A DNA stretch of 64,000 bases from Phycisphaerales bacterium (GCA_027451365.1 DAIDJN010000056.1:32001-96000); one strand, 5' to 3'; positions 1 through 64,000 are shown, numbered from the stretch's first letter. Program-made: numbers and translations. Notes: generated from the letters alone by a model not told the origin.

Positions 1-2
1 CT

Positions 3-1727
3 CTCGAAAAGCTGCGACGTGAAATTGCGCGGGCGCTGCCGTCGGTTGATCCGGGCTTAAAACATCCATTTATGCAAGCCTACCGCGCTGAAAAGAAATT
101 CGTAAAGCCGCCGTTCCTGCGATCGCATGCCTACGCGCGGGCCGTGTCGCGTTGCCGTTCGGCCGCGGCTCCGGTTCTTTCAATAGTAGACTCCGTACTT
201 TCAAGCAGTCGTCTTGATAATCAATTGGTTGAGGCGTCGGTTATCGCGGACGCAACGCCGCGCGGCTTGGCGGCCTTTGCCCAGAAGTCGAAGGCTGGCG
301 AAAATTTGATTCGTTCAATGCTGGCTGACCCCGCATTGATGAAGCAGATGCAAATCGCAGATGGCGCGCGGAATGGCAACTATGGCCGGACGATGCAAAT
401 ATATGAAGCAATCCAGTCTGCCAGCCCGCTGGCGCACAAAGGCATTTTGAAGCGGTTGGCGCTGGCCATCGCGCTCGTGCAGCAGCCGAGGATGGCGCGA
501 TGGGATAATCATACATTTGACGCTGTGGCGCGCTATATGAATTTTCAGAGCGCTTATCTGGCCAAGGAACTGGATCCGGCGTTTCCAACTCTTACGGCAT
601 GGGATTGCCGCTTCGTCGTGAATGACCCGTTCTCAAACCGGGAGGCCAACTGGTTTCGTAACATGATGATGAATTATGCGCCCGCCTATGTCTTAAGCGG
701 GCATTACATCGATATCGTGCATACAGATGTGGGTTACATACGTTCGCCCAGGTGGGGAACTTTTCCCGGCAGCATGGCCGAGCAAATCGTGGAAGGCGGA
801 GGCGAATGCGGTCCGCGCGCATGGTATGGCCGTCTGGCCGAGCGAGCCTTCGGCATCCCCGCGTGGGGTGTAAAGCAGCGCGGACATGCCGCATTGACTC
901 GCTGGACGCGCAATGGCTGGGTCACACGGTTTTCCGCCGGGTGGGATTGGATCTGGTGGAACAAAACCAGCGGAATTAATTTTTACCTTGAATCGCAAGC
1001 GCGGCGTTATCCCGCGGATTTCATGAAGGTGCTGCGAGCCCAGTGGATAGGTTCAGTTCTGGGTGAACAGAAGCCTGATCTGTGGCTGTTGGGCACGGGA
1101 GGATTCTGGTTCGCCGTGGCCAACAGCCAGGAGCGGGCGATTATCGCCTCCGGCAAAGCGGCCCGCGTCATTCCCACCAACTCGCGCCTTGCCGAACTTT
1201 ACGGGCCGACCCTGGCACAAAAATTGCAACAGGCTCGCATTGCCCCCTCGGCGACGCAAATTTCGGTCAATAAATTCGGCGTCATCACAATCCCGGCCGT
1301 CGCCTTCAAAAAAGTTCCGGGGCCAAGGCGCAAGAAAGTTGGCGCGATAATCCCTTCCAAGAGCTTTTCCGGCGGAATGCAGCTTTATTATCAGGTTGGC
1401 CAGCCTTGCGGGAACAAACACCAGCCCATCGAATATATCATTAACGCGCCGAGGGCCGGCAGGTACGCGCTTGTCGCTGAAGTTGATTCCGTTAAGCCCC
1501 CGCAAAATATGGTGGTTTCTGTGAATCATGGTAAACGTGCAGCAAACTTGATCGTGCCGTGGACTGCTGGTATGTGGCAAAAGACCAAACCGGTGCAGGT
1601 CAATCTGGCCAAGGGCCAGAATACGCTCATTTTTGATAAAGGTAAGAGTGACGCCTACTCGGCGAAATTTATATATGCCTTAAGCATTAAAAAATTTGTT
1701 CTCTTTCCGGAAAAAAAGCGCCCTTGA
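3..1727 (+). CDS. Hypothetical protein (5' end outside window) with transglutaminase-like Cys/His motifs and a C-terminal CBM6/CBM35-like beta-sandwich
   Basis: Frame is open from position 3 (LEKLRREIARALP...). Motifs GGECGPRA and RGHAA; C-terminus resembles CBM35 (IEYIINAPRAGRYAL...VNLAKGQNTLIF). Confidence 0.6.
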   Translation, partial: LEKLRREIARALPSVDPGLKHPFMQAYRAEKKFVKPPFLRSHAYARAVSRCRSAAAPVLSIVDSVLSSSRLDNQLVEASVIADATPRGLAAFAQKSKAGENLIRSMLADPALMKQMQIADGARNGNYGRTMQIYEAIQSASPLAHKGILKRLALAIALVQQPRMARWDNHTFDAVARYMNFQSAYLAKELDPAFPTLTAWDCRFVVNDPFSNREANWFRNMMMNYAPAYVLSGHYIDIVHTDVGYIRSPRWGTFPGSMAEQIVEGGGECGPRAWYGRLAERAFGIPAWGVKQRGHAALTRWTRNGWVTRFSAGWDWIWWNKTSGINFYLESQARRYPADFMKVLRAQWIGSVLGEQKPDLWLLGTGGFWFAVANSQERAIIASGKAARVIPTNSRLAELYGPTLAQKLQQARIAPSATQISVNKFGVITIPAVAFKKVPGPRRKKVGAIIPSKSFSGGMQLYYQVGQPCGNKHQPIEYIINAPRAGRYALVAEVDSVKPPQNMVVSVNHGKRAANLIVPWTAGMWQKTKPVQVNLAKGQNTLIFDKGKSDAYSAKFIYALSIKKFVLFPEKKRP

Positions 1728-2052
1728 TTGCATCAAGTCGCGCCAGTCGCAAAGGTGCAGGCGGTTCCTAAATCGCGAAGGATTGTTTTTTGGTTCAAAT
1801 TTTTCGTGTTTTCCCTTTGGCAATCAAGATAAGTCCGGCGACAGTCACCTGCTTTTTAACACCCGGCTCAAATGGAGGTCTGCCGTTCTTCATGCCTTGA
1901 GCGTCTCGCACTATCATCCCGGGAATACCCCATCACGTGACGCAGCTTGGAAATAGCCGTCAAGCGGATTTTTGCGTCGATGTTGATCGCCGTACCTGCC
2001 TCAAACTTATCGGGCGACGCCTGCGGGCACTGCCGCCCGGCAGGTACGAAAA

Positions 2053-3073
2053 AGATACAACATGCTGATCCGAAAGAACATCGCGCAGCGCACACGCCGG
2101 ATTTAATAGGCGGCTCTCCCGTGTATCCAAGAAATACCTTGGGGGTCGGACAAACAGCCAGGGGCCGCGTTCACCGCCCAGGATGCTGGGTATCGCATAA
2201 CCGGAAGCCAATGATCATCACCGCGACACAAAGGCGCACCGGGATAAACCTATCCACAGATTTCACAGATTACACAGATTTTGTTTCCATGAGCAAATTG
2301 GCGGGAGTTCTATTTTTCTGTTCATAGATCGTCGTTAGTTGTAAACGACCACAGCGGACGCGGATAAACTGCCACACCAGTAGCCGCCACCAATAACCCG
2401 TCAGAAGGCACGGAATCAACAGCTAAATTCAGTGAAACACATGCCGCACGCCAAAACACCATGGGGGTCGGGCGTCTCGCCCGAAAAGAAACAGCCCGGG
2501 GGCCGCGTTCACCGCCCAGGACGCCGGGTAACGCATAACCGGAAGCCAATGATCATCATCACGAAACAAAGGCGCACCGGAATAAACTAATCCACAGATT
2601 TCACCGAATTTGTTTCCGCGAGCAAATTGGCGGGAGTTCTATTTTTCCGTTCGTTGATCGTCGTTTGTTGTAAACGACCACAGCGGACGCGGATAAACTG
2701 TCACACCAGTATACGCCACCAATACCCCGTCAGAAGGAATGGAATCAACAGCTAAATTCAGTGAAACCCATGCCGCAGGCCAAAACACCTTGGGAAATCA
2801 CTTTGGAGGTCGGGCGTCTCGCCCGAAATGTAGCAGGCAGGATGGCCCTCGCACCGAACACTAAAGCCACCGCGACAGGGACTTGGGAACCACAACTTTT
2901 AATGGGGTGACTCAATGCAGAAAAAATAAAAATCCTGGATTTAGGAACCAGAAAACATCTGCCCACTGGGCCGGCACCATTTTCTGCGGGCCACAAATAG
3001 ATACAACAACCTGATCTGAAAGATTATCGCGCAGCGCGCACCCCGGATTTAATAGGCGACGGTCCATTGTATC
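2053..3073. repeat. Dispersed ~75-bp imperfect direct repeat (2053-2127 and 2999-3073)
   Basis: agatacaac...atcgcgcagcgc...ccggatttaataggcg...gtatc aligns without gaps at an offset of 946. Confidence 0.85.
2136..2828. repeat. Non-coding tandem repeat, unit ~330 bp (two copies plus the start of a third)
   Basis: Segments such as ggccgcgttcaccgcccagga, gagcaaattggcgggagttctattttt, tgtaaacgaccacagcggacgcggataaactg and ggaatcaacagctaaattcagtgaaac each occur twice about 330 bp apart. Confidence 0.92.
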
Positions 3074-3103
3074 AACCGCAATTTTGTCCATGACCACTAC
3101 AAA

Positions 3104-3714
3104 TCAATTCACTCCTATAGACCGCGATACCTTTTTCGCGTTCTCTGCGGACCCGCTTCGCGTCGCAGGGGCAAAGTCGCGCCCCCCAGTGGAACGGAAA
3201 TGAGTTTGAAGGGAAAATATGTTGGATATCTCCATCTCCTGCACACCCCAGAAAGTGACAAGAGCAAAAAGGGATGCCGTCAAAAATATGAACAGATATA
3301 CAAACCACCGGTGTTTGCGTGGCGTTATAAACGCAATAAGCAAAATGAAGAATGGAGCGGCCAGAAAATATTGTACGACAGATTCCACGATTGTCCTTCA
3401 TTATCTTTTATCGCCTCAGCAGGCCGCGGTCCATCCATCGACAGCTATCGCGACTTAATTAAGGGCCGGGCGACTGGCGGCGGTTCTAAAACAAACGCAC
3501 TTTTGTTTGACGGCCTTAAATCCGGAAAAAAGGCCGTCCATTCCGAAACAATGATGCGCTCAATCACCCAGACACAGCGGGCGACCCAGATAAGCCACGA
3601 GACTAGTACAACGAAAAGGCGTCGCTTGGCGAACCGCCACGCCAGAACGATTATAACCGCGGGACCGAGAAGCAGAACCGCGAACGCAGTTGTTTGCATA
3701 TCCATCTTGGCCAC
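3104..3714 (-). pseudogene. Probable fragmented membrane immunity gene(s) downstream of Rhs module C
   Basis: Two short hydrophobic ORFs (3445-3714 and 3104-3388) in different frames directly after the toxin stop codon. Confidence 0.4.
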
Positions 3715-3753
3715 CCTGAAATTGCGGCAAACCGCGTCGCCCCCGGAAGTGCA

Positions 3754-4401
3754 TTATCGATCAGCCCGCCGAAATTGAATGTAACGGTGTGGGTGCGGCC
3801 CCGGGTACACGGCCTCCCAAACGCCCCCACTAATGGCCGATGTCGCCCATTCCGAACCATTATTAAGAAGATAATTATAACGAGGTGGATTTGCCTTTCC
3901 CGCAGCGGCCAGCGCTGCAACGTCCTTGGCCGCGGCACCTGCGTTGACAGCACAATTGTCCACCCAAATTGAATATTTGCGGAGGAATTCGTCTGAATGC
4001 TTGCGCTTTGCATTGGCTAAACCGACGGGTAGATTGGAATAGCCATCGCCACCGTGGACAGCCCCCGGAACAAACCAGGTCCCTTCCTTGAACAACGTCC
4101 AGTCGCCCTCACCTTGGGCGGCCGGAAAAAAACCGTACTCATGCCCTGCGACCTCAATAAACGCATGAACAAAATGCCCATTCGGATTCGCGGTCATATA
4201 GGCCTTAAAATAGTAGACACCTGGGATATGAACTTGCTTCGCCCCGCATGCATCGATCGCGCCCACCGGATCACTCCCCACAAACTGATACGTGTCCGCT
4301 CCATTGACGTACTGCAATGGGTCTTGCGATATCCAAGTCCCCAAACTTGGCGAATAATTGCGGAAATGCTCGTAATGCAACCCCGTCACCGCATCCAGCG
4401 T
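3754..4401 (-). CDS. Orphan Rhs core fragment plus C-terminal toxin (module C), permuted papain-like motifs
   Basis: TLDAVTGLHYEHFRNYSPSLGTWISQDP...YQFVGSDPVGAIDACG is an Rhs-associated core; the tip carries HAFI...YGFFP...YNYLLNNG. Confidence 0.8.
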   Translation of the reverse strand, partial: TLDAVTGLHYEHFRNYSPSLGTWISQDPLQYVNGADTYQFVGSDPVGAIDACGAKQVHIPGVYYFKAYMTANPNGHFVHAFIEVAGHEYGFFPAAQGEGDWTLFKEGTWFVPGAVHGGDGYSNLPVGLANAKRKHSDEFLRKYSIWVDNCAVNAGAAAKDVAALAAAGKANPPRYNYLLNNGSEWATSAISGGVWEAVYPGPHPHRYIQFRRADR

Positions 4402-4794
4402 CCCGCTGCCATAAGTGGTAACCGTCGGAATGCCTGAAGCGCCGGAAGCATTACCCCTTCAAACAACACCGTCGGGTCCGTCGCATACGTTGGATGATTG
4501 CCGACGAAGCGACCGGCGCTTCGCTCAATGCGCAAGGACCGATGAAAAATGAACACACAATGATTTGGAACCGCAGAGGAAACGGAGGATCGCAGAGACT
4601 TGTTAATGCCGGAAAAACACCTTCGGCCATTTACGCGAGCGCTTCTCGCTTGTGTCTTCTGCCTCCCGCCTTCTGAATCACTTTTTTCAGCCGCCGCCAC
4701 CATTGTTTATGCGACCTTCCTTACATTCTGGTCATTGATCAGTCCCGGCGCGCCGGGATTGCAGTTGTCTCCATTATCGTGAATATCAGCCGAA

Positions 4795-5682
4795 TCACAA
4801 TCCACTGGGCCGGGACAGACGCCACAAAAGCCAACGCGTTGCGGTCATCCAGACACCGATAGAGGCTGCCACTCCGAACAGAACATATTCCACCACCACA
4901 GGCAACGCCAATCCACCAGGAAAATACCGCGAGAAAGACCACCGCCAATCCCAATAGGCCATCGTACACGCCGTCCCCACGAGTAATGCCAGCGCTCGCC
5001 AGAATGCCACGCGATATTCCGTAACCGAAATACTCGGAAATCCCTCCAACACCAGCAAAATTCCGGCGGAGATAAAAAGGGAATTTATCGCACCAATTAG
5101 CAGGGAATCATTGCTCAGCCAGACCCATGTCTCGACAACGCAGACACAAAATGAGACCGCCCACCACAAAAACACGGCCAGCAGGAGGGCCCGACTAAAC
5201 GGCTTCCAGCAACTTTTTGTCGTTTGCGGAACGATTTGGCCGGCCGGCTTTGTAATGTGCGTAATTGGGCTACTAACCGGTGGGAACGCGCAGATTATCC
5301 CCACGACTAACGCAACCCCGCCCACCAAAAGCAACACCCATTGGCTACTGAAAACCAGATACCAGATAATTCCACCACCTTGCGATACCGCCAGGGAAAA
5401 GCGAGCAGCCGCCGCGCAAGTTCCGGATACCTGCGCCATCCGATACCACCGGTCGCCTTTAGCGACGGGAGGCGACCGAAAATGGCCTGACGCCACGCGC
5501 CCAGCGAGAGCCACTGTGGCAACTAAAAGCAACAAATCCGTCGTAAGCGGCAGGTCACAAAAATCTCGGCCAGCAATCGATGGGGCCATAGCTAAGGCGG
5601 ATCGCAACAACCAGAATGTAAGAAGCAACAATCCAATAGCCGCGACCAACCAAATTCTTAATCCGAAACGCGATTTCATCAT
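4795..5682 (-). CDS. Polytopic membrane protein, candidate orphan immunity protein
   Basis: 295-aa ORF with many hydrophobic segments, co-oriented within the Rhs array. Confidence 0.55.
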   Translation of the reverse strand: MMKSRFGLRIWLVAAIGLLLLTFWLLRSALAMAPSIAGRDFCDLPLTTDLLLLVATVALAGRVASGHFRSPPVAKGDRWYRMAQVSGTCAAAARFSLAVSQGGGIIWYLVFSSQWVLLLVGGVALVVGIICAFPPVSSPITHITKPAGQIVPQTTKSCWKPFSRALLLAVFLWWAVSFCVCVVETWVWLSNDSLLIGAINSLFISAGILLVLEGFPSISVTEYRVAFWRALALLVGTACTMAYWDWRWSFSRYFPGGLALPVVVEYVLFGVAASIGVWMTATRWLLWRLSRPSGL

Positions 5683-5753
5683 GATTTACACCGCTCGATC
5701 TGCCATAACGCTAAGACATCCGGGCATTCAGGAACCCCGACCGCTTGCGCAAC

Positions 5754-6233
5754 CTACTCTTGGCGCGAACGACCAATTAACGCGCGGACGCCCGCCCTCA
5801 ATTTCTGGGGCAGAGGCCCGGGGATAAATACGCGGTACCAGTTCCGAGCCCCGCCGAAGACAGGGGTCGTGGTCCAACAAATAAAACTGCAGCCGCCGTC
5901 GGTAAAATGAATATTCAATCCCATCACCACCGCAGCGCCGGACCGAAAATGGAAAACACCTTCAACATATCGTCCGCCGCCACTACCCGGATGGGAGCGT
6001 TTAAACGCCGCTGCTATCGCGCGGAGCGTGGGCCGGTCCCTCAGCGAAACGCGCCTGCCTCGGGTCACAAAATCGACGCCGCAAAGCCGTCCCCCATGTC
6101 CGCCGGAGACAAAAGAATTTCGAAACGCGACCTTAAACTCAACCCGCTCGAAAAGCACTGCGCAAAGTGCGAATCCGACACAGCCGGAAGCGATAAACAA
6201 CGACCGCCTTGTATTGCCGCTGATTCCGAACAT
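5754..6233 (-). CDS. Candidate immunity protein of module A (N-terminal membrane anchor)
   Basis: Starts 14 nt after the toxin stop; one hydrophobic helix; weak similarity to 7684-8232. Confidence 0.6.
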   Translation of the reverse strand: MFGISGNTRRSLFIASGCVGFALCAVLFERVEFKVAFRNSFVSGGHGGRLCGVDFVTRGRRVSLRDRPTLRAIAAAFKRSHPGSGGGRYVEGVFHFRSGAAVVMGLNIHFTDGGCSFICWTTTPVFGGARNWYRVFIPGPLPQKLRAGVRALIGRSRQE

Positions 6234-6247
6234 TGGACAGCCCTTAA

Positions 6248-7234
6248 TCAGGAAACATGTAACGGGTAATTGAGGTAAACCAACCCGGAAAACCCGTCAC
6301 GCCAGGTCTCGTGATGCCAAAAAGGACTGGCCCAGCCGGCGACCTGCAGCTGGTGGGCCGCAACGTATTGAGCCCATATCTGACGCCCCAAGCCAAACGG
6401 TGCGAAAGAATAATAATCGCGCTGAACCATCTCTAACCCAGAGGTCTTCCATCTATATGCCGGCCCCAACGGGATACATATTTGCTTGACGGAAATGCTT
6501 CCGCCAGCGAAGCCAAAATGGGCACCGCCGAGCGCGTCCATCAGATCGCTGCCCCATTCGTAATAGAACTCCGCACTAAACGCTTCCGTTGCAGGAGGCC
6601 AGTGCCGTTGAAGTTTATGGGTCCCCGGCCCCACAATTTCGGCATATAACTGGAAATAAGCCTTCGCCGCTCTTCTGTAAAGGGGGTCCGATTTAATCTC
6701 ATTCGCAGCAAATTCAAAGAACTCCCCCGCGTGTCCCTTTGGAAATCCATTGTCGATAAATTCTTTCAGCAACATTCCTGCAAATATCCTTCCACCAGCA
6801 GACCATCTGAAATAGGTTGCTGTTAAAAGATTAAGATCGTTAATGAATTGCAGGCCCGAAACGCCTCCCTTGCCCGATCCCGTATCCAACCCCAATCCGT
6901 CAAACCTCCCAACCGGCCCGCTTCCAACAAACTGATACGTATTGGCCCCATTGATATAGGAAAGTGGGTCTTGCGAAATCCACGTCCCCAAACTTGGCGA
7001 ATAATTCCGGAAGCGTTCGTCATACAGCCCCGTCACCGCATCAAGCGTCATGCCTTGATACAGATTACTCACCACAGGCTGCGTCCCGGCGGGTGGCGTT
7101 TTCCTGTCGGCAGTCAGGACGGTGATCGAACCGTAAGGCGAATAGACGTAGCGTTGCACGACATCCCATGTTCCGGCGGTGGCGTTGAATCCAACAACCG
7201 CCGTGGTATCCCAATTCGCATCCTGCAAATAATA
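6248..7234 (-). CDS. Orphan Rhs core plus C-terminal toxin (module A)
   Basis: YYLQDANWDTTAVVG...YSPYG...YQGMTLDAVTGLYDERFRNYSPSLGTWISQDP...PVGRFDGLG followed by a variable tip. No YD-repeat body upstream. Confidence 0.85.
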   Translation of the reverse strand, partial: YYLQDANWDTTAVVGFNATAGTWDVVQRYVYSPYGSITVLTADRKTPPAGTQPVVSNLYQGMTLDAVTGLYDERFRNYSPSLGTWISQDPLSYINGANTYQFVGSGPVGRFDGLGLDTGSGKGGVSGLQFINDLNLLTATYFRWSAGGRIFAGMLLKEFIDNGFPKGHAGEFFEFAANEIKSDPLYRRAAKAYFQLYAEIVGPGTHKLQRHWPPATEAFSAEFYYEWGSDLMDALGGAHFGFAGGSISVKQICIPLGPAYRWKTSGLEMVQRDYYSFAPFGLGRQIWAQYVAAHQLQVAGWASPFWHHETWRDGFSGLVYLNYPLHVS

Positions 7235-7683
7235 GGCAGGCAATTCTGGAGATGGAAGCTGGGAGCCGGGAGTGTAAAACTGGTCTTCGCCACGACGACA
7301 CAAAGACACAATGCCAGCGAAGGAGGCCTTTTGATGATTGAAATTCTCACAGGAGGTATTGGAGGAACTGGATGTATCGCGAGGACGACGGGCAGACAAG
7401 ATGTCTGCACCACAATTCTGCCGCCGGGGGCTTTGGCTGGCAATCAAGCATTCCGAATGCATTTCAGCCGTTGCAGCCAAGTGTGTTCCCTTCTACGTAA
7501 TTCGAGATGGATTATACCCTTGTTCAAATTCGCGGTAAATTCCTGCCACGGCATAAGGCTCCGATTTTGCTCCGCCTGTTGCCATATTTCAATTTTGTCA
7601 AGACGCTTTCCGATCATCCGAACGTGCTTTATCTTAGAAATCTGCGGTCCTACAATTGCCGGGCCGGGGCAGCCACAACAGTT

Positions 7684-8232
7684 CTATTTCAGGTCTAAAT
7701 TTCCTCGTAACTTCCAATTACTAAGAAAAGTCATCATTCGCATAAATCCCGGGGGTGGATCTCCACGCAATCTGCCAAAGAAACGCCGCGCGTCCGCCCG
7801 CATGGTTTGCGGGTTGGAAAGCGACATATACCAGGCACCTGCAGCCTCTCTGAAACCCAAAGTCTCACTAAAACTTGCCCCATTTTTAAAAGTAAGTATA
7901 ACGTCGACGTTTACATAACGGAAAATTGAATGATCCGGCCAGTCACCGTTCAGATGGTTTAATGCACTTGAAATAAATTGGAGAATCTTCGGATTAGTAC
8001 ATTCCAGACGCCGTGGGCTTTTATTGATGCTCTCATCATAGTCGATTGCAACCAACGGCGATTTCAATTCTCCCCGGTACATTTCCCACCGCCAATGTTC
8101 GTGCAGTTCCGACCTCCCGACGACAATCATGAGAAATATGATAAGGGGTGCCAGAAGAATACAAGAGGCCGCCAGACACCCGCCACAGCCCTTCTTTTTT
8201 GATTTCCGAATCGTGTCGTCTTTTTTTTCCAT
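7684..8232 (-). CDS. Candidate immunity protein (basic N-terminus, single TM helix)
   Basis: GAGGT RBS before the ATG; lower GC; position downstream of toxin B and its remnant. Confidence 0.7.
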   Translation of the reverse strand: MEKKDDTIRKSKKKGCGGCLAASCILLAPLIIFLMIVVGRSELHEHWRWEMYRGELKSPLVAIDYDESINKSPRRLECTNPKILQFISSALNHLNGDWPDHSIFRYVNVDVILTFKNGASFSETLGFREAAGAWYMSLSNPQTMRADARRFFGRLRGDPPPGFMRMMTFLSNWKLRGNLDLK

Positions 8233-8292
8233 ACCTCAACCTTCTTTTGCATCGGCAACAAATATTCCGGGCCATGGTAAAATTAGGCACAT

Positions 8293-8475
8293 TCAGCAGG
8301 CTGAGGCGTTGTCCGAGAATGAATCGATTCCGGTCCCCTGATGGGAATACGCCGGGAACGATCCCTTGGTCTGGCACCTCCAGACCGCGCGATAGCGCCG
8401 AACCCCCGGCGGCGTCCGGGCGTTCCCGGCAGAAGAGTATAATAATCGGCGGACTGCATCGACGCGTCCTTTACA
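8293..8475 (-). pseudogene. Frameshifted remnant of a third toxin C-terminus of the A/B family
   Basis: DVKDASMQSADYYTLLPG // YRAVWRCQTKGSFPAYSHQGTGIDSFS matches toxin B SVKGASMDSYDLYSFPAG...YRAAYILQHTYGYPDFSHQETWTDSFS. Confidence 0.75.
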
Positions 8476-9472
8476 TCACAACAAAATAGTAGTAACCCCA
8501 CGTCCGTGCAGTGCCCGAGAATGAATCCGTCCAAGTCTCCTGATGGCTAAAATCGGGATAACCGTAGGTGTGCTGAAGGATATAAGCCGCACGATACGCA
8601 GGGAATATCAGGCGGTAATCGAGACGTCCAGCCGGAAAGGAATAAAGATCGTAGGAATCCATTGACGCGCCCTTGACGCTCCAGGTGTATCGCTCAATTC
8701 GGAAAGCCTTGTCAAGGAAACTCCGACAGGCCTTTTTAACCACCAAGGTCGCCGATTTGTAGCCAATACTGTCTCCACCAAATGCAAGCGCCATGTTAGA
8801 ATAGCCATCCCAATAAAATTCTACTCGGAAAGCGTAACCGTGGGCCCCGGCGATTCGGGCGGGAAGGCGCCAGGTTCCAACACCTTTTTTTGCGGCCAAC
8901 GCTGAAAAATAGGCCTTGGCATCCTTGCGGTATTCCGGATCCTTTTTTATTTCAGGCGCGAACCTCTCGAAGGCCATTCCAGCATTACCACCGGGAAAAC
9001 GCTTGGTGACAAAGGCTTGAAGAAGGGCGGCCGCGAAATCAAATCCACTCGACTGCCAGGATTTTATCTCGGCCTGCAGAGTAGCAATATTCCCAGCGGC
9101 CGTACTGGCTTGGTTAGTCGGAATCAGGCCGGCCGGGTCCACCGAACCAACCGGATTATTCCAAGCAAAACCGTAAAGGTTCAAGCCACCCGTTGAACCA
9201 AACGGATCCTGGCTAACCCAAGCTCCAAGCGTTGGGCTGTAGTCGCGGTCGCGAGAATAATACAATCCCGTCACCGCATCCAGCGTCATGCCTTGATACA
9301 GATTGTTCACTATTGGCTGCGTGCCCGAGGGCGGCGTGCTGAAGTCGCTGTTAAGCACGATCATACTGCCATACGGCGAATACACAGAGCGTTGCGTAAC
9401 ACCCGAGGTGCCGGTGGTGCTGTTGAATCCAACAACCGCAGTCGTGTCCCAATTCGCATCCTGCAGGTAATC
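8471..9472 (-). CDS. Orphan Rhs core plus C-terminal toxin (module B), paralog of module A
   Basis: YLQDANWDTTAVVG...TLDAVTGLYYSRDRDYSPTLGAWVSQDP...NNPVGSVDPAGL followed by the tip. Confidence 0.85.
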   Translation of the reverse strand, partial: DYLQDANWDTTAVVGFNSTTGTSGVTQRSVYSPYGSMIVLNSDFSTPPSGTQPIVNNLYQGMTLDAVTGLYYSRDRDYSPTLGAWVSQDPFGSTGGLNLYGFAWNNPVGSVDPAGLIPTNQASTAAGNIATLQAEIKSWQSSGFDFAAALLQAFVTKRFPGGNAGMAFERFAPEIKKDPEYRKDAKAYFSALAAKKGVGTWRLPARIAGAHGYAFRVEFYWDGYSNMALAFGGDSIGYKSATLVVKKACRSFLDKAFRIERYTWSVKGASMDSYDLYSFPAGRLDYRLIFPAYRAAYILQHTYGYPDFSHQETWTDSFSGTARTWGYYYFVVM

Positions 9473-10634
9473 GGCTCGCAAGCCAGGAGTTGGAAGCTGG
9501 GAACCGGGAGTGAAAAACCGATTTTCGCCACGACCACATGAAGGCACAACGCCAGTGAAGGAGGCCTTTTGATGATTGAAATTCTCACAGGAGGTATTGG
9601 AGGAACTGGATTTATCGCGGTCACGACGGGCAAACAAGATGTCTGCGGTCCGGTGATCGGGAAATTTTCCAGCTTGCCAAGACTCATCGCGCCAGCGGCC
9701 GCAACTTCGCGGCTTGGTGCCGCGGTGGTGAAAAAATTGCTTATCCAGCGCGACCATAAAACCGCCTCGAGAAAGGCCGACCTTGCTTCGGTAGTTTGAA
9801 TCATACACTGGCATCCGCAACGTACCAAGCCAATGCACGTTCCTTGCCGTCCATTCATCCGATACCGCCTGCTCGCCGCCCATACGGAAGAAAAAAATTG
9901 AAGCACCGCGGCCCCGGTCGTTTAAGCGAAGCGGTTCGTTCAAGCATGCCGCAGGTCTAAGTTTCAGATGAATAGGGCAATTATCCCAGCGGCCATCTTG
10001 GCTTAGCCGCAGCGCGCGAAGAGCCATAATGGACTCACCACCGCTTCGGCCCCAGAATTGCTCGGTGACTTTTTACTTTTTTATTGCACAACTTAACTCG
10101 CGATTAGATTACACTGTATCCCATCGGCCATCCCTTGGCGCGGTAACGCGGATAATTCATTTGATCCCGGTGCTTTTGAAAATAGCCGCTGTTCTCCCCT
10201 AAAACCTGCCGTGGCTAACTCCTGAAAGGCAAATATACCCGGGCTGCCGGCCCGCAGGTCGCCCATCCAGGCGCCACAATTCATATTCTACCAATACTTC
10301 CGGCATTTCGTGTCACGCACCCCGGCGCTATGTAAAACTTCACGGCCCAGGACGCAGGGTAACGCAAAGGCCAAAATTCATGTGGTTTACAATTGGCACT
10401 CGTCACGACGCGGCGGGCAGATAAAACCGGCATGAACTGATTTCGCGGGCTTGCCTTCCATGACGACTATTATGAACAGGCGAAAAAAAGTCGCCTCTGG
10501 CCCAGGATCGCGCATCGGGTCAACGCGGCAGTCACACCGCGTAAAGAGTCACGCATCCGAGGCGCAAGTTAATTTCCACGGTGCTGGCGACGGCGACAGG
10601 GGCGGAAACCCGCCTGGCTCACTATAATTCCCGG

Positions 10635-11822
10635 ATGAGCAGTTTGATGGATAATCTTTCTCCGCCGGCTGGTGTTGCAACTGACAGTTCGTCGGGCCGC
10701 AAGCTGGCGGTCTTAACGTGGTCGCATTTTCTTAATGACGGGGCGGCCTTTTATTTGCCGGGGATACTGCCCGCGGTGCTCGTGGCGCTGCATCAGCCAC
10801 TGGCTATGGTCGGGGTGATAACAGCGGCGATGTATGTCGGGCAGGCGCTGCAGCCGGTGACGGGAATTCTGGCGGACCATGCGGGGGGACGGGCGTTTGT
10901 CATAGGTGGTCTGCTGGCTTGTTCACTGGCCGGGGCACTGGTCGGGCTGGCCCCAAATGTGTGGGTTCTGATCGGGCTTTTGCTTATTTCAGGACTTGGA
11001 TCCACAACGTTTCATCCCCAGGCCCTGGCGGCGGTACGCAGTGTAACGCAGCGGCGGCAGGCGATGGGCATGGCGACCTTTCTGGTAGGCGGCGAACTGG
11101 GCCGGGGCGCGTGGCCGCTGATAGCCAGCCTGATTGTGGTGCGATATAGCCTGCAGCATCTGTGGGTGATAGCGCTGCCGACGCTGGCATCACTGCCATT
11201 CATATTGTGGCTTACGCCGCGCCTTCCACCGCGGCACGCGGCTGCGGGGCGAATTCAGTGGCGGGCGCACCGCAAGCCATTTGCCGTGCTGGTGGGCTTT
11301 TCGGCGTTTCGCGGACTGGTGGTGTTTGGCACCATCGTGTTTATTCCAATCATGTGGAAATTGCGTGGCGGGGCGCTGGTATCGGGTGCGTCGATCATCA
11401 GCACCTTGTTGATCACTGGCGTACTTGGACAAATCGGGGGCGGCAGCATGGCGGACCGGTTTGGCCGGCGGCACGTGGTGCTGGGCAGTTCCATTCTGCT
11501 GATTATTCTGGTGCCGCTGATCGTATTGACGCACGGAATTCTTTTGTGGGCCATTGCCGCCCTTACCGGCATTGCGATGTTTTCCACATTTGCATCCACA
11601 CTGCTTGTGGGTCAGGATATTTTTCCGGAAAACCGTGGATTAGGCTCGGGTATCGCTCTGGGCTTTTCCAACGCGCTGGGGGCCGCGGGCCTGATTCCGC
11701 TTGGCGTCGTGGCGCGGCATTTTGGAATTGGCATGGTGTTTGCCATTCTGACGGCCGGTGCCATGGGAATGCTGATCATGGCCATTCTGTTTTCAGAAAA
11801 AGTGCATCCGGCCATGCGCTAG
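10635..11822 (+). CDS. MFS transporter (Fsr/fosmidomycin-resistance-like)
   Basis: HFLND N-terminal motif, GILADHAGGR and GSMADRFGRR MFS motifs, FHPQA, about 12 TM segments. Confidence 0.85.
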   Translation: MSSLMDNLSPPAGVATDSSSGRKLAVLTWSHFLNDGAAFYLPGILPAVLVALHQPLAMVGVITAAMYVGQALQPVTGILADHAGGRAFVIGGLLACSLAGALVGLAPNVWVLIGLLLISGLGSTTFHPQALAAVRSVTQRRQAMGMATFLVGGELGRGAWPLIASLIVVRYSLQHLWVIALPTLASLPFILWLTPRLPPRHAAAGRIQWRAHRKPFAVLVGFSAFRGLVVFGTIVFIPIMWKLRGGALVSGASIISTLLITGVLGQIGGGSMADRFGRRHVVLGSSILLIILVPLIVLTHGILLWAIAALTGIAMFSTFASTLLVGQDIFPENRGLGSGIALGFSNALGAAGLIPLGVVARHFGIGMVFAILTAGAMGMLIMAILFSEKVHPAMR

Positions 11823-11880
11823 ATCCGGTTCAACTGCGCCACGAACAGTTCCCAAGGCAACCCGCGCCCGGGCGTGACAA

Positions 11881-12618
11881 TTAAAATTCGCGGTGGATCG
11901 ATTGCTGAAAAGTTTTCCCGCGACTGTACGCCTCAAGTTCTCCGCCAAGCTGTTCGGCCAGTACGGCCTTGACGACGGTCATGGATGGCGGCGCATCAAT
12001 TTCGCTGGCCAGCGAAGTGACCGGCCGGCCGAGACCGCACGGATTTATCAGATCAAAAAACGTCAGATCCGTGGTCACATTCAGGGCGATGCCGTGCAGG
12101 GAAACCCAGCGGCGGAGTTTGATGCCTAAGGCACAGATTTTTGCCGTTTGACCGGCCGGAAGCCGACGGGAGTGAACCCAAACGCCGGTGGCGCCCTGCT
12201 GGCAGTGCGCGGAAATCGAAAGCCCCGCCAGGGTGCGGATCACGGCGCGTTCAAGTAGACGAATATAGTCATGAATACGCAAGTTATATTTATTCAGCGG
12301 AATAATCGGGTAGGCGACAAGCTGCCCCGGACCATGGAAGGTAATATCGCCGCCGCGATCGGTTGCAACCACATCTACCCCGCGGGTCGCGAGTTGTGCG
12401 GCATCCGCCAGTAAATGGGCCTCCGAACCCGGATGGCGACCAATGGTGATAACCGGTGGATGTTCCAGCAGGATCAGGGCACCGTCCGGATAGCGCCCGG
12501 CGAGCACGTCGTCATGAACGGCAAGCTGGTAGTCCCAAGCGGCACGGTATTCCATAACCCCGGCATCTAAAACCGAAAGGCCATGGTGGACAGCAGTTGC
12601 CGATTGACCTGCGTTCAT
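11881..12618 (-). CDS. lipB: Lipoyl(octanoyl) transferase
   Basis: LLEHPPVITIGR, DRGGDITFHGPGQLVAYPI, KICALG, HGIALN, INPCGL; ATGA overlap with the lon stop. Confidence 0.95.
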   Translation of the reverse strand: MNAGQSATAVHHGLSVLDAGVMEYRAAWDYQLAVHDDVLAGRYPDGALILLEHPPVITIGRHPGSEAHLLADAAQLATRGVDVVATDRGGDITFHGPGQLVAYPIIPLNKYNLRIHDYIRLLERAVIRTLAGLSISAHCQQGATGVWVHSRRLPAGQTAKICALGIKLRRWVSLHGIALNVTTDLTFFDLINPCGLGRPVTSLASEIDAPPSMTVVKAVLAEQLGGELEAYSRGKTFQQSIHREF

Positions 12619-15335
12619 TTTGCCGCCTTTGCGGCAATAAGACGGCGCGTGGGGGCGGTCAATGGCGCGGGCGAAACGGCCTTGGCCGGCCCCAGTGCGC
12701 ACTGAAGAACGTCATCCACCGAATCGGCAAAAACAAAACGCACCTTCTGGCCCACGTGGTTTTTCACATCATCCAGATTTTTTTCGTTGCGCCTGGGAAG
12801 CAGAATCGTTTTGATGCCGGCGTGCTGGGCGGCGATCACTTTTTCCTTTACGCCGCCGATGGGCAGCACCAGTCCGCGAAGAGTTATCTCGCCGGTCATG
12901 GCGACATCCGGCCGGACGGGCCGATCAAGAAAAAGTGAAGCCAGCGCGGTATACATGGCGACGCCGGCGGAGGGGCCATCTTTAGGGACCGCACCGGCGG
13001 GTACGTGCACATGCACATCCAGCGTGGCAAATGAAGCCGGGTCCAGTCCCAGGCCAACGGCATTGTTTTTAAGCAGTGAAAAAGCGGTCTGCGCGGATTC
13101 CCGCATGACCGCGCCGATCTGACCGGTCAGGCGCAGGCGGCCTTTTCCGGGCATCCGTGTGGCTTCCACAAATAAAATATCGCCGCCAGCGGGCGTGTAG
13201 GCCAGACCGGTGGCCACGCCGGGGACGGCGGTTCGCAGCGCCACTTCGCTTTCAAAGGCAGTAGGTCCCAGATAGGCAGCCAGATTTTCCGGACGCACCA
13301 CCACGCGCGGCACGCGGGCCAGTGCCCGGCGCATTTCTGCATCGCCATTGCCTGGCGTTGCCACCGGGGTTCTGGCGGCGGTGGAGGGTCTGGTCCCGGT
13401 TCCCGCCGCGGACGCCGCATTGCCGTTCGGGCCGCCTGGGTTTTCGGTATCCTTTTTATTTGGCGGCGAAGGCGCGGCCGCAGGCAGTTTACTGACAATT
13501 TGCGCCGCGACTCCGCGCACCACGGATCCGATGGCGCGCTCCAGTCCGCGAACACCCGCTTCGCGCGTGTAATGGTCGATCAGCGCGCCGATTGTGGAAG
13601 TGGGAAGATCGCAATTTTTACCCGTGATGCCATTTTCAGCCAATTGCCGCGGCAGCAGATATTTTCTGGCAATCAGGAGTTTATCCTGGCGGGTGTAACC
13701 CGGAATTTCAATTATTTCCATGCGGTCGCGCAGGGCGGGGGGCACCGATTCCATGTAATTGGCGGTACAGATGAAAATGATGCGGCTTAAATCAAACGGA
13801 ACACCCAGGTAATGGTCCTGAAAACTGTTGTTTTGTTCCGGGTCCAGCACTTCCAGCAGGGCCGAGGAGGGGTCGCCGCGGAAATCCGCGCCGAGCTTAT
13901 CTATTTCGTCCAGCATCATGACCGGGTTGTTGGAACCCGCTTTTCGCAAGTCCTGAATAATTCGGCCCGGCATGGCACCTACATAAGTCCGGCGATGGCC
14001 GCGAATATCGGCTTCATCGCGGACGCCGCCGAGGCTCATGCGGATAAATTTTCGTCCCAGAGATTGCGCGATGGACTTGCCCAAACTGGTCTTTCCCACG
14101 CCCGGCGGCCCCAGGAAGCAGAGAATCGGACCGCGTCCGCCGGGATTCAATTTGCGCACAGAAAGGAATTCGAGAATCCGTTTTTTAATTTTCTGCAAAT
14201 CGTGGTGGTCGCGGTCCAGAATGCGCCGGGCACGGGTGATGTCCAGGTCGTCGCTGGTGGAAGTATTCCATGGCAATTCGGCCACTGTTTCCAGAAATCC
14301 CCGGATAACGCCATATTCGGGCGACGCCTGCGGAATGGCCGCAAGGCGCGCCAGTTCACGGTCCGTTTCTTTTTTTACACCCTGCGGAATAGAAGCTTTT
14401 TCCAGGCGAGCTTTAAGGTCGGTGAGTTCCTGCGTCTGCCCTTCGTCCAGGCCAAGTTCCTTTTGAATGGCTTTAAGCTGTTCTTGAAGGAAATAATTCC
14501 GCTGGCTTTTATCAATGCTTGACCGCACCTGGGTCTGGATATTTTCTTCCAGTTCTAAAATTTCAATGCGCGTGGCCAGCTTTTCGCGCACCAGTTTCAG
14601 CCGCACGCCCACATCCAGTTCCTCAAGAATCGCCTGCTTTACCGCCGTGGATTCCTGAAGGTTGGAAGCCAGAAAGTCGGCCAGCGTGCCGGGTGAGTCA
14701 ATGTCGTTAAGTAATCCGGCGGCTTCATCCGGAATGTTCGGCGATAATTCGATCATGCGTTTGGCGGCCTGACGGACCGTCTGCACCAGCAGATCGAATT
14801 CCGGGCTGGGCGGCGGTGTGATTTCCGCCAGCGATTCAATTTTCGCCTTCAGATAAGGTTCTTCAGTGACGAATTCAATCACCTTAAACCGGACCAGGCC
14901 ATGCACCACAATGCTCTGCTGGCCCTCGCCCATGCGCAGCATTTTAAGCACAATGGCCATCGTGCCCACGCGGTGAAGATCGGATGGCGAAGGATTTTCG
15001 TCCGCGTCGTGAATTTGTGTCAGGACGCCGACAATTTTATCCGCCGGCATAATATCGTCCAGCAGGCGGCGGCTTTTGTCGCGTCCGATTGCAAGCGGAA
15101 TAACCGCACCGGGAAATGCGACGGCATCGCGCACCGGCAGAATAGCCAGCACATCCGGCACGCGAATTTGGTGCACCAGCGGTCCGGTGACCGATGCGGT
15201 CGTGCGCGACCGCCCGGTTGCGGTTGGATCTTTCGGGTCGACAGGGGCCTCGCCAACTGCTGCCGGGGCGGTTTTCTCCGGTTTGGCATTCGAAGCTTTA
15301 AGTGATTTGTCAGCGGGTTTCTTTATTTCTGGCAT
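12615..15335 (-). CDS. lon: ATP-dependent protease La
   Basis: LON N-domain, Walker A GPPGVGKT, IRGHRRTYVGAMPG, catalytic PKDGPSAG and IGGVKEK. Confidence 0.97.
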   Translation of the reverse strand: MPEIKKPADKSLKASNAKPEKTAPAAVGEAPVDPKDPTATGRSRTTASVTGPLVHQIRVPDVLAILPVRDAVAFPGAVIPLAIGRDKSRRLLDDIMPADKIVGVLTQIHDADENPSPSDLHRVGTMAIVLKMLRMGEGQQSIVVHGLVRFKVIEFVTEEPYLKAKIESLAEITPPPSPEFDLLVQTVRQAAKRMIELSPNIPDEAAGLLNDIDSPGTLADFLASNLQESTAVKQAILEELDVGVRLKLVREKLATRIEILELEENIQTQVRSSIDKSQRNYFLQEQLKAIQKELGLDEGQTQELTDLKARLEKASIPQGVKKETDRELARLAAIPQASPEYGVIRGFLETVAELPWNTSTSDDLDITRARRILDRDHHDLQKIKKRILEFLSVRKLNPGGRGPILCFLGPPGVGKTSLGKSIAQSLGRKFIRMSLGGVRDEADIRGHRRTYVGAMPGRIIQDLRKAGSNNPVMMLDEIDKLGADFRGDPSSALLEVLDPEQNNSFQDHYLGVPFDLSRIIFICTANYMESVPPALRDRMEIIEIPGYTRQDKLLIARKYLLPRQLAENGITGKNCDLPTSTIGALIDHYTREAGVRGLERAIGSVVRGVAAQIVSKLPAAAPSPPNKKDTENPGGPNGNAASAAGTGTRPSTAARTPVATPGNGDAEMRRALARVPRVVVRPENLAAYLGPTAFESEVALRTAVPGVATGLAYTPAGGDILFVEATRMPGKGRLRLTGQIGAVMRESAQTAFSLLKNNAVGLGLDPASFATLDVHVHVPAGAVPKDGPSAGVAMYTALASLFLDRPVRPDVAMTGEITLRGLVLPIGGVKEKVIAAQHAGIKTILLPRRNEKNLDDVKNHVGQKVRFVFADSVDDVLQCALGPAKAVSPAPLTAPTRRLIAAKAAK

Positions 15336-15405
15336 GTATCGTTTCCGTAACTCCGTTTAACAGTCTGGCTTAGCGGGTCATCGCCGGCTCCGCCGGCGGT
15401 GAAGG

Positions 15406-15825
15406 CTATTTGCGATGTTTCGGCAGGGTAATCCAAAGCAGACCGGCCTCATACATGGCGGAAATTCTCCGGTCATCCACGTTGGCCGGCAGTTCCACGG
15501 CGCGACTGAACACTCCATGATCAATTTCCAGCTGATGCACCGCAATGGCGGGCTCTTCGCCGGTGGGCATCGGGCATTCACGTTTGCCGCGAATGACGAT
15601 GCGGGCATTTTCCAGCCGCACATCCACATCCTTTTCGTGAATACCGGCCAAGTCCACGCAAATCAGAAACGCCTGCCGCGTTTCGTACAGGTTGACCGCC
15701 GGCCGCCAGGATTCGCGCCCCCAGGCGGCGAACATCTGGCGGGTCAGCACGGTATCGCCAGCTTCATGAACCAGACGGCTGGAAAGGCTCTCGTCCGATG
15801 CGGAAGCAAATTGAATAACAGGCAT
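15406..15825 (-). CDS. Hsp20/alpha-crystallin small heat shock protein
   Basis: WRPAVNLYET...DLAG...GVFSRAVELP...AMYEAGLLWITLPK; GGAG RBS; upstream of lon. Confidence 0.92.
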   Translation of the reverse strand: MPVIQFASASDESLSSRLVHEAGDTVLTRQMFAAWGRESWRPAVNLYETRQAFLICVDLAGIHEKDVDVRLENARIVIRGKRECPMPTGEEPAIAVHQLEIDHGVFSRAVELPANVDDRRISAMYEAGLLWITLPKHRK

Positions 15826-16149
15826 GGCGTCGCTCCGGCATGGGTATCAGGCTTCATCCCGCGGGCGGCATAACGCACGCGTTGAAGCAACCGGTATTTT
15901 ACGCCGTTTGCGTCGCGGGGGGAAATAAAATGCGAAAAAACGCTCCGGCTGGGAATTGGGGCATACCGCCCGACCGTCTTGCGGCTCTCCAGTCGGCGGG
16001 CAAATTTTGTAAATGCGGGATATACTTGAAGTTTCGGCGCGCTATCGGCGTGGCTGGTCGCCGCCGGGAAAAATTCGGGCGGCTAAGCGCTTTTCCGGCG
16101 AATGACGCGGCAAAGGCGGACTCGCCCGGTTCTGGAGACCCGCGACGTC

Positions 16150-17430
16150 ATGGATCATTTTAACTATCGCAACGGGGCACTGTATTGCGAGGATGTTCCG
16201 GTGGAACAGATTGTTTCCGCCGTGGGCAGTCCGGTGTACATCTACAGCCAGGCGACGCTTCTGACACATTATCAGCGGATCGCCCGGGCGTTTGCGCCGC
16301 TGAACCCACTGATCTGCTATTCGATCAAGTCGTGCGGGAATCTGGCCATATTGCGGACCTTGCGCGGCGCGGGAAGCGGGTTTGACGTGGTTTCCGGTGG
16401 AGAACTGTTTCGCGCGTTAAAGGCCGGCGCGACACCGGATAAAATTGTTTTCGCCGGGGTAGGCAAAACCGATGCGGAAATAACCGAAGCGCTGCAGGCG
16501 GGCATCGGCTGGTTTAATATTGAAAGCGAAGAGGAATTCTGGAATCTGGATCGGCTGGCCGGCCAGACCGGGAGCCACGCGCGGGGCGCGCTGCGGGTGA
16601 ATCCGGATGTGACCAGCCACGGAACCCACACCAAAACTCTGACCGGCAAAAAAGAAACGAAATTCGGTGTGGATATCGACCGGGCAATGGAATTTTATCT
16701 GACTGCGGCCAAAGCCACGCACGCAAAACTTAACGCACTTCACCTGCACATCGGCTCACCCATAAAATCCACCCAGCCGTATGTGGACGCAATTAAGAAG
16801 GCCCTGGCCCTTATCGACGAACTTGCGGCTCGCGCCGTGGTGATTGACACATTGGATATCGGCGGTGGATTCGCCGCTTTTTATGAAGGGGATGAAGCCC
16901 CCAGCGCCGCGGATTATGCCACCGCGATCATTCCCCTGCTGGCGGGCCGCAAGCTTAAGATTATTCTTGAGCCGGGGCGGTCTATTTCGTGCAATGCGGG
17001 CATTCTGGTCACGCGTGTGGTTTATACCAAAACCGGCGGAAACAAAACATTTGTCATTGTGGACGCGGCCATGAACGACCTGATTCGTCCCACCCTGTAC
17101 GAAAGTTATCATTTTATCTGGCCGGTCACGCCCGGTTCAGGGCTTGCTCCCGCCAGCCGCACCAGCGCAATGCGCACCGCTGACGATCGCAAGGTGGATG
17201 TGGTGGGTCCGGTTTGTGAAAGCGGCGATTACCTGGCCCGCGACCGATATCTGCCGCGGGTGACGCGGGGGAATCTGCTGGCGGTTTTTTCCGCCGGGGC
17301 GTATGGCTTCGCCATGAGCAGTCAGTACAACGCCCGTCCGCGGGCGGCGGAGGTTCTGGTGGATGGCGCAGTCTGGCGCATTATCCGGCAGCGCGAGACG
17401 TATGCGGACCTCGTGGCCGGGGAAGAATAA
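16150..17430 (+). CDS. lysA: Diaminopimelate decarboxylase
   Basis: YSIKS (PLP Lys), FDVVSGGE, HIGS, DIGGG, EPGR, GPVCESGD, GAYG..MSSQYN. Confidence 0.96.
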   Translation: MDHFNYRNGALYCEDVPVEQIVSAVGSPVYIYSQATLLTHYQRIARAFAPLNPLICYSIKSCGNLAILRTLRGAGSGFDVVSGGELFRALKAGATPDKIVFAGVGKTDAEITEALQAGIGWFNIESEEEFWNLDRLAGQTGSHARGALRVNPDVTSHGTHTKTLTGKKETKFGVDIDRAMEFYLTAAKATHAKLNALHLHIGSPIKSTQPYVDAIKKALALIDELAARAVVIDTLDIGGGFAAFYEGDEAPSAADYATAIIPLLAGRKLKIILEPGRSISCNAGILVTRVVYTKTGGNKTFVIVDAAMNDLIRPTLYESYHFIWPVTPGSGLAPASRTSAMRTADDRKVDVVGPVCESGDYLARDRYLPRVTRGNLLAVFSAGAYGFAMSSQYNARPRAAEVLVDGAVWRIIRQRETYADLVAGEE

Positions 17431-17466
17431 ATTCCGCACAGATGCGGCAAAGCCGGAGCCATCCAC

Positions 17467-17919
17467 ATGACCGCCCGATATATGGATTCTGTTCCAATAC
17501 TTGGGAAGCAATGGACCATCCGCGGGTATATCTGGCGGATGGAGCCGCCGCGGACCACGCCCCTGTCTTTCATAGACATTGATACGTGTAAATATGTTGG
17601 CAAAATGCCGGATGGCGGCCTGCTGCTGGCTACGCCCGCCCCGCGGCCACCTGACCCGCAGGACCTGGAAAAGCTTGGCTTTTCGCGTCATACGCCTGTG
17701 TGGCCATGGGCGGTGCGGATGTACAACGGGGAAGATGAAAAAGCGCCGTTGGCAGTTCTGGATGACACCGGCCGCTATTTTCAACTTGAATCCTTTGGCG
17801 TATCCATACAGGACGAAACGCGCGATGAGGCAATGGACGCAACGGGCGACCGGCATCCGGTAATTTGCGAATTCCTGGTGGGCCAGACATCCGGTGCCCT
17901 GCGCATCTGTCCGGAATAG
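17467..17919 (+). CDS. Hypothetical protein
   Basis: 150-aa ORF with GGAG RBS right after lysA; no recognised motif. Confidence 0.6.
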   Translation: MTARYMDSVPILGKQWTIRGYIWRMEPPRTTPLSFIDIDTCKYVGKMPDGGLLLATPAPRPPDPQDLEKLGFSRHTPVWPWAVRMYNGEDEKAPLAVLDDTGRYFQLESFGVSIQDETRDEAMDATGDRHPVICEFLVGQTSGALRICPE

Positions 17920-18072
17920 GGACTTGCCGCCACTGGCCGCAAGGTTTTGCGATCATGCAATCTCCGAAATGATCTTGACGCTGGTCCTGTCCGCGGATAG
18001 TGTGGGCGGAGAAGTCATTGAGATGATTTTCGACGGGCGGAAATCAGGTACCCAAACAGACGGACAAACATT

Positions 18073-18132
18073 ATGAAAAAGAAAACGGTCAAAAAGAAGT
18101 ACGGCAAAAAGAAACGTGGCAAGCAGAGCTGA
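18073..18132 (+). CDS. Possible 19-aa Lys-rich small peptide MKKKTVKKKYGKKKRGKQS
   Basis: Clean ATG-to-TGA ORF in an intergenic gap with periodic KKK triplets; below the ORF-track length cutoff. Confidence 0.3.
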   Translation: MKKKTVKKKYGKKKRGKQS

Positions 18133-18285
18133 CACGGATTTATTCCCGTGCGGCTTATTTCTTTTATCGCGGGTTCAGGCGGCTGGCGCCTGTTGCGGGC
18201 GTTGCCGGCACAGCCGCCCCGCGCACACGCAAAATGTGACGCTGCGCGATGGTGCCGCCCGTAGCCATATTCAAATGAAACGCCA

Positions 18286-19506
18286 TCAATCATTCTCCAG
18301 CGAAAAACGATTGGACGTCCATTCCGCCTTTGTGTCGGTCACAATGGGCGGTCGCATTGCCGCATCGGCGGGCGTCGGCAGCGGGGGTGTTGCGCTGGCC
18401 GGTTTGCGCCCGCGCCGCCGCTTGCGGACAGAGACTTCTGCGTCTTCCCGCGGCGGCAATGCGGATTGCGCAGCATTGGATTGAATATGTAACGATTGAT
18501 CCGCCGTGCCGTCCGGCATCAGATTCCGACTGTTGGCCGGTGTAATACGCCAGACCGCCGGATACAGGCCGGTGATCTGGCTATGACGCAATGGACGGCG
18601 AGGATAAACCGGGTTCAGCGGTACCAGCGTAAGATACGTGGCATCCGCATCAGGGGGTGCCTCGGCCGACCCGGCGGCAAATTCAATGCGCTTGAATGTG
18701 GTGGAAAAGTTTTCGGAATCATCCAGTCGTACCAGGCAGTCATCACCTTCCTGCGGGGTTTGCGTGGAGGAAAACACCACAATATCGCCCTGCTTGTAGC
18801 GGGGTTCCATGGAATCGCCTTCGATCCGCAGGGCGAAAAGGCCGGCATCCGGAGAGCCGGCTGCGGGTGATGCTTCAGATTCCGCAATTGTGTCCGCGGG
18901 TACCGGCACCGAGATGTAACTGTCCGCGATGCCGACGGGGTAATCAAGGTCGGTAAATTCCGCCGCATTGCCGGCGGCTACGCGGTTGATCAGCGGAATG
19001 CGCATCAACGGCACGACCGATGCTTCAGCTGAATATCGCGTGCCAGATTCCGGACCGGAGTCAGTCGATGATTGACCGACGGGTCGTGCAACCCTAAGAA
19101 GCTGGTCGAGGTCTACCGCGCCATCCGCGCGGCGCGGTACGTTTTCGCCGTGGGAACGAATCGCGGACCGGGGGCTTTCGGGCAGCGGCCGGGCGGAAAG
19201 CAGATTTCGCACAGTTTGCGGGGTGCGAAGCCAATCCGCCTGGGCGTTGAGCGATCCGGCCGGAAGGTTCAGCGACTTCTCCAGAAGTGCAAGTTTATCT
19301 GGTGCGGGTGGCCCACTCAGGCGGCCGGTTTCAATATTGGATAAATATGGCTTGCTGATACCGGTTGCCGCGGCCAATTGGTCCAGTGTCCAACCGACCG
19401 CGTGACGAAATTGGCGAAGATTCTGGCCGAAGGCAACCAGGCCTTCGGGCCTTGATTGTGTCAAAATATTCGTATCTTGCGGGTGAAGGTTTGGTGTGGA
19501 CGCCAT
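18286..19506 (-). CDS. XRE-HTH plus S24 peptidase transcriptional repressor (CI/LexA-like)
   Basis: HTH WTLDQLAAATGISKPYLSNIETG; VAAG cleavage site; GDSMEP (Ser) and TFKRI (Lys) dyad. Confidence 0.9.
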   Translation of the reverse strand: MASTPNLHPQDTNILTQSRPEGLVAFGQNLRQFRHAVGWTLDQLAAATGISKPYLSNIETGRLSGPPAPDKLALLEKSLNLPAGSLNAQADWLRTPQTVRNLLSARPLPESPRSAIRSHGENVPRRADGAVDLDQLLRVARPVGQSSTDSGPESGTRYSAEASVVPLMRIPLINRVAAGNAAEFTDLDYPVGIADSYISVPVPADTIAESEASPAAGSPDAGLFALRIEGDSMEPRYKQGDIVVFSSTQTPQEGDDCLVRLDDSENFSTTFKRIEFAAGSAEAPPDADATYLTLVPLNPVYPRRPLRHSQITGLYPAVWRITPANSRNLMPDGTADQSLHIQSNAAQSALPPREDAEVSVRKRRRGRKPASATPPLPTPADAAMRPPIVTDTKAEWTSNRFSLEND

Positions 19507-20129
19507 CGTCTATCTCCATCAATTGACCCAGACCAACCGATTGAACCGGTTAGCAGGCACAATACGACCGTCAAATTCGCGAATTTTGGATGATTCGCGG
19601 CAAAAACAAGCCAATTCTGGCGATAAGACCGCACAGAATATGTTTGTATGAAAACCAACATACATTGGAATCAGGAGTTTGTCAATATTTTCCCCAACCG
19701 TGGTTTATTTTTATAACTGCCACCATTTGCGAATGCGGCGACCGCGCAATTTCCAAAACCTGATCACTGGCTCCGTCGCCTGGCTTAGACAAACAGACTC
19801 GCGTGACAACCGTTCAGGGCTATCCCTGATGTTCGACTTCCCATCTATCGGGTTCGTATGATGCACTCCGTCTACCCGGCTTTTTCCGAGTTTGGATAAC
19901 AGGCGTGCACCAGAAACAGGCCGTTATTTCTGCCGCGTCAACAGGTCTTGAAGCCGGGCCGGATTATCAGGCGGCGGAGCGTTGATAAAGGGAAATACAG
20001 TTGCCGAAAAGCCGAATATATGAACTTATATTGTGAGATGAATTTATCATTTATAAAAGATTTTCTGATGCCTCGATCGCCTGGTATTCCCCTCGCACGG
20101 GGCCTGAACCGGCACCGGCACCCGGACCG

Positions 20130-20480
20130 GTGGCTGGACCGCCGTGACCGGCGAAGGCTTAGCAGATCAATGTCTTCCAGCAGCATCGCGAGTTCACCGG
20201 TCTTGAACTTCACACGCGGCGAAGAGGGGTTCTCCACCGGGCGGGAAGCCGTAACGCGCCTTCCTCCAGCCGCTTGTACCAGATGGCCAGACCCTCACGA
20301 CCCAAAGTACAGTATTTTGAGGCGAACCCCGTGACGATCTGCGAACAAAAACAGGTCCCCTGATAACGGGTCCTGCCCCAGAGACTCGCGTGCCCATTGG
20401 GCCAGCGTGTCAAAGCCGCAACGCATATCCGTCGGTATCAGGCACAGAAAGTCCTGTACAGGTATCTGGCCATCCATGGC
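20130..20480 (-). mobile_element. IS66-family tnpB (Orf2) remnant, frameshifted
   Basis: PTDMRCGFDTL...DPLSGDLFLF...LKILYF // GLAIWYKRLEEG // ELAMLLEDIDL spread over three frames; no tnpC. Confidence 0.85.
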
Positions 20481-20737
20481 CCGCAGACTCGGAAGTGTGC
20501 ATCTTTCGGGCGGCCGGTTCCAGCCAGATTCGCCCGGATCGGCGCAGCCAGCGTCATTTCAACTCCTTGCGTAGCGGCATGTGAGTATACCCGCCGCGGG
20601 CAGTCTGTTCCAACGTGAGAGCGACCGGAATATCGGGCGATATGCCCGTGCCAGGACCGTCCTGATAAATCCCGAAGCCCACTGGGGCAACGGTGAACAG
20701 TTGGCCGACGTGGTATTCATCCCGTATACTTCCCGCC

Positions 20738-21727
20738 ATGCAAAAGGCCTGGTTTTATCTTCAGATGTGTATGGTGGGTCTGGTTCTGGCGACCGCCACG
20801 CGCAGCTTTGCCACACCACCCACCCGTCCCACCGCGCGCTGGCTGTTAAAAAACGGGGTCTGGGTGCCGCTGGTTCCCCCGAATCGCAATACTCCCGAAG
20901 GCCGCGTTGCAATCATGATTCAGAATTTCAACAACCGCCACTACAACCGCGTCACGGATCAGGCCAAATCCTGGTTGAAAAACAAGGCACTTAAAACCAA
21001 TCCGCTGGTGCCGGAGGTGCTGCTGCTGCGTGGCGACGCGTTTAACGCCATGGGGCAAAAATATGCCGCACTTTTCCCGTATGAAGACCTTCTGGATAAC
21101 TTTCCATCCAGTGCACTTTATGGTCCGTGCCTGCAACGGGAATACAATATTGCCATGGCTTTTTTAAGCGGCTACAAGCGGCGATTTCTGGGAATGCGTA
21201 TTCTGCCGGTGGATGGTGATGCGCTGCGGCTGCTGCGGCGCATTCAAGACCGCCAGCGCGGTTCACCTTTGGCGGAACTTTCCGGCATTACCGTTGCGGA
21301 TTATTATTACAAGAATGGCCGCTTTCAGCGGTCGTTTCAGTCTTACAGCGACTTTCTGCGGCGCTACCCCTACAGCCAGTTTGTGGTCAAGGCCACCATC
21401 CGCCAGTGTGAGGCGCTTCTGGCCACCTTTCGTGGCGTGCGATTTGATATGACCCCGCTGCACAATGCACAGGCGGAACTGGAAAATCTTCAGCAGGAAT
21501 ACCCGCAGCAGGCTTTGCGTATTCAGGCCAGGGCTATTGAGGCGCGAATTTATCAGATAGAAGGGAAGAAGGAACTTCAGATTGCACGGTTTTACATTCG
21601 ATTCAGCCACCCTAAGGCGGCACAGTTTTATTATCGTCGGGTTATTGCCGGCTGGCCGGATACCGTTTGGGCAACCAAGGCCCGCCGGGAATTAATCAAA
21701 CGTTTCGGCAAGGAGGCGGCCCCATGA
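20738..21727 (+). CDS. bamD: Outer membrane protein assembly factor BamD/ComL-like TPR protein
   Basis: Signal peptide, TPR helices (FLRRYPYSQF; ELQIARFY...AAQFYYRRVIAGWPDT); coupled to lptE. Confidence 0.8.
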   Translation: MQKAWFYLQMCMVGLVLATATRSFATPPTRPTARWLLKNGVWVPLVPPNRNTPEGRVAIMIQNFNNRHYNRVTDQAKSWLKNKALKTNPLVPEVLLLRGDAFNAMGQKYAALFPYEDLLDNFPSSALYGPCLQREYNIAMAFLSGYKRRFLGMRILPVDGDALRLLRRIQDRQRGSPLAELSGITVADYYYKNGRFQRSFQSYSDFLRRYPYSQFVVKATIRQCEALLATFRGVRFDMTPLHNAQAELENLQQEYPQQALRIQARAIEARIYQIEGKKELQIARFYIRFSHPKAAQFYYRRVIAGWPDTVWATKARRELIKRFGKEAAP

Positions 21728-22326
21728 TATTGCCCCCACAGCGATATCCGGATGGTTCCAGCCGGTGCGGCAGCGCGTATCGTCCGCCGCGTGAACGGTT
21801 ATCCCTTTTCACCGGACGCCGGTCTGCCATCGGCCGGATACTGGGCATATTTGCAATCGCGTCGGCCGGGCTTGCGCTGACGGGCTGCGGCTATACCGGT
21901 CAATCGTTGTATCCATCAGGAATTCACACGGTTGCAGTGCCGATCTGGAAAAACGATACCTTCCGCCACCAGATGGGTTTTCATCTGACCGAAGCAATTG
22001 ATAAAAACATTGAATCCAGAACACCCTATCGACTGGCATCGCTAAAACATGCGGATTCCGTCTTGCGCGGCACCATCGTGCAGGTTCAGGAAACACTGCT
22101 TTCCAACAGCTTTGAAACCAATCTTCCCCAGGAAACGCAGGTCACGGTGGTGGTGGACTTCACCTGGAAAGACCTGCGAACCGGTAAAATACTATCCGAA
22201 AGAAAGAAGTTCGCACGTTCGGCCAATACCATTCCTCAGATCGGCCAACAATTGTCCGATGCCGAACAGACTGCTATGGAAAAACTGGCACGCGCTATCG
22301 TGGCGCAAATGCAAAAGTCGTTCTGA
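21724..22326 (+). CDS. lptE: LPS assembly lipoprotein LptE-like
   Basis: Lipobox LTGC-GY, TVAVPIWKNDT, ADSVLRGTI; ATGA overlap with bamD. Confidence 0.8.
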   Translation: MILPPQRYPDGSSRCGSAYRPPRERLSLFTGRRSAIGRILGIFAIASAGLALTGCGYTGQSLYPSGIHTVAVPIWKNDTFRHQMGFHLTEAIDKNIESRTPYRLASLKHADSVLRGTIVQVQETLLSNSFETNLPQETQVTVVVDFTWKDLRTGKILSERKKFARSANTIPQIGQQLSDAEQTAMEKLARAIVAQMQKSF

Positions 22327-22468
22327 AGAATCGGTCGTATATAAAACTCACCATTCACGATTTTCAGAATTTTGTTTCATTACACCGGCGGCGACATGTT
22401 ACCGGCAACGGCCCGCCGCCATTCGGAGCGCAGAAACCGGCCAACACCGGCTGCAGAGACTGATCCCC

Positions 22469-23042
22469 TTACCACTGGCCCGTGGCCACATCACGCACGG
22501 GAGTCATGGTAATGTCATTCGTTGGCTGGCGTATTCAAAATTACCAAAGCAATGCAGCGCATCTGGAGATGTATCCCCGTTCTGATATTCTTTGGATCGT
22601 TCTGTGGCCACTGGATCGCCGGGACAGATAAACAATCCCGGTGCCGCCAAATCCTGCATCACCAATGCCCACATGCACGCCAAAGCCGAGCCGCATTGGG
22701 TCGCTTTGCCGCCAGCCCGGTAATAGCCTTTGATAACATCTTCCGCAGTTTGATGATCCCATTTTCGCGTTGTATCCACCCCATTTATAGAAATACCTGT
22801 TGCCAGTGGCCTTACCACGGGAAATTGTCCGTGATTGCTTTGGGCGTAAATTTCCATCGCCTGGATAATGCCGCGAACATTGACAGCGCACAGCAGTCGC
22901 TTTGTTTTTTCCCGGGCATGCATCCGCAGCTCTCGCTGGACATGGCAGCGATCACGAGGAATGCGGCCAAAGACAGGAGAATCAAGACTGCAACAAATTC
23001 GGTGCGTGTGAAAGCTCCGGATTTCCGCCAATGGATTCTCAT
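22469..23042 (-). pseudogene. Degraded prepilin-type (DUF1559-like) gene, paralog of 28448-29506
   Basis: GAFTRTEFVAVL // frameshift // AREKTKRLLCAVNVRGIIQAMEIYAQSN...FICPGDP // deletion // DITMTPVRDVATGQW*. Confidence 0.8.
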
Positions 23043-23153
23043 CGGTTGTCTAAAAAAAATGACCATGCAATGTGGCCCAATTCGCAGACAATGGTCGGAA
23101 AAACAAGGTGCCATAAACGCGCTTGCGGCACCCGGCCGCAATCGAGAATTTAA

Positions 23154-25424
23154 TTAAGGACCAGCGCGATTGAGCAATCTGGTGACCTGGGCATGATACA
23201 CGCGCATCGCTGGTCCGTGGGCAATCTTCAACGTGCAGTGCGACAGCACGACGTTGCGGGCGTTGACAATTTTCATGCCACTAAGGGCCGTAATCGACAC
23301 GTTCTTCAAATACACCCCGCGAATCGGCATTTCCGGCACGCCAATAATTTCGCCCGCCATTCGGCTGCCGGTCGCCCGAACGTTATCGATATCAATATTA
23401 CGCCATACTGGCGTGCGGCTGGTGATCGGTAATGCCTTGTCATCCTGGGCATTTTTCGGAACTTTCAAATAATAACTGACAATCTGTATCGGCATTTTAA
23501 CATCCGTCATCTTCAGATGCGAATACACCAGGTCGCGCACCACGCCGCCACGAAGCCGGTTGGATTTCAGCCGGATGCCGGCGTCGGTACGGTCAAACAG
23601 ACAATGCGTGACGGTTAAATTCCGCAGTCCGCCATAGGTAACAGACCCCACCGACATGCCATGTCCATGGTCGAAAGTACAATTCCGGATCAGAAAATTT
23701 TCACACGATGGACGTTGCCATGTCGACTTGCCAGCGGCCTTAATGGCAATGCAATCGTCTCCTTCATCAAACCGACAACCGGTGATCAGGTAGTTCCAGC
23801 CGGAAGGATCGATGCCGTCTGTGTTCGGAGAATGCTGCGGTGCCCGAATGGTCAGGCCGGCAATGACCACATCCCGGCATTCCTGCGGGAAAAGATGAAA
23901 GCTGGGCGAATTTTCCAGCGTTACATTGGAAACCAGCACGCGGCGGCAATGGCGCAGCACCACCAGTTGCGGGCGGCGCATGGGAACCGGTGTGGGCGCA
24001 GAGTGTTGGCGTTTGGCTGCCCAGGCAATCCGCCACCACGGCCGCCCCTGGCCATCCAGCACGCCGTGGCCCGTAATTGCAATATCATGGGCATTCGTTG
24101 CCTCTAGACAGGGCTCGACATAACCCGGACCTTTCGCATAATCGGCCGGGTCTGTGGCAAACTGCAGCCTGCATCCCTTTTTCAGATGCAGATTGATATC
24201 ACTGTAAAGCGTCAGCGGACCGGTCAGATAATTTCCCGGACCGATGACCACTTCGCCACCGCCCGCCTGATGGCAGATATCCAGCACATTCTGCAGAAGA
24301 CGGGTTTGCGGCTGACTTAAATCGGGCTTCAGATGATAGTCCGCCATTGCAAATACCTGGGCGGGAATTCGCGGACCGCTGACTGCCAGAATTTCCGGCA
24401 GCAATGTCCTCTGGACGCGCTTTTCCGGATTCCACCCGTCATTTCCCGCCAAAACATGCCGCAGGGTCAGACGCGCTGCCTGCGCGGAAGTCAGAATGCG
24501 CGTCCAGGCCGCAATGTGTTTTGGGTGCCAGCCGGGTCCGCGGTTGGCGTATTGCGCGTAGCGAACGGTCTTTTTATCCATCGGATTGTGATGCCAGGTG
24601 ATCCACGCCGATGGCGCAATGCCCGCGGGCAGCCAAGTGTGCATGAACACCACATGGGCATATTGCCGCCATGGTCGGCCCAGCACCACGCTGCCCGGTC
24701 CGGTCAGGGCATCAAGTTTGCAATGGTTAAACACAAATCCGTCGGTCGCGCCCCGCGGTGTGCGCGCCGCGGTAACAAAACCATGGCCGAGGCAGTGAAT
24801 CAGGCAATGATTAAAGTAATCCGTCCCGGCGCCAAAGATAAAATCGGTCGCGCCGGAAATGGTGCAGTTCTCAAAATATTGCCGGTTTTTAGACACCAGG
24901 ACCGTGTCCTGCCAGCCGATGAAGCGGCAATGAAAAAATATGCAACGGTCGGCATCCACACGCAGCGCCAATGCCTGGCCGGTATTTCCCGCGGAATTGA
25001 CCATGGTGATGTTGGCGGCCGAAAAGCGATTGGCGCGAACCCAGACTGTGGGTGTGGCAAACGTGCCGATCGGTTTGCCGTTGGCGCCTTTCGCATTCGC
25101 ATTCAATGAAAACGTGATGATCGTATGGCGGGTTTGCCCGTCTTCCCCCAGAAAAGTCAGCGGTGGCAAATGCGGCCCCACCACCACACGCTGCGTGTAA
25201 ACGCCCGGCTTGATGAAAACAATCACCGGCACTTTTGTGCCGGGTTTAATGGAATCCACCGCGCGCTGCACCGACCGGAACTGGCCGGAGCCATTTTTCG
25301 CAACGGTTATCCAGTTTGCGGCGCCTGCCCGGGCGATTCCGGTACACGCTATCCAAAAGAATAAACCCGCGGTGCTCAGCATGACCGCGGCCCGAGCGAA
25401 TCGATTGTGGATATGGGCAACCAT
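23154..25424 (-). CDS. Secreted pectin methylesterase (CE8) - polygalacturonase (GH28) fusion
   Basis: CE8 motifs QALAL, GWQDT, DFIFG, LGRPW; GH28 motifs NTDG, GDDC, GHG, RLKS; signal peptide. Confidence 0.92.
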   Translation of the reverse strand: MVAHIHNRFARAAVMLSTAGLFFWIACTGIARAGAANWITVAKNGSGQFRSVQRAVDSIKPGTKVPVIVFIKPGVYTQRVVVGPHLPPLTFLGEDGQTRHTIITFSLNANAKGANGKPIGTFATPTVWVRANRFSAANITMVNSAGNTGQALALRVDADRCIFFHCRFIGWQDTVLVSKNRQYFENCTISGATDFIFGAGTDYFNHCLIHCLGHGFVTAARTPRGATDGFVFNHCKLDALTGPGSVVLGRPWRQYAHVVFMHTWLPAGIAPSAWITWHHNPMDKKTVRYAQYANRGPGWHPKHIAAWTRILTSAQAARLTLRHVLAGNDGWNPEKRVQRTLLPEILAVSGPRIPAQVFAMADYHLKPDLSQPQTRLLQNVLDICHQAGGGEVVIGPGNYLTGPLTLYSDINLHLKKGCRLQFATDPADYAKGPGYVEPCLEATNAHDIAITGHGVLDGQGRPWWRIAWAAKRQHSAPTPVPMRRPQLVVLRHCRRVLVSNVTLENSPSFHLFPQECRDVVIAGLTIRAPQHSPNTDGIDPSGWNYLITGCRFDEGDDCIAIKAAGKSTWQRPSCENFLIRNCTFDHGHGMSVGSVTYGGLRNLTVTHCLFDRTDAGIRLKSNRLRGGVVRDLVYSHLKMTDVKMPIQIVSYYLKVPKNAQDDKALPITSRTPVWRNIDIDNVRATGSRMAGEIIGVPEMPIRGVYLKNVSITALSGMKIVNARNVVLSHCTLKIAHGPAMRVYHAQVTRLLNRAGP

Positions 25425-25623
25425 TACAAACTCCTGCCCGGGATATCGGGCATCAGAAAAGCCGCTTTTTGGGGCCGGTGGTCAGAACCGTCAGGCCGCC
25501 GGCGTCCCTCGCCGGAATGCCGCCGCGCTTCGGTCGCAGTGGCCGCCGCAAGAAAATGAATAATAATACATATAAACATGATATATGCTCAACTGAAATG
25601 TGGTGCCGCGTCCGTTGGCGGAA

Positions 25624-27009
25624 TCAGGGCGTCGGCAGACCGGTGTGAAGATTAATTCCGCGGATCCCCGCGGAGAAAGCCATTATCGCCGGACCCCGCG
25701 CCGCGGAAATAGTGGACCGGACAAACCGCACCGCGCGGGCGTTGATAATGGTAAACCCGCGATCCGCTTTAATGTGCACATGATCGAATACAATATCGGA
25801 TGCGGGAAGTCGGGCAAGGGCGGAAATTCTGCCCGCATGCACCGCCTTTACCGCGGTTATATTGCGGAACAACACATGTTGCCAGACAGGCAAATGCCGC
25901 CGGGTCCGCAACGCCGGAATCTGCGAAGGAACCTTCGGCTTTGCGGGATAAAAGCTGTTAATGAAAAATGGCAGCCGGACATCAGTCATTTTCAAATTCT
26001 CATACACCAGGTCTTCCGTCAGGCCGCCGTAGCCCGGACCGGCCTTCAGGCGAATGCCGCGGTGGGTATGGTCAAAGGTGCAGTCCCGCACCACCACATA
26101 CCGCAGGCATCCGTTGGTTTGTCCGCCGACCGACATGCCATGGCCATGCCGGAACACGCAATGTGTGATCAGGAAATGTTCACACGATGGATGAGCGGGT
26201 GTGCCGTTCCGCGCACCGGCCTTAATGGCGATGCAGTCGTCCCCTTCATCAAATGTGCAACCGGTAATGTAATAGTTGTGCCCGGAAGGATCCAGGGCAT
26301 CGGTATTTTCCGCGGTGGGCGGGGCGGTAATGATGACGTTCCGTATGACCACATCATTGCATCCACCCGGCACCAGATGAAACATGGGAGAATTCTCCAG
26401 GTGCACATCGGCTACCAGAAGGCGTGTGCAATCGGTGATGCGCACCAGCATGGGCCGGTGTGGAAGTCTGGGCGGATGTTCATGGCCTTTCCGCTTGCGA
26501 TACAGCGGCCACCAGGCCTGGCCCTGACCGTCAATGGTGCCATGGCCGGTAATTGCCAGATCGTGGCAATGATATGCTGAAATGCAGTCCTGGTATCCTG
26601 GATGGGCACGGCCTTGGATTTTCCGGTGGGGCATATAATCCTGAAAATGTGTCGTCATCAGCAGCATGGCACCTCTGGCCAGATGCAGATTCATGGCACT
26701 GGCCAGCACAATTGGCCCGCTTAGGTAACGCCCGGCGGGAATCAGCACTTCGCCACCGCCGGCTTTTTCACAGGCGTTTATGGTGGTCTGAATGGCATGG
26801 GTGCAAAGCGTGTGGCCGCCGGAACGCGCGCCGAAGCTGGTAACGCTGAACACCCGGTGGCTGATGCGCGGCAGGTCCCGCCGCGCCATACGATGGATGG
26901 ACTGTTCCATCGGCTTAACCCAGCTGGGAACGGCCCCCAATGCTGGAACAGACGCAAGACCGGCAAGCAGAAGAACGGATAGCCGCATCCGGGTCATATA
27001 GCCTTCCAT
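25624..27009 (-). CDS. Secreted GH28 polygalacturonase
   Basis: NTDA, GDDC, GHG, RLKA motifs; signal peptide. Confidence 0.92.
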   Translation of the reverse strand: MEGYMTRMRLSVLLLAGLASVPALGAVPSWVKPMEQSIHRMARRDLPRISHRVFSVTSFGARSGGHTLCTHAIQTTINACEKAGGGEVLIPAGRYLSGPIVLASAMNLHLARGAMLLMTTHFQDYMPHRKIQGRAHPGYQDCISAYHCHDLAITGHGTIDGQGQAWWPLYRKRKGHEHPPRLPHRPMLVRITDCTRLLVADVHLENSPMFHLVPGGCNDVVIRNVIITAPPTAENTDALDPSGHNYYITGCTFDEGDDCIAIKAGARNGTPAHPSCEHFLITHCVFRHGHGMSVGGQTNGCLRYVVVRDCTFDHTHRGIRLKAGPGYGGLTEDLVYENLKMTDVRLPFFINSFYPAKPKVPSQIPALRTRRHLPVWQHVLFRNITAVKAVHAGRISALARLPASDIVFDHVHIKADRGFTIINARAVRFVRSTISAARGPAIMAFSAGIRGINLHTGLPTP

Positions 27010-27169
27010 CAGAAATTCCTTTCGGCAGAATGGAACATGAATAACAGTCTGGATAACCCGCATTTCACCGCTCCAGCCAATTCAAGCAACCCGAATCTGC
27101 GGACGCGCCGGTAAAATCTGCGTATGGTCTGCGCCGGCAATCGGCGGAATTTGCCGACTGCGTTTCTTT

Positions 27170-28207
27170 TCATTTGCGCAGCTTCGTGGTGGTCTGGTTC
27201 ACCAGCAATTTTTCCGCGGGAAGCGGATTCCACCCATCGCTTCCGGCCAGCACATGGCGCACGGAAAAGCCTTGGGCGGCCTGCGGCTTTAATTGGCCTA
27301 TCCAGCCTGGAATTGGCCCGATCCCTTTGCCGGTATCGGCATATTCAATAAAACGGGCGGTTTCAGGATTTTTTTTGTCGTTCCAGTGTTGCCAGCGGGT
27401 TTTGTTGATTGCGGCTGGCATGCGGCAATGCAGCCAGGCGACGGCGGCATACGGTCCCCAGGGCCTTCCCAGCCAGGTATGGCCCTTGCCCGCAAGCGAC
27501 TGCACCACGCAGTGCCAGAAAACAAAACCAAATGGCGCATTTTGCGGTGTGCGCGCCGCGGTGATGCAGCCATAACCCAGCGACGTGATTCGACAATGAT
27601 TAAAAAATGCCGTCGCATTGCCAAAAATAAAATCCACCGCGCCCAGAATGTGACACCGGTCAAAATACTGGCGGTTTTTGTTGAGTAGAATTGTGTCCTG
27701 CCAGCCCAGAAAGCGGCACCGATAAAAAATAGCTTTATCGCCATCCACGCGAATCGCCAGTGCCTGACCGTTGTAGCCATTGCCGGAAAGGCCGGCATCG
27801 TTGGCGAACGTCAAATTCGCCGCAGAAAAATTGTTGGCCCTCACCCACACACTTGCGGTGTGGAAGGTGCCCAATTCCTTCCCATCTGGACCTTTGTCGT
27901 GCGCAATAAGCGAATATACCAGCAGCGTATCACGCGCGTTTGTTCCCAGCAGGGTAATGGGCGGCAGGTGCCGCGGAATTATCAGATGTTCATGATAAAT
28001 GCCCGGTCGGATCATGATCGTCACCGGCGCATCGCTGTTTTTTGGAATCGCAGCTATCGCAGCGGAAACCGTGGTAAACCGCCCCTTCTGGCCATGCGGA
28101 GCAACGATAAGAACCGTCGGCGGCGCGGCGGTCAGGGATGGCAGGCTGGCAGGTGAAAAGGCTGCGCCACCAGACAACAATAATCCCAGGGAAATCAGCC
28201 ATTTCAT
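27170..28207 (-). CDS. Secreted pectin methylesterase (CE8)
   Basis: QALAI, GWQDT, GAVDFIFG, LGRPW; AGGAG RBS; signal peptide. Confidence 0.92.
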   Translation of the reverse strand: MKWLISLGLLLSGGAAFSPASLPSLTAAPPTVLIVAPHGQKGRFTTVSAAIAAIPKNSDAPVTIMIRPGIYHEHLIIPRHLPPITLLGTNARDTLLVYSLIAHDKGPDGKELGTFHTASVWVRANNFSAANLTFANDAGLSGNGYNGQALAIRVDGDKAIFYRCRFLGWQDTILLNKNRQYFDRCHILGAVDFIFGNATAFFNHCRITSLGYGCITAARTPQNAPFGFVFWHCVVQSLAGKGHTWLGRPWGPYAAVAWLHCRMPAAINKTRWQHWNDKKNPETARFIEYADTGKGIGPIPGWIGQLKPQAAQGFSVRHVLAGSDGWNPLPAEKLLVNQTTTKLRK

Positions 28208-28447
28208 TCGCACACTCCTGTCACCGGAATCAACATAATATCAGTTGCGTGATGATTGCCCCACCATTCCCAAGCCATCCTGCAAACGCCGTCGGTGTTG
28301 CGGCGTCAGATTCCGGAATCCGTTCGCCGCCCGCACCACAACCTCCGGCGTTCCGCACGCCGATTGGGACATTGCCGTTTTGATGGCCTCGCGGTAAACA
28401 CCAAATGACGACGTGCGGAACACCGGGGCGTCCACCGCGCCAAAGAA

Positions 28448-29506
28448 TTACCATTTCGTACCGCCAGGCTTTGAAATTTCCAGCCGCGGTACCATGCAGA
28501 TGTCGTATGGGGGAATATTCGGCGTAACGCCCGCCACGACCGGGCCCGCATGACTGCCGCCGTAACCCGTTAATTCGGTGGCCTGGAAACTCAAACCGTT
28601 CTGTCCGACCATGGCCGCGGTGCTGTCGTAGCAGAAAATATTGTCGGAATTCTGGCCGACATAAGGATTGTCCGACCAGGCGACGTGGCCATCGCCGAAG
28701 CCCACATTCTGTCCATCTCCATTATGATTGGGTGTATTATAAATATAGGGTCCATAAGTGTTTCCGCCGGGTAAGGCGTTGGTGATCCTTTGGGCGGATG
28801 TGCCAGCGCCATTGCCACCTTCCGGAACCGGCGCAATATCACTGACCAACGGAACATCCGCACCATCTTTGCTGCTCCACCACGCACCCGGTTCACCATT
28901 TGCCTGCCAGGGATAGGCGATGGAATAGCTTTCTCCTTGGCCATTGCCACCCACCGCGGACTGACTGGTGGACATGAAACTGAAGCAAACATACGTATTC
29001 GGCAGGCCGTTACCTGAAGTCAGGCCATATTCCAGCGATGGACCGATTGCGAATGGATCTGACGGACAGATGAAACTCTTGGGACTCATCGCGCCGGTCA
29101 GCACCAGCATCCACATGCACTGCAGCGGATCGGCAACAGGATTGGCCGTCGCTGCGGAAGCGTAATACGCCTGTACTGTGGAAAGCCCGCTTTTGCCGGG
29201 CGTGGTAAGTCCCACGCCGGCGACTCCGGTAGGAGCGTTATAAAATGTACCGGCGGAATTTCCTGGTGTGGTCGGAAAAATCGAATGATTGCTTTGCGCG
29301 TAAATGACCATGGACTGAACCAGACTGCGCACATTCGAAGAGCAGACCGCCCGATTCGCGTCTTCCTTGGCTTGCGCCAGTGCCGGCAGCAGAATCGCGA
29401 TCAGCAATGCGATGATGGAAATGACCACAAGAAGCTCAATTAGTGTAAAACCGCGCCCAACCGTTCCGGAATGCTTGTGTCTGTTGACCATGATAACTGT
29501 CTCCAT
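28448..29506 (-). CDS. Prepilin-type N-terminal cleavage/methylation protein with H-X9-DG motif (DUF1559-like)
   Basis: [45 protein letters not shown]. Confidence 0.92.
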
Positions 29507-30227
29507 AAAAACACCGGCGGCGGACCACATGTCCCGGCCGAAAAATTCACCACCGTCTCATGAACCGAACCCAAATCAGCTCAGGCAGCCGCAATAGATG
29601 CGCAAGGTTCGGACAATCAATTATTTCAGTTCGCCAAACCCGCCATTGCCTGCGATTATCTGGCTGCGGGTGCGTCCGTACTTTTCAAAAGACGTCGGCA
29701 GAAATGCCCGCGTCAAATGTGCTGGTCAGAACTTTTGTTCGCCAGAATTTAATATGACAGACGTCTGCGGCCGTCCTCGGCCGAATGACTGGCAAGTTCA
29801 AACAATGTTCAAACCAACCAGACCGGATACCGATAGCCGGAAAACTGAAGCTGGCGGACCTTTGATAAAGTCGATCAGAAAAAGCACCAGCGTCACGAAA
29901 TAATTCTAACACAAAAAAAATACATTGTCAAGCCGAAAATAAAAATATTGTTGGAATTATTCAATTAACATGCGCTGTGATTATGCGCACATTGTTTATT
30001 CGTGCCAAATTTGCCAAACTGGATATGTTTTAAAGCCAAATTATTAGATGTATTCGAAAAACAATCGATTTCGTCGAAAAATTAGGCATAAATGATTCCG
30101 AACGGCCTATTTTACGGTAGTCCTATAATCCGATTTCGTCGTCTCAATTCGCGCGACAAATTCACGATTTACTCAAAAATTGGTTGTAATTTGGCCTATC
30201 ATAATCTAGAATGGAAGTAACTTTTTA

Positions 30228-30241
30228 GCGCACAGGTGCGC
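30228..30241. promoter_or_regulatory. Palindrome GCGCAC-AG-GTGCGC, candidate operator in the divergent pectin/uxaC promoter region
   Basis: 6-bp perfect inverted repeat 45 nt upstream of the uronate isomerase start, within an AT-rich region. Confidence 0.35.
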
Positions 30242-30286
30242 AACACTTGATGGCTGAATGGCAGCCGTGATCATGTCGGAGATTTC

Positions 30287-31645
30287 ATGAGCACAATCTT
30301 TTCAAGGCATGCCGCAGGGATCGATTCGGGTGCCCCGATTAAGCCGGCCGAATTACACGATTTGGTTCACCAGACCCTCGCCCGGCAGCCCGCCACGGAC
30401 ATGCATACCCATCTGTATGCGCCCGCATTCGGCACGCCGGTGACAAATCGAACGGGGAAAACAGATCCGGATGGCCTTCTGCTGTGGGGCATTGAGGAAC
30501 TTGTAACCTACCATTATCTGGTGGCGGAAGTTTACCGCATTGTGCCGGCAACCAGGCTGCCTTATGACCAATTCTGGCGCTGGCCAAAATCGCGACAGGC
30601 AGACTACATATGGAAGCACCTATTTGTTGAAAATACGCCGGTCAGTGAGGCCTGCCGCGGCGTATTGACGACTCTTTCGCGGCTGGGACTGGACCCGAAT
30701 GAAAAAACGCTCGACAACTACCGCGCGTTTTTTGCCGCACAGGAACCGGGTCAATACATAGACAAAGTCATGTCCCTGGCGAATGTTTCTAGTATCACCA
30801 TGACCAATTCCGTGTTTGATGACAACGAACGCTCCCGCTGGCTGGCGAATCCGAAAATTGCCGCCGATCCGCGATTTCGCGCCGTGTTACGGATCGATCT
30901 TCTGCTGCGAAATTTTCCGCAGGCGGCCGCCAAACTCGCCGAATGGGGTTATGCCGTGGAATCAGAACCGACGCCCGCGACTGTGGATGAGGTCAAGCGA
31001 TTCCTTTCCGACTGGCTGGATCTTCAGCAGGCAATTTATCTGGCATTGAGTCTGCCCCCGGATTTTCGTTATCCCGCCAATCCGGCCGACTCTGTCGGTC
31101 AGGCCGGTCAGTCTATTTTGGAAAAGGCTGTTTTACCCGTCTGTGCTCAGCGGAATATTCCATTTGCCATGATGATCGGTTCCAACCTGCGGACCCAGCC
31201 GGCGTTACGCGACGCCGGCGATACCTGTGGCCTGGCTGATATACCAAGCGTGGCCCGGCTATGCAGGGATTTTCCCGCCAACAAGTTCCTGGTGACCCTT
31301 CTTTCGCGGGAAAATCAGCACGAGCTTTGCGTCATAGCCCGCAAGTTTTCCAATCTTATGCCGTTTGGCTGCTGGTGGTTTCTGAACAACCCAAGCCTGA
31401 TCACGGAAATGACACGGATGCGGTTTGAGCTGCTGGGCACATCCTTCATTCCCCAGCATTCCGATGCGCGGATTCTGGACCAGTTGATCTATAAATGGGA
31501 TCACAGCCGTCAGGTCATCGCCACTGTTCTGGAGGAAATGTATCAGCGTATTTTGCGCACCGGCCGCACGATTACCGCGGCCGACATCGCGCGCGATGCG
31601 GAGAAATTGCTGGCGGGCAATTTTCAGTCGTTTCTGGCCCAATAA
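30287..31645 (+). CDS. uxaC: Uronate (glucuronate/galacturonate) isomerase, divergent amidohydrolase-type
   Basis: DMHTH metal motif, LVTYHYL, GCWWFLN, QHSDARILDQL; adjacent to pectin enzymes. Confidence 0.88.
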   Translation: MSTIFSRHAAGIDSGAPIKPAELHDLVHQTLARQPATDMHTHLYAPAFGTPVTNRTGKTDPDGLLLWGIEELVTYHYLVAEVYRIVPATRLPYDQFWRWPKSRQADYIWKHLFVENTPVSEACRGVLTTLSRLGLDPNEKTLDNYRAFFAAQEPGQYIDKVMSLANVSSITMTNSVFDDNERSRWLANPKIAADPRFRAVLRIDLLLRNFPQAAAKLAEWGYAVESEPTPATVDEVKRFLSDWLDLQQAIYLALSLPPDFRYPANPADSVGQAGQSILEKAVLPVCAQRNIPFAMMIGSNLRTQPALRDAGDTCGLADIPSVARLCRDFPANKFLVTLLSRENQHELCVIARKFSNLMPFGCWWFLNNPSLITEMTRMRFELLGTSFIPQHSDARILDQLIYKWDHSRQVIATVLEEMYQRILRTGRTITAADIARDAEKLLAGNFQSFLAQ

Positions 31646-31684
31646 CAGGTCGCGTTCGAACCAGACCTATCCGTCGGCTGGCGC

Positions 31685-34045
31685 TCAGGCCGCATTGGGT
31701 TGCGAAGCGGGACTTCCGATCCCCAGCAAATTGGATTCGGGCCGGTACGGCCTGGTTGTGGCAATAAACCGCTCCGCGGCTTGCGCATCCATCGGTTTGG
31801 CCAGAAAATATCCTTCGTAAAAATCACAGCCAATCTCACGACAAAGTTGCGCCAATTCGGCCGTTTCCACACCTTCGGCAATGACGCCCACATTCAGCGA
31901 ATGCGCCAGAACCGTAATTGCCCGCACAATGGATCTGCTGACCGAATCGTCGTGCATGGACCCCACGAAACTGCGGTCAATTTTAAGTGCATGCACCGGC
32001 ATCCGATGCAGGTAGCTGAGCGATGAATAGCCGGTTCCAAAATCATCTACATCAATCAGCACGCCCATTGAATTCAGCCGCAGAAGTGTCTGCATGGTGG
32101 CGTGAGCGTCGCGCATGGCGACAGTTTCAGTTATTTCCAGACGCAAGGCCCGCGGCGGAATTTCCGCATCGGAAAGAATGCGGGTTATTTCCTCGGTAAA
32201 CGTGGGCAGTGCAAACTGTTTGCTGGCCATGTTCACGCTTACCGGAAGGGCGGAATGCTGCCGATGCGCTTCCACCCAAGCCTTCAACTGGTGGCAGGCC
32301 CGCCGCAGAACCCAGCGGCCCAGTCGGACAATAAGATCAGATTCTTCCGCTGCCGGAATAAATGCGTCCGGTGCCAGAAGGCCGCGCGTCGGATGCTGCC
32401 AGCGAACCAGCGCTTCCATACAGGCGAGCGATCCATCCGCGGCAATCACAGGCTGGTAATGCAGAACAAGCTGGTCCTTTTCAATCGCCTGGCGCAGTTC
32501 CGTTTCGGTTCGCCATTGCAACATGGCGCGGTCGTGCATGTCGGGGTCAAAAATGCGGGTGCAGTTTCGCCCGCCCCCTTTGGCCTGGTAAAGTGCCGTG
32601 TCCGCGTCGCGCAGAATCTCCGTGACGCTGCCATAACTTTCCTCGGCCACCGCGATGCCGATGCTTACCCCCGTGCAGATTTCATGTTCATCTATGACGA
32701 ATGGCTCACTTAATGCGGTGTGAAGGCGATCCGCCACATGCAGCACATCGGAATCATGATGCACGTTCTGCACCAGAAGCACGAATTCATCGCCGCCGAT
32801 GCGCGCCACATCGTCGCGGCACGAACGGGCCAGCGTATCGCCGCTGCGGACAAATCCGGAAAGACGGCGCGCGATTTCCACCAGGAATTTGTCTCCTACC
32901 AGATGCCCCAGGCTGTCATTGATGACTTTAAACCGGTCCAGGTCCATAAACATCACGGCAAAGCGCTGCGTCGGATCGCGCTTCAGTCGGCACAGTGCAT
33001 CACCGATTCGGTCCGACAGCTTTACCCGGTTCGCCAGTCCGGTCAGGGCATCGTGCATCGCTTCAAAGCGAAGCTGGTCTTCAGCCATTTTGCGTTCGGT
33101 AATGTCCGTGAACGAGCCTGCGGCGCGCACGGCGCGTCCGGCCTGGTCGCGCTGGGCGACACCACGAATCAGCATCCACCGGTATTGTCCATCCCGATGC
33201 AGCACCCGGCATTCGGCGCGAAACTGGTCCGAGGTGCCGGAAAAGTGATCGGAGCGGAGTTTTTCCGTCCCGTCCCGGTCGTCCGGATGAACCCGGCCAA
33301 TCCATTCGGATGGTGAATCCGTTATTTCAGCCTCGGCAAAGCCGAGCATCGCTTTCCACCGGGTGGAATAATAAATGCGATCCGCGATCAGATCCCAATC
33401 CCACAGGCCGTCATTGGCACCGGTTTCCGCAAGGCGATAGCGGTCCTCGGCCGCACGATGCTGCTGAATCTCCTGCATCAGTTTCTGGTTGGTCGTTTCC
33501 AGTTGTTGAGTCTGTTCATCGACCATACCCTTTAACTGATTGAGTTTCAGATGGGCATGCCGCGCCAGGTGCCATTTTTTGGAAAGAGCCGAAGCCAACT
33601 GACAGACTTCAATCGTGTCATAAGGCTTTTTGAGAATCAGCAGCCGATCCGCCGATCCAAAGCGGGCGTTTATTTCCTCCCAGGAATAATCACTGTAGGC
33701 GGTGCAGATCACCATCTGAATTTCGCTGTCCACCTGCCATATTTTCTCAATGGTTTCCAGGCCGTCCCAGCCCGGTGGCATGCGCATATCCACAAACGCC
33801 AGGGCATAGCGCTGACCGTTCTGCATTGATTTCACCACCATTTCCAGCGCTTCCTGGCCCTGAAAAGCCGAATCCATGTCGTAGGTTTCGCGGACGGCCT
33901 TGGGTTTGGCGTCGCCAAACAGTGCGCTTTCCATCGCGTCGAGTCCATCCGGATTCTCAGGCGGAGTCAGGATTTTCCGGAAATCATCGTGTATGGCGCG
34001 GTTGTCATCCACGATCAGAATGCGTTGATTCATCTGCTGGTTCAT
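31685..34045 (-). CDS. REC-PAS-GGDEF-EAL c-di-GMP cyclase/phosphodiesterase response regulator
   Basis: ILIVDD...VDMRMP, PAS GLWDWD, GGDEF, EAL, DDFGTGYSSL, EGVE. Confidence 0.95.
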   Translation of the reverse strand: MNQQMNQRILIVDDNRAIHDDFRKILTPPENPDGLDAMESALFGDAKPKAVRETYDMDSAFQGQEALEMVVKSMQNGQRYALAFVDMRMPPGWDGLETIEKIWQVDSEIQMVICTAYSDYSWEEINARFGSADRLLILKKPYDTIEVCQLASALSKKWHLARHAHLKLNQLKGMVDEQTQQLETTNQKLMQEIQQHRAAEDRYRLAETGANDGLWDWDLIADRIYYSTRWKAMLGFAEAEITDSPSEWIGRVHPDDRDGTEKLRSDHFSGTSDQFRAECRVLHRDGQYRWMLIRGVAQRDQAGRAVRAAGSFTDITERKMAEDQLRFEAMHDALTGLANRVKLSDRIGDALCRLKRDPTQRFAVMFMDLDRFKVINDSLGHLVGDKFLVEIARRLSGFVRSGDTLARSCRDDVARIGGDEFVLLVQNVHHDSDVLHVADRLHTALSEPFVIDEHEICTGVSIGIAVAEESYGSVTEILRDADTALYQAKGGGRNCTRIFDPDMHDRAMLQWRTETELRQAIEKDQLVLHYQPVIAADGSLACMEALVRWQHPTRGLLAPDAFIPAAEESDLIVRLGRWVLRRACHQLKAWVEAHRQHSALPVSVNMASKQFALPTFTEEITRILSDAEIPPRALRLEITETVAMRDAHATMQTLLRLNSMGVLIDVDDFGTGYSSLSYLHRMPVHALKIDRSFVGSMHDDSVSRSIVRAITVLAHSLNVGVIAEGVETAELAQLCREIGCDFYEGYFLAKPMDAQAAERFIATTRPYRPESNLLGIGSPASQPNAA

Positions 34046-35490
34046 GCGGCCCTCCAGGTCTGGTCCGTCTGTGCCGCCACCGCAAGCGGTATATCAAGAA
34101 TAAACATGGCACCCATGCCCAGCCCTTCGCTCCGGGCGGTCAGTGAACCACCCATTTGTTTTGCCGCCAGCGCGGAAGTATGCAGGCCGAAGCCGTGGCC
34201 GTCCGTTCGCGTGGTAAAACCATGCGAAAAAATGCGCGTTAAATTTTCTGTGGCAATGCCCGTGCCGGTGTCCCGGACCTCAAAAATAAGCCGCGACGGG
34301 TCCGCGGTCAGCGCACCGGCCCGCAGTGTCAGTACCCGTTCACCCGCGCAGCAGCGCATCGCATGTTTGGCGTTGCTGATCAGATTCACCAGAATCTGCA
34401 AAACCTGATGCTTGTCGATTTTCAGCGGCGGCAGCGCACTGATTTCCTTTACAATTTTTACGCGATGGCGTTCCAGGGATTCCAGATTAATACGAATGGC
34501 ATCCTCCACAATTTCCGCAAGACTTGCCGCCTCCTGTACACCCGACGACCGGGCGTAATTCTGCTGGCTTTTGACAATCTGCTTGACATGTTCAATATTG
34601 CCGACCAGGGAATTGATCTCATGCAGAATATCGCGCTGCTCGGTGGATAAATGGTCGGCCAGTTTGCACAGGTAATCACCAAGCTGCCGCCCTTTTTCGT
34701 CGGTGGTCAGAAAGGTGGCCAGATCCGGCTTGTGTTCCTGAAACATGGCGGCTACGCGGGTCAGACCGGACAACCGGCTGGAACGAAGCCTTTCGGCCGC
34801 CACGGATGCGGACACGTTAATGCTGTTAAGTACATTGCCCACATTGTGCAGCACGCCTGTGGCAATTTCCGCCATCCCAGCCTGGCGTGAAATACCCACA
34901 AGTTTGGAGGCAAGGGCCTCGCGTTCGGCCTCGGCGGCTTTGCGAATGGTAATATCCCGCAGCGTGCCCTCCAGATAACTGATGGCGCCCGTCTGGTCTT
35001 TCACCTGATGAATCGTTTCACTGATCCAGATCAATTGTCCATCTCGCCGGCGCACCATGGATTCCCAGTTATTGACTGAACCGTGACGGGCTACTTCATC
35101 AAAAATTTCCTTATAGCGACGGGGATCCACATAAATCTGCCGCCCCACATCCACCACGGCATCTTTAAGATCACCAGGTGTCAGATAACCCAGAATTCTG
35201 GCCATGGCCGGGTTAACGGAAAGATAACCGCCGGAAAGGGTCACCTGAAAAATTCCTTCGGTGACATTTTCAAAGATTGCGCGATATTTCAGTTCCGCGC
35301 GGGCCAGTTCGTCATTGCGTGCCAGCAATTCGCGCGAGCTTAATTCCATCGATCGTTCAATGAGTTCACGGTCTGTGTCGGCCTGGGAATACGCGCCGTC
35401 GACCATATTGCAGAATCGCTGGAATTCAGGTGTGGGCGGATCCATTCCGCCAAAGCACTTTTTTATTTGCCGGACAAGCAGGGGATGCAT
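34042..35490 (-). CDS. PAS-domain sensor histidine kinase
   Basis: H-box GVLHNVGN, N-box NLISNA, G-boxes DTGTG and GHGFGL. Confidence 0.93.
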   Translation of the reverse strand: MHPLLVRQIKKCFGGMDPPTPEFQRFCNMVDGAYSQADTDRELIERSMELSSRELLARNDELARAELKYRAIFENVTEGIFQVTLSGGYLSVNPAMARILGYLTPGDLKDAVVDVGRQIYVDPRRYKEIFDEVARHGSVNNWESMVRRRDGQLIWISETIHQVKDQTGAISYLEGTLRDITIRKAAEAEREALASKLVGISRQAGMAEIATGVLHNVGNVLNSINVSASVAAERLRSSRLSGLTRVAAMFQEHKPDLATFLTTDEKGRQLGDYLCKLADHLSTEQRDILHEINSLVGNIEHVKQIVKSQQNYARSSGVQEAASLAEIVEDAIRINLESLERHRVKIVKEISALPPLKIDKHQVLQILVNLISNAKHAMRCCAGERVLTLRAGALTADPSRLIFEVRDTGTGIATENLTRIFSHGFTTRTDGHGFGLHTSALAAKQMGGSLTARSEGLGMGAMFILDIPLAVAAQTDQTWRAA

Positions 35491-35491
35491 G

Positions 35492-36634
35492 TTAAACCTC
35501 GCCAAAAGTGGTGATGGTCATGGTCTGATTGTGCAGAGCACATCGGGCGTCGGTATGGGCCGGTGATATCTCTCCATAGGAATAAAACCCGGTCGTGACC
35601 GCGCCGGGACCCAGCACATCACACACCGCTTCAACTTCCTCTTCCACGCGCTGTTGAAGCACCAGTTTGCGTCCAACACAACTGATTAAAATGGCCAATT
35701 GTGCCGTTCCGTCGTCAATGCGCCGCTGGCTGGCCTCCGCCGCGCCATGCGCACCGTCCACCAGCCGGTCGAAATTCGCCCGCATCAGGCGGGCCATGGA
35801 TCCCTCGGCAATGTCGCCGGCGAAGGTCATGCTCTGTTCCTTTTCATCCACCGCCAGAATGGTGCGTACCAGCGTTTCATCTCCACGCGGCTGACGCACG
35901 GTCAGCGGGAATAACAGACCGCTGGAAGGAAGGCGCGCCGCATGTTGCCCTAGATATTCCTTATAGAGCCCCAGTGCGCTGTGGCCATCAAGTTCATAAA
36001 GCACGTTGCCTCGCGAACGTGTCACCCGGCGTTCCGGACCGAAGGAATCCCATCCACCCATCGACCCATAGCCTACCCGCAGATTTTGCCCGTAAAAGCC
36101 CAGCAGAACCACACGCCCGCGGCCGCTGGTTCCCCCGGCGCATACATACGTTTCCGCGAACCGAGATCCATCTCCCGAAAGGCCTCCGGTGACCGCCACT
36201 TTGGCCGGCAGCCCGCTGCTCAGTCCCATGGCAAGCTGCGCACCGTTGACACTTAACCCGTCCGACAGCACAAACGCATGAACCAGCCCCTCCTTCGGAA
36301 GGCGATCGGCCAGTTCCTGACCGGTCTGGAAACTGTTCAGCGGATTGGTGATGGTGCCATCCACGGCACGAATGACGGACGATTCGAATTCCACGGCCGT
36401 GGCCGTGACGCTGTCATCCAGAACATGGGTTCCGGCAATTTCGCCCGCGGTAGAACATCCGCATATATAGGCATGTGGATGCAACGCCCGTATGTCCTCA
36501 AGCTTGTCGGCGTTGGACAGATGTTGTGTGGCACCGAATACCAGCACAAGGTCCGCCGCTGATTTATCTCCGACAGCTCCGGACCCATGTTGCCAGCCGT
36601 TGTCACAAGTCCACACCGATCGGGTTGCCTTCAT
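35492..36634 (-). CDS. FIST-domain signal protein (NosP-like)
   Basis: GCSTAGEI, GGLSGD, LISCVGR, GFYSYGEI. Confidence 0.93.
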   Translation of the reverse strand: MKATRSVWTCDNGWQHGSGAVGDKSAADLVLVFGATQHLSNADKLEDIRALHPHAYICGCSTAGEIAGTHVLDDSVTATAVEFESSVIRAVDGTITNPLNSFQTGQELADRLPKEGLVHAFVLSDGLSVNGAQLAMGLSSGLPAKVAVTGGLSGDGSRFAETYVCAGGTSGRGRVVLLGFYGQNLRVGYGSMGGWDSFGPERRVTRSRGNVLYELDGHSALGLYKEYLGQHAARLPSSGLLFPLTVRQPRGDETLVRTILAVDEKEQSMTFAGDIAEGSMARLMRANFDRLVDGAHGAAEASQRRIDDGTAQLAILISCVGRKLVLQQRVEEEVEAVCDVLGPGAVTTGFYSYGEISPAHTDARCALHNQTMTITTFGEV

Positions 36635-37000
36635 GGGATCACCTTTATGCAACGGGCCAATAAAACAGACCGGCGCGGAACAAATCCGCGCCAGAAATAT
36701 GGCTTCCCTGGGGCTTCTCCCGGTAGCCGCAGTTTTCTCGCTTGATCTCAACCCGCCGGATGATGCCCGCGCCCGGCACGGAGCCGGTCACCATCGGTGC
36801 AGCAAACTGATTATCGGCACATGTATTGATTGGCTTGAATATGAATGAACACAGATTGCTCGCGCACCGGCTTGGGCTCGCGGAATCGGCCAAACATCCC
36901 TTTTCAGGCTGGATAAGACCGATAATGTCCGCATCGGCGGATAAAATATTCGGCCGGTCTACAGGTACACCGGCCTAGCCTGTCGCGAGTCGGAAATCAA

Positions 37001-38584
37001 TCAGCGGGCGCGCGGCCGATGGCGATGTGGCGCGTTAAGCAGAAAGATAAGCGGTATGCAGCAGGCGCAAAATACCGCCAGCATGCGGAAATCGTCCACA
37101 TACGCCCAGACACCCGCCTGCCTTTTCACCGCCTGATAGGCCAGAGCGAGGCTCTGTTCATGCACGGTCAACGCCGGGCCGGTGTGTGCCAGCGCGGTGT
37201 TAAAATGGGCCACGACCGCGCGCCATTGCGGGTTTCCCGGATTGGCATGGGCAATCAGAAGATTCTGCCGTGCCTGACTGGTGCGGGAAAGCATCGTGGT
37301 GGTAATGGATATGCCAATGGCACCGCCCATGTTGCGCATCAGATTATAAATGCTGCTGCCGTTGCCGATCTGTTCATTGCGCAGTGTCCCCATGGTGGTG
37401 GTGGTCAGGGGAATAAACAGCAGACTGGTGGCAAACCCATTGATAATAATGGGCCATGTTACCGTGAACATTCCCACCTGAAGCGTGATGTTGCCCAGTA
37501 GTGCGCTGGACCAGCCCAGCGCCACCAGCGCCAGAATCATGAAAAGACGTGCGTCAATGACTCCCAGCAGTCGGCTTGCCAGCAAAATTCCCGCAATTGA
37601 CCCAAGGCCGCGCGGACTTACCGCCAGACCGCTTTGCAGCGCCGGATAACCCATTAAAGTCTGCAAAAAAAGCGGCAATAACGCCGTGGTGCTGTAAAGC
37701 ACCATGGCCACGACCGTCATTATCATGGTACCGGCGGCAAAATTCCGGTCCGTCAGAATTCGCAAATCCACCAGCGGTTCGGCGGCGGTTAATTCCCAAG
37801 CAATAAATGCCAGAAAGCCCAGAACGGCTAAAGCCGTCAGGGTGCAAATGAGCCGGGAACTGAACCAGTCGGCGTCCTGACCTTTATCCAATACCACTTG
37901 CAGGCACGCGACCCACAGGGAAAGCAGCCCGAAGCCGACCAGATCAATTTTGGTCTTGACCGCGTTGCGGATATACGGAGGGTCTTCCACAAACGCATCT
38001 ATCATAAGAAATGCGAAAATGCCGATCGGGATATTGATGAAAAAAATCCAGCGCCAACTGAATGAATCGGTGATCCATCCGCCCAGAGTCGGCCCGATGA
38101 CCGGCGCAAATACCACGCCGAACGTATAAAACGACATCGCGGCGCTCCGTTTTTCAACCGGAAAGCTTTCCAGAAGAATCGACTGGGCGCTGGGTTGCAG
38201 AGCTCCGCCCCCGATCCCCTGCACCACCAGCGCCATAATCAACATTCCGATATTCGGTGCCAGACCGCACGCCAGCGATGCGACCACAAATATCACAATG
38301 CACCAGAGCAGAAACCGTTTGCGGCCGAACTGGCGGCTTAGCCAGCCCGTGGCAGTAAGCACAATTGCATTGGAAATCAGATAACTGGTCAGCACCCATG
38401 TCGCCTGATGGGCGGTAATGGACATGGAACCGGCTATGTGCGGCAGCGCCACGTTGGCAATGGATGTATCCATCACCTCCATGAAGGTTCCCAGCATCAC
38501 CGATACGGCGATCAGCCATTTGTTGGACCGCGGCACCCATACACCGCCCGGCATTCCAACCTGCTTGCCCGCGATTGCACTCAC
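37001..38584 (-). CDS. DHA2 (EmrB/QacA) MFS efflux permease
   Basis: MDTSIANVALP, WVLTSYL, GPTLGGWITD..SWRWIFFINIPIG; about 14 TM segments. Confidence 0.93.
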   Translation of the reverse strand: MSAIAGKQVGMPGGVWVPRSNKWLIAVSVMLGTFMEVMDTSIANVALPHIAGSMSITAHQATWVLTSYLISNAIVLTATGWLSRQFGRKRFLLWCIVIFVVASLACGLAPNIGMLIMALVVQGIGGGALQPSAQSILLESFPVEKRSAAMSFYTFGVVFAPVIGPTLGGWITDSFSWRWIFFINIPIGIFAFLMIDAFVEDPPYIRNAVKTKIDLVGFGLLSLWVACLQVVLDKGQDADWFSSRLICTLTALAVLGFLAFIAWELTAAEPLVDLRILTDRNFAAGTMIMTVVAMVLYSTTALLPLFLQTLMGYPALQSGLAVSPRGLGSIAGILLASRLLGVIDARLFMILALVALGWSSALLGNITLQVGMFTVTWPIIINGFATSLLFIPLTTTTMGTLRNEQIGNGSSIYNLMRNMGGAIGISITTTMLSRTSQARQNLLIAHANPGNPQWRAVVAHFNTALAHTGPALTVHEQSLALAYQAVKRQAGVWAYVDDFRMLAVFCACCIPLIFLLNAPHRHRPRAR

Positions 38585-39213
38585 AAGATTCTTTCCTTAT
38601 TCAGTCCGATGCCTGTTGGCATTTTGCGGTTTTGGCGGGCCAGCGGTTTGGCACCCGCCTTTTTTTTGCGCACACCGCGGGCGACAGTTCCGCTGGTCAG
38701 CTTTTCTTGAGTCAAGTGTTCCAAAAGCCGGATCAGGCTGGCGTTCAGGAGTTGCAGTTGTTTTCGGCCCAGCGGGTGGGTGAAGGAATAGAGAAGTTCG
38801 TAATAACCTGGCAAAACCTTGGACAGCCTCTGCTGACCCTTGGGGCTGATATGCGCCTGGCTCATCCGCCGATCCGATTTGTGCGGGACACGGTGAATCA
38901 GGCCACTGCGGTCAAGCCCGCGCAACAGCCCGGTCATGGTCGCACGGGTCACGCCGCACTGATGCGCCAGCGCTGCGGCATTCATTCCATTACCGGCACG
39001 GCTTCGCAATATCATCAGCACCGCCAGCCGCCCGCGGGACAAACGGCCCGTGGCGAGCTGGCGCTCGACCCGTCCGACCAGCTCATGCACGATGCGCAGC
39101 AGAAGAAGGTAAAGCTGAACTTCCAGCAGGTCGGCGCGCGGATAGTCCGGCAGAAGCCGGCGGACCGTCTGATCGCGCGGTGATTCCCGTAAATATATAA
39201 TCGGTTCAGCCAT
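38581..39213 (-). CDS. MarR-family regulator
   Basis: LAHQCGVTRATMTGLLRGL...DRR winged helix; overlaps the permease start. Confidence 0.9.
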   Translation of the reverse strand: MAEPIIYLRESPRDQTVRRLLPDYPRADLLEVQLYLLLLRIVHELVGRVERQLATGRLSRGRLAVLMILRSRAGNGMNAAALAHQCGVTRATMTGLLRGLDRSGLIHRVPHKSDRRMSQAHISPKGQQRLSKVLPGYYELLYSFTHPLGRKQLQLLNASLIRLLEHLTQEKLTSGTVARGVRKKKAGAKPLARQNRKMPTGIGLNKERIL

Positions 39214-39305
39214 GGTTATATTGTAAGGCACCTAACTACTTTCAGCCAAGCCTTGGAATTTTCGGCCCCGATAGGGTAACATTTCCAATTTCACCGGAGA
39301 CGCTT

Positions 39306-40133
39306 ATGCCGGATCAGCCAGTTTCAGCACTTCGCCGCCGGGTGGGTTGCGTCTCTTACCTGAATTCGAAGCCATTGATTGAACCGCTGGTCGGACGGTC
39401 TGACATTTATGTGGAATTTGCCGTCCCTTCAGCCCTTTCGGGCCTGCTTGTGACTGGCGCGGTGGATACCGCCCTGTTGCCGATCGTGGATTACCAGACC
39501 TGCCCGATGGAACTGCTTCTGGTGCCAGCCGGATGCATTGGTTGTCATGGCCATACCCTGACGGTCCGGATTTTTTCGCGCGTGCCGCCTGGTGAAATCA
39601 CCCGCCTTTTTGCGGATACGGACAGCCATACCAGCGTTATTCTCGCGCAGGTTATTCTGCGTGAGTTTTATCAGTCTTCGCCTGAAATCCTGCCGCTGCC
39701 CGAGGCCCGGGGCGATCCGGTGTGGGATGCAATGGAATCCGTCCTTCTGATAGGCGATAAAGTCATCAACGCCGCGCCGCCGCCCGGCCATTACCCATGG
39801 CAACTGGACCTTGGTGACCAGTGGACAAGAAACACCGGTCTTCCATTTGTATTTGCCATGTGGATGATGCCGACAAGCCGACCGGACGCAGCGCTGGCCC
39901 GGCTGCTGGCTGCGGCCCGTCTGGCCGGTGCCGCCATGACTGATGAGCTTGTGGCCCGCTATGCCGAGTCGCGGGGCTGGCCTCCCGATTTACTGCATCG
40001 ATATTACCGGCATTATCTCGATTATCAGGTCAAGCCCGCCAGCCGGGAAGGGATTGAGCGGTTTTACCAACTGGCCGCCAGCCACAATCTGCTGGCGGTG
40101 CATCGACCGATTCGATATCTGGATATGGTATGA
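39306..40133 (+). CDS. mqnA: Chorismate dehydratase (futalosine menaquinone pathway)
   Basis: VSYLNSKPL, SHTS, LLIGD, DLGDQW...GLPFVFAMW. Confidence 0.9.
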   Translation: MPDQPVSALRRRVGCVSYLNSKPLIEPLVGRSDIYVEFAVPSALSGLLVTGAVDTALLPIVDYQTCPMELLLVPAGCIGCHGHTLTVRIFSRVPPGEITRLFADTDSHTSVILAQVILREFYQSSPEILPLPEARGDPVWDAMESVLLIGDKVINAAPPPGHYPWQLDLGDQWTRNTGLPFVFAMWMMPTSRPDAALARLLAAARLAGAAMTDELVARYAESRGWPPDLLHRYYRHYLDYQVKPASREGIERFYQLAASHNLLAVHRPIRYLDMV

Positions 40134-40183
40134 ATGAATGGCGACGCGGCCACCCTGACTTTGCCTGCAGAATGGCCTATTAA

Positions 40184-40268
40184 TGCCCGGGGCGGGAATC
40201 GAACCCGCACGACCCTAACGGGTCACAGGATTTTAAATCCTGAGCGTCTGCCGTTCCGCCACCCGGGC
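40184..40268 (-). tRNA. tRNA-Leu(TAA), long variable arm, CCA not encoded
   Basis: GCCCGGG acceptor stem, anticodon arm CAGGA-TTTAAAA-TCCTG, T-arm GGTTCGATTCC. Confidence 0.95.
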
Positions 40269-40499
40269 TGCTTTGGGCAGCCTTAGTATTGTCGGCATTA
40301 CCGGCCGCTTGGCAACCGGCCGCAGGGGAAGTTTCATTTTGGCCGGTGTGACTTGCTCTGGCCGCCCGTCCAAGTTACTTTAATAGGGTGCCGCACTGGC
40401 CTGCGGCTTATAGTCCGGCTAGAATACCGCCCACGTGCGCCCGCATCGGTTCTGATGTGGCTCGCTGCGGCGGCCTGAACAGCGGAGGCTTGAATCATT

Positions 40500-41153
40500 A
40501 TGCGTAAACAAACCCTGCGTGGCGCGTTTTTTGGCAGCGCAATGCTGCTGGCATCGGTAGCGGGTGCTTTTCTGGCTGTTCCAGCCGGGCTGGCCCATCA
40601 TTTGGCTCCCCGGCCATCATTGGTTGCCAGAAGTTGGCAGATTGATTTTCAACATTCGGCGCCTCACCGCCTGATTGTGGTGCGCGGCAACGGTGCGGCG
40701 CAACATGTTATTAAATATTGGTTTATGACCTATACCGTGGTCAACAATACTCATAAGGACCTGTTTTTCAATCCGCAAGTGGAATTGATCGCCGACAACG
40801 GCAAAATCATCGCACCGGTGGCGGCTGTGGCACCGCATCTGTTTAAGAAAATCAAGGCTGTATCCGCCAGTCCGTTTCTTATAAACCCCATGCTTATCGC
40901 CGGCCGTCTGCTGCAGGGGGCGGACAACGCCAAGCAGAGCGTGGCGGTTTTCACCAACCTGCCGCCGATGGCCCGTGGTTTTAGGGTATTCGTCAGCGGA
41001 CTTTCCGGCGAAACCGCGGTCCAGAAGGATCCGATTACCGGCAAAAATATTGTGCTCCACAAGACGCTGGTTCTGCATTACTGGATACCTGGCCACGCTA
41101 TTCACATGACACCCAAACCGATGTTGTTAAGCCACAAATGGGTCATGAAGTAG
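40500..41153 (+). CDS. Exported hypothetical protein
   Basis: Signal peptide; YWFMTYTVVN beta-rich domain. Confidence 0.7.
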   Translation: MRKQTLRGAFFGSAMLLASVAGAFLAVPAGLAHHLAPRPSLVARSWQIDFQHSAPHRLIVVRGNGAAQHVIKYWFMTYTVVNNTHKDLFFNPQVELIADNGKIIAPVAAVAPHLFKKIKAVSASPFLINPMLIAGRLLQGADNAKQSVAVFTNLPPMARGFRVFVSGLSGETAVQKDPITGKNIVLHKTLVLHYWIPGHAIHMTPKPMLLSHKWVMK

Positions 41154-41406
41154 TCAGTCGATGCAGCTTGAATCGCCTGTAAAGGATGGCGGTCCGCGCA
41201 AAAATAGAACCGTAGCCGCCGGTTTGAATGATGACCGCATCGGATGTCGATAAACCTGGCCAGCCACCATTTTTTTCCAGTTGCAACACAACATAGACTT
41301 GACTTGTGTGTTGTGTATTATAGTGTCCGCCCGGCCACCATATGCGGACTCAGGCCGGCCGGTCGATTTTGCATTAAAACGTCCGCATTTCAGATGGAGT
41401 CCAATC

Positions 41407-41583
41407 ATGTGGTGGATACTTGGTCTGTTGTATCTGGTTATCAGCATTGTCATGATTCTGGAAATTGTGAAAGCTGAAGTGCCGAATTCCACTAAGATAA
41501 TCTGGATTGTTGTGATACTGGTGCTTCCGTATGTGGGCATCCTTGCCTATTACTTCATTGGCCGGCCCAAAATGATGGGCTGA
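41407..41583 (+). CDS. Small membrane protein, PLDc N-terminal-like
   Basis: KIIWIVVILVLPYVGILAYYFIG signature; GGAG RBS. Confidence 0.8.
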   Translation: MWWILGLLYLVISIVMILEIVKAEVPNSTKIIWIVVILVLPYVGILAYYFIGRPKMMG

Positions 41584-41738
41584 ATGCGGATATCGCGGCT
41601 GTTCTGACCGCATAAAAAGAGATTTTCGGTGTCGCTGAATATCGGGTGCCATCATGCGAAAGGCCGCGGTTGCAATAAAACGGTGGCGGTGCGTCCGCAG
41701 CAATTCCGTGTGATTCTTTGCGGAAAGGAATTCAGCTC

Positions 41739-43325
41739 ATGCCTGTCGCCATTTCGGAAGCAACCAGGGTATTTATTTCAGACCTGCAACGTCGCGCTGG
41801 CCGAAGCCGAAACGATGTGTCTGACAGTTGTCGACGGCGGAAATTTTGGCAGCCGCGCAGCTTGCCATCGGGCGGAATCATTCTTGCAGTATTGCTGCTG
41901 GGTGTCGGCCTGGTGAATTTTCCTCTGGCGGCCAAAACCACGGCGAACCAGGGGTTTAATGTCACGCTGACCGCAACCGGTACCAAGCCCGTGCCATCAT
42001 CGGCCGCTCTGCAGGATGCGACGCAAATTCTGACCACAAAATTTCATGCCAAATACAAAAAGTTGACCCCGAATAATTCCGAATTATTCGCCACTTCGCT
42101 GGTGGACAAATTTTCAACCGATTCCACACGCCCCGTATTGCAATATGCGGCATTGGACTTGGCCGTCAAACTGGCCGGAAATGCCGGTGACCCGCGACTG
42201 GGGCTTTCGGCAGTCCAGGCGATACTCAATGAGTACAAAGCCAATCCGTACCAACTGGCCGCGGAATTATTTACCGCGCTGGCCGATTCTCCTACGCAGG
42301 TCCATCCGCGCCGCAGCTTCGCCATTCTGCGAAAACTGGAAAGCAGAGCGATGGCCAAAAATGATTTCGCCAGCACCCTGGCTCTGGCAAAAGCAGGCAT
42401 AAAACTTCGCCGGCAAAACAATTGGATTAAGCTTGGTCGAAATCAGAAGCACATATTGGAACGCGGCGAACTTGGTCTTAAGGCATGGATATTTTACAAA
42501 CCGGTTGCCGCATATTTGAAGGCGAACCCAGATGATGCGGGGGCCAATCTGGGAGCAGCCGCCTTTGCCGCCGCCGTGCATCATGACTGGTCCGCCGCGT
42601 CCGCTGATCTAACCGCGGCCAAAATCAGCCAGCCCGATCAAATGGCCACCATGGCCCAGGATCATTCCGTTTCCGGTCATCTGAAACTCGCCAACGCGTG
42701 GTGGAAACTTTCGGCCAAGGGCGGTCGGAAAGGGGCCGCTCTGATCAAGCTTGCCGCTGGCGAACAATATGCGGCGGCCATACAAACTTTGCCCAAAGCT
42801 ATGCCTTCATTGCTTTCCAGCCTTACGCGGCGTCAGCTTAGCAGATTGTTCAGACGGATCCGCACCGCCGCAAGTCGGACCGACAGTCTGCCCGCGCGTC
42901 GGCTGGCCATCCTGTTTACCAGTGGTCTGCGGCCAGCCCAAATGCTTTACCGTCAATATAAAGCCGCACATAAGGCGCTGGAGGATGGGCGTAAATCCGC
43001 CCGACGGGAATTTGCGGTCGGGGCCTACACCTGCTTTATTAAAGCGGATTGGAACGATGGACTGACGCATCTGGCCGCATCTGAAAACGGGTTTGTCGCG
43101 CGCGTGGCCACGGCCGATGCCGCCAATCCGACCAAAGCCAGACAGCTCATGGCACTCGGAAAGGCTTGGCTGCGTATCGCCCGTGAATATCCAGGTTTCA
43201 TGCGCTACAACATTGAACGCCACGCCCTGGGCTGCTTTCTGGCGGCACCAAGGCAAGACATCAGCGCCGATCAGCGGTCTGCGATCAACGCACTCCAGAG
43301 CCGTTTTGATAAGGGACTTTTTTAA
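41739..43325 (+). CDS. Membrane-anchored all-helical hypothetical protein with internal duplication
   Basis: TM segment near the N-terminus; two related blocks (ANLGAAAF...HDWSAASADL and EFAVGAYTCFIKADWNDGLTHL). Confidence 0.65.
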   Translation: MPVAISEATRVFISDLQRRAGRSRNDVSDSCRRRKFWQPRSLPSGGIILAVLLLGVGLVNFPLAAKTTANQGFNVTLTATGTKPVPSSAALQDATQILTTKFHAKYKKLTPNNSELFATSLVDKFSTDSTRPVLQYAALDLAVKLAGNAGDPRLGLSAVQAILNEYKANPYQLAAELFTALADSPTQVHPRRSFAILRKLESRAMAKNDFASTLALAKAGIKLRRQNNWIKLGRNQKHILERGELGLKAWIFYKPVAAYLKANPDDAGANLGAAAFAAAVHHDWSAASADLTAAKISQPDQMATMAQDHSVSGHLKLANAWWKLSAKGGRKGAALIKLAAGEQYAAAIQTLPKAMPSLLSSLTRRQLSRLFRRIRTAASRTDSLPARRLAILFTSGLRPAQMLYRQYKAAHKALEDGRKSARREFAVGAYTCFIKADWNDGLTHLAASENGFVARVATADAANPTKARQLMALGKAWLRIAREYPGFMRYNIERHALGCFLAAPRQDISADQRSAINALQSRFDKGLF

Positions 43326-43404
43326 AATCACCGGATTCATTCCGGCCGTCAAATTCCGATGGCCGCGCGATGCCTTTTGTGACCGTAATAAAAATAGCGG
43401 TTTT

Positions 43405-45270
43405 CTATTTCGTCGGATTCGGCGGTCGTTTGTGACTATTGACAAACGCCGCTAAATCCCAGGCTTGTTGACCGGTCAGTGTTCCACCTTTGCCCAGCGG
43501 CATGTTGGCCCGGATAAATTCCGCTGCCAGTTTCAGTTTGTGCATTCCCGCACCGCTGTTAAAGGAATGTGGCCCCCATAGCGGGGGGAATTGATAGTTT
43601 CCATTGATTAAAAGTCCCTGGCCATGATCGCCGTGGCACATCATGCAATCCACTGTGAAAAGCCGCTTGCCGCGTACCACACTGGGTGTGAATGCCGGTT
43701 TGGCCAAAGGCCGGTACCCGCGACCGGGCAGGTTAGCCCCGGTCGGCGCGCCGCGCGCCAGCCAAGATGCGTACGTCATCAGCGCAGTCATGGTTTTGCC
43801 ATTGGCCGGTGGCGCTTTGCCGTTCTCACTGTATATAAAACATTCCTGGATGCGTTTTTCCAGTGTGACAACCTGTTTTGCCTTGGCTTGGTAACGCGGA
43901 TATGCCGCAAATGCCGCCCATAGCGGCGCGGAATAAGCCATGCGTCCACTTTGCAGATGGCAGTTGATGCAACTTAATCCATCGCCAATATATCCGCTTG
44001 CATATTGCGGTGTGTGATCGAAAATGTTTTTTCCCAGCAGCGCCATTTTTCCGTAGGCGTTGGCGGGAATTTCCGCATTGGGCGGCGGCGTGAATGAAAT
44101 AACAGAGCCGTGGTTGCTTTTTAATACTCCCCAGGGAGCGCCCGGCCCGGCTGCGGATGTGGCGCTTGGGGGTGGGCCGCTACCCGTCGCTGAAGAAACC
44201 TGGGCCGATACGCCGGCAACGCCCAGCGACCGTCTTCCGGATTTGACCGGCTTAAACCCGTATTTTTCAAAAATAGCCAGAGCCGCGGGTGACTTAAGAA
44301 ATGCCAGCCATTGCCGCGCCGCCGCGACATGTGCGGCGCCCTTTACCACGGCACCCGCATAAATCGCGGTCGTGTTGTATTTTTCGGGAATGGAAATATT
44401 GGAAATGGGATGGCCGATCCGCTCCTGAAAAATTGCTTCCGACTTCCACGTTATGCCGGCGACCGCGAGGCCCTGCATCAGAAAAAGCGGAGTTTGCCGG
44501 TGGTGAATGTGGGTTAACAGGGTCTGGCCATCGGCTACTTTTGTCTGATAAACCATTTTCGCCAGAGCATCGCCTCCCGCTTTTTTCAGTGACAGTTTAA
44601 TCTGTCGCGCCACGCCTTCCCACGCCGGATTGGGCATTACCACTCGCACACCCGGCCGCCCCAGATCTCGCAGGTTTTGAATGTGGCCGGGATTTCCCCG
44701 CGGAACCATGATGGTGAGATTGTTCGTCGCATAGCTGATCACCGGGCCGGTCAGCACACCCTTTTTAACCAGAGCCGCCACTTTTAATTTGCCTGCGGCG
44801 TACACATCCGGCTTGACGGTCCATGTCATGTTGCCCACAGTAATTGTGCCGCCGGCTTTCATTTGTTCAATGAGAATGCCCGGAGGAAGCGTTTCATAAA
44901 ATAATTTTCCTCTGATCTGCGGATAAAGTTTCTCAAATGCCTGAGCCAGAGGAGCCATCGCGAAGTAATAATTCCCGCCCACAAAAATAACCAGACGGGC
45001 ATGAAACGGATCCCCGTGAAAATCCGGCAGATCATCCACCTCAGGTACCGTGAATTTAAGTCCCTTATGGATGGCCGGATCGTTGGCCTGGCCGCTCCAG
45101 GGTGGAAAAACGCCTTCCTTATAGTGCGGCGGTTCAACCGCGCCATTCCAGCTCACCGTGGCCGGTCGCGCAGCCAACAGCAGGCCACCGGCCAGCACAG
45201 TGGCCGGCAACGCCGCCAGTACAGAAATTTTCATAGCTGAAAGCCGGCTTTTAAATGTAGATAGTGTCAT
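43405..45270 (-). CDS. ModA-like substrate-binding protein fused to a TsdA-type diheme cytochrome c (thiosulfate dehydrogenase-like)
   Basis: SBP part (GNPGHIQNLRDL, PNPAWEGV, IFEKYGF), Ser/Pro/Gly/Ala linker, then CINCH, RIQECFIYSENG, GRGY, CMMCH, FPPLWG..SFNSGAGM, NMP. Confidence 0.85.
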   Translation of the reverse strand: MTLSTFKSRLSAMKISVLAALPATVLAGGLLLAARPATVSWNGAVEPPHYKEGVFPPWSGQANDPAIHKGLKFTVPEVDDLPDFHGDPFHARLVIFVGGNYYFAMAPLAQAFEKLYPQIRGKLFYETLPPGILIEQMKAGGTITVGNMTWTVKPDVYAAGKLKVAALVKKGVLTGPVISYATNNLTIMVPRGNPGHIQNLRDLGRPGVRVVMPNPAWEGVARQIKLSLKKAGGDALAKMVYQTKVADGQTLLTHIHHRQTPLFLMQGLAVAGITWKSEAIFQERIGHPISNISIPEKYNTTAIYAGAVVKGAAHVAAARQWLAFLKSPAALAIFEKYGFKPVKSGRRSLGVAGVSAQVSSATGSGPPPSATSAAGPGAPWGVLKSNHGSVISFTPPPNAEIPANAYGKMALLGKNIFDHTPQYASGYIGDGLSCINCHLQSGRMAYSAPLWAAFAAYPRYQAKAKQVVTLEKRIQECFIYSENGKAPPANGKTMTALMTYASWLARGAPTGANLPGRGYRPLAKPAFTPSVVRGKRLFTVDCMMCHGDHGQGLLINGNYQFPPLWGPHSFNSGAGMHKLKLAAEFIRANMPLGKGGTLTGQQAWDLAAFVNSHKRPPNPTK

Positions 45271-45330
45271 AGTTTATCCTTTATAGCGGGGCACCCCGTT
45301 GGCTAACCGGGAGGCCGGCAGGGTCGCCTT

Positions 45331-46188
45331 TTATTTGGCATACGAATAACCAGCCATGGTCAGCAACGGTAACGTCGCGACAATGCCCGGCGTCAGCACC
45401 ACGCCTGGTATCAGATGGTTGGTCAGATCTGCGGCCAGTTCCTCATGGGTTAAATGATCTGGGTTATGTCCTTTGGCCAGTAAGCCGCCGGAAAATTCCC
45501 AGATCGCATTATGGCAACCAAGAAATACCGCGCCCCGATCCATCAGCAATGGCAGGCAATTGGCGGATGGAGAGAACAGCCCCAGCGGGTCGTTGTAATC
45601 CGCGGCACTGGCGTTCCTGACTTTGGCCGGTATGTCCAGAAACGTGTTGCGTTTGAATTTGTGGCCAAGCACCGCGGGTAAATTGTATTTTTCCCAGACA
45701 TACGCATCGTACAATGCCAGATGGCATGTGCCATGGGTGGCGGAAATCGCAATAAAGTCCGCATTCCTGAACGACCAGACCTGGGCATTGATAGAGTTGC
45801 GCATCAGATTCAGCCAGGGGCTGCCGATGTCTGTATTGTCCCAGACCTGTTTGGGACTACCGCGATAGTGCAACAGCAAGTCCAGCGCCGCGCTGTCCCA
45901 TTGGTCCGGGTGGGTAAGAATCATGGGCACTTTTTTAAACTTTCTGTGACGCCGGGTTGCCGCCAGCGCAGCGGTAAGGGCTGCGAGCTTTGTCGCCCCC
46001 GTAGGTTCCAGATCTTTTCCCGCCGGAACAGCGGCAGCCGTTTGTGCATTGGCCCGCCCGATCCCGGAAAGCAGCGCCGCTCCGGCGACGGATCCGGTGG
46101 CCAGCCACGCGAGCATCTGGCGGCGTGGAATGGTATTTTCGTCCGTGAATGATGACGCGCCTGCGATCTGGTTCGATTTTTCTGACAT
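45331..46188 (-). CDS. Tat-exported protein resembling the Acidithiobacillus-type thiosulfate dehydrogenase (DsrE-like)
   Basis: Twin-arginine PRRQML signal; WLNLMRNSINAQ, ATHG, GAVFLGCHNA, PGIVA; AAGGAG RBS. Family recalled from memory, not searched. Confidence 0.6.
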   Translation of the reverse strand: MSEKSNQIAGASSFTDENTIPRRQMLAWLATGSVAGAALLSGIGRANAQTAAAVPAGKDLEPTGATKLAALTAALAATRRHRKFKKVPMILTHPDQWDSAALDLLLHYRGSPKQVWDNTDIGSPWLNLMRNSINAQVWSFRNADFIAISATHGTCHLALYDAYVWEKYNLPAVLGHKFKRNTFLDIPAKVRNASAADYNDPLGLFSPSANCLPLLMDRGAVFLGCHNAIWEFSGGLLAKGHNPDHLTHEELAADLTNHLIPGVVLTPGIVATLPLLTMAGYSYAK

Positions 46189-46378
46189 ACAGCACTCCTT
46201 ATGAAAAAGAAACTGGAAGTTAACCTGGGCCGGTTGCCCGCCATTGTTCATATCCTAGGCCGCCAACTAGTATATTGCCAATATATAATTACGATGTCAT
46301 ATATAAGTAATACTTATTACTCATGCCGGGGGGCGGTGGCCGGGCCGGCGAGGCAATTCGATCCGCCGGACCTGTTGG

Positions 46379-47200
46379 CTATTTTTTGGATCCAAGAAAC
46401 TGCTCTTCTTTAGTCTTCTCTATCCTGCGATGTTCATGATGATGAATGTGCTCTTTGCAATAGCCCAGTGAACCGGTGCAGTCCGGACAATAGCGGAAAT
46501 CCATGTGTGGGTCTGTGCGGTCCGTTATTCCGCAAACCGTGCACCGATGGAATGCGCCGTCTCGAAGCGGAGCCGCGGCTTTAGCCGCGAGTCTTTTGTG
46601 GCCATAGCGCACATGCCGGATAATCTCCGGATAAAAAAAGAGCAGAAAATTAAGGATCGAGGCCAATATCATGGCCCGAATCATCCAATCTCCGGTGATC
46701 AGGGTCATGCAGTAATACGCCCAAATCACCCACGCGATATATTTCACACGAATGGGCAGAACCATGAACAGATAGACTTGAAATTCCGGATATAGCCATG
46801 CAAATGCCAGAAATACCGATGCCATGAGAAATATATTTGTGGCGATGCTGTACGGCACAATAAAGGCCGCTGCCACCGTGGCGACGTACCCTATCAGAAG
46901 AAATAAATTATACCGCAGGTCTCCCCACTGTCTTTCCAGCGCTGAACCCAGCAGATAGAAAAAATAGAGATCGAAAAACAGCCAGATGGGACTGAACGTC
47001 GGCGGAAGAAGCATAAACGTAACTAATCGCCACCATTGGCCGGCCAGAATCTGGGATGGTATCAGAAACAGTCCCTCCACGATTTGTGGACGCGAAAGGT
47101 GCAGCACAAACATCAGGGTCTGTCCGCAAATCAGCAGAAGAGTCAAATGCCTGACCGCATATCGGTTCACCGACCGCTCGATTTTTTGTTTCCATCCCAT
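46379..47200 (-). CDS. Rhomboid-like membrane protein with C-terminal Cys/His zinc-binding tail
   Basis: GQWWRLVTF, LERQWG; HRCTVCG...YCPDC...YCKEH. Confidence 0.8.
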   Translation of the reverse strand: MGWKQKIERSVNRYAVRHLTLLLICGQTLMFVLHLSRPQIVEGLFLIPSQILAGQWWRLVTFMLLPPTFSPIWLFFDLYFFYLLGSALERQWGDLRYNLFLLIGYVATVAAAFIVPYSIATNIFLMASVFLAFAWLYPEFQVYLFMVLPIRVKYIAWVIWAYYCMTLITGDWMIRAMILASILNFLLFFYPEIIRHVRYGHKRLAAKAAAPLRDGAFHRCTVCGITDRTDPHMDFRYCPDCTGSLGYCKEHIHHHEHRRIEKTKEEQFLGSKK

Positions 47201-47325
47201 GGGCGCAACTCTCTTGGCCGTGGCGGCCTTGAATGCAAAACAATGACCTGCACCTTCCGGTTAAGCAAGGGTATCTTAATAGGAATACAGCGATTCGTCG
47301 CCACCCTGGCATTTGCCGGCAACAA

Positions 47326-49833
47326 CTACCGTTCCAGCAGCGAACTGATCGCCTTAAGCGCCCGCTCCAGCAGTTCTGGATTCGGCACCGGTATTTTCAT
47401 GTAGGGTTCACCCGTGCGTTCATCGCGGTGAATCAGCGACGGTATCACAATCGATCCGGTTCTCTGTGCAGTCGGTCGGTCGGATTCCGTCGGCGGCCGC
47501 CCCGTTTGTGCCGCTATTTGTTCCAGCAGGCCCAATCCAACCTGCAGCAACCCGGCCCATGGATTGGCACCGGTGGTATTTGTGGCTTTGGAATCGGCGA
47601 AGGTGTCGCCGGAGATGATTTGCGACGGGGCGGTGCCGTCGACACTTTCGGAAGCCGCCACACCGCCAGGAATCACTGGCTGTGAATGATGCGCATCTTC
47701 ACTGTCCGTGCCAGCGGCGGCGGGCGCTTCGGCACTATCGGCCGGACTGTCCGGAATCGCGCTGGTGGCCCGTTCCACGGTTTCAATAAATTTCTTTAAT
47801 CGCGATCCGCCGAGCATGACGGTGGATTCTCCGTTGTCCAGCGCTCCCGAAAACAGCGATTTTTTGAATTTCAGCAACGAAAGCATGCCTTCTTCAATCG
47901 TGTCCTTGGCCACAAAATTGATCACCTGCACCGGCTTGCGCTGGCCAAGCCGATGCACGCGGCCAATGCGCTGCTCAAGCACCGCCGGGTTCCACGGCAG
48001 GTCCACATTCACCACCACAGAGGCTGAATGCTGCAGATTTAATCCGACGCCCCCAGCGTCTGTGGCCAGAAAGGCCCGACATTTCTTCTCCTCACGGAAT
48101 CGGTCCACCAGAGCGCCGCGCTGGTTTCCCGGCACCCCACCATGAAAAAGAACATGGTCCCATGCCCGGTCCCTAATGCGCCGCACAAGCAATTCGTGCA
48201 TTCGAAGCCACTGACTGAAGATAACGACTTTTTCGTCCGGTTGTTCAAATAATTCATCTATCAGCGTGGTCAGCTCATCGGCCTTATATCCAAAGTCACT
48301 TTCATGGTCCAGCAGATATGTGCTGTCGCAGCTCATACGCATATTTTGCAGAGCGATCAGCAGTCGCTGGCGGTCGACCTCCGAAATATAGCGTGTTTGC
48401 CGCCATTTCAGCACTATGCGGGCCACAGTCTGCCGATTTTCCTCATGATGATTGGCCTGTTGGGGTGTCATCGGCACAAAAAAAGTTTTATCAATCCTTT
48501 CTGGTAGATCTTTGAGAACGGCGGCTTTCTTGCGCCGAATAAGAATCGGCTCAAGCGTGCGCCCAATCGTGTCAAGGTCCTTATAGCCAATCACCCGACC
48601 GGTTTCCGGGTCGTGGAGCTGATGCTTCCGCAGAAATTGAAAAGTCGGACCGAATCGATGCCGATCCACAAACTGCACCACTGAAACAAGTTCCTCGAGC
48701 CTGTTTTCCAGCGGGGTGCCGGTCAGAACAATGGCATAAGGCGATTGAATTCGCTTGACACAGCGGGCCGCAATGGTGTTCCAGTTTTTAATCCGTTGTG
48801 CCTCATCCAGAATGACCATGTCCGGCGACCATCGCTCAATAATGTCCACGTCCCGACGAATCGTGTCATAGTTCGTGATCTTGTAAAAAGTGTCCGTTTC
48901 AAAGCATTTTTCCCGACGGGCTCGCAGGCCGCCGATAACTCCGGCCGATCGCTGGCAGAATTTTTCGATTTCACGTGCCCACTGGTGTTTTAAGGAGGTC
49001 GGGCAAATAATCAGCACGCGCCGTACGCCAAAATGCCGCGCCATCATTTCCGCCGCAGCAATGGCCTGAATGGTTTTGCCCAGTCCCATTTCATCGCCAA
49101 TTAAACAGCGGCCGGCCCGCGCTGCAAACAGGGCACCCTCCTTTTGATATGGATACAGCGGCACGCGCAGCAGTTGGTTCATAGCCGGGCTGTCCGCTCC
49201 CTGTTTATACAGATTGCCAAGCACACGATCGCGCAACGCCGCATCGCGCTTTTGCGCCAGGAAATCCATGGCGTCCGGATAGCATCGCAGGTCATGCTCC
49301 GCTTGGGCCGCGGCGGCAAGCAGTTTTTCCAGATCTTCCGCGGTCCCGGGCAGCATGGCACCGGCGGCATCAAAATAATCGGCTGCGACCTGCCGAAGTT
49401 TTTCCGGACATTCCGTCCCGGCGCGAAAGCGCACTTCACGTTGCGCGCCGTAGCGAAGGTATATAGAACTGTAAGGCCGCGCAAAGCCCCGTTTAAGTGC
49501 GGCTTCGCCGCCGGGCTGCTTCCGAAGAGTCTGCAATGTGAATTCAATGTGCTTGCAGGTGCCCAACGTGTTGGTGATGAAGTCCGGGCATGAACAGAAA
49601 TTGTCGCCGAGTTGTTCCCCGCGAATGGCTACCCGATAGGTTCCATTGGTGGTGGGATTCGTCACCTGAAAATCGGAAAAGACTTTCTGACTGCCTGTAT
49701 TCCGCAGCCCGAAAATCTGTTCCTGCCCGTATTGGCGGCGCAAGGCGATCTGCCATTCTTCCAGGCCCATTTTCGCCGGTTGAACCAGGTGGGAAACCTT
49801 CGCCGGTTTGGTTTTGGCCGATTTGATCGTCAT
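47326..49833 (-). CDS. SWIM zinc-finger SNF2-family helicase
   Basis: CSCPDF...CKH, DEMGLGKT, DEAQ, LTGTPLEN, GGVGLNLQ, QRIGRVHR. Confidence 0.93.
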   Translation of the reverse strand: MTIKSAKTKPAKVSHLVQPAKMGLEEWQIALRRQYGQEQIFGLRNTGSQKVFSDFQVTNPTTNGTYRVAIRGEQLGDNFCSCPDFITNTLGTCKHIEFTLQTLRKQPGGEAALKRGFARPYSSIYLRYGAQREVRFRAGTECPEKLRQVAADYFDAAGAMLPGTAEDLEKLLAAAAQAEHDLRCYPDAMDFLAQKRDAALRDRVLGNLYKQGADSPAMNQLLRVPLYPYQKEGALFAARAGRCLIGDEMGLGKTIQAIAAAEMMARHFGVRRVLIICPTSLKHQWAREIEKFCQRSAGVIGGLRARREKCFETDTFYKITNYDTIRRDVDIIERWSPDMVILDEAQRIKNWNTIAARCVKRIQSPYAIVLTGTPLENRLEELVSVVQFVDRHRFGPTFQFLRKHQLHDPETGRVIGYKDLDTIGRTLEPILIRRKKAAVLKDLPERIDKTFFVPMTPQQANHHEENRQTVARIVLKWRQTRYISEVDRQRLLIALQNMRMSCDSTYLLDHESDFGYKADELTTLIDELFEQPDEKVVIFSQWLRMHELLVRRIRDRAWDHVLFHGGVPGNQRGALVDRFREEKKCRAFLATDAGGVGLNLQHSASVVVNVDLPWNPAVLEQRIGRVHRLGQRKPVQVINFVAKDTIEEGMLSLLKFKKSLFSGALDNGESTVMLGGSRLKKFIETVERATSAIPDSPADSAEAPAAAGTDSEDAHHSQPVIPGGVAASESVDGTAPSQIISGDTFADSKATNTTGANPWAGLLQVGLGLLEQIAAQTGRPPTESDRPTAQRTGSIVIPSLIHRDERTGEPYMKIPVPNPELLERALKAISSLLER

Positions 49834-50213
49834 CGCATCGCTCCTTGTGAAAGGGCTTCGCACAGCCCTCTACCCGCAATTCCCGCATACGGTCATATCC
49901 GTGGGCTCTGTGTCCATATTGAATGGTGGCAAGAATGCGCTAAAACGTCAACTGGCAGACGGGAAACCCGAAAAAAATGTGGCTGTTTCCGTCGGTAAAC
50001 TGAAAATAAAAAATCCGCGGATCGTCGCCCGATGGGGAAACTCATCGCTCATCGGCATCCCGGGCCGCTTTTTCCCCTTTCAGTCATCATTGACGGGCAG
50101 AAAGCAGGCCGGGACGCAAATCGTCGGCCGCCGCCAGAGAACGTGAAAGGTTATGCTTAAACGCAGGCTTGACGGAATACCGCAAATTGGAATCGCATTA
50201 AAAATGATAAATC

Positions 50214-50253
50214 AAAAAGCGGGGAGCCAACGCAAGCAGCGTAAGTCCCCGCT
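50214..50253 (-). terminator. Rho-independent terminator of the 50286-51680 gene
   Basis: Stem AGCGGGGA/TCCCCGCT followed on the minus strand by a T-run. Confidence 0.6.
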
Positions 50254-50285
50254 CCGCTTGGATTCTAGAGTCTATCAGTCGCCAA

Positions 50286-51680
50286 TCACCACGATTGTTG
50301 AACAATGACGGTTTGGGGAATAAAGTTGGCCGACCAGTTCAACTGCCAAAGCTGCGCCAGCGGAACTGTGTGTGCCGAGCCGTCGGTATTCACCACATTG
50401 ACCTGATTCAAGTGCCGGTTCACACAGAATATTCCCATATCGTCTGTGTTCGCAAGTGTGAAATTGCCCAGATTCAGATTTTGTGGAACGGTATCGGTCC
50501 ATTGGGGTGTGGCGTCTACCCAGATCGCATCGGCAAACAGCGGCTGGCCGGGCTGCATTTTTCCCTGATTGGCGCGCGGATCGAAAGACGGCGTTGGTCC
50601 TTGAATGATGGTTCCATTGCCTCGGTCCGTGAATGTGCCATTGGTCACAACCATTCCATGCAAATAATAACCGTCGTTAAAGCTGACACTTCCGGCCGCA
50701 TAGATAGATCCGTTGATACTGGTTTGCCCGTGGAATTGTACGCTGCCCAGGCAAACAATATTCATGTTGACACTTCCGCCTACATGGATGGATGGAAATT
50801 GGCCGGTCACGTCCACATTGCCGGTGACCAGCAGGGTGCCCGATCCGGTAACGGTCATCTGTCCACTGGGCGAGAAATTTCCGTTAATGATTTGCACCGG
50901 ATGGGTTGAAAAATCGAGGTTACCACTTGATGCAGGCCAGGGTTGGCTCGTTGCCTCAATCTGGGCAAACATCGTCGCCACATCAGGCGGGCTTAATCCT
51001 TGGACATTCTGGGAAACGGTTCCGGTAATTCCGGTGTTCCCGTCGGTCGTCACGGTTCCGCCTGCAAGAACATTCCCCTGAACCGTTGAACTTCCGATAC
51101 CTGTGATGTTGCTAGCCGAAATAACATTCCCCGTAAAGCTGTCAGTGCCTCCGATCGCCGCTGTTCCCATTGCCGCCAAGGCACCGCAATTGGACGCTGC
51201 GCTGACATTGTTGTTGAGTCCATAACTGGCCATCGCATTGGCCAGCCACGGATAACCGGGCGAATAGGGCGGTCCAGACATATTGATAGGTCCCCAAGCC
51301 AGAGTGGCTGTGCCCACCCCGCCGGAGGGTGTCGCCGCGTCGGGACAAATTAGTGTCTCGGGGTCATTATTGTAGTAGGACCTTAGTTCGTTAATCCATG
51401 TGCCATTGACGGTGAAACTATCGGATGGCATCGCTCCATGATTTCGCACCGCGTACTCGTTGGCCGCCAGACCAAGTTGATGCAAATTGGACAGGCAGTC
51501 CGCAATCCGCGACAGTTCCCGGGCGCGGGACAAGGATCCGATTATCAGACTCATCAGGATCACCATCGTGGCCATTACCACCAGCACCTCGCTCAAACTA
51601 AAGCCGTTTCGGCCCCGGGCCTTGCAATTTTCATGCTGCCACGGGATATGAAACCTTTTGCATGCAGAAAGTAGAAACAT
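50286..51680 (-). CDS. Prepilin-type H-X9-DG protein with a ~200-aa Gly/Asn/Thr-rich beta-repeat insert
   Basis: GFSLSEVLVV, CLSNLHQL, ICPDA, SYGLN, insert, PLFADAIW, RHLNQVNVVNTDGSA. Confidence 0.85.
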   Translation of the reverse strand: MFLLSACKRFHIPWQHENCKARGRNGFSLSEVLVVMATMVILMSLIIGSLSRARELSRIADCLSNLHQLGLAANEYAVRNHGAMPSDSFTVNGTWINELRSYYNNDPETLICPDAATPSGGVGTATLAWGPINMSGPPYSPGYPWLANAMASYGLNNNVSAASNCGALAAMGTAAIGGTDSFTGNVISASNITGIGSSTVQGNVLAGGTVTTDGNTGITGTVSQNVQGLSPPDVATMFAQIEATSQPWPASSGNLDFSTHPVQIINGNFSPSGQMTVTGSGTLLVTGNVDVTGQFPSIHVGGSVNMNIVCLGSVQFHGQTSINGSIYAAGSVSFNDGYYLHGMVVTNGTFTDRGNGTIIQGPTPSFDPRANQGKMQPGQPLFADAIWVDATPQWTDTVPQNLNLGNFTLANTDDMGIFCVNRHLNQVNVVNTDGSAHTVPLAQLWQLNWSANFIPQTVIVQQSW

Positions 51681-52183
51681 GTGAGGACTCCTGTTCTGGC
51701 GGCCTTAAAATAAATACCGCATCTCTTGGCCGAGCAGTCGAACCTCGTCTCCCAGGCCATCATGTACGGATTTACCGGACTGTCTGCCGAGACATTGCCG
51801 TGGTTGTTTCCGCAATGCGCCTATTCCAGTATTCGGTTGACCGGACTTTTCCGATAAGCCATTTCCGCCGAATTTCCCCTGATCGGTGGTTGCCGGAATC
51901 AGCGTCTTAAAAAACTGGTGCCAGCAGACTGCGCTGGCAATGGATGTGGTTATCCGACGCCGGAACTCCGGCTGTTCAGGCAGGTACGATAATGCCGCGC
52001 GTCGATCGGTCTCACCCGGTTTGGCGAGCGCCTTTATCCCGCAGCCGCCTGATGGGACCATTATAGTGGATTCCAGACACGCCGTTTCGCGGAAAGTTCC
52101 GGGCCGATAGCGGTTCGCCCATCGTGCAGTGCTTCAAGATTATCTGATCTTCCGCGCATGTAGGCTGGCGAGGGATTATGGAT

Positions 52184-53698
52184 TTACCTTCGCGCCCAAA
52201 CCGTAAAATAATTGCCCTTCCACACTTTTTTGAATTCAGCTTTTTCCCGCGCCAGTGCCGGATTGTTCCATACATTCTTACTGCCATAGGCATTCCAGGT
52301 TACCACACGCCGAGCCAGAAGAATTTCATGGCCAATGCGGCCAATCTCTAGTGGCGTGGGAATGCCCGGCTCTGGAAACCAGCTTTGCGGCATGTGCCAG
52401 TTGTGTGGCATCCAAAGTAGAAAACCATTGGAAAGCACCAGCGTCGTTTTGCCTTGTGTCGCTTTTTGCACCGCCTGCCAGTCCTGATATTGAATGGGGA
52501 AAATCCACAATCCGCCAGTTTGCTGATTGTGGCGTTTGCCCGTCCAACTCCAGACGGAAAGCACTGCATGGGTGCTTTGGCTTAAAACCGCCAGCGCGCA
52601 CAATGCCACCAGCCAGCGTCGGTTTATTTTGACCGTCGCCAGCCACGCGGCCAAAAAAAGAGTCGGCAGGTACGCATAATATTCCCAGCTTTTCACCCAG
52701 CCATAAAAGCCCAACAGGAACGCCAGCAGCATCAGGCCCATGCTGATGCATGTTTCAGTGCGGCAATCCGCCAGGCCGCGGCGAAGCCGCGGCAAAAGTC
52801 GCAGGGTCAACAGTATGGTGAATCCCGCACACAGCAGCCAGATGCCCGCCGGAGTAATCAGGTAATATGCCGCGCTATGTCTGAATGGAGACCAGAAATC
52901 AATGCCGCTGCCCAGCAGGAATCCAAAATGAGTGTCGTGATAGGTCTTCATGCCTGTCAGCGGCAATATCGTCAGCACCAGTGACCGAACTCCGAAAACG
53001 CTGGCCGTCAGTATGCTCATGGCCACGCCAACCGCCATGGCTGGCCAGGTTTCTTTCCATAAAAGCGCCACGCCGCCCCGTTTGCGCAGCACATCCCACA
53101 AGGTAAAAATCACTAGAAACAGGCCATATACATACCCCATGCTCGGCTTTACAAACAGGCATGCTGTGCAAATGGCCAGCGCCCGTCGGCGCCTTCCGGC
53201 CGCCTGTTCGCCAATCGCCCACAGCAGCAGCAACGCCTCCAGCGGATGGGTAAGCGTTAAATAGCAAGGCATTATCGCCACCGGCAACGCACAAATCAGG
53301 AAAATCCGCGGCCAGGATTCCAGCTTCATGGCGGCCGCAAATCGGGCGATGGCCATTCCCATCAGTAATTCCAGAAAGGCCGTCATAGCCAGAAAAGCCC
53401 ATGCGCTTCTGCCCAGAATGGCAAAGCCGATATGGGCAAATATCAGCGTGGCCAGGCCATGGGTATAACCAAAATCTATGGCCGGTTTCAGACCGGCGGA
53501 AATCAGTACATCTCCCTTCAGTGCGGTGCCCGGATCATAAAAACTGAAAAACGCCCAATCCGCCAGTCGCGGAAGTTGGATCAGCATCAATCCAATAAGA
53601 ATCCCGCCGTAGATGAATCCCCAGCGCACCGAGTATCGGCTTGCCGGCGCATCGGCAGTCTCTGATGAAGACGGGTCATGCGGATGGGTGTCGCTCAT
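52184..53698 (-). CDS. Polytopic membrane protein, possibly GT-C glycosyltransferase-like
   Basis: Many TM segments; DFGYTHG and FVKP motifs. Confidence 0.6.
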   Translation of the reverse strand: MSDTHPHDPSSSETADAPASRYSVRWGFIYGGILIGLMLIQLPRLADWAFFSFYDPGTALKGDVLISAGLKPAIDFGYTHGLATLIFAHIGFAILGRSAWAFLAMTAFLELLMGMAIARFAAAMKLESWPRIFLICALPVAIMPCYLTLTHPLEALLLLWAIGEQAAGRRRRALAICTACLFVKPSMGYVYGLFLVIFTLWDVLRKRGGVALLWKETWPAMAVGVAMSILTASVFGVRSLVLTILPLTGMKTYHDTHFGFLLGSGIDFWSPFRHSAAYYLITPAGIWLLCAGFTILLTLRLLPRLRRGLADCRTETCISMGLMLLAFLLGFYGWVKSWEYYAYLPTLFLAAWLATVKINRRWLVALCALAVLSQSTHAVLSVWSWTGKRHNQQTGGLWIFPIQYQDWQAVQKATQGKTTLVLSNGFLLWMPHNWHMPQSWFPEPGIPTPLEIGRIGHEILLARRVVTWNAYGSKNVWNNPALAREKAEFKKVWKGNYFTVWARR

Positions 53699-53832
53699 GC
53701 GGCGGATTGTACTGGATTGCCGGCTCCGGCAGAACCATCAAAAAATTGGATGGGTTTGCGCAAATCGTGGCGACTTTCGATAAACGTCAGAGCATATTGC
53801 GCCCGGTTAAGTTGTAATTATTTGAAACGCCG

Positions 53833-54678
53833 CTAATCCGCGGAACCAATTGTAAAGAGCCGCAGATATTGTTCAAATCGATAGCACCGATTCCGACGCT
53901 GGCCCGTAAATTCAATCAGCAACCCCGATAATTCGAACAATTTTATGATTTGATTCGCTGAGGTAAACGAGCATTTCAATCCCGTTTGGACCGTTGCAAC
54001 ACTGATAATCGGCTTTTCAAAAATCAGGTCGAGTACGCGATACGCGGCCTTTGAATTCGAAGCATTTGCCAACTGCTGGCGGGTCGATTCGCGCAAGTCG
54101 ACTATTTGTTTTGCCGTTGCGGCGGCCGATTCGCTTACTTCGGCCACCCCGCGCAGGAAAAAGCGCAGCCAGCCCTCCCAATCTCCGTTAGTCCGTATGG
54201 CCATGAGCCGATCATAGTATTCGGTGCGGTGCCTTTTGAGATAAACGGACAGATATAGAAGCGGCCGCTTGAGAATTTTTCGCTCACATAGAAAAAGCGT
54301 TATAATCAGCCTTCCCACGCGCCCATTGCCGTCCAAAAATGGATGAATGGTTTCAAACTGCCCATGTGCCAGGCCAATTTGAACAAGCGACGGCAACACA
54401 TCACGCTGATTCATGAATTTCCTTGATCAGTCGTGCGGACAGAGGAAGACCGTCGAGTCTTTTGATGCCAAAAATAAATCCGGATTTGGCAGAATTGAGG
54501 CCACGCCGTCAAGTCGGCCAAGCCCTTGGTCCGCCTTGGACAACAATTGGGATAGATCACCCTAAAGGTCAATCGGCGGTGATGGGGGGAGTTCCGCCGG
54601 AATAACGGCGCTATAGCCATTTAACTGTCGGACAAATGCTCCGGCTCTTCGCGAATGATCGGGCTGGGCATTCGTCAT
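53833..54678 (-). pseudogene. Fic-family gene with a nonsense codon and two internal deletions
   Basis: RAGAFVRQ...PPIDL*GDL...LGRLDG..LPNPDLFLA // LPLSARLIKEIH // HGQFETIHPFLDGNGRVGR plus C-terminal HTH. Confidence 0.88.
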
Positions 54679-54687
54679 CCAAAATCC

Positions 54688-54764
54688 TTATTTCAAATTA
54701 TTGAAATAAAACCCTTGGCAGCCATTTGTTATTTCAAATAATCGCATAAAAATGAAATAACAAA
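54688..54764. promoter_or_regulatory. Two related inverted repeats upstream of the Fic gene (candidate operators)
   Basis: TTATTTCAA-N4-TTGAAATAA (54688-54709) and TTTGTTATTTCA-N16-TGAAATAACAAA (54725-54764). Confidence 0.55.
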
Positions 54765-54839
54765 ACCAATCACAGCCCTATATACACTATAGCGAAAATA
54801 ATAGTCGTCAAAATATTGTTTTTGGCGATATTTAATTAT

Positions 54840-55778
54840 TTATTTTTGCAAGCAGTCAACCAGGGCTGGCAATAGATCGGGAAATTCAAACCTGAAGCCA
54901 GATTCCTGCAATCGCTGCGGAACGGCCCGGCAGCCGGTCAGTGCAAGTTCGCCATCTATGCCCATAATTGCCGACCCGATTCGCACGGCGAAAGCTGGCG
55001 CTGGCGGCGACCACGGGCGATGCAGTACCTTGCGCAGTGCCGCCATGAAATCTCGATTGGTTGCCGGCGTTGGCGCGGTTCCGTTATAGGTGTTTGTGGC
55101 ATCGGCGTGATCGGCAAGCCATTCCACCATTCGCACAATATCTCGCAGATGAACCCAACTCATCCATTGGCGGCCGCTGCCCACCGCACCGCCCAGGCCG
55201 GCGCGGGTCAATTTCGCCACCGGTGTCAGCATGCCGCCCTGTGGTGCCAGTACCAGGCCGATGCGCAAAATTGCCAGTCGTGTGCCGGGAATTGCGGCAG
55301 AATGAAGTGCCGCTTCCCATGCCGTGCAGGTTTCCGCCAGAAAACCGGTGCCCGCCGGGAATTGTTCGGTACAAATGGTATCGCCAGAATTCCCATAAAA
55401 TCCGGTTGCACTGGCCTGAATATAGCACGCCGGCGGCACGCGCAATTGCTGTATCGCGGCGGTAATTGCGTTTACCGAATCCACACGACTTTTAAGAATG
55501 GCCCGCCGATTTTCAGGCGTGTGACGGCAACTGATGCTTTTCCCGGTCAGGTTCACCACAACCGCCGCATTTTCCAACTCGTCCGCCCATGGCCCCACAC
55601 GGACCGCATCCCATTGCAAGTCACGAATGTTGCCCGACCCGGTCGGTACCGTGCCATCGCCGATAGCCGAGCGGGTCAGTACCACGACATTCCACCCGCG
55701 ATCGACGGCGTAATACCGCGCCAGATTCCGACCGATAAGACCTGATCCACCCGCAATAATTATTTTATTTTCCGGCAT
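54840..55778 (-). CDS. TIGR01777-type NAD-dependent epimerase family protein
   Basis: GGSGLIG, VVNLTG, SRVDS, GSGRQWMSWVH. Confidence 0.9.
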   Translation of the reverse strand: MPENKIIIAGGSGLIGRNLARYYAVDRGWNVVVLTRSAIGDGTVPTGSGNIRDLQWDAVRVGPWADELENAAVVVNLTGKSISCRHTPENRRAILKSRVDSVNAITAAIQQLRVPPACYIQASATGFYGNSGDTICTEQFPAGTGFLAETCTAWEAALHSAAIPGTRLAILRIGLVLAPQGGMLTPVAKLTRAGLGGAVGSGRQWMSWVHLRDIVRMVEWLADHADATNTYNGTAPTPATNRDFMAALRKVLHRPWSPPAPAFAVRIGSAIMGIDGELALTGCRAVPQRLQESGFRFEFPDLLPALVDCLQK

Positions 55779-55879
55779 TTTGCCACCTTTCAGAAGTATT
55801 CCAGAGGCATTATATGCTGAAAAAACAGAGAGGCCGCCGTGACCGCGGCCCGTGCCGGACGGGCGTATGTGAAGAATCC

Positions 55880-56893
55880 CTAAAAATGCACCCCAAAGCC
55901 GGTGAAACCCACCACAATATTCCGATGGCCGCCGGTGCCGATAAATTGCGAAGTGCGAATCAGCGAATGAGCCAGCAGGCTGTAATACTGAAAGCCCGCG
56001 TCAAAATGCCACGCGCCGAATTTCCGCGGAATAAATGTCAGCGGGAATGTTGCCGTCAGACCCGTGGTGAAAACACCCGCATGGCTCAGTCCGCCCCAGA
56101 AATCCGGCGGCCCAACCGTCACCCAGGTTGGCATCGTCAGCGTAACGGCCACCCCCGCCGGCTTTAAATGCGCTGTGGGCGAAAGCCCCAGCAGCAGGTA
56201 GTCGTCATGTCGGGCAAATCGCATATCCATAAATGGATGAATCGAAACGGGCTTAAGCCATCGGCTGTCGTCCAGCGCCAGGCCGATCTGCGTCTGGTCA
56301 ATGGTCTGGAAATTATTATAGACGCTGTAAAATTCCTTGTATTTTACATTGCCAACCAGACAATTCAGAAACCGGACATACACACCGGCAAATGGTTCAA
56401 GTTCATTCACGCCGTCGATATATGGCTTCTGCTGAGTCTGCCCGTTGATATAGGTGATTAATCCCGCGGCAAGGTAAATGCGATTGATCGGCGCGCGGCT
56501 GCCGCCACGATACAGGTCAAAATCGGCGGCCAGCGTCTGACCAATGGTGATGCCCTTATCCGCAATGACCAGCCCGTAAGGCGTCACGTGCGCGCTTTTG
56601 AACCATGAGGCGTAAATTGGATGGAAAAAGGATGGAAATAAATTGTTGCCAGAATCCGTCGGTGCGAACTGCGAATCCAGATCGGGTGTCGGGCTGCCCG
56701 CGGGCACGGAAAGCCGCGGGAGTAAATCATCGGAAAACGGGCACGGTGAATCTTCCAAAACCAGCTTGCCGGCCGGTGCGGGCGCAAACGCATGATCGAC
56801 CGGCGGTGGAGTGTCGGCAAAAAGCGGCACGGAAGTCAGGCAGAGTACGGCCAAGGCGGCCCATAGCGTCACTGGCGAGGTGTGATTTTTCAT
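55880..56893 (-). CDS. Exported protein, probable outer-membrane beta-barrel
   Basis: Signal peptide, alternating beta strands, C-terminal Phe (GFGVHF). Confidence 0.6.
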   Translation of the reverse strand: MKNHTSPVTLWAALAVLCLTSVPLFADTPPPVDHAFAPAPAGKLVLEDSPCPFSDDLLPRLSVPAGSPTPDLDSQFAPTDSGNNLFPSFFHPIYASWFKSAHVTPYGLVIADKGITIGQTLAADFDLYRGGSRAPINRIYLAAGLITYINGQTQQKPYIDGVNELEPFAGVYVRFLNCLVGNVKYKEFYSVYNNFQTIDQTQIGLALDDSRWLKPVSIHPFMDMRFARHDDYLLLGLSPTAHLKPAGVAVTLTMPTWVTVGPPDFWGGLSHAGVFTTGLTATFPLTFIPRKFGAWHFDAGFQYYSLLAHSLIRTSQFIGTGGHRNIVVGFTGFGVHF

Positions 56894-56968
56894 GCGAGCA
56901 TTGTAATGGCTGCTCGTTCAAGAGCAATTCGCGTCTGCCTTCAACACCCCGGAAAGCGACTGACTTCC

Positions 56969-58021
56969 TTAAATTGACGTGGTTTGCCAGCCATGTTCGG
57001 CAATCGATTCCATGATGCGGGTGGCCACATCCACGGCGAAGCAGCCATCTTCGCCGGTGACCGGTGGCTGGCTTCCGGTGCGCACGGCGTGAATGAAGGA
57101 TTCGATTTCCAGCTTCAACGGTTCGTTGTCATGTACCTGCAACTGTTCGTAATTCACCAGTTCGGTGTAATTCAAATCCGTGAGTTCGGCCACTTCGCCG
57201 GCGGCCACTTTCTGCTGCACCAAGGCAAGCTGTTCCTGATTGGCCGTGCGGCGAATAATCACGCCGGCCTTTTTGTGGTAATCCACGCTCACATACGCGG
57301 TGGGTGAAAACAGCCGCATTTTACGTTCAGTTTTCAGGGCCAGACGTGAGGCCGTCAGGTTGGCAACGCAGCCATTGGCGAACACGATGCGGGCGTTGGC
57401 GACATCCTCAAATTTACCAATCACATTGACGCCGACCGCCGCGACCGATTTTACGGGCGAGCGGACAAAATGGTGGACAATATCAATATCGTGAATCATC
57501 AAATCCAACACCACGCCGACATCAATGCTGCGGAAAGTCATCGGACTGATGCGATGGACCTCCACAAATTGCGGGGCAAGCTTATGGGCATTCAGCGCCT
57601 GAACCACCGGGTTGAAGCGTTCTGAATGGCCGACCTGCAGCACGCAGCCATGTGCCGCCGCCAGATTTACAATGGCTCGCGCATCTTCCAGGGTGGGTGC
57701 CAGTGGCTTTTCAATAAGCAGGCTCACACCGTGCGGCAGCAGGCTTTGGGCCAGCGCGCGGTGGTGGATGGTGGGCGCGGCGATGGTAACGGCAACCGGT
57801 GCGACCGGACCGGCCAGCAGTTCAGCGATGGTGGAAAATGCGGAGCAATTAAAATCGAGTGCCAGTTGTCTGGCCCGCGCGATATCCGGATCCACAATGC
57901 CGACCAGCCGCACATCTGGCATGCCGGAATAAATGCGGGCATGGTGGCGTCCCATGCGGCCGGCACCGGCCAGAGCAACGGTTATCAGGCCATCTTTTTC
58001 GGGTAGTCTGGTCATTGCCAC
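56969..58021 (-). CDS. Gfo/Idh/MocA oxidoreductase, GnnA-like (UDP-GlcNAc 3-dehydrogenase)
   Basis: GAGRMGRHH, IEKP, GHSERFNP, DLMIHDID; directly downstream of lpxA. Confidence 0.8.
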   Translation of the reverse strand: MAMTRLPEKDGLITVALAGAGRMGRHHARIYSGMPDVRLVGIVDPDIARARQLALDFNCSAFSTIAELLAGPVAPVAVTIAAPTIHHRALAQSLLPHGVSLLIEKPLAPTLEDARAIVNLAAAHGCVLQVGHSERFNPVVQALNAHKLAPQFVEVHRISPMTFRSIDVGVVLDLMIHDIDIVHHFVRSPVKSVAAVGVNVIGKFEDVANARIVFANGCVANLTASRLALKTERKMRLFSPTAYVSVDYHKKAGVIIRRTANQEQLALVQQKVAAGEVAELTDLNYTELVNYEQLQVHDNEPLKLEIESFIHAVRTGSQPPVTGEDGCFAVDVATRIMESIAEHGWQTTSI

Positions 58022-58039
58022 ATTCCATTTCGCGATGCT

Positions 58040-58879
58040 TTAATTCTCATTGCCCGAGTCTTCTCCGTCGGGGGCCATTTTACCGCGGAGGGACTCGCGG
58101 TAGCGTCCAAATTTACCTTCGCCGGTTCGCTGGATAAAGCGAAGCAGCAGATGAATTTCCTCGGCGTCGGGATACATCTGAACCAGCTTCTGGGCCTGCT
58201 GGGCCAGCGGCGCGGCGTCTTTATAAAGCAGACGCCACGCGGTTTTAAGGCGGTTCACCTGGTCTTCGCCGCAACCCTTGCGGCGCATGCCGACGCGGTT
58301 AAATCCGCGAACTTCTGCGGGCTGGCCGTTGACCATCATAAAGGGGGGCACATCATGCACCACGGCGGAAATGCCGCCGATGAAGGAATATTGTCCCACG
58401 GTAACGAAATGGTGCAGAGCCGCACCGCCGGAAATAACGCAGCCATCCTCCAGCACAACGTGGCCGGCCAGCAGAACATTGTTGGCCAGAATGCAGCCAT
58501 TGGCGACCAGGCAGTCATGGGCCACATGTGCGCCAACCATCAGCAGATTGTCATTGCCGATGCGGGTTTCCCCGCCGCCATCTTCCGTGCCGATGTGGAC
58601 GGTGCAGTTTTCGCGGAAACGGTTGTTGGCACCGATCATGACGCGGCAATTCCCGCCGCGGTATTTAAGGTCCTGGGAAACGCAACCGATGCTGGAATGG
58701 GGAAAAAATTCATTGCCTTCTCCGGCGGTGGTGTGCCCTTCAATGGACGCGTGGTGATGCACCTGACAGCCGGGGCCAAGGGTGACGTTGGGCCCAATAT
58801 AGGCAAACGGTCCCACGACCACGTCCGCGGCCAGCGCGGCGCCTTTTTCAACGAGTGCCATGGGATGTATCTGTGGCAT
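58040..58879 (-). CDS. lpxA: Acyl-ACP--UDP-GlcNAc(3N) acyltransferase
   Basis: Hexapeptide repeats, QDLKY, HVAHDC, DVPPF. Confidence 0.95.
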   Translation of the reverse strand: MPQIHPMALVEKGAALAADVVVGPFAYIGPNVTLGPGCQVHHHASIEGHTTAGEGNEFFPHSSIGCVSQDLKYRGGNCRVMIGANNRFRENCTVHIGTEDGGGETRIGNDNLLMVGAHVAHDCLVANGCILANNVLLAGHVVLEDGCVISGGAALHHFVTVGQYSFIGGISAVVHDVPPFMMVNGQPAEVRGFNRVGMRRKGCGEDQVNRLKTAWRLLYKDAAPLAQQAQKLVQMYPDAEEIHLLLRFIQRTGEGKFGRYRESLRGKMAPDGEDSGNEN

Positions 58880-58905
58880 AAACCTTTCTCAAAATGGATG
58901 CGGCG

Positions 58906-60213
58906 CTAGGCGGGTTCATCCACCAGCATGAACTTGATAATGGCTTCAGCGGCCAGTTGATCGCCAACCATGGCGCGGCAGCGGACATGACCGGTTCGCG
59001 CTTTGACGCGAATATTTTCCGCCTCCAGAATCAGTTGATCACCGGGAGTTACAGCGCGGCGCAACTTCACTTTATCCATGGAAAGCAACAGCGGCGTTTT
59101 GCCGGAATGTTCCAGTTTGCGCGACATCAGCAGGCCGGAAAGCTGGGCCATCGCTTCGACAATAAGCACGCCGGGCATGACCGGCATTCCAGGATAATGG
59201 CCCTGAAAAAATGGTTCATTCATCGTCACATTTTTTATACCCACGGCGCGCCGGTCGCCATCAAGTTCTATCACGCGGTCCACCAGCAGCATCGGAAAGC
59301 GATGGGGCAGCACCTTGGAAATCTGGCGGCTGTCCATGACCGGTTCGGCAATGCTTTGCACGCGCCGCCGCTGGGCCAGAAGCATGGAACCAAGTTTGCG
59401 CACCAGCGCATGATTGAGCGAATGACCGGATTTGTAAGCGATTATTTTTCCGCGAACGGTGCAACCCAGCAGATACAGATCGCCAATCAGGTCCAGAATT
59501 TTGTGTCGCACGCATTCATCGGGGAACCGGTAGGTTGTGCCCAGGGGGCCACTCTGATCCAGAACCAGCACATCTCCCGGTTGAAGGTGCAGGCCCAGAC
59601 CGCGCTGCCGGAGCATTTCAGCTTCCTGCTTCAGCACAAAGGTTCGGCACGGGGCAATTTGCTGCGCAAAATCCGGGCCAAGGGTATAGGAAAACAACTG
59701 GTGCCCCACGGGTGTTCCCGGGCCGTAGTCCAGGTCGTAAATGATCTGAAAATCGTCCGTGTCGGATGGAGACGCGATCAGCGTGGCCCCGGCGTCCGAC
59801 ACTTCCACGGGTTCGCTTATACGGAGAAACTGTTTCTCCGCTGCCTGCTCGGTAAAGCCGGCGGCCTGCAGGGTTTCCACATAAGGCAGGCACGAGCCAT
59901 CCACGCCAGGCAATTCACCGCCGGCGATATTGATTTCCAGGTTGTCCAGTCCCAGGCCATGAATGGCGGACATACAATGTTCAATCGTTTCAATGGAATC
60001 CGCGCCGTGACGCAGGGTGCTGCGGCGGGATCGCTTTGTGATATGTTCAACGAGCGCCGGAATGCGAACGGGGCGCCCCAGGTCGGTGCGGACAAACACA
60101 ATGCCATGTCCCGCGGGGGCGGGTTTGAATGTAACTGTGGATGATTCACCGGTAAAAAGCCCGCGTCCGGCGATGGTTGCCTCATGGCTGATCGTTTTTT
60201 GTGCTGGATTCAA
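58906..60213 (-). CDS. lpxC-fabZ: Bifunctional LpxC deacetylase / FabZ dehydratase
   Basis: [46 protein letters not shown]. Confidence 0.95.
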
Positions 60214-61240
60214 GCTTGGTTATCCGTTCTTCCAGTTGACGCACGGTTTGGAGCATCGCGGGCAACCGGTGCGTGGCTCGCAATTCGCTGAAAAATTCTT
60301 TGCCGGGCCGTGCCGGGCTGCCGACCACTCGACTACCAGATGGCAGATCATTGACCACTGCGGCATGGCCCGCAACCTGCACACCCTGCCCAAGGGTCTG
60401 ATGATCGGAAATCATCGCGCCGCCGCCAACGACCAGGTAATCTCCGGCCTGCACTGACCCGCCGACGGCCACGTGGGCCACCAGCACGCAGTGGTTTCCA
60501 AGCGCAACATTATGGCCGACCTGAACCAGATTATCCAGTTTGCAGCCGTTGCCGATGAGCGTATTGGAGAATTTGCCCCGGTCCACAGTCGTATTGGCGC
60601 CTAATTCGCAATCATGGCCGATGCGTACGCCGCCAATCTGTGGGATTTTAATATGACGCCCCTGGTCGAAGCGGTATCCGAAGCCATCCGCCCCAATCAC
60701 GCAGCCGGGGTGAAGCACCACCCGGTCGCCAAGTTCACTGCCATCGCGCACCACAACTTGCGGCCAAAGGACACAATTTTCGCCAATTTTAACGCCCGGC
60801 CCGACATAACACTGCGCCATCAGAATCGAACCAATGCCAATTTCGGCGTCGGCATCAATCACGACCATTGGCCCGATGCACACGCCGCCGCCAATGCGCG
60901 CGGTTGGATGCACGCAGGCCGAAGGATGAATTCCCACTGGTGGAAATGGGGGCGGGGGAGCGAGTTTTTCAAGAATTTTAGCGACGGCCAGATCGGCATT
61001 TTCCACACGAATCAGCACTTGGTCGGGCCGAGGAGAAACCTCCAGGCCGGCGCGGCACAGTGCGCCGCCGGCGGAACTTTTGGCCAGTCGCGGCGCATAG
61101 ACGGCATGACCGATGAAAGTAAGCTGGGTTGGTCCGGCCCGGTCCAGAGTGTCCATACCGTCGAATTGGTAATCGGCGGCATCGGCTGTTTCCAGGCGGC
61201 CATCGCACCATTCGGCCGCCTGGCGGGCGCTGAACCTCAT
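60182..61240 (-). CDS. lpxD: UDP-3-O-acyl-glucosamine N-acyltransferase
   Basis: IGADGFGY, KIPQIG, VDRG, DNLVQVGHNV; AGGAG RBS. Confidence 0.95.
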   Translation of the reverse strand: MRFSARQAAEWCDGRLETADAADYQFDGMDTLDRAGPTQLTFIGHAVYAPRLAKSSAGGALCRAGLEVSPRPDQVLIRVENADLAVAKILEKLAPPPPFPPVGIHPSACVHPTARIGGGVCIGPMVVIDADAEIGIGSILMAQCYVGPGVKIGENCVLWPQVVVRDGSELGDRVVLHPGCVIGADGFGYRFDQGRHIKIPQIGGVRIGHDCELGANTTVDRGKFSNTLIGNGCKLDNLVQVGHNVALGNHCVLVAHVAVGGSVQAGDYLVVGGGAMISDHQTLGQGVQVAGHAAVVNDLPSGSRVVGSPARPGKEFFSELRATHRLPAMLQTVRQLEERITKLESSTKNDQP

Positions 61241-61286
61241 GCGGGGACTCCTGTGAATTGTGCATCCGCCGGCTTGGGCCGGTCGA

Positions 61287-61931
61287 TCACTGGCCATGCT
61301 TTTTCTGATATGCGCGGTTCATCAGGCGAACGATATTGTTGGTTATATCCAGCGAACCAGCGGCAAAAAGCACTTTCCTGGTGGCGACTTCAGCAATAAG
61401 CTGCGAACCTTTTTCAAAATTGTAATGCGGCGCATCGGCCGCCAGTACCAGCGAAATATGGTGGGCGTTGGCATATTCGGCGATGGCGTTGTTGATCTGG
61501 CGGTAGGTCTTTTCGCCATCCATGCGCTGCTGTTCGCGAAGGCGAAGTTGGTGATACTGCTGAAAAACCTGAAGCGCGACTGAAGCCTTCAGAAGTTTCT
61601 TGCGCTGGGCATTGTATTCTTCCGACCCAACTTTGAAAGAAATGGTGGAATCCGGATTCAGCGGTTCTTCAATGGAGCGGAGTTCCTTGCGTTTGGCTTT
61701 GATCTGGGCCTGCAGAGATTTAAGCTCCGTGGTGAATTTCCTGTGAATCGCCACTTCCTCGTCCAAGTGCTGGGTAATTTGCGCCAGGTCCACGGTGGCG
61801 ATCTGCGGGCCAGACCCCTGTGGGGCCGCGCCAGCGCCAACCGCTAAAGCGCCACCAAGGACCATGGCCACGCCCGCCATCAGAAGCGAACCGGTATTGA
61901 TTGTTCTTGAACCAATCGTCACGAATTTCAT
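61287..61931 (-). CDS. skp: OmpH/Skp periplasmic chaperone
   Basis: IATVD, coiled coil, VLFA...LDIT; located between bamA and lpxD. Confidence 0.85.
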   Translation of the reverse strand: MKFVTIGSRTINTGSLLMAGVAMVLGGALAVGAGAAPQGSGPQIATVDLAQITQHLDEEVAIHRKFTTELKSLQAQIKAKRKELRSIEEPLNPDSTISFKVGSEEYNAQRKKLLKASVALQVFQQYHQLRLREQQRMDGEKTYRQINNAIAEYANAHHISLVLAADAPHYNFEKGSQLIAEVATRKVLFAAGSLDITNNIVRLMNRAYQKKHGQ

Positions 61932-62062
61932 GGGGTAACTCCAAAAATCTGTCTATGCCGCGCCACCGAGCGCGGAAGCCGGATAACTTGTTTCGCGGCG
62001 GATTTTACCCGCCGTTTTCACCCCGTCAGCGGCCGCACGCGCGGCCCAGTTCTACGGGGCGA

Positions 62063-64000
62063 TTACATCGGCAGCCCAAAGGCGAAGCTGATGTATTCCA
62101 CATGGTCATTGTGGCCGCGCTGTATCGGATACGCAAGGTCTATGCCCAGCGGCAGGCGGCCAAGGAATGGAATGATCACGCGAACACCGACGCCGGCGTC
62201 AATGCGTATAATTCCAAGGTGCATATTCGGCTCGACATCGCCAGCATCAATAAAGGCGACGCCTCGCAGAATATTTTCGTAAATGGGCGTATTAATTTCG
62301 GCGGTTGATACGGTCATAAAGTTGCCGCCCACACCATCCAGCAGCACGCCAGAGCGGGGGGTTACGCCTTCATAAGTAAAACCGCGAAGGGATCCAATAC
62401 CGCCGGCGTAAAAGCGTTCAAAGAAAACCGAATTGCCGAGTGGAATGAATCCCAGTTGACTGCGGAACATGAAAATGGTTTTGCGGTTAAATAAATCGCG
62501 GTAGATGGTGCGGTAATATGTAAACGACGCGTTGATTTTGGAAAAGTCGTACTGCCCGCCCAGGGCACCATATTGCTCCCACGACGCACCGACATCAATT
62601 CCATGGGATGGGAAAATGGCGCTGTCCGTATTATTAAATTCGATACCCGGCGTGACACTGGTCAGCGGGTGAGTGCCCTGCTGGGCAACAATTTCCGGCG
62701 CGGCCACATCGGTCGGTCCGTAATTAATAATACTGTTGACGTTGACCTCTTCACCGCGAAGCGTCAAGGATACCGACAGGTGATTCGTAATCCGACGGCC
62801 GAAGGTGATGCGGTCGCCGAGGCGATTCAAATTATAGCTGTTGTAGGCCTCGGTAAAATAGTATGCGCTGTTGCGGAAGCTGTAGGGCGAATCCCACAGG
62901 TATGGTTCAGCGAAGGTGACTTTATACAACTGGTAAACGGTACCGGGTTCCAGCAGAATCTGGAAATACTGGCCGTTGCCCTTGAACGATTGTCCGCGGA
63001 GGAATTCGCCCAGCGAATGCGGCGGTGCGCCAATATCAAAATTGCGTTGCGAAAGGCTGATCTGCCCGATCAGGCCGGCATCGGTTGAAACGCCGGCCCC
63101 GATCAGGAAGCGGCCGGTCTGGCCCTGATCCAGATTCACCAGCGCGTCGCGGCTGTCGGGCTTATGGCCGATCGGCGTAATGGACGCATGCGAAAAGAGG
63201 CCCAAGTCCTGAAGATGTTTGACAGAGCGCCGCACGGCCACGGTATCGTAAAGATGGCCGGGATACAGGCGAATCGCCCGGCGAGCCACATGGTCCTGCA
63301 CGTCTGCATTGCCGCGGATGATGATCTGCCCGACGCGGAAGGATTTTCCTTCCATGACGTTAAACGTCAGGTTTACAACGCCCGGTCTGGCGGAAAAGGC
63401 ATACGTTGGTGTGACCTTGCTGTACACATAGCCGGCTTTGCCGTAGTCGTCAGCCAGAATTTTCTGGCCGGCCTGAATCAGTGACTGATCATAGTACATT
63501 CCTGATTTAATCTTGATTTTCGGCAGCAGCACAGTGGAAGGGAATACATGATTGCCCTTCACCGCGACCGCGCCAATGCGATATCGCACACCGGAATGGA
63601 TGATGAACTGCACGATCACACGGGAAAAGTCCGGTTTGTATTTAAGAATGTACGACGTGCGGCAGTCCAGGTAACCTTTTTTGATCCACAGGCGGCGCAA
63701 TTCGCCCAGGTCGGCATTAATGTCTGAATGGCTCAGGACGCCCTGGCGGATGGGGATAAGCCAGAAGAGTTTCCAGCGGGACTTGGTTTCCAGCTTAAAA
63801 TGCAGATACCATTCCGGGTAAAGGTTGTCTCCTACGAAGGTCACGTTGCTTATATAGGTTCGCGGACCTTCCACAATGTTGTATTCCACTGTGCCGGATG
63901 CCAGCAGTTTTTTATCCAGCACAACGGAGCAGAACTGAAAGCCACGGTCGTGGTAGAGCCGCCGGATAGCCTTGATATCCGTCCGGAAAATAAAAGGGTC
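62063..64000 (-). CDS. bamA: Outer membrane protein assembly factor BamA (5' end outside window)
   Basis: POTRA domains, ERFYAGGIGSLRGF, beta-barrel C-terminus; frame open to the window edge. Confidence 0.95.
   Translation of the reverse strand, partial: DPFIFRTDIKAIRRLYHDRGFQFCSVVLDKKLLASGTVEYNIVEGPRTYISNVTFVGDNLYPEWYLHFKLETKSRWKLFWLIPIRQGVLSHSDINADLGELRRLWIKKGYLDCRTSYILKYKPDFSRVIVQFIIHSGVRYRIGAVAVKGNHVFPSTVLLPKIKIKSGMYYDQSLIQAGQKILADDYGKAGYVYSKVTPTYAFSARPGVVNLTFNVMEGKSFRVGQIIIRGNADVQDHVARRAIRLYPGHLYDTVAVRRSVKHLQDLGLFSHASITPIGHKPDSRDALVNLDQGQTGRFLIGAGVSTDAGLIGQISLSQRNFDIGAPPHSLGEFLRGQSFKGNGQYFQILLEPGTVYQLYKVTFAEPYLWDSPYSFRNSAYYFTEAYNSYNLNRLGDRITFGRRITNHLSVSLTLRGEEVNVNSIINYGPTDVAAPEIVAQQGTHPLTSVTPGIEFNNTDSAIFPSHGIDVGASWEQYGALGGQYDFSKINASFTYYRTIYRDLFNRKTIFMFRSQLGFIPLGNSVFFERFYAGGIGSLRGFTYEGVTPRSGVLLDGVGGNFMTVSTAEINTPIYENILRGVAFIDAGDVEPNMHLGIIRIDAGVGVRVIIPFLGRLPLGIDLAYPIQRGHNDHVEYISFAFGLPM

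Follow-up and report, generated by a model that had tools for sequence, protein, structure and literature searches.

Two co-oriented genes in a planctomycete genome, tsd and an sbp-tsdA fusion, form a unit of three parts: a haem-free thiosulfate dehydrogenase (Tsd), an oxyanion-binding domain of a transporter-less family and, tethered to that domain in one polypeptide, a dihaem cytochrome c of the TsdA type. Each part comes from a known family, but together they make up a conserved variant spread through the whole lineage. In the open-access literature (titles and abstract openings) we found no description of this variant, of the fusion of a binding protein to TsdA, of a ligand for AFE_0043 or of TsdA or Tsd in Phycisphaerae. 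On sequence grounds we consider it on balance probable that the tethered binding domain captures thiosulfate and that TsdA oxidises it to tetrathionate, likely together with Tsd; the role of the binding protein would likely lie with these sulfur enzymes and not in cellular uptake. The features are given below in coordinates of the window, the whole 64,000-nucleotide stretch of DNA that was analysed.

45331..46251, minus strand: tsd, haem-free Acidithiobacillus-type thiosulfate dehydrogenase (NCBIfam NF052225)
45271..45330, minus strand: tsd-fusion intergenic gap of 60 nt with an AAGGA ribosome-binding-like sequence (sequence inspection)
43405..45270, minus strand: sbp-tsdA fusion gene, encoding predicted signal peptide, AFE_0043-type oxyanion-binding domain, linker and TsdA dihaem cytochrome c (Pfam, homologues)
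45154..45270, minus strand: predicted Sec signal region, residues 1-39, basic and then hydrophobic; conservation 0.36 (poor)
44995..45153, minus strand: N-terminal extension (residues 40-92) peculiar to this binding-protein family, with a conservation of 0.77 across the 25 fusions
44251..44994, minus strand: class II oxyanion-binding core (PF13531; model pLDDT 92.6; invariant residues in 25/25 fusions)
44101..44250, minus strand: Ser/Pro/Gly/Ala-rich linker, residues 341-390 (32/50 residues S/P/G/A)
43408..44100, minus strand: TsdA domain (Pfam, TsdA homologues, invariant motifs)
43957-43971, minus strand: haem 1 site CINCH, residues 434-438 (motif in TsdA domain)
43840-43842, minus strand: predicted catalytic C477, within RIQECF at 473-478 (alignment to A. 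vinosum TsdA)
43633-43647, minus strand: haem 2 site CMMCH, residues 542-546 (motif in TsdA domain)
43498-43506, minus strand: N589-M590-P591, the NMP motif (motif in TsdA domain)

The fusion gene is a single minus-strand ORF of 621 aa that runs from an ATG at 45270 to a stop at 43405, the plus-strand frame of 43405..45270 being closed by many stops. An initial annotation had described an ORF of this length over the same interval without giving its strand, and Pfam and a motif scan recover the elements it had listed, namely the SBP domain, two CxxCH motifs, RIQECF and NMP, as well as the linker, in which 32 of the 50 residues at 341-390 are Ser, Pro, Gly or Ala. Pfam places SBP_bac_11 at 93-340 (E 8e-48), followed by a SoxA-TsdA cytochrome c domain at 431-509 and a cytochrome c domain at 532-613. 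The five cysteines of the protein all lie within CINCH, RIQECF and CMMCH, its N-terminus is hydrophobic (maximum 13-residue Kyte-Doolittle mean of 2.18, versus 1.16 for the linker), both of its domains have a pI of 9.7, and the GC content of the locus is 0.551 versus 0.553 genome-wide.

The fusion recurs throughout the lineage of the host. In a search of 5.8 billion proteins, for which the best 7,999 candidates were scored and the best 120 listed, at least 25 full-length fused clusters with both domains were found among the matches listed, at 59-100% identity and 92-100% query coverage, the first cluster being the window's own protein. Within the host's planctomycete family, the fusion is present in 23 of the 45 genomes (match at E 1e-30); in 21 of these 23 a single frame without stops spans both halves, the other two matches run into contig ends, and no split copy occurs inside a contig among the 23 positive genomes, which belong to several genera. 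An assembly or frameshift artefact is ruled out by the 25 fused clusters and the 21 stop-free genomic frames. Outside the family, a search of 400 further genomes from the phylum yielded no fusion; nine of them show a TsdA-like match only. Every one of the 14 fused loci in named records bears the title Planctomycetota, Phycisphaerae, Phycisphaerales or Phycisphaera. The fused copies form one clade both in a tree of TsdA (56 rows, support 100/99) and in one of the binding domain (93 rows, SH-aLRT 97). P0028, an SBP-TsdB-TsdA protein of 802 aa, is placed among proteobacterial sequences and outside the fused clade in both trees, and this single sequence may represent an independent second fusion. 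Conservation across the 25 fusions is 0.83 for the binding core, 0.77 for the extension and 0.76 for TsdA, against 0.29 for the linker, which ranges from 18 to 53 aa between fixed anchors; the contrast between the two conserved halves and the drifting linker counts in favour of the thiosulfate-capture reading. A second signal peptide inside the linker was considered and is rejected for the window's protein, since the linker is free to differ in both length and sequence and is devoid of stops. In one subclade of fusions, linker hydrophobicity reaches 1.97 (1.16 in the window's protein). An AlphaFold2 model of the whole fusion, built with 25 sequences, had a pLDDT of 49.8 and was set aside.

We turn now to the nature of the binding domain, which by sequence and gene order is the AFE_0043-type, transporter-less 'sbp' of tsd-sbp-doxDA clusters and not ModA. 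First of all, identity to the counterparts in a cluster of A. ferruginosus CF3 (L046) is 71% for the binding domain and 59% for Tsd; the putative orthology to AFE_0043 is based on the order of the genes as given in PMC2754497 and PMC6335251. Second, the domain scores below the cut-offs of the importer profiles, with 36.7 bits for the ModA profile TIGR01256 (cut-off 62.5) and, for Sbp/CysP, 32.4 bits for TIGR00971 (cut-off 155.5) and 24 bits for NF008106 (cut-off 308). A model of the domain (112 sequences, pLDDT 92.6) matches SubI with Z 23.8, WtpA with 23.5, ModA with 23.1 and Sbp with 22.3, at an rmsd of 2.0-2.4 A over 223-235 residues; for the importer binding proteins as a group the values are Z 22-24, rmsd 2.0-2.6 A over about 220-235 residues and 13-23% sequence identity. 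As these Z scores are alike for sulfate and for molybdate/tungstate binders, the fold gives the class and not the ligand. The label 'ModA-like', under which the domain was originally annotated, thus holds for the fold (Z 23.1) and fails for identity, given the profile score of 36.7 bits against 62.5 and the replaced ligand residues. The best solved relatives of the N-terminal part are sulfate-binding proteins (E 1e-10 to 3e-5), and hhalign with the family profile gives E. coli CysP at E 4e-14, Sbp at 3e-12 and ModA at 3e-9, with the ModA alignment spanning more columns. The N-terminal extension (40-92) precedes the Pfam match and is left uncovered by the alignments to most solved structures.

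Third, the predicted pocket is altered. E. coli ModA Ser12, Ser39 and Tyr170, which we take to be side-chain ligands of the oxyanion, align in hhalign with N100, P130 and W275, all three invariant in 25/25 fusions and 49/49 family members. The second Ser of the Sbp NPKSSG motif aligns with invariant E218 and the Sbp pocket Trp is kept as W275, both Sbp residues presumably contacting the ligand. The putative pocket, whose positions were mapped by hhalign, comprises N100, P129-P130, E218, V220, H256-H257-R258 and W275, invariant in 25/25 fusions, with H256-H257 directly before the conserved Arg (R258). Residues that are invariant yet altered point to a pocket that would be maintained but different from that of ModA, and one might speculate that a Pro-Pro notch with one oxygen donor fewer would suit the S-SO3 ion. 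What the domain has in common with ModA, WtpA, Sbp, SubI and CysP is the class II fold, a Trp at the Sbp Trp position and an Arg after the main-chain donor. Importer binding proteins, on the other hand, differ from it in that Ser donors are here replaced by Asn, Pro and Glu, His-His stands before the Arg, an extension of 50 residues is added and no permease or ATPase is encoded alongside.

The C-terminal half is TsdA, as the initial annotation had proposed. Its best solved relatives are M. purpuratum TsdBA (PDB 5LO9, E 8e-64) and A. vinosum TsdA (E 5e-50), and C434/C437/H438, K463, R473, C477, S481, C542/C545/H546, N589 and M590 are invariant in 25/25 fusions. These include C477, matched in the alignment to the Cys of the A. 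vinosum TsdA sequence RIGDCF and the predicted sixth ligand of haem 1, and M590, the predicted Met ligand of haem 2, with N589 before it. The two CxxCH motifs, the haem-1 Cys (C477) and the haem-2 Met (M590) are shared with TsdA and TsdBA enzymes (4WQ7, 5LO9, C. jejuni), and the Asn before the haem-2 Met is common to the fusion, 5LO9 and the C. jejuni protein; M. purpuratum TsdBA, which also has Asn-Met-Pro, is oxidation-biased. TsdBA has an N-terminal dihaem TsdB and four haems, whereas the fusion has a binding protein as its N-terminal partner and two haem sites (two CxxCH, with the match to 5LO9 limited to 380-619), and is co-encoded with Tsd. With SoxAX the fusion shares the SoxA/TsdA cytochrome c domain with its catalytic Cys (PF21342), but it scores 50.8 bits against the SoxA profile TIGR04484 (cut-off 110), and no SoxB match is present in the genome (93% complete). 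PMC5146829 describes TsdA enzymes as bifunctional, with the haem-1 Cys as active-site ligand: thiosulfate forms an adduct on this cysteine, the haems take up two electrons, and tetrathionate is then freed by a second thiosulfate. By analogy, the TsdA domain should interconvert thiosulfate and tetrathionate. The same paper gives Asn at the N589 position in the tetrathionate-reducing TsdA of C. jejuni; the direction of the reaction is thus not fixed by N589.

A co-oriented tsd gene, overlooked in the initial annotation, lies 60 nt upstream of the fusion. With 349.8 bits, its product exceeds the cut-off of 300 set for the NCBIfam thiosulfate dehydrogenase model NF052225; it carries a twin-arginine signal (RR at 43-44), is devoid of CxxCH and has a cysteine, C246, that is invariant in 49/49 aligned copies. 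Translation of tsd likely starts at the ATG at 46188, with AAGGAG upstream, and no minus-strand terminator-like site was called in 45271..45330 by a promoter/terminator scan that performed at chance level. Among the 45 family genomes, tsd (NF052225 over cut-off) occurs in 23, which are exactly the carriers of the fusion, and always adjoins it. The binding protein is accompanied more regularly by Tsd than by TsdA; its domain in the fusion may be of service to Tsd no less than to TsdA. In work by Kikumoto from 2013, recombinant Tsd is said to be active alone with ferricyanide. A DsrE fold for Tsd was considered and is not established: 0/49 members have a Pfam DsrE hit, a PDB search was empty and hhalign to a small DsrE neighbour gives a probability of 2.6. 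The ESM Atlas offers only an automatic 'thiosulfate dehydrogenase' cluster for Tsd, and a complex prediction for Tsd and the binding domain (score 0.00, mark 0.32) carries no weight for or against binding.

The gene neighbourhood supports a link between the binding-protein family and thiosulfate enzymes. A GTDB scan with the binding domain gave 481 related stretches, the best 80 of which were kept as 78 loci; the genomes are related and the counts come without a background rate. Either tsd or a small DsrE gene precedes the binding protein in 71 of the 78 loci (best of the 481 stretches), and in 56 of the 78, again the best of the 481, the binding protein is near, or fused to, TsdA or DoxDA. 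Fourteen of the 78 loci are fused, and tsd precedes the fusion in 14/14. The 64 unfused copies follow tsd in 37 cases and a short DsrE-family gene in 20, with neither in 7, some of them near contig ends; downstream lies DoxDA alone (24), Tsd(B)A (8), both (6) or neither (26). TsdA or DoxDA occurs anywhere in the locus in 42/64 unfused loci, and the remaining 22 genomes have a TsdA-like gene (14) or DoxDA (6) elsewhere (union 17), which leaves 5/22 with neither. One of these five is the complete genome of A. sulfuriphilus CJ-2, where the binding protein also has no tsd beside it. E. coli ModB/CysU/CysW queries had a match in one of the 78 loci, a weak one lying 2-3 kb away from the gene, and in none of the 78 does such a permease adjoin the binding protein. 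ABC genes of haem/B12/siderophore type stand beside some fused loci, on the opposite strand.

The A. ferruginosus CF3 locus has the order SLAC1-family channel-tsd-sbp-doxDA-rhodanese, followed by a mirrored doxDA-sbp-tsd, and this order matches AFE_0041-0045 (PMC2754497) and the cluster of Fig. 6 in PMC6335251. The A. ferrooxidans cluster reads tsd (AFE_0042)-sbp (AFE_0043)-doxDA (AFE_0044)-rhd (AFE_0045), and AFE_0042, 0043 and 0044 are up-regulated on sulfur, with log2 ratios of -1.5, -2.2 and -2.3 (PMC2754497). The locus in the window has the same tsd-sbp order and, likewise, no cognate permease; it differs from the A. ferrooxidans cluster in having a fused TsdA instead of DoxDA and rhodanese, both of which it lacks. 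According to PMC6335251, Acidithiobacillus encodes no homologues of TsdA; in this review Tsd and TsdA figure as two distinct kinds. An acid habitat may be inferred from Acidithiobacillus, Thiomonas and Acidocella among the closest loci, together with the pI of 9.7.

How might the unit work? The transporter-less binding domain would capture thiosulfate in the periplasm, and the flexible tether could raise the local concentration of thiosulfate where it is scarce or acid-labile. Following the TsdA chemistry in PMC5146829, a thiosulfate adduct would form on C477, two electrons would pass to the haems and a second thiosulfate would free tetrathionate. From haem 2, electrons may pass to small c-type cytochromes, which the genome encodes, and on to its cytochrome c oxidase, whose subunits I and II (the latter with two CxxCH) lie in one cluster with ACIII-like genes; two cytochrome c assembly genes are also present, including one for CcsB-type haem attachment. 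SoxB, TsdB, DoxDA, YeeE/YedE and TetH-like genes were not found in the host genome (93% complete), the TetH label being our assumption for a query that NCBIfam does not name. As no SoxB, DoxDA or TetH-like gene was found, tetrathionate would be released as product, and the host, as a lithoheterotroph, could gain extra energy or rid itself of reactive sulfur. Several observations count against this reading: the fold is common to sulfate and molybdate/tungstate binders, N589 also occurs in the tetrathionate-reducing C. jejuni enzyme, simple delivery of substrate does not account for two enzymes for one reaction in one operon, the most constant partner of the binding protein is Tsd/DsrE and not TsdA, and 5/22 genomes have neither TsdA nor DoxDA.

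A broader and rather less probable idea is that Tsd, the orphan binding protein and an interchangeable outlet, TsdA or DoxDA, would constitute one modular periplasmic thiosulfate-oxidising machine, in which the binding protein ferries the oxyanion and the outlet is the long-missing physiological acceptor of Tsd. If this were true, the fusion would be a Rosetta stone, and a large uncultured planctomycete lineage of acid habitats would be overlooked producers of tetrathionate. A single soluble protein, together with its neighbour, makes it possible to test the role of the sulfur-induced, transporter-less sbp (AFE_0043) and the electron destination of the haem-free Tsd. It is unusual for a binding protein to feed an enzyme and not a transporter. 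Furthermore, the range of Tsd and TsdA now takes in roughly half of the genomes in a single planctomycete family, and the locus unites in one operon two enzymes that a review treats as alternatives of different organisms (PMC6335251).

Several other readings of the same data have to be weighed. The first, which we regard as rather unlikely, is a relay of three parts: Tsd would activate thiosulfate on its invariant Cys, the binding protein would shuttle substrate or product, and TsdA would act mainly as the electron outlet of Tsd, in the position occupied by DoxDA (quinone) in Acidithiobacillus. The slot after the binding protein is indeed filled by DoxDA in 24/64 unfused loci, by Tsd(B)A in 8 and by both in 6, and the host family has no DoxDA (0/45 genomes, with a query that matches 6/22 other genomes) and has the fused TsdA instead. 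However, a pure electron relay would not need the full TsdA active site that is kept in 25/25 fusions, Tsd is reportedly active without a partner when given ferricyanide, and 26/64 unfused loci have no outlet gene downstream.

The second, an unlikely one, is operation in reverse, in which the binding domain would capture acid-stable tetrathionate and TsdA would be a respiratory sink fed from menaquinol via alternative complex III. The ACIII-like cluster in the genome and a menaquinone-pathway gene in the window (PF02621) are compatible with this, no TetH-like or SoxB gene was found that would use tetrathionate, and the His-His-Arg motif could suit a larger dianion; Asn-Met-Pro, however, is also present in M. 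purpuratum TsdBA, an oxidation-biased enzyme, and the ACIII-like genes cluster with those of cytochrome c oxidase. From the literature, the bifunctionality of TsdA enzymes and the Asn of C. jejuni TsdA at the N589 position (PMC5146829) speak for reversal, whereas PMC6335251 describes both partners, Tsd and DoxDA, as enzymes that oxidise.

Third, the fusion could be one of convenience, a reading to which we give slight credence: neighbouring sbp and tsdA genes would have merged once, with the domain buffering or sensing a sulfur oxyanion, or removing an inhibitory product, without hand-over to the enzyme. A single origin suffices for the one clade in the TsdA tree (100/99) and in that of the binding domain (SH-aLRT 97), tsd(B)A is often the neighbour of an unfused sbp (14/64 downstream), and the linker is unconstrained. 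Against this stand the 23 positive genomes of several genera, in which no copy is split inside a contig, and the single sequence P0028 (SBP-TsdB-TsdA), placed elsewhere in both trees.

Finally, it is highly improbable that the binding domain serves an ABC importer for molybdate, tungstate or sulfate encoded elsewhere, with TsdA as an unrelated passenger: the ModA/WtpA/Sbp fold, a MoaA over cut-off for molybdenum cofactor synthesis and a ModB/ModC-like fusion in the genome are in its favour, but that permease has its own adjacent WtpA-like protein (C56:179167-181733, about 103 kb from the fusion gene; 21% identity to the binding domain, E 0.10), no CysT over cut-off occurs in the genome, the ModA side-chain ligands are lost, and the tested molybdate/tungstate binder of A. 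ferrooxidans is a gene other than AFE_0043, namely AFE_1498 (PMC11350598). The original remark that no ABC permease or ATPase lies nearby agrees with the E. coli ModB, CysU, CysW and CysA queries, none of which has a match in the 64-kb window at E 1e-3.

Some minor observations concern related architectures and their naming. P0123 (Tsd-SBP), P0125 (SBP-TsdA) and P0126 (SBP-DoxD) have frameshift-like junctions followed by a second signal or start region and were excluded from the fusion count; in-frame-looking singletons are P0028 (SBP-TsdB-TsdA), P0124 (SBP-DsrE-like) and P0045 (SBP-unknown). The fused proteins carry public automatic names of molybdate-binding protein or plain cytochrome c, and one such name reveals the architecture: 'cytochrome c/ABC-type molybdate transport system substrate-binding protein'.

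The binding-domain relatives were compared over 78 GTDB loci, taken from the best 80 of 481 stretches. In 20 of them the position of tsd, which encodes the haem-free Acidithiobacillus-type thiosulfate dehydrogenase, is taken by a short DsrE-family gene (PF02635, about 185 aa; L031, L034, L040, L043, L062, L068, L073, L084-L089, L091, L094, L095, L098, L102, L104 and L105), with the binding-protein gene sbp and DoxDA and/or TsdBA after it. Tsd and the short DsrE-family protein share only the region of the Cys-x-Asn-Ala motif. Thiomonas and its relatives carry a two-gene tsd-sbp unit surrounded by housekeeping genes (L044, L049, L053, L055, L056, L058, L060, L061 and L067), and the genomes that were checked have tsdB-tsdA at another site. 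The Acidithiobacillus sulfuriphilus CJ-2 locus (L045) is a counter-example to the module of tsd or DsrE gene, sbp, and TsdA or DoxDA; its binding protein has no neighbouring tsd, and searches of the complete CJ-2 genome for TsdA and DoxDA found neither. Sulfuriferula multivorans has additional, more distant binding-protein paralogues (34-35% identity), at L123 (G459:C36:143-1159) and on contig G459:C37.

The binding domain also occurs in other fusions. In P0045 (CAB1129966.1, Ca. Hydrogenisulfobacillus filiaventi), whose gene sits in a 2.57-Mb contig, it is joined to a C-terminal region of 480 residues that has no match in Pfam. P0028, a binding protein-TsdB-TsdA fusion of 802 aa, and P0124, a binding protein-DsrE-like fusion of 512 aa, are each represented by a single sequence.

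Within the window, the genes flanking the pair formed by tsd and the sbp-TsdA fusion are as follows, the last two being identified by Pfam:

41718-43325, + strand: 535-aa ORF, convergent with the fusion
46379-47200, - strand: membrane protein with weak likeness to rhomboids, co-oriented with tsd and upstream of it
47326-49863, - strand: SNF2-type helicase, likewise co-oriented with tsd and upstream of it

The 535-aa ORF is without a match in Pfam or NCBIfam and is not conserved next to the fusion at other loci; nor is the proximity of the helicase and the rhomboid-like protein to tsd conserved.

Elsewhere in the host genome (G000), transport, molybdenum and electron-transfer genes were located:

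C56:179167-181733: WtpA-like binding protein, then one ORF combining a ModB-like permease and an ABC ATPase
C63:29212-42209: nitrate/nitrite-assimilation-like genes, then molybdenum cofactor genes (labels partly read from the sequences)
C59:29312-43520: ACIII-like cluster, with cytochrome c oxidase genes immediately after
C41:103887-106158: consecutive genes for a cytochrome c, a porin-like protein and a small, lipoprotein-like cytochrome c

The nitrate/nitrite-assimilation-like set comprises a binding protein, an NAD(P)H nitrite-reductase-like protein and a molybdopterin enzyme. Subunit II of the cytochrome c oxidase on C59 contains two CxxCH motifs, and the cytochrome c, porin-like and lipoprotein-like cytochrome row on C41 is a possible electron partner.
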